The notes beneath the pieces were generated by a model, which did no database searches, had not been told where the DNA came from, and saw only the letters and a program-made list of their open reading frames with translations. Shown in pieces: positions 1 through 526 of a DNA stretch of 526 nucleotides; position 1 is the first letter of the stretch, and every line of letters starts with the position of its first letter. Both the position numbers and the translations under genes were made by a program. Origin of the DNA: a phage; sequence record EF517078.1, one strand, 5' to 3'.

Positions 1-1
1 G

Positions 2-238
2 GAAGGGACTCATCCGGTTAAACAGGTTGCTGGCGGTCTAGCTGGTCTGGCTGGTGGTACTGATGAAGCACAGATGGTGGTAGTACCACAAGCTGCCGCA
101 CAGATTGTTGACGTACCTGAGAAAGAGGTTTCCACTGAGGACGAAGCACAGACAGAAAGCGGACGCAAGAAAGCTCGTGCTGGCGGTAAGAAATTCTTGA
201 GTGTAACCCGTAGCTCCGGTGACGGTATCAACATTTAA
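2..238 (+). CDS. 7.3: 5'-partial CDS, C-terminal 78 aa of a small phage virion/tail-associated protein (T7 gp7.3-like); start codon lies upstream of the window
   Basis: Frame 2 is open from the window edge to TAA at 236-238. Translation: EGTHPVKQVAGGLAGLAGGTDEAQMVVVPQAAAQIVDVPEKEVSTEDEAQTESGRKKARAGGKKFLSVTRSSGDGINI*. It has a Gly/Ala-rich segment, an acidic segment and a basic C-terminus. The other + frames are closed by stops (frame 1 has TAA at 19-21 and TGA at 61-63). Assignment to T7-group gene 7.3 is from memory of the protein and its position just upstream of an HNH gene; it needs BLASTP confirmation. Confidence 0.75.
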   Translation, partial: EGTHPVKQVAGGLAGLAGGTDEAQMVVVPQAAAQIVDVPEKEVSTEDEAQTESGRKKARAGGKKFLSVTRSSGDGINI

Positions 239-240
239 TC

Positions 241-247
241 AGAAGGT
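241..247 (+). promoter_or_regulatory. Shine-Dalgarno-like ribosome binding site (AGAAGGT) for the downstream GTG-initiated ORF
   Basis: AGAAGGT at 241-247 matches the AAGGAGGT consensus over the AAGG/AGGT core and sits 4-5 nt upstream of GTG at 252-254. The spacer between the upstream stop (236-238) and this start is only 13 nt, consistent with tight phage gene packing and possible translational coupling. Confidence 0.4.
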
Positions 248-251
248 TATC

Positions 252-526
252 GTGGAAAACTGCATTGAATGGACCGGAAGTGCCAACTCTAAGGGTTATG
301 GTCGTAAGTGAGTTAATGGTAAACTTGTGACTCCACATAGGCACATCTATGAGGAAACATATGGTCCAGTTCCAACAGGAATTGTGGTGATGCATATCTG
401 CGATAACCCTAGGTGCTATAACATAAAGCACCTTACGCTTGGAACTCCAAAGGATAATTCCGAGGACATGGTTACCAAAGGTAGACAGGCTAAAAGAGAG
501 GAACTAAGCAAGAAACTTACAGAGTC
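252..526 (+). CDS. 7.7: HNH endonuclease (HNH_3 family, homing-endonuclease-like; T7 gp7.7-like), GTG start, 3'-partial, interrupted by an in-frame TGA at 309-311 (possible pseudogene or readthrough)
   Basis: Frame 3 translation from GTG 252: MENCIEWTGSANSKGYGRK*VNGKLVTPHRHIYEETYGPVPTGIVVMHICDNPRCYNIKHLTLGTPKDNSEDMVTKGRQAKREELSKKLTE, running off the window end. It carries the HNH_3 signature in order: C-x-E-W-T-G, S-K-G-Y-G-R, V-N-G-K, H-R, G-P-x-P-x-G, V-x-H-x-C-D-N-P-x-C-x-N-x-x-H-L-x-L-G-T, N-x-x-D. Frame 3 is open from 207 and contains no ATG before the motif. GTG 252 is the only candidate start with an SD; GTG 219 has none. Apart from the single TGA the frame is uninterrupted for 91 codons. 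Assignment to gene 7.7 is from memory and unverified. Confidence 0.72.

Follow-up and report, generated by a model that had tools for sequence, protein, structure and literature searches.

The stretch of DNA analysed here, 526 bases long and called the window below, raises the question of why the reading frame of a phage HNH endonuclease should be interrupted by a TGA (opal) codon. The codon could be a mutation that inactivates the gene, an error in the sequence, or a signal for recoding. It is important to place the window among its relatives, to establish what the codon was before it became a stop, and to compare the substitutions around it with those of T7 phages of known or presumed history.

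Identity of the locus

The best match of the window is phage T7, positions 19597-20122, and the alignment is gap-free over the full length with an identity of 97.3%. None of the 50,697 phage genomes compared is closer to the window than wild-type T7, and 113 T7-type records are found in the band of 95-99% identity. No exact counterpart of the window was found by exact-pattern scans of viral, metagenome and genome collections, nor by look-up of its exact products, and a megablast search of the window against plasmids and E. coli genomes was empty. By this alignment, the window derives from phage T7.

In the T7 reference, the region consists of the final 78 codons of gene 7.3, a spacer of 13 bases, and gene 7.7, which is annotated as an HNH endonuclease with a GTG start. 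The product of gene 7.3 is a tail/host-range protein needed for infectivity according to the T7 reference annotation. This upstream neighbour is present in the window, which ends on the 5' side of gene 8. A scan of the window for promoters and terminators found none. The coordinates of the features are collected in Table 1.

Table 1. Features of the 526-base window, with coordinates counted from its first base.
Feature	Position	Strand	Remarks
Gene 7.3, 3' part, tail/host-range protein	2-238	+	Last 78 codons and TAA at 236-238; seven missense changes relative to T7; PHROG 1320 match, 3.3e-21
Gene 7.7 Shine-Dalgarno sequence	241-247	+	AGGAGGT in T7, AGAAGGT in the window; G>A at 243, intergenic; from the T7 alignment
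Gene 7.7 HNH endonuclease, codons 1-19	252-308	+	Annotated GTG start; D3N (258), G10S (279), V11A (283)
TGA opal codon replacing TGG (Trp20)	309-311	+	G>A at 311; TGG in six relatives, Trp in the nearest protein clusters
Remainder of the gene 7.7 frame, codons 21-91, HNH_3 domain	312-524	+	3' of the stop; synonymous change at 356, G82R (495)
Stretch holding the 14 differences from wild-type T7	8-495	+	From the alignment
In-frame GTG, five codons past the stop	327-329	+	Without a convincing Shine-Dalgarno sequence; conceivable but unsupported restart
AGGA (377-380) ahead of in-frame GTG 384, GTG 387 and ATG 390	377-392	+	Val45, Val46, Met47; possible weak internal start

The gene 7.7 frame and the effect of the stop codon

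In frame 3 of the + strand, the translation is VENCIEWTGSANSKGYGRK up to the stop at 309-311 and continues with VNGKLVTPHRHIYEETYGPVPTGIVVMHICDNPRCYNIKH after it. There are 19 codons from GTG 252 to AAG 306-308, and it was confirmed that translation from this GTG would end after them. The first-pass annotation was also correct in describing the TGA as an interruption of the HNH frame without any frameshift. The conceptual read-through product matches the Pfam family HNH_3 (PF13392) with 50.8 bits, the cut-off being 24.8, and the segment after the stop scores 51.6 bits by itself. The PHROG HNH families align with residues 3 to 84, spanning the stop, with E-values down to 1.7e-29. Since this alignment runs across the stop, the N-terminal segment belongs to the gene, as had been assumed at first reading, and the T7 annotation of gene 7.7 starts at the identical GTG.

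Invariant columns were defined across nine sequences, and all of them are present in the window frame: H48, C50, D51, N52, C55, H60 and N69, together with C4, Y16 and R18 in the N-terminal part. The earlier description of a frame that is otherwise intact is inaccurate, as it overlooks the changes D3N, G10S, V11A and G82R and the altered Shine-Dalgarno sequence. The His of the PHRH sequence is not an invariant residue, as one cluster has PRRQ. The frame of an HNH_3 gene should be uninterrupted, whereas TGA is found here at codon 20. Judged by its sequence, the gene 7.7 of the window is a mutant or pseudogene allele of the HNH_3 family and not a functional member.

In the AlphaFold model of T7 gp7.7 (mean pLDDT of 81), Trp20 is located in the first strand of a beta-hairpin (residues 19-21 and 24-26). 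The hairpin is followed by a helix (residues 28-37), then by a beta-beta-alpha core (residues 45-48, 61-64 and 66-76), in which H48 is found on strand 45-48, while the C-terminus forms a helix-turn-helix-like domain. A sequence search of solved structures with gp7.7 gave nothing meaningful, and a Foldseek comparison of the model with the PDB gave weak His-Me-finger-like matches only (I-PpoI with an E-value of 0.09, and SMAD MH1). No precise structural homologue of gp7.7 is claimed, and its role as a nuclease is a predicted one.

Codon 20 is TGG in all six relatives, namely T7, P82, YpsP-G, phiA1122, LNA7 and Bas102. In a large protein collection, Trp occupies this position in the five closest protein clusters, and Phe, Ser or Tyr is found in the more distant ones. 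Since TGG is present in wild-type T7 and in the five other relatives, the TGA of the window is, on this comparison, a derived state that arose by a G>A transition at the last position of the Trp20 codon. A nonsense mutation from TGG had been among the explanations offered from the window alone, with a search for Trp in homologues as its check, and it is supported by both of these results.

Of the invariant residues, no more than three (Cys4, Tyr16 and Arg18) are retained in the predicted product of 19 residues. A restart of translation at GTG 327 or in the cluster at 384-392 would give a product without C4, Y16 and R18, and the product from 384-392 would also be without the beta-hairpin and helix 28-37. 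Because both the truncated product and the restart products are without invariant residues, we infer that the gene 7.7 allele is most likely null. The first-pass annotation had named ATG 390 as the sole in-frame ATG downstream, with a poor Shine-Dalgarno sequence and a product without the first catalytic His. A further ATG is found at 468-470 (Met73), and GTG 327, 384 and 387 are in frame as well. The AGGA at 377-380, located 9 nt upstream of ATG 390, makes a weak to moderate Shine-Dalgarno sequence, so that a poor site, though not an absent one, is an adequate description. The loss of the first catalytic His is not borne out, as the invariant residues H48 and H60 are both encoded 3' of ATG 390.

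A reduced T7 chassis was made without gene 7.7, whose locus served there for insertion (PMC12153263), and a list of the genes that were taken out or interrupted in genome-reduced T7 includes it (PMC9825161). In the T7 clone MZ375281, gene 7.7 is absent and gene 8 comes next after gene 7.3. Gene 7.7 is dispensable, and a null allele of it is therefore tolerated by the phage. The engineered phages (MZ375281; the T7-B chassis of PMC12153263) resemble the window in that the function of gene 7.7 is lost. However, they carry clean deletions made by design in viable phage, while the window has a point nonsense mutation with the coding sequence retained. In comparison with wild-type T7 gene 7.7 (NP_041994), the window has the same locus, GTG start and gene 7.3 neighbour, 269 of 275 bases in common, and all the invariant residues encoded; it differs in the TGA at codon 20, in four missense changes, in a Shine-Dalgarno sequence that should be weaker, and in the predicted peptide of 19 residues. 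For biology the allele is of minor importance: in the podovirus that has been studied most, a selfish nuclease gene that can be dispensed with was knocked out by a point mutation, of a type long on record from mutagenised T7 lines.

The fourteen substitutions and the probable action of a mutagen

The window differs from T7 by 14 substitutions, which on the coding strand are 11 G>A (positions 8, 12, 63, 206, 222, 243, 258, 279, 311, 356 and 495), one C>T (195), one A>T (81) and one T>C (283). Twelve of the 14 are GC>AT changes. An isolated sequencing miscall at 311 would be less likely on this evidence, because there are 13 further substitutions in the 526 bases, 11 of them GC>AT. Depending on the relative, the T7 base is found at 8 to 12 of the 14 variant sites, and P82 has it at all 14. 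Since the relatives side with T7, most of the states found in the window are derived. This pattern of 14 substitutions behind the stop had been missed in the first-pass annotation.

The mutated guanine is preceded on its 5' side by a purine at 10 of the 11 G>A sites, compared with a baseline of 62% in the stretch (p = 0.04, for a test that rests on 11 sites only). The C>T at 195 has a pyrimidine on its 3' side, equivalent to the purine-G context on the other strand, so that 11 of 12 changes are found in this context. The sequence context would thus give moderate support to alkylation over deamination. The polarity of the strands, 11 G>A to one C>T, has a p-value of 0.02 when calculated from the base composition and of 0.001 when calculated from the ratio in P82. 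This one-strand polarity is the sole mildly unusual feature of the window.

The protein is altered by 12 of the 13 coding changes, not far from the 79% that would be expected for random unselected G>A. There are seven missense changes in the 78 codons of gene 7.3, and four of them affect gp7.3 positions at which T7, YpsP-G, phiA1122 and Bas102 agree: R>H (position 12), S>F (195), A>T (206) and G>D (222). As far as the coding changes tell, there is no sign of purifying selection on the substitutions. With four invariant positions altered in the product of the essential gene 7.3, it is doubtful whether the molecule is a viable phage. Outside the coding sequences, the G>A at 243 changes the core of the gene 7.7 Shine-Dalgarno sequence from GGAGG to GAAGG, and this change should weaken it, making a second hit on the expression of gene 7.7.

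How surprising a stop codon is under such a load can be calculated. The part of gene 7.7 in the window has 73 G, and a G>A change would create a stop at 4 of them; given five G>A changes among these 73, the probability of at least one stop is 0.25. With this chance under the mutational load, the opal codon is unsurprising.

The complete genome of the T7 isolate P82 (AY264778) was compared with the T7 reference. It has 321 substitutions, of which 161 are C>T and 133 are G>A, and 92% are GC>AT. The purine-G (or C-pyrimidine) context is found at 83% of its GC>AT sites, against a genome baseline of 51%. We take P82 to be a nitrosoguanidine line from the mutagen-plus-bottleneck work of the Bull laboratory, and these lines are said to originate from Bull et al. 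in 2003. The spectrum of substitutions and the purine-G context are thus alike in P82 and in the window. The differences are that P82 has none of the 14 window variants, that its density is about one third (a mean of 4.2 and a maximum of 10 per 526-nt window, compared with 14 in the window studied), that it has no overall strand bias (runs test z = -0.7, without overall clustering by strand), and that its gene 7.7 is annotated as intact. Locally, P82 has 526-base windows with a polarity of 7:0 and one run of ten consecutive G>A over about 1 kb (8969-10017 in T7 coordinates). Clusters coordinated by strand therefore occur in places in P82 though its genome is balanced overall, and they are weaker than the one in the window studied.

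Bottleneck work on T7 is on record (PMC4811365), and according to PMC6042481 GC>AT changes dominate T7 after mutagenesis by nitrosoguanidine or hydroxylamine. In T7 grown in nitrosoguanidine, nonsense codons arose 11 times, all of them by GC>AT (Cunningham et al. 1997, as summarised in PMC5850294). The window is similar in having a stop made by GC>AT within a load dominated by GC>AT. The stops in the propagated phage were, in the account given of them, parallel and adaptive, while the stop of the window carries no evidence of selection. A change of TGG to TGA by GC>AT in mutagenised T7 is a known kind of event and an ordinary one, and it is not a signal for recoding. The nonsense events of Cunningham et al. 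reportedly lay in genes other than 7.7.

These comparisons allow us to propose that the window is probably T7 that has been under chemical mutagenesis, and that the stop is a null allele produced by the mutational load. An SN1 alkylating agent, for example N-methyl-N'-nitro-N-nitrosoguanidine, would give GC>AT changes at guanines preceded by a purine. The + strand would have taken most of the lesions, in one or a few episodes. The one-strand polarity could then come from lesion segregation, in which every line of progeny carries on the lesions of a single parental strand, or alternatively from clustering at the replication fork. Mutation clustering associated with the replication fork has long been described for nitrosoguanidine. 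The change of Trp20 from TGG to TGA would be one hit in this load and would cut gp7.7 after 19 residues. A mutagen of this identity and a laboratory origin are the most likely for the window.

As for the signature expected from such an agent, the dominance of GC>AT (12 of 14) and the preference for purine-G are both found. Exposure over many generations should affect the two strands equally, and this was not found, with 11 G>A against one C>T. The unequal strands would suggest one exposure or a few, clustering at the fork, or a different agent. A strand-coordinated cluster would fit equally well with deamination of the minus strand or with a damaged single molecule that was read once.

Other explanations of the opal codon

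The last of these, an artefact of the sequence, would require very low coverage or a single molecule, with cytosine deamination on the minus strand, some other damage or a strand-specific error. In that case the phage population would have neither the TGA nor most of the other G>A changes. The ratio of 11 G>A to one C>T is that of one damaged strand read once, the record has 526 bases and is without an exact counterpart in the collections searched, and the hits at invariant residues of gp7.3 are easier to understand if the molecule never had to function. However, the purine-G context (10 of 11) corresponds to alkylation as in the real T7 genome P82 and not to known deamination damage. Two changes that are not GC>AT are also present, and an assembled consensus normally averages out random damage. 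An artefact is therefore considered unlikely.

Ordinary divergence of a wild T7-like phage with a decaying gene 7.7 pseudogene is a much poorer explanation, and we regard it as very improbable. It would be in agreement with the frequent loss of selfish HNH genes and with the many relatives that match the gene 7.3 part only, and at 258, 283 and 356 the window has the bases of LNA7 and Bas102. Against this, there are 11 G>A and no A>G, and the coding changes, non-synonymous in 12 of 13 cases, extend into the essential gene 7.3 and alter invariant residues there. Natural divergence in the relatives has another appearance: gene 7.7 of Bas102 has 132 differences from T7, which are symmetric in direction and more often synonymous than non-synonymous, and in YpsP-G and phiA1122 a single one of the 393 nt of gene 7.7 is other than in T7. 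The coincidences with Bas102 come close to what chance would give, about one of 6 being expected by a rough estimate (p of about 0.06).

The three bases shared with LNA7 and Bas102, which are distant relatives, are judged to be chance homoplasy. Recombination with an allele similar to that of Bas102 or LNA7 was also considered and rejected, as the window is identical to T7 at many intervening sites at which those phages differ.

Editing of the T7 minus strand by a cytosine deaminase specific for single strands, either a host toxin or defence enzyme or an engineered one, is just as hard to accept. It would account for the strong one-strand polarity together with the high local density, and for a pattern more extreme than in P82. 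On the minus strand, however, the 5' neighbours of the edited C are 3 T, 3 C, 3 G and 2 A, with no preference for TC, CC or WRC, and the sole context signal is found 3' of the C and is the signature of alkylation. An APOBEC/AID-type context on the minus strand was rejected because no preference exists among the edited sites. Hypermutation of T7 by a deaminase was also not met in the literature, which was searched for other purposes. The narrower proposal of natural hypermutation, in which a bacterial single-strand DNA cytosine deaminase would serve as an anti-phage weapon and edit the T7 template strand, with the opal codon as collateral damage, is extremely unlikely. If true, such editing would be the bacterial counterpart of restriction by APOBEC.

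The possible recoding of the stop was examined by several comparisons. The stop is not conserved: it is absent from all six relatives, which have TGG, and from the five closest clusters, which have Trp. The RNA at the stop has no stimulatory structure by its folding energy (MFE of -14.6 kcal/mol, with a shuffle mean of -14.0 and z of -0.21), and no Rfam family, SECIS included, matches the sequence around the stop at E <= 1. The use of TGA was counted in the parent genome T7, where it terminates 21 of 56 CDSs, including genes 4, 5, 9 and 19. A selenocysteine or readthrough signal was rejected in the absence of a structure and of an Rfam match, and genetic code 4, in which UGA is read as Trp, was rejected by the TGA terminators.

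Since the stop is unique to the window, without structure or Rfam match, and TGA serves as a terminator in T7, a reassigned UGA, selenocysteine and a designed control of dosage are unsupported, and the idea of the first-pass annotation that readthrough keeps the nuclease at a low dosage has to be given up for the same reasons. Functional recoding of any of these kinds, whether by a code 4-like or suppressor host, by selenocysteine or by dosage-limiting readthrough, is scarcely credible, for although the stop is placed exactly on a Trp codon and a leak by tRNA-Trp would restore the wild-type residue, the stop occurs in no relative examined, stable structure and Rfam matches are absent, the gene 7.7 Shine-Dalgarno sequence is also damaged, and T7 itself ends genes with TGA. 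The tRNA-Trp of E. coli is a natural near-cognate reader of UGA, and its leak restores Trp at a low level. Any residual readthrough in the window would be accidental and not designed.

With chemical mutagenesis as the preferred explanation, the reading frame should be annotated as a gene 7.7 pseudogene or mutant allele and not as a recoded or readthrough gene. The record is that of a heavily mutated T7 derivative, and its proteins, including gp7.3 with its seven substitutions, are unfit for use as natural variants.

A separate observation was made on the Yersinia phages. In YpsP-G and phiA1122, gene 7.3 adjoins the near-identical gene 7.7 but has indels and several substitutions relative to T7. 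In the loci compared, gene 7.7 occupies positions 543-935 and 466-858 in these phages and positions 1752-2144 in T7. A near-identical gene in otherwise diverged genomes would fit a recent horizontal spread of the HNH gene 7.7.
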